From Craspedostauros australis (Eukaryota): a stretch of 20,000 nucleotides of DNA. Shown piece by piece: positions 1 through 20,000 of this stretch; positions within the stretch are counted from its first letter, which is position 1; every line of letters starts with the position of its first letter. The stretch is from NCBI GenBank assembly GCA_030167865.1, contig JALAGF010000333.1:54198-74197 (forward strand), in the 5' to 3' direction. A model generated the notes under the pieces. The model saw only the letters and a program-made list of their open reading frames with translations. It was not told the DNA's origin and made no database searches. The translations under genes were made by a program, and so were the position numbers.

Positions 1-597
1 GCAGAGGATGACGTGTCGTGAGGCAGTTCGAGGATTGGCTCGCGTTGACCACACGAATGACACAAGAGAGCAAAGTGGGCACGTTTCGTGACCGAGCGAG
101 CAACCGACGTCACACAATTGTCGAGACGTTGTCGGAACACTTGAATTCCGTGCCGACGTCGCTGACCTTCTTTGTGTGCCTTCCTTCCTTGATCTCTTGT
201 GTTTGTTGTGTTTGTCTTGCTTGTTTGTTTTGGGTTGTTGACTTTCTCCGCCTGGATCCACCAGCTCACTCGATCATCCAATCGTATGCTGGGATTCGAA
301 CCATCGTATGAACTCGTAGTCGCAAGCTGTTGTGGAAGAGCAGTCACATAGTTCGCGTTGGTCCCATTGCCTCGGCAACGTCAATGTCAACATCACAAGC
401 GTCAAGGAGGTCAACATCAACGTTTTCAGCATCATCACATTTTCAATCATTGAGGAGCGATTGTGCATTCATTGCGCATTGAGGAATTGAATAGGACCAT
501 CAAAGAGGAGTCAAGAGAGAGGGAGAGAGAGAGATCATTGCATACATCCAACACTGTATTACATACACCGCTCCAGAATAATAGCAACAACCGAAAG

Positions 598-3066
598 ATG
601 AAGTTGCTTTCCATCACAGCCATCGTTGCGGCGACCGCGTTGCTGACTCCCAACGTCAGCGCGTTCACTCCAACCGCGTTGAGAACATCGTCGCCGCTGA
701 TCCATGGAGGAGGCAGCCGAACTGCCCCTGTCCTCACCGTTCTGTCAGCGACCGAGGAGGCCAAAGAGACGGAGAAGCAGCTGCGCAAGGAGATCGAAGC
801 GCGCAATTCCTTGGTCAAGGATGAGGGCCAATACGCCGTCGCAGACGGCGATCGTCTCAGCGCAGGCTTGGACGAGGAGCAGGACAGCATGGATAATGGA
901 TCCGCCGCGGCAGCCCACGACGATGCCCTCAGCGAAACGATGGAGCGCCTGACAAAGCCACGCGCCTACCCGCTGTTCCTCGCGGAAAAGGCCGCCGAAG
1001 TGCTCGAGAGCACCCTGCAGGACTTCCTGCCAGGACCCACCGACGATGCTCCCAATGGAACGAAGGAGCGTCTCGTCATTCTGGGCACGGGATGGGGATC
1101 GGCCGCATTCCTCTCCGAAATCGATTCCTGCATGTACGATGTCACCGTCATTTCGCCACGCAACTACTTCCTCTTCACGCCCATGCTGGCAGGTGCCAGC
1201 GTCGGCACTGTGGAATTCCGTTCCATCACGGAGCCCATCCGTCAGGTGAGCATGCGTTGCACTTGTGTGTTGTCGTGACGAGCGCGCAATTTATCGTGTG
1301 CTTGGCGCACGTTTGGTTGTGCTCAAACACAGTTGCAGAGACAACTCGCATTGTTGGGGCATACGCGTAATGACCAGTCCACTCGAACGAGAAAGCAGCA
1401 GTCCAATTCATCAACCACTTCCCTATTTCTTATAATACTCCACACCTTCTCACATTACTTGCATTCTACTGCTCTCTCTCTCTCCCTGCAATCGCAATCA
1501 CACAGCTCAATGGCAAAGCCATGTACATGGAGGCCACCGCCACATCCGTGGACCCGGACTCCCGAACCATCACGTGCGAATCCGTAATCTGTGATGGCAA
1601 TGCCTGCGATATTGAAGACTTCACCGTCGAATACGACCGTCTCCTCGTCACCGTCGGTGCCCAAACCAACACCTTCGGCATCCCCGGTGTTCGGGAGCAT
1701 TGCAATTACTTGCGACAGATCGAGGATGCGCGTCGCGTCCGCACCTCCATCGTCAACTGCTTCGAACGTGCCAATTTGCCTCATTTGACCGACGAAGAGC
1801 GCGTTAAGAATCTCACGTTTGCTGTCATTGGAGCCGGTCCCACTGGAATGTGAGTTGCGTATATGTGGGTGTGTTGGTGGGTGGGTGTTGGTGGGTGTTG
1901 GAGAAGGTTGAAGAATGGTGCATCGATGTGTACAGTCTGCCATGTTCGTATCCGAAGTGCCGTGCAAGCAATTGTCGCATCCAAGTCTCACCGTGTTTGG
2001 TTCCATGTTTGGTTCCATTTTCTCAATCAACCCCTTCGATGGACGCCTGCAATCGACACATGCATTGATGGATCAAATGATACATACTGTCAAATGCCCC
2101 ACATATGCACATTTGCAATCACCATCAAACCTGCACAGCGAGTTCGCCGCTGAGCTGCGTGATTTCATTGAGCAGGACGGGCCAAAGTTCTACCCCAACC
2201 TGCTCAAGTTCGTGCGCATCAAGGTCATTGAGGCGTCCGGCACCGTCCTTGCACCGTTCGATAAGTCCTTGCAGGAGGAGGCGATCGCACAGATGAACAG
2301 ACAGGTCGAGATCAAGGACCCGGAGGTCGCCAAGCTGTTGCCAGACCGATTCAAGCTGGTGGAGTTGCTGCTCGAGAGCTCCGTGAAGGAGGTCACCGAA
2401 AAGACCATCTTCCTCAACGACGGTTCCTCTTTGGATTACGGATTGTCCGTCTGGGCCGCAGGCAACGGGCCGCTTCCATTCACGCTCGATCTCATCGAGA
2501 AGCTCGGTGAGGAGCAGGCCAGCCAGCAGGACTCCGCGCGTGGACGCATCGCCACCGATCCCTGGATGAGAGCCTACGGCAGCAAGGGATCCGTCATCGC
2601 CTTCGGTGACTGCTCCTGCATCACCCAGGGCATGCTTCCGGCCACAGCGCAGGTCGCATCGCAGCAGGGTGAGTATTTGGCCAAGCTCATGAACAAGAAG
2701 TACGACCTGAGCCCGGAGGTGTCCCAGTCGGGCGTCCTGCCACCACCCACAAAGCAGAAATCTTCCAAGAACGCAACTCCGTCGCTTTCCGACGTGATCG
2801 CCAGCGTGTCGACCAAGTCCATCGAGTACGCCAAACCATTCCAGTTCCTCAACTTGGGAATATTGGCCTACACCGGAGGCGGCTCCGCGTTGGCGCAGGT
2901 ATCCGCCGTGCCCGACACGGATCCGATCAAGGGGACCGGACAGGTCGGAAATGCCGTGTGGAAGGCCGTCTACTTGAGCAAGCAATTCTCCGTCCGCAAC
3001 CGTCTGCTCGTCCTCAACGACTGGACGAACCGGCAGATATTTGGACGCGACATCACCAGACTGTAG
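598..3066 (+). CDS. Type II NAD(P)H:quinone oxidoreductase (NDH-2), probably plastid-targeted; 3 exons 598-1245, 1506-1849, 2139-3066 (639 aa)
   Basis: Motifs: first Rossmann RLVILGTGWGS, SPRNYFLFTPMLAGASVGTVE, YDRLLVTVGAQTNTFGIPGV, second Rossmann GAGPTG-I-EFAAEL (restored by splicing), VWAAG, FGDC, and quinone-site AQVASQQG. Introns 1246-1505 (GTGAG..CACAG) and 1850-2138 (GTGAGT..CACAG) join the exons in frame (1920 nt). N-terminus MKLLSITAIVAATALLTPNVSA|FTP is a signal peptide plus ASAFAP-like motif. Confidence 0.93.
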
Positions 3067-4230
3067 AGTGATGGGATGATTGGATCGGATCGATAAGTTG
3101 CATGGCTGCTTGCTTGCGTGCAAGGAGCGCCTTTCTCTCGACGCGGGGAGGGGGTGCAAGTACGCGCATACATCATACAGAGAATGAGTTGGGAGAGCAC
3201 CGCCGCATGGACGGAATAGTTGGAATCATATGAAATACTAACACTATGGAAGGTACCCCACTCTTACTCGACGATCCTCGTGCGGATATACTCGTGCGAG
3301 TAGTACGACCTGTGCTGGTACCCACACCGGCAGCATGCTTCACATCGTCGTGCTCGTGCTGCTTGGTCATATTCCATTTGTCTCTTGTTTGGATTGAAGA
3401 TGAACAATTGCGGTCCCTCCGTTGGATCATGATTCTACATGCACTCGAGCTGTTCCAAAACATGTTGCCCGTCTGGATGACAAAGCGAAGGCCTCACCCT
3501 TCTGCTCGGGTTCCCCATTGAAAATATCAGCGGTGATCACTTGGTGCCGTGCGACCTGCGCCTTCGCTTCGGAGATGACGGACAGCGCAGAGGAAGGATC
3601 TGTCCACGATCAGTCCCGCACCTGCTCGCACGAAGAACGAGTAAGGGGGTCCGTCCTCCCTGTAAATCTGACAGATCGTCTTCCCACTGCCGTCGTCGTT
3701 CACTTCTTGCTTACCAGCCACCGACATGGGGAAACTTGTAGCGACGGGGCAGATACATCTCTGCAGCAACTTGCTTGGGTCGATAGTAGCATCTGGGATG
3801 ACAAAAATGACAATCCTGCATCTTGAACATCAACCGGTACGCCTTGAGAATGCTTCGAACTAGGTAGTATGAACTACATACATCGTAGAATGCACATCAC
3901 ATCGCCGCAAAGGAAACGAGCATTGTGCATCATGTGCATCTTGTACATAAATGCATCGCAAACAGCGCTTCCAACGAAACGCAATGCACAGCGGCATAGC
4001 TGCGTTGTGCCGCAGCACTGCTCCGGAACGCGTTGGGACTCCGGCAGTTTGCAAGATCAGGCCTCGTGCTCACGTGATGGCTGGCCAGATATACGTGTTG
4101 GTGGCGGTGGCACGAAAATCATGGCCATTCTGTCCCCACGATTGCTGTGATCGTCTTTATCCGCATCGCACGCCATGCATACAGTAAGCTTGCCGATTCG
4201 TTCCTCGCGTAAATTGAACATCGAGAGTTT

Positions 4231-4905
4231 TCAATCTTCATCGCTATCATCATCATCATCGCTGCTACTGCTGCTGGAGTCGCTGAGGTTCATTGTGGTA
4301 GCAATAACCCGCGGCTGATTGCGCGGGGCGCGATTTCTCGGTTGCTGAGAAGCGCGATCCGCGGTGGTGGACGACTGACCCGCAGCCGACTGCTGCCGTT
4401 GCTGCGTCTTGGCGTTGCCGCTGCTGGGATCATCCGTCTTGCCTGCGGCTGCGGATTGGTTCTTGGCCTCCTCCTCCGCTGCCTTCTTCTTCGTCTCCCT
4501 GGCCTTGGCCTCCTCCTCTTCCTCTCGCTTGCGCTTCTTGTCGCGCTCCGACTGGCGTGCCTGGTTGAGCTGCAGAGTCGCCAACGCTCCGCCCCGCAAC
4601 TGATGCGGCAGCGGGTTCGGCGTGCAAAAGCCCACCACCGGAGCGTTGGGGTTCCAACCAGCCGGCGCCGACGTCCTCGCGGAGTAGTTCCTCGCGACGG
4701 CCAGGACCTGCTGCACTTCCTGCATCGTGCGGGGGATGGGGCGCACGCGCTTCTTGAACTGATCGCGCGACGAAGTGGATTTGGAGAGCCACGGCTCCAC
4801 CGTCTCCAGCTTCGCCGTGATGGATCGCTCCACCTCGATCATTTCCCGCAGTCTCGACAGCAGATCCGCGTCTGGCTTTCGTTGTTCGCCTCTTTCCTCC
4901 ATCAT
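4231..4905 (-). CDS. MED4: Mediator subunit 4-like protein (about 224 aa)
   Basis: VQQVLAVARNYSARTSAPAGWNPNAPVVGFCTPNPLPHQLRGGAL resembles the conserved Med4 C-terminal block (L..A..IS..T.AP..W.P......P.P....R.G.L). It is followed by a charged segment and a Ser/Asp tail (LSDSSSSSSDDDDDSDED). Start taken at the ATGATG at 4905. Confidence 0.65.
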   Translation of the reverse strand: MMEERGEQRKPDADLLSRLREMIEVERSITAKLETVEPWLSKSTSSRDQFKKRVRPIPRTMQEVQQVLAVARNYSARTSAPAGWNPNAPVVGFCTPNPLPHQLRGGALATLQLNQARQSERDKKRKREEEEEAKARETKKKAAEEEAKNQSAAAGKTDDPSSGNAKTQQRQQSAAGQSSTTADRASQQPRNRAPRNQPRVIATTMNLSDSSSSSSDDDDDSDED

Positions 4906-5630
4906 AGTAGTCCTCGTATTGTGTTGGTCCTGGTTTGCCTCGTTGCCTTGTTGTGTCGTTGTGTCGTTGTGTCGTCGGAGCGAGAGTGTTGCGTTTGTGC
5001 TTGGGTGGTGCCGCATCTGTGGCCTTCGTCGTTGTTGCTCTTGTCATCGTTGTTGTTGTTGGGAACACAACACAGCGAAACAAAAGATCTGGTTGTTCAT
5101 GTAATTCGTTGCGTGACTGACTGTCTGTTTGCGTTTCTCACATGGCTGTCTACACACTATTAGGCACATTCGGCATGTTTCAGTCTGCACTTCTACCGTC
5201 TGAGAAACAACAAGGGTTTCTCAGCTGATCTAGATCACAAAGTGCTTGTGTGTTGGTTGCTCAAGGCACCATGACAAACTATCTGACCAGCGCCAGTGCT
5301 CTAAACGATCGTTTGTCGTCATGGGAGAAAGTAACAACCCAGTTATCACCTCTGATGCACACATGGCGTGGCCAAGAACATTGGCTTCGGTCGGTCGTCC
5401 TGGGAGTACGTGAATGGATTGGTTCAGTCGCGGGTTGACATTGGTATCTTTTTGTCCAGAAGCACCAGACATGCGCAGATGCGTAACTGCTTCCGATTGA
5501 GCTGAGGATCGGGCAGAGCGAGCAAGGGAGGGACAGGAGCAGACATCGGTTGCCACTTCGTCCCATGCTTGGATTGACATGAGCGGACGCAACGACACAG
5601 GAAGAGAATAATTGCAAAGCAGCTCTTGCG

Positions 5631-7052
5631 ATGTCAACGAAGCCAACAATCGTGAAGACCAGATGCGCGCCTCGGTGGTGGCAGACCTGTGCCTGGATCT
5701 CAGTGTGGCTGCTTGTTGTGCAACTGCACCATGCACCCGACGTGATGGCATGGTCGCCATCGTCGTTCCTGAGGAGCAGCCGAAGCGTGATCCTTCCCGT
5801 TGCATCGACAACACCATGTCTTGCAGCAATGATTGGTAATCAGTTCAGGCCGGCGGGAGAGAGCAAGGCGCTATTTGGGCAAGCCGTTGACCGACCGAGC
5901 CGTCGACGTTGCCGCAGGTTCACGTCGTATCTCGCTGTGGCTGGATCTTCTTCGTTGGACGCTGACGGTGATGGCGGTGTCGATAATACCGACAATGACA
6001 GTGGATCCAGCGCAATGGAGAACGCCCAATCCAGTGCGCATTCAGTATTATCAGGATCGGAGGCAGCGGGAGTGGCCGCCCAGCAAAGCGCTATCGCAGA
6101 TATCCGTAGCTGTTCCAGATGGCTCATATGTTCCGCCATCTTTGACATGATTATCAATTCGATCATTTCGGAGAAGGTGATCCCAACCTTGCAGCTCTGG
6201 CGTCAAGGTGAATGGTATGTCACGGACATGGAAGAGTCGCTGCTTCTGGTTCTGGAGCCAGTGTGGAAGATTGCGCTGTCCGTTGGATTGCTGGGAGAGT
6301 ACGGTGGCGCGCAACAGAGCAGAAATGGCAGCAAAGATGCTGGCAACGATGCTGGGCAGACGATTGATGCCACAAAGCCGCAGGAGTCGCTGGTGTCTCG
6401 ATGGACAACGACGGCCAAGTTGTGGAGAGAATCGTCGTGGTTCTTTGCTTTCACTGCATGCGTCGAATTCACGGAGATATTCCATGACGATGTGAGGGCA
6501 TGGTTGGCCATGATTGCCACCTGCATCTTCGGGTCCTTGTGGATGAGACGTTGGACGCAGATGCAGTTGAGTGGACGCCTGGATGACTCTTCGTTCGCCA
6601 CGACGGGATATCGGGTTGTGCGCAACATGGCGCTGTGCTCCGGGGCGTTGCTCCTGCAAACCATCGTGGGAATAGCGCTGGCATTCAGCAGCGTCTTCGT
6701 AGAGTCTAAGGAGAGAGGTCTTGCTATTGGCGATGCGTTCCTTGGCGCGTTTGGAAATACGAAGGCTATTTCCACGTTGCTGCTGAGATTGGTGAGCGTA
6801 CGGACCCCGCTGATCATGGGGTGGTTGCTGTGGAGGTTGCGCAAGGCGACAGCGACGACGGTCATCGCTTCCATGGAGTCAGGTGGTGCTGATGCTGGAC
6901 GCAATGAAGGCGACGAGAAGGTGGGAGACAAGCTGTGGGATGCGCAGTCCAACTTTTACAGGAAGGTGCGAGACACGATGAGAGGAGAAGTCCTCTCGAA
7001 GACGACGGCCCTGGTTGCGCTCAGATTGGTTTCGCTACTTAAGTTCATCTGA
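5631..7052 (+). CDS. Unknown multi-pass membrane protein (473 aa), possibly plastid-targeted
   Basis: 1.4-kb uninterrupted ATG-started ORF with several hydrophobic segments (WLICSAIFDMII, LLLVLEPVWKIALSVGLLG, AWLAMIATCIFGSLW, LCSGALLLQTIVGIALAFSSVF). A hydrophobic N-terminal stretch is followed by VMA|WSPSS and a Ser/Arg-rich transit-like region. No family recognised. Confidence 0.7.
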   Translation: MSTKPTIVKTRCAPRWWQTCAWISVWLLVVQLHHAPDVMAWSPSSFLRSSRSVILPVASTTPCLAAMIGNQFRPAGESKALFGQAVDRPSRRRCRRFTSYLAVAGSSSLDADGDGGVDNTDNDSGSSAMENAQSSAHSVLSGSEAAGVAAQQSAIADIRSCSRWLICSAIFDMIINSIISEKVIPTLQLWRQGEWYVTDMEESLLLVLEPVWKIALSVGLLGEYGGAQQSRNGSKDAGNDAGQTIDATKPQESLVSRWTTTAKLWRESSWFFAFTACVEFTEIFHDDVRAWLAMIATCIFGSLWMRRWTQMQLSGRLDDSSFATTGYRVVRNMALCSGALLLQTIVGIALAFSSVFVESKERGLAIGDAFLGAFGNTKAISTLLLRLVSVRTPLIMGWLLWRLRKATATTVIASMESGGADAGRNEGDEKVGDKLWDAQSNFYRKVRDTMRGEVLSKTTALVALRLVSLLKFI

Positions 7053-7437
7053 GTGTGTGAGTGTGTGCGTGTGTACGACTATGAATGATAGTTATAAGCG
7101 CAAATATACAAAGCAGTGTACGTTTCATGCGAGAATCAACGCATTCATCACATGAATCAAGCGTGGCGTTCGTTCTGAGGAACTGTTGATTCATGAGGAG
7201 CCCATTCGTACAGGAATGGTTGAGCTTGGCTTACCCAAGTCCACGCATCTACAGTTCTGAGCAGGTAGAGAGGGAGAGAAAGAGAGAGGTGTCTAAAGAT
7301 TGCAACAGGTTGGTCTATAATGTGGTTATTGGTGACATCTAAATGAAGGATCGCGAGCTTGAGATGAGAGAAGGAGAGAAAAGAAGAGAAGAGGTACAAA
7401 TTCGAGCACACAGAACGCGCATGGGTGGAGTCTTGGT

Positions 7438-7474
7438 CTTTGTTCGTTTGAGTAGGAACAAAAGTTCCTTGTTT
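7438..7474 (-). terminator. Histone 3' stem-loop element, H3 copy (hairpin 7454-7469; ACAAAG 7438-7443)
   Basis: Minus strand reads AAACA AGGAAC TTTT GTTCCT ACTCAAACGA ACAAAG; the hairpin begins 240 nt after the H3 stop codon. Confidence 0.85.
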
Positions 7475-7709
7475 GTTTGTTGTTTGATTGCTTGGTGTTG
7501 CTTGTGTTTGTTGGCCGAATCGATGGGAGACGAGCTGGTGCGGATCGCTGCAAGTGCACGTGAAGGAGGGTTTAGTTCCCACGCATGCAATCGCAGCATC
7601 CGTTGCCCAGCACGGTAGCGCGCTGCGCGGAGGCAAACGGCCACTCCATCGGTTCGTGTTCGTGTTTGTTTTCGTGTGCTCGATGTCACTTGGTGTGGAC
7701 ACTGTGCAC

Positions 7710-9074
<1,365 letters not shown>

Positions 9075-9207
9075 GTGATACGATCGCTCTACCGCACAGC
9101 AATAGAAAAGCGTGCGAGAACCACCAACGCCAAACAACACACATGGGACTTCTGATTGACCAACTGCACAAAACGAGCAGTGAAAGCAGCAACGAAAACA
9201 AAAAATA

Positions 9208-9239
9208 CAAACAACAACAAACAAACAAACAAACAAACA
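9208..9239 (+). repeat. (AAC)/(AAAC)n simple repeat abutting the H4 hairpin
   Basis: caaacaacaacaaacaaacaaacaaacaaaca directly precedes AGGAAC. Confidence 0.85.
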
Positions 9240-9271
9240 AGGAACTTTTGTTCCTACTCAAACCAACAAAG
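9235..9271 (+). terminator. Histone 3' stem-loop element, H4 copy (hairpin 9240-9255; ACAAAG 9266-9271)
   Basis: AAACA AGGAAC TTTT GTTCCT ACTCAAACCA ACAAAG; 165 nt after the H4 stop. Confidence 0.85.
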
Positions 9272-11362
9272 CCAACAACTCCAAACCTGTCCTGCGCTTG
9301 TGCATTTGCAGATTCATTTTGCTGCCTGTTGTCGACTCATCCGCATCCAGCCAATTTTGTGCACGCAGCATACACTCCTCGTCAGTGGTCAATCGGCAGA
9401 TTGCAACAATCAAAGCTATTCCACATCTAAAACATAATAATATAATTGTACACATTCATTTACCAATCCAACACGCCGCGCGCCTTTTCATAGACCGTAG
9501 CAAACTTAGCGCGTACTTATGATAGCAGCAACGAGCGTGATGACAACCAGCGCAGATCCGGTGATGATCATCCACAACCCTGTTGAGACGTGGTGAGACG
9601 CGGTGCTGTTACGTCAACATGCTCTCACATTCGACCACGATTGCAGACAAGTGCGGACAAATGCACGTGATCAGAAATGGCCGAGATTTCTGTGTTCGGT
9701 TTTCAGAATTGGGTCTACTTCTGTACTCGGCGCGCACCTTCCCACATTTTCCGCACCAACACGCAAACACACACAAAACCGTTCCATGCATCGCATAACA
9801 GGATGAGGACATCAGGTGGTGCATCCCAATGGATCGAAGCGCATGAAGCGGAATCTCGTGCATCATATATGCGCATGTAATGATGGACGTGCGGTGCTGC
9901 GGGTTTCTCCTCATTGCCCATGATTGAACGAACGATCATCCGAGACGCACCAGGATGTGAAGTGGACCAAGTTTGGACATGCCATGATTCACAACTGTCG
10001 CGGATCAAAGACGATGTTTAGAAATGGCGGAATGAATCAGCGCAAGATGCGACGGACAATGCGTGATGGTCTTCAGAGGTAAGTATGATGGTGACACAAT
10101 CGAGCACTCCTGCAGTTGCTGTAGCGAGAATAGTACCAGGGGGTACATGAGGTTGTGCAGAGATTCGCTGCATGATGGTTTTGTGAACAAACGGCACTCT
10201 GGCGAGCAGTTCGAATGTGCCGCTTCGCTGCGAAGCATCCAGCGCGGTGAAAGAATAAAATGCCCACCTGTTACTCTCAATCGCATGTCCTGCATACAAT
10301 GAATCTCATAATGCGAGTACCATTTCACACAGATGTCCGCATTCAGAACCAAGCGGCACAGTTGCGCGATGCGTTTTCAGAATTGTTATCGAACAGCGAC
10401 GATTGTGTCCCTCTCCTGCATGATTTCTGATCACCGAGCACTCCAGAACAAACCACACCTGCATCGTCTCAACCAATGCATGCGTTCACAGCGTATTCTA
10501 CAACACCATGCACATGATGATTTGCCCAGATATAGTCAGATGGAATGCTGCAGCTTACTCTTCTGTAAATGGAATGCGGCCTGTCGTTTTCCGTACCACG
10601 CTCGGCGTATCGGGATGGATTCTGGATGATCAGGACGGGAGAGGAGAAATGGACAGGATTGGTTGGAACTCAATTCACCAACATTCATCATTACGATTTT
10701 GCTTTGTTCACTGCTGCTGTAGCATTCAATGACAATGGAAGTGCGATTCATGGGGAGCAGCAACTCGCAGGCCTCGCTACACTTCCACAGAGATGAAATA
10801 AAATTCTACCCATCATCTCTCTCCTCCTCTCAATTGAGTGCCACCACCTCACAACATACCAATGATGACAGAGTTGCTGCTTTGGGATGATTTGATCCAC
10901 AACACCAATACAGCATGCAGCAGCCTCCAAATGCGGAAACGAGCCCACTTTGTATCACCGCACAGGTTAGCTAGTGCATATTTTCATAGTGGAGCAGCCG
11001 ATCTACAATGCAAGTACTGCCATGAGGAAAGAGAGACGAGATACACCCAATCCGCTGCAATTCCAAGTTGGTTTCAGGGTTGCGTCTCGTGTGGTGCCGA
11101 TTACTCATCGAAGATTTCTTCTGGAACATTCCAGAGAGGGTGCGCACTAAAGTGACTACAAAAGTACCTTTTGCCAACACAGAAACGAACCTTCGTCAGA
11201 CGGTCCTCGTTTTCCGACTCAGCAGTGTTCGAACAACCAGTCTGCGCTATGTGATGCCTGTGATGGAGCAACACAAGGATCACTGAGTTGTTCATCGTTT
11301 GCATCGGAACAAAGGATGTACGAGCACGCTGGATTGGAGGGGCCATAACGACAACAACCATC

Positions 11363-12692
11363 ATGAAGCTCCTAACCTCATGCCTCCTCGTGACAAGCAC
11401 GAGCGCCTTCCAAGCGCCGCTGCCAACAAAGCACCACGGCCGTCGCGGCACGTTCCTTCAAGCCGATATTCCGTTCGACGTGGAGCCCAGCGATGTCAGC
11501 ACCAGCGGCAGCACCGCACGCGAGGATCTGCTGACCACGGCGCAATCCTTGAACGATAAGTACGGCCTGCTGATCATCGACAAGAACTCCAAAACGACGC
11601 TGAATGATGCCGCGAAGACGTTGGAAAACGAGACGGTTCCAGCCAACACGGACGTCAACATGCTGATCGGGGAATGGGATCTGGTGTGCTCCACCGCCAT
11701 GCTGGCGTCGGACAAGCAAAAGTCGTTCGGCATCAACGTCGATGATCTGCCCTTGATCAACGCATCGCCGATCGCGGACTTGCGACGCAACATCAAGAAA
11801 TCGTTGGATCTGCAGGTGCAGCAGGTCATCAAGAAGACCTCGGACGACGACGGCGTTGCCATCGATCGCGTGGACCACGTGCTGCAGTCGACGCCGCTGA
11901 ACCTGTTCCGCGATGTGGTGGTGCGCAACGACGATGTTCCGCAGCAGCTGCGTGATTCTCTCAGCAACGTGGATTTGAATCCGCTGAAGGTGGGCACGAC
12001 CAAGGCTGTGCTGGTCCACAAGGCCGAGGTCAAGTCATCGGATCCGCAGCTGGATGTGCAGTTGAATCTTCAGAGCGTCGTGTGTAAGTCGACAACGACT
12101 TGTATTGGGGAGGCAATTGGATGACAACGCGTTCACAATTGCGTGAGGTTGTGTTATGTTTGGGACATGCGCCAATTATGTGAAGCTTTGCAGAGGAGTT
12201 GGTGATGATGCTTTGCCCTCATTCGTTCCACTGACATTGTCTTCATTCACCTATCTCGTATCGCATCTCATTGTTGCTGCAGTGAACGTCGCTGGCAAGT
12301 CTGAACAGCTGGATCCAAATGGCGCGGATGTTCTCGGACTGAATATTCCGCTGTCCGAATTCTTGGACGGCGGCTCTTTCAAGACTACGTACATGGATGA
12401 GACGCTTCGCATCAGTCGCAGCAAGACAGGCATTGTGGAACAGCTTCGTGTGTTCACGCGTGCCCCAAAGGAGGAAGAAAGCGTTGATGAAGTGATCGAG
12501 GATGAGGCTGATGCAGAATTGATTCCACTCGATGATGACGACGAAGTTGATGTTGCCGCCGTTGAGAAGGGGATAGCGACAGAGACAGCTATCCCAATCG
12601 ATGCTGTTGTGGAGGATAAGGAGACCACTAACGAGACCGAGACAGAATCTGACGAAGAAACCGATGACGATGAGGGTAACCGTGATAAATAG
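11363..12692 (+). CDS. Plastid lipid-associated protein (PAP)/fibrillin family; exons 11363-12083, 12283-12692 (376 aa)
   Basis: Bipartite targeting signal MKLLTSCLLVTSTSA|FQAP. Fibrillin-like motifs LIGEWDLVCST, VQQVI and GSFKTTYMDETLRISRS...LRVFTR, plus an acidic tail. Intron 12084-12282 (GTAAGT..TGCAG) gives in-frame VVLNVAG. Confidence 0.85.
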
Positions 12693-12867
12693 ATGAAGGT
12701 TGAGCGTACTTTACAGTTGCTATACTTATATAATATTACACTGCTCTAGCTTTGTGCCTGCTTTGAAACTGGGAGATGGCGTGGTAGTGGTGATGAGAGA
12801 TGGAGAAAGGAAGAGGACGGTGCAAGGGTGAGGTGTCAGTTCAAGCACGCGCACGTGTGGATGGTCT

Positions 12868-12904
12868 CTTTGTTGGTTTGGGTAGGAACAAAAGTTCCTT
12901 GTTT
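12868..12904 (-). terminator. Histone 3' stem-loop element, H1 copy (hairpin 12884-12899; ACAAAG 12868-12873)
   Basis: Minus strand AAACA AGGAAC TTTT GTTCCT ACCCAAACCA ACAAAG(AG); 109 nt after the H1 stop. Confidence 0.85.
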
Positions 12905-13008
12905 TGGTTTGATTTTTCGGGGTTTTTAAATGTGTGGGTGGTGTATGTTGTTGTTGTGGGTGCTGTTGCGCATTGGCAAACATGGACGTTCATACCATGA
13001 CGACCTGC

Positions 13009-13575
13009 TTACTTCTTGGCAGCGACAGGGGTCTTCTTTGGCTTGGTGACCTTCTTGGCAGTGGTAGTCTTCTTGGTCGCAGCAACCTTCTTCTTCGTGG
13101 TGGTCGCGGTCTTTGCCTTTGCCTTGGGCTTGGTTGCTGTCTTCTTCTTGGCTGGAGTCTTCTTCGCTGCTGCGGCAGTGGTCTTCTTTGGCTTGGTGGC
13201 CTTCTTGGCAGTGGTGGTGGTGGCCACCTTCTTCTTGGTCGTCGTGGTCTTTTTCTTTGCGGCGGTGACCTTCTTCGTCGCTGTCTTCTTCTTGGGGGCA
13301 GCCTTCTTCTTGACGACCTTCTTCTTTGGCTTCGGTGGCTCGGCCTTCTTCTTCATCGCCTTCTTGAAGTCGGCGGAGAGCTTGTACGAGTTCTTCACCT
13401 TGACGAAGTCTCCCTTCTCGACTCCGTTCTTGAGGGTGGAAAGGAAGGTGGCGTTGAGCCACTTCTTCTCCTTTGGCAGGTTCTCCTGCATGTGCTTCTT
13501 GATGGCGATCATGGAAGTACCATTGCGGTCCTTGAACTCCAGGATGGCCTTGATGACTCCTTCCTTGTACGACAT
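13009..13575 (-). CDS. H1: Linker histone H1 (188 aa)
   Basis: Globular winged-helix domain SYKEGVIKAILEFKDRNGTSMIAIKKHM...LKNGVEKGDFVKVKNSYKLS, followed by a K/T/A/P-rich tail. ATG at 13575 in the context cagcaccATG. Confidence 0.96.
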   Translation of the reverse strand: MSYKEGVIKAILEFKDRNGTSMIAIKKHMQENLPKEKKWLNATFLSTLKNGVEKGDFVKVKNSYKLSADFKKAMKKKAEPPKPKKKVVKKKAAPKKKTATKKVTAAKKKTTTTKKKVATTTTAKKATKPKKTTAAAAKKTPAKKKTATKPKAKAKTATTTKKKVAATKKTTTAKKVTKPKKTPVAAKK

Positions 13576-13870
13576 GGTGCTGTTGCTTGCGGTTGCGTTA
13601 ACGTTGCTGGTATTGTTTTTTCTGATTGTTGTTATTATTGTTTGATGGTGACAATGATGGCTGATTGCTGCAAGTGTGTTGTTGTTTGCTCGTTTCAATT
13701 GTTTCTTCACTGCAGAGATGTGCGAAGTCAACCATGTCATCCACCGCGTTGAACTACTTGACAACAACAACAACATTCATCATCACAAGCGACCACACGC
13801 GTTGACATCGTGTTGCCCCACCTGATTTGTTTCTGTTCTGTCATTTCTGCGTTCGTGTGGGGCAAGGGAG

Positions 13871-13930
13871 GAGAGAAATGTGGGCGCGCCCGTTTTTGAA
13901 ACTCACAACCAGCAACCGCGCCAGAAATCT
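13871..13930. promoter_or_regulatory. H1 upstream GC-box cluster
   Basis: GGCGCGCC (13883-13890), then CGTT, then TTTGAA (13895-13900); CGCGCCAG at 13917-13924. About 300 nt upstream of the H1 ATG. Confidence 0.5.
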
Positions 13931-14419
13931 GTGACCAGACCCACACTTCTCATAGTCCGGCTCGACTAAAATAGTTTTTCTATGTCTCCGAAACAGAACG
14001 CTTGCGACCAGTTTGATTGGAAACGGAAACGAGGGCTACCACCAAGGTTAGATTCAGACAAGCGATACGACGACAGAGCAGGTACCTACATAGAAGTCCA
14101 CAGGTGTGGCAATACTCGTAGAGTGTGAAGATGTTGGTGCTTTGTACCACGTTGTATCCACTCGAGAGTCCAACGTGCAGCTGAACAGAACCATGAGGTT
14201 ATTGGACAAGCTTTGCCAACGTGCCACATCTGATGGAACCGGAACGAAGGTAGTTGCAGTCGCCACAAATTGCGAGCAGAGGATTTTAAAGAGAGAATAC
14301 AAACCACACGGCTCTCTCTCACTCTAGAGAGTGCAATACGATGCGCGCAAAAGTCGAAGATATACGGTGTATTCTCTAATGTACGGAATGGTGAGGTCTG
14401 CAGATCTACAAGCGCTTGA

Positions 14420-15835
14420 TCACACGATGCTCCATTCGATCTCCTCTCCCGCCTTCAAAGGAGTCACCGTGTTCTCACCAAACTCGTACGTCTCCGGGAC
14501 AGTCCACGACTTCTTCTTCAACGTCAAGGTGTGCGTGTTGCGAGCCAAACCGTAATGATCAGCACCGAACGAGCTGCAGAAGTCCTCCAGCCTGTCCAGC
14601 TTGCCCTCCTTCTCAAACACGCTCGCGTAGATCTCGATGCAGCAGTGCGCGGAAAACACTCCGGCGCATCCACATGCCGACTCCTTCGTCTCCGTCACGT
14701 GAGGAGCAGAGTCCGTGCCAAGGAAGAACTTGGGGTTGCCGCTGGTGGCTGCCTTCACCAGTGCGAGGCGGTGCACTTCCGCCTTGAGGATGGGGAGGCA
14801 GTAGAGATGGGGTCGGATGCCTCCAACGAGCATGTCTGAAGTGATGGAGGGTGTATGAGTGAGTGAGTGAGAGTGTCCGTGAGTGTGTATTGGAGTGTTG
14901 GTTGCGATGGTGGAAAGAGATGGGGTGGTGTGAGTCGCAGCTTGCAATGGTTTGCATACTACGCTGTGCCATAGTCGTGCCGACCGGTGGGATAGAATCA
15001 TATGGGCAGTCCCAATACTTCAACCATCCACAGAATCAACGGCAACCATTCCGTGGATCAATAGCAGCCACATCTGCAGCCACGGCCACAACCACAACCA
15101 CAAGCACGACCACAAGCACGACCACAGCCACGACCACAACCACTTACCATTCCTGTTGTAGATGAGATGATGGCATGTGATGCTCGCTTTCAGGTTGGAG
15201 GGTGCAGACATCACATACTCCACAGCCTCCCTCGTCGAAATGTGCTCCATCGTCATCTTGAGGGTAGGGAAGTCACGCACCAACGGCTTCATGATCTCCT
15301 CGATGAACACCGGCTCCCTCTCGAAGATGTCGGCATGGGTGACCTCCGAATGGATGCACAACATCATCCCCACCTTCTGCATCTCGGCCAGCACGGGATA
15401 GAGGTTGTTGACGTCCGTGACGCCGAAGTCCGAGTTGGTGGTTGCACCAGCTGGGTAGTACTTGCAACCGATGATGGTGGGGGTGCCATCGTCATTCTTG
15501 AGCTCGCTGGCTGTCTTGATATCTTCCGGCGATGTCTTGTCTGTGAGGTAGAGGGTCATGAGGGGTTGGAAGTTGCTCGTTGTTGTATCTGCATCTGCAT
15601 CTCCATCTGCATCAGTTGCAGTTGGCATGGAAGCCAAGATGCGTTGTTTGTATTCGAGAGCGAGCTTTGAGTTGACGACCGGCGGCTTGAGGTTTGGCAT
15701 GCAGAGACATCTTGAGAAACGCTTGGTTGCATGGGTGAGGATGGAAGCGGTGGCAGGTCCATCACGGGTGTGGTGATGGAAGTCATCGGGGAACCTGATG
15801 GTGATGCGTTGTGGTGGTGTCGATGTTGATGTCAT
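14420..15835 (-). CDS. pyrC: Dihydroorotase, E. coli PyrC/yeast URA4 type; exons 15835-15148, 14835-14420 (367 aa)
   Basis: Motifs PDDFHHHTRDG (HxH), [70 protein letters not shown] and KESACGCAG. Intron 15147-14836 (GTAAGT..TTCAG) restores the frame (1104 nt). Confidence 0.96.
15081..15143 (-). repeat. Degenerate hexamer tandem repeat (GTGGTY/GTGCTT/GTGGCY) at the 5' end of the pyrC intron
   Basis: Plus strand cacggccacaaccacaaccacaagcacgaccacaagcacgaccacagccacgaccacaaccac shows period-6 CAC, about 10 units. Confidence 0.8.
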
Positions 15836-16420
15836 GGTGGTTGGAGTCTGGGTTGATAATTGACGGGATTGTTGTTGTTGTTAGTGTGGAGGCGATGATG
15901 GCAGAGTGATGATGATGGGGATGAGTGTGGTGGGAGCGTTCTGTTCTGTTCTGTTGTGTTTCGTGAATTTGTTGAGGATGGCGCTGATGTGTGTGGTGGT
16001 GATTGTCTGGTTGTCACACGGGTGTGAACAGTATTATGTTTGAGACACGAGATGGTGATGTGTCGAGGGACTGGATGTATTGCGTGAGTACGACAGGTAT
16101 CTTTTGTTGTGTTGATTTCTTGTTTGAATTGTTGGGCATGTGACTTCTGCAGCGTGCTGCTGTGGTGGCTGGGTTATAACAAGTGTCGGTACGAGTAAAA
16201 TCATATGGAGAGTGTAGTTGTGTGAAGTGATGAAAGTTAAGTCTATTGGGTGTATTGAGAGTGCTGTAAGGCCAATCTGCGTGTGTGCGTGGGTTGTCTA
16301 CAATAATGGTTTGGAAGTGTCAGGACGAACAAGAGTCGAAGGTGGAGAGTAGAGGGGCAATGTGCATTGATTCATGTTGTTGGTTGTCAGCTGGTAGTTT
16401 GGACGTGTGTGTGTGTGTGT

Positions 16421-16457
16421 CTTTGTGTGGTTGAGTAGGAACAAAAGTTCCTTGTTT
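16421..16457 (-). terminator. Histone 3' stem-loop element, H2A copy (hairpin 16437-16452; ACAAAG 16421-16426)
   Basis: Minus strand AAACA AGGAAC TTTT GTTCCT ACTCAACCAC ACAAAG; 278 nt after the H2A stop. Confidence 0.85.
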
Positions 16458-16730
16458 GTTTGTTGTTGTTTGTATGTTTTTGTTTTCTGTTTGTTTGTGT
16501 GTCTGCAATTGTCATGGAGTTGTGGGGATGAGTGGTTGGACAGATGGATGTGATGCTGGTGGTGGTATCGGTGAAGTCATGCCACGCCATCTCATTGTAG
16601 AGTATGGTAGTGCATGGCCTTTCTCAACACCACGCATCAGTGCAATCGCAGTTGCCATCAATCAATCTATCAGTCTCCCCATGTTTCTCTCCGTCGTTGT
16701 CCTTCAATTGAGAGCGTTGACATCCAGCGC

Positions 16731-17299
16731 TTATTTGCTGCTAGAAGACTTCTTTGGCAGAAGCACTGCGTGGATGTTGGGCAGCACACCACCGCTAGCA
16801 ATGGTCACTCCTCCCAGCAGTCTGTTCAGCTCCTCATCGTTCTTCACGGCCAGAGTGATGTGACGCGGCACAATACGGCTCTTCTTGTTGTCACGGGCGG
16901 CGTTGCCTGCAAGCTCAAGAATCTCGGCGCAAAGGTACTCGAGAACGGCAGCAAGGTACACTGGGGCACCTGCTCCCATTCGTGTGGCGTACTTTCCTTG
17001 ACGCAAGTATCGTCCGATACGACCGACTGGGAACTGAAGTCCTGCCTTGGCAGATGCGCTTGTGGCCTTCTTTTCGCCACGGCCTCCTTTTCCTTTTCCT
17101 GTTGTTGTCATGTGTTGAATGGTTGGTGTGAGATGGAAGAGGAATGGCGATGGGTGTGAGAAGTCAGGGTGGAATGGTTGTCACAAGAGCGATGGCAGTC
17201 ACGGTCACTTTCGTTGCAAACAGAACACATTCGACATCGCACACACACAAACGTGCATGTACGCACAGAACTCCAACTTCATCAACACTTACCAGACAT
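16731..17299 (-). CDS. H2A: Histone H2A; coding exons 17299-17293 (ATGTCTG) and 17098-16731 (124 aa)
   Basis: [17 protein letters not shown]...[24 protein letters not shown]...[28 protein letters not shown] at 17299-17287 spliced to CAG|GA AAA at 17098 gives [10 protein letters not shown]. No SQ motif at the C-terminus. Confidence 0.96.
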
Positions 17300-18271
17300 G
17301 ATTGATGTGTTTGTTTGTTGTTGTAGATTGGGTGAGTGTTTGTGAATTCGTTTGCTGTTGCAAATTGATGTTGTTTGGTTTTATGAACAGATCAGCACAG
17401 TTCGATGTCTCTGTTGTCGTGTTTGTTGCTGTTGTGGAGTGGTGGGAGTGCAACAGAGTGAAGCGACCAAAAGGAAGAAACACAGCGAACGAGAGATCAC
17501 AAGAGAGGCGAAACAAGACAGAGACAACAAGGAGACAGAAACGTCAACAACAAACGGCAAACAGAAGCGCCCGTTCCCACACGCTCTCTTGGTCAAATTC
17601 GAAACGAGCGCGTCGTGATCAGTCAGGTCACGAATGAGAACAACAAAATCGGGGTCGATTGTTCGTGATTGAACAATATCACCCCCGTAGTATATCATCA
17701 TTCGGGGATGGGCGCGCCACTTTCTCACGTATATATCTACACATCACAGTACATCATTGCTTCGCCGATTCCAACCTGTCGACATCCCACCCCGCAATAT
17801 TACAGTCACGCGCCATATCTCATCACCCCCTTTTGGAGCACTTCAGAATGGCGCGCCGATTCACAATTCGTCCACGTCGTTGGTGTCACTTGTTTGTGGT
17901 GGTCGAGTTCGAGACCACGATACTGGACGCAACTGCGAACAGAGAAATCGAAACCAAAGCGATCAGCAGCAACAGAACCAGACCAAACCCACATCGAACA
18001 ACAACAACAAGGAGACACAGACAAGAAGCACGACACCAACAACAATCGTGCCGTTGAGATCATCATCATCATCATCATCTCCATCGTTATCACCATCTCT
18101 CCCACCAACAAACACAACAAACACAACAAAACACCTTCTTGGCACTCCATCGCATCCAAGTCTTTGCCTCAAACACAAACAAGTTCATTTGTCCAAACAT
18201 AAAACCGAATTGAACAACTTTCAAATCAACAATCACCACCACTACAACCAAACAACCAAACAACTGACAAG
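17300..18271. promoter_or_regulatory. Bidirectional H2A/H2B promoter and 5' UTR exons
   Basis: Lies between head-to-head H2A and H2B. GGCGCGCC at 17711-17718 and 17850-17857, CGCGCCA at 17809-17815, TTCGAA at 17598-17603. Confidence 0.7.
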
Positions 18272-18467
18272 GTAAGCAATGACACAAAGGATAACGTAAA
18301 GGAACAATACAAGCATCAGCGATACCCAATTCCCTTGGACAATTGATCGAAATCCACTTGTGCACAATGCATGATGAATCAACGCCGATTTCTCACATGT
18401 CCCTGTTATACTGTACTCCCCTTCCTTCTTCATCCAATTTCACCACATTCACGTATAACACTTGCAG
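18272..18467 (+). other. Putative 5' UTR intron of H2B ending immediately before the ATG
   Basis: Donor AAG|GTAAGC at 18272, pyrimidine-rich tract at about 18415-18440, branch-like TATAAC, acceptor TTGCAG|ATG at 18467. Confidence 0.8.
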
Positions 18468-18821
18468 ATGGCCAAGACTCCCTCCAAGCAATCCGCCAAG
18501 ACACCAAAGAAGGCATCCACCGGATCCTCCAAGTCCAAGAAGCGTACCGAGACATACTCGTCTTACATCTACAAGGTCCTGAAGCAGGTCCACCCAGATA
18601 CCGGAATCTCCAAGAAGGGAATGTCCATCATGAACTCCTTCATCAACGATATCTTCGAGCGTATCGCCACCGAGGCAGGAAAGCTCGCCACATACAACAA
18701 GAAGGCCACTCTGTCTTCACGAGAGATCCAGACTGCCGTCCGCCTGATGCTTCCAGGAGAGTTGGCCAAGCACGCCGTCTCTGAGGGAACCAAGGCTGTG
18801 ACCAAGTTCAGCTCCAGCTAA
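18468..18821 (+). CDS. H2B: Histone H2B (117 aa)
   Basis: [16 protein letters not shown]...[40 protein letters not shown]...[19 protein letters not shown]. Confidence 0.98.
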
Positions 18822-19105
18822 GCGTTGTACCGAAGCAATGCTGTATGATCGACTGAGACTTGGATGGTGCAAGGACCAGGTGGGTGTGAACCGTGGAACC
18901 ATGAAGTAGCAGTACACGATGAGAAGCGATGTGAATTCATCGGAGCTTGTCGTGTGGCTGTTGCGCATGACATGTGTGCCATCCATCTTTGAACCAACAA
19001 TACCAACCACAGGCATCAGCAACTGATTACTGCAGTCAACTTACGGCCAAAACGAAGACAAAACAACACAGAAACAAAACAACAAACACAAACAAACAAA
19101 CAAAC

Positions 19106-19142
19106 AAACAAGGAACTTTTGTTCCTACTCAACCACACAAAG
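19106..19142 (+). terminator. Histone 3' stem-loop element, H2B copy (hairpin 19111-19126; ACAAAG 19137-19142)
   Basis: AAACA AGGAAC TTTT GTTCCT ACTCAACCAC ACAAAG; 289 nt after the H2B stop and preceded by (AAAC)n. Confidence 0.85.
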
Positions 19143-19804
19143 CAACCAAACCAAGCCAAATGCGTCAGACAATGGATGGACGGCGCCTCCACCTGTCGTC
19201 CTACATATGAAGTGATGAACGATGCATCAATCCAGTGATACGCGAGGGAACTGGTTGTGCTCGTGCATCATATCGACAGACTAACCCATCCCCTGCGCTT
19301 TGCATTGTCCGTGAACAATACCATTGCTTGTGGCAACTCGTAACGGCAAGCGAACGACTTGGGACCGGCGACAGTTGTTGCTTTGCCCGACCTTGTCCTT
19401 TTGAATGCACCATCTTGCCAGCTTACCTTTCCTCCACACATCACACGTCACTCCCCTACATCACAAGCAATCATCTCACAACAGAAAAAAACGTTGATAA
19501 ACACGCTCCAACACATGGATACTCTGGTACGACTGGCATGTCCGTACAACTACCAATACAGAGCACCATCACAACTACGCTCTCCATTCCCTATAGAAAT
19601 ACAATTAACCTCGTTGAACTCAAACTCAGCAGCGATACCTTCTCCTCTACTAGCACAACACAGCATGCACACACACGCATACACTCTCTCTCTCCAGAGA
19701 AAGCACATTCTACAAACGTTTACTCCGCTCTAATCTGCTTTGCTTTGCTATGAGTGTATTGTATCAACATCCATCCTCACAACCAAAAGTTTAGCATTCA
19801 GCGT

Positions 19805-19999
19805 TCAACGTTCATTCCCATCCTTCTTCTCCTCCGTCTCCACCTCCGCTTCAACCACTGAACCTTCAACTTTGACTTCGTCTCCATCTTCCTGCTTCGA
19901 TTTCGCCGCCTTCCGCTTCGCTCGCTTCTTCGCATTCCGTTTCCTCCGCCGTTCTATCTCGGCAGCTGATAGCTCAACCTTGCTGTCATCATTCTCTGC
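19805..19999 (-). CDS. 3' end of an unidentified gene entering from beyond the window
   Basis: Open frame ...AENDDSKVELSAAEIERRRKRNAKKRAKRKAAKSKQEDGDEVKVEGSVVEAEVETEEKKDGNER* ending at TGA 19807-19805. It is highly charged with an NLS-like basic run. Confidence 0.55.
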   Translation of the reverse strand, partial: AENDDSKVELSAAEIERRRKRNAKKRAKRKAAKSKQEDGDEVKVEGSVVEAEVETEEKKDGNER

Positions 20000-20000
20000 C

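Follow-up and report, generated by a model that had tools for sequence, protein, structure and literature searches.

Does a fixed hexamer past the histone hairpins of a diatom play the part that the histone downstream element (HDE) plays in animals, and if so, what reads it? The animal HDE is read by the U7 snRNP (U7 snRNA, Lsm10, Lsm11, FLASH and CPSF73). In the locus described here, the hexamer ACAAAG follows the hairpin of every histone gene, and the first-pass annotation, which was made from the letters alone, had proposed that it is an HDE of a stramenopile and that a U7-like snRNA may pair with it. Our analysis indicates that ACAAAG is real as an HDE-like element and that it is probably functional. 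The reading which we prefer, at a probability of roughly 0.45, is that the conserved cassette constitutes a histone 3' processing signal in which positions +6 to +16 (counted from the first nucleotide past the stem) are functionally equivalent to the animal HDE.

The window, by which we mean the whole 20-kb stretch of DNA that was analysed, contains one copy each of the genes for H3, H4, H1, H2A and H2B, with H3/H4 and H2A/H2B arranged as divergent pairs (Table 1). A NADH dehydrogenase fragment at 2149-3063 has its top matches in Fistulifera, Nitzschia, Cylindrotheca, Pseudo-nitzschia, Fragilariopsis and Seminavis (70-73% identity). As these best matches fall in raphid pennate genera, the window can be assigned to a raphid pennate diatom, which agrees with the stramenopile source suggested earlier. 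Homologues of the ORF at 5631-7052 were sought and none were found, and a Pfam scan of 12 window ORFs, the main non-histone ORFs included, detected no Sm-like or SLBP family member.

Table 1. Histone genes, 3' hairpins, flank blocks and transcript matches in the window (block positions are +1 to +16 past the stem).
Feature	Position	Strand	Details
Histone H3 gene	7710..8120	-	ORF; Pfam Histone, E 2.1e-48
H3 hairpin	7454..7469	-	240 nt from stop codon
H3 flank block	7438..7453	-	ACTCAAACGA + ACAAAG at 7438-7443
Histone H4 gene	8766..9074	+	ORF; Pfam
(CAAA)n A/C-rich tract reaching the H4 hairpin	9196..9239	+	read from sequence
H4 hairpin	9240..9255	+	165 nt from stop codon
H4 flank block (the finding first reported)	9256..9271	+	ACTCAAACCA + ACAAAG at 9266-9271
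Linker histone H1 gene	13009..13578	-	Pfam Linker_histone, E 8e-14
H1 hairpin	12884..12899	-	109 nt from stop codon
H1 flank block	12868..12883	-	ACCCAAACCA + ACAAAG at 12868-12873
Non-coding ORF, 85 codons = P0122 (mmetsp)	12729..12983	-	exact translation; H1 3' UTR, hairpin, ACAAAG and 155 nt beyond
Histone H2A gene	16731..17111	-	ORF; Pfam
H2A hairpin	16437..16452	-	278 nt from stop codon
H2A flank block	16421..16436	-	ACTCAACCAC + ACAAAG at 16421-16426
Match to P0121 residues 26-79	16301..16462	-	exact; H2A hairpin, ACAAAG and 139 nt past the stem with stop codon
Histone H2B gene	18468..18821	+	ORF; Pfam
H2B hairpin	19111..19126	+	289 nt from stop codon
H2B flank block	19127..19142	+	ACTCAACCAC + ACAAAG at 19137-19142

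All five histone genes are followed by an identical hairpin, AGGAAC-TTTT-GTTCCT. The exact pattern GGAAC-WWWW-GTTCC occurs five times in the window, once per histone gene and always in the orientation of that gene, against a mean of 0.61 matches in shuffled sequence, and none of 200 shuffles reached 6 matches. A sixth match at 6121-6134 contains two mismatches and was set aside as unrelated. With the closing A-T pair included, the hairpin comprises a 6-bp stem and a 4-nt UUUU loop, and it is present in both the MFE and the centroid fold of all five flanks. Read from the sequence, it has G-C at the second pair and U at loop positions 1 and 3, the positions described as diagnostic of SLBP binding in a 2026 preprint (10.64898/2026.10.14.759114), together with the A/C-rich 5' flank and the ACCCA-like (ACYCA) 3' flank of SLBP-type hairpins. 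An A/C-rich tract like that of H4 lies upstream of all five hairpins, and its final 5 nt, AAACA, are invariant.

This hairpin resembles the metazoan stem-loop (Rfam RF00032, Histone3) in its 6-bp stem, its 4-nt U-rich loop, its second-pair G-C, its A/C-rich 5' flank and ACYCA 3' flank, and its presence on H1 as well as on the four core histones. It differs in the stem itself, which reads AGGAAC/GTTCCT rather than GGYYYU/ARRRCC, and RF00032 finds no match in the window (E <= 5) or in the 76-nt stretch 9215-9290 (E <= 10). It also differs in its distance from the stop codon, as the 109-289 nt observed here lie outside the 25-60 nt of animal histone hairpins; stem-loops of stramenopiles are typically further downstream, according to the same preprint (10.64898/2026.10.14.759114). 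The hairpin is not alone in lying outside animals. Davila Lopez and Samuelsson are said to have described non-animal histone stem-loops in 2008. Chlamydomonas/Volvox, Dictyostelium and protists are listed as carrying such structures in the preprint (10.64898/2026.10.14.759114).

The sequence that follows the stem is as constant as the hairpin is. In all five genes, the consensus ACYCAAMCVM is followed by ACAAAG at +11 to +16, so the hexamer does begin exactly 10 nt past every hairpin, and the five flanks, with their substituted spacers of fixed length, read just as the first-pass annotation had given them. Its two further observations were also correct: at H1 the hexamer continues with AGA and thereby yields AAAGAG, and similarity between the genes stops right after the G. 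Agreement among the five copies by column from +1 to +16 is 5545553523555555 (of 5), and it falls to 2-4 of 5 past +16, the level expected from A/C-rich composition. Twelve of the 16 columns are invariant and the longest invariant run is formed by the last six. To evaluate this conservation, random 16-nt alignments were drawn under three nulls, which sampled the A/C-rich tracts upstream of the hairpins of these genes, the flanks downstream of them, or an i.i.d. composition model, and 12 invariant columns with a run of 6 were reached in none of 200,000 alignments under each of them. The conservation of +1 to +16 is clearly non-random. Since the UTRs of the five genes are otherwise unalignable, a cassette common to all of them implies selection.

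The hexamer itself is composed of purines at five of its six positions and stands in a context of A and C only; the centroid fold leaves it unpaired in three of the five flanks. The window holds 19 copies of ACAAAG where 12.5 +/- 3.5 are expected, a count that was reached in 12 of 200 shuffles and is not an enrichment, so the signal is purely positional. The flank block is confined to the histone genes: it occurs at a constant offset in all five and is absent from the rest of the window. Between +17 and +100, the genes share no 6-mer, and the 5-mers that they do share are within the shuffle range; no GU-rich or other second downstream element was found 3' of the hairpins.

To place this geometry beside that of animals, we used a comparison set of 73 eukaryotic contaminant loci, taken from an H4-based scan of prokaryote genome contigs, 12 of which were examined in detail. 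Most of the 73 loci contain canonical GGYYYTTTTYARRRCC hairpins and are presumably animal DNA. In five of them (L063, L068, L107, L108 and L113), the genes of a cluster have a purine/A-rich block in common; its start lies at +10 to +15 and its end at +19 to +23, and similarity between the genes is lost past it. The diatom arrangement is like the animal HDE in that a purine-rich block common to all histone classes lies a short and constant distance past an SLBP-type hairpin, comes after an ACCCA-like site and marks the point directly past which gene-to-gene similarity stops. Its start at +11 is inside the range of the animal-type clusters (among the 12 of 73 loci examined), whereas its end at +16 falls short of +19 to +23 and its invariant core measures 6 nt against 8-10 or more. 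It is further unlike the animal case in the distance of its hairpins from the stop codon and in the assembled transcripts that cross ACAAAG, which are considered below. The geometry of ACAAAG fits, and an HDE-like reading is reasonable. The proposal that ACAAAG is an HDE thus stands as regards a block that is real, histone-specific, fixed in position and located at an animal-type offset, and is weakened by the 6-nt core and by a weak predicted duplex with its supposed partner.

The extent of the constraint also points to where the block would act. Mature animal histone mRNA retains only ~5 nt past the stem, according to the 2026 preprint (10.64898/2026.10.14.759114), and constraint that reaches to +16 therefore indicates a role in the precursor. 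In the text available, the same preprint scores HDEs only as generic 'AAA/AAGA' runs and mentions no diatom by name, with no occurrence of Bacillario-, Phaeodactylum or Thalassiosira. In the literature searched, we found no published precedent for a defined hexamer at a fixed offset past a diatom histone hairpin.

Relatives of the cassette were sought in several sequence collections. A 17-mer consisting of the hairpin plus TAC matched 32 loci in viral contigs, none of which has an A/C tract or ACAAAG, and these were discarded as chance matches; a 20-mer matched one locus in metagenome contigs, in unrelated coding DNA. Protein searches of viral contigs with H2B and H4 gave 9 and 18 loci without a hairpin resembling that of the window, and within 400 nt of these viral matches only three perfect 6-bp/4-nt hairpins occur. 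None of the 73 contaminant loci has a GGAAC-N4-GTTCC hairpin. Across viral, metagenome and prokaryote-genome contigs and protein collections, no relative with this hairpin was detected.

What might read ACAAAG can be considered from the pairing that it would allow. A duplex of ACAAAG with CUUUGU has a predicted energy of -3.6 kcal/mol, compared with -11.9 for the 10-nt block of L063, and no wobble pairs could form at the variable spacer positions (A/C and G/C/A), so that pairing with an RNA would be weak by itself. None of the 19 CTTTGT sites in the 20-kb window has an Sm-like site within 85 nt, and the U7 family of Rfam (RF00066) has no match in the window, nor in 9215-9290 at E <= 10. U7 has been regarded as confined to animals (Marz et al. 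2008, PMC5054213). A search of 761 protist genomes with RF00066 has since been described, and the sole U7-like RNA outside animals mentioned in the accessible text is a fungal candidate from Rozella; the protein partners of U7 are found there to be much more widespread, with LSM10 and LSM11 homologues reported for stramenopiles, e.g. Ectocarpus (10.64898/2026.10.14.759114), and this keeps a U7-type particle plausible. Our literature searches found no work on U7 snRNA in diatoms and nothing relevant on a diatom stem-loop binding protein. For polyadenylated diatom histone mRNAs with a stem-loop, nothing relevant appeared at the level of titles and abstracts. A U7-like RNA as the reader of ACAAAG is a doubtful proposition in our estimate, and a protein reader is rated as only somewhat more doubtful, since a core of 6 nt offers little for an RNA to pair with and is of a length usual for sites bound by proteins. 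The full proposal, in which diatoms would process histone pre-mRNAs by a U7-type snRNP whose RNA pairs with ACAAAG through CUUUGU near its 5' end, ranks between these two and is likewise improbable as it stands.

The 3' UTRs were also examined for polyadenylation cues. In diatom poly(A) sites, UAA is the dominant triplet of an A/U-rich near-upstream element (PMC6413133). The histone genes lack this arrangement near the hairpin: no TAA is present from +1 to +125 in any of the five, only two TAA occur across the five whole stop-to-hairpin UTRs, and AATAAA and ATTAAA are absent from the five UTRs. The scarcity of these triplets and hexamers argues against canonical polyadenylation at the hairpin. 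In each of the five genes, the first TAA past the hairpin lies between +126 and +198, which would be consistent with poly(A) sites further downstream that serve as back-ups or alternatives.

Evidence for transcription across the motif was obtained by comparing translations of the window's own histone 3' UTRs with protein collections. A word-index search with the H4-flank ORF returned a single match, the ORF P0121 derived from marine-eukaryote transcriptomes (source mmetsp), which is identical to the window at 79 of 79 residues. Its residues 1-25 correspond to the H4 3' UTR (9143-9217, forward strand) and the remainder to the flank of H2A. The underlying contig is probably a chimeric assembly, as the switch falls in a stretch common to the H4 and H2A UTRs; it nonetheless presupposes RNA reads that pass through the H2A hairpin and continue into downstream sequence unique to that flank. 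In an exact look-up of nine hairpin-spanning window ORFs, one of five sense ORFs (the H1 flank) and none of four antisense ORFs were present. The H1 match, P0122, agrees at 85 of 85 residues, is colinear with the H1 flank and reaches +158 with its stop codon. A profile of the five frame-A peptides searched against 1.84 billion representatives recovered P0121 only and no other species. Assembled transcripts thus run through ACAAAG in two of the five genes (H2A and H1), and the motif is transcribed, as an HDE must be. The exact matches also mean that the species has a public transcriptome. The first-pass annotation had named mature mRNA extending through the motif as an observation that would refute its proposal; the transcripts found here are compatible with precursor, read-through or mature RNA alike. 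Opposite the H1 flank, a convergent gene ends at 12692, and an unstranded contig from this flank could belong to that gene.

These transcripts bear on an explanation which we hold to be unlikely, if less so than any other alternative to the preferred reading. The hairpin and ACAAAG may be internal to a longer polyadenylated 3' UTR that is cleaved for poly(A) addition 150-250 nt further downstream, and the cassette may bind an SLBP-like or other protein on the mature mRNA, with effects on stability, translation or S-phase coupling. P0122 (to +158, H1) and P0121 (to +139, H2A) both cross the motif, as this explanation expects. The mmetsp libraries from which they derive were reportedly poly(A)-selected. 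A first TAA at +126 to +198, after a TAA-free zone, fits diatom-type poly(A) sites (PMC6413133), and the hairpins lie far from the stop codon (109-289 nt); the preprint describes such distances for stramenopiles and links them elsewhere to relaxed or remodelled stem-loop use (10.64898/2026.10.14.759114). The two contigs do not show mature ends, however, because selection for poly(A) would favour read-through forms, which are all that it would recover even with the majority of mRNAs ending at the hairpin, and because contigs carry no information on abundance. The probable chimerism of P0121 across a shared repeat and the convergent neighbour of H1 weaken the two cases individually, and four of five colinear sense ORFs are absent from the collection along with all four antisense ones. 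The constraint on +6 to +16 would moreover be left unexplained, as animal SLBP-type binding needs little 3' flank.

A different account concerns the invariance itself, and we judge it quite improbable: ACAAAG would do nothing by itself, gene conversion or duplication would have spread the cassette (about -12 to +16) among the histone genes, its 3' boundary would be the end of the copied tract, and function would be confined to the hairpin and its immediate flanks. The five copies are not five independent samples, as H3/H4/H1 form one sequence type and H2A/H2B another. H2A and H2B are identical over +1 to +16, H3, H4 and H1 differ mutually at only one or two positions, and the similarity of H3 and H4 persists to ~+28, with CTCCA at +24 in both. 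The presence of only two or three sequence types and this extended similarity imply that concerted evolution contributes to the invariance. Only four variable columns underlie the distinction of an 'invariant ACAAAG' from a 'variable spacer', and all four would avoid the last six positions by chance with a probability of C(10,4)/C(16,4) = 0.115; the hexamer also resembles the upstream repeat unit ACAAAC and an ACAAGG junction. Copying is nevertheless hard to reconcile with an end at the identical base in five genes whose pairs lie kilobases apart in differing orientations, with flanks past +16 that are unrelated between types, and with a spacer that conversion would have homogenised too, yet in which all differences between the types sit (+7, +9 and +10). 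Three differences within any 4-nt span have a chance of 40/560 = 0.07, and their clustering hints at two constrained halves, ACTCAA and ACAAAG. The fixed orientation and offset of the hexamer relative to each gene would also suit a site that acts in DNA just past the hairpin, where it might bind a factor that organises the histone locus or one that terminates or blocks Pol II. We consider this very improbable, as the region is transcribed and ACAAAG is embedded in a signal of RNA type, with a hairpin and single-stranded A/C flanks; we know of no comparable DNA element for histone genes.

Under the preferred reading of a processing signal with an HDE equivalent, the five diatom histone classes would share a 3' signal of ~45 nt whose distal end is ACAAAG. 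In order, this signal would consist of the (CAAA)n tract, the SLBP-type hairpin with its 6-bp stem and 4-nt loop, ACYCA, which putatively corresponds to the ACCCA cleavage site of animals, then a spacer of 5 nt and finally ACAAAG. In the pre-mRNA, the segment from +6 to +16 would be the downstream element that positions an endonucleolytic cleavage dependent on the hairpin, and the cut may be made between the hairpin and ACAAAG. A trans-acting factor would then read ACAAAG, either the 5' end of a U7-like snRNA, with CUUUGU as anti-HDE, or a protein of the cleavage complex.

These findings suggest that a lineage-specific downstream element lies behind the divergent histone stem-loop of this diatom. 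Should mature mRNAs prove to contain both the motif and a poly(A) tail, the locus would exemplify the 'hairpin plus poly(A)' intermediate state, which the 2026 preprint proposes for early fungi (10.64898/2026.10.14.759114). For the search for U7, a fixed hexamer at a fixed distance provides a lineage-specific handle of the kind that homology cannot supply. Such a handle is needed because the U7 sequence evolves too fast for homology searches. ACAAAG predicts both an anti-HDE, CUUUGU, and a cleavage window, and these predictions are testable in an algal group that can be transformed. If a U7-type snRNP does process diatom histone pre-mRNAs, it would be the first case of a U7/HDE pair in a lineage other than the opisthokonts, and the origin of the U7 ruler mechanism would have to be placed closer to the last eukaryotic common ancestor.

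The (CAAA)n tract that lies just upstream of each histone hairpin has a constant phase with respect to that hairpin in four of the five genes, with ACAAACAAACAA immediately 5' of GGAAC, and H1 carries a degenerate version of the tract. The ACAAAG motif found 3' of the hairpins is itself similar to the (CAAA)n repeat unit. From the stop codon as far as +125 beyond the hairpin, the five histone 3' regions form a TAA-free zone, apart from two TAA in all five UTRs taken together, and in every gene the first TAA past the hairpin falls at +126 to +198. These downstream TAA trinucleotides may serve as diatom-type poly(A) signals.

In a public transcriptome-derived ORF (P0121), window positions 9143-9217 (+) are fused to 16462-16301 (-). 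This sequence passes from the H4 3' UTR into the H2A downstream flank, and the switch occurs across the common (CAAA)n-hairpin repeat. P0121 is probably a chimera that arose during assembly from the cassette of 40-45 nt present in every histone gene.

Features of the window, with strand and description
Feature	Position	Strand	Description
ORF	4231-5016	-	261 codons; weak Med4 (Mediator subunit 4) match
Open frame	5631-7052	+	473 codons; convergent with H3
In-phase (CAAA)n region	7438-7520	-	
In-phase (CAAA)n region	9190-9271	+	
Tandem repeat CCACGACCACAA	15080-15143		12-nt unit, 5.3 copies
In-phase (CAAA)n region	16421-16503	-	
In-phase (CAAA)n region	19058-19142	+	

Among the other open frames, the Med4 candidate scores 24.1 bits, slightly under the Pfam cut-off of 26.9 bits, and has a long acidic/basic tail. 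The 473-codon frame matches no Pfam family and has no homologue in a collection of 5.8 billion proteins; it may be lineage-restricted, or perhaps no gene at all. The tandem repeat is located at the 3' end of ORF 15020-15835 (-), just upstream of the adjacent same-strand ORF 14420-15001 (-), and neither of these ORFs matches any Pfam family. In our own reading the two form one interrupted gene, which we presume could be a dihydroorotase, and the repeat may lie in an intron or be a low-complexity insert.

An H4-based scan of contigs from assemblies labelled bacterial or archaeal, MAGs among them, returned 73 eukaryotic histone H4 loci (L061-L133), many of them complete tandem histone clusters with canonical stem-loops. 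These loci are contaminants that reached the prokaryote bins from a host or other eukaryote. One of these, L116:1-1722, is a divergent H3/H4 pair of a GC-rich eukaryote on a contig labelled as a Bacillota MAG. The hairpin TGGTGTT-TATTA-AACACCA is identical in its H3 and H4 3' flanks, and in both it has a CCAAAC-type A/C tract on its 5' side and CTTGGAA on its 3' side, at +11 for H3 and +14 for H4. L116 provides a second case of a non-canonical histone hairpin whose downstream motif is common to both genes.
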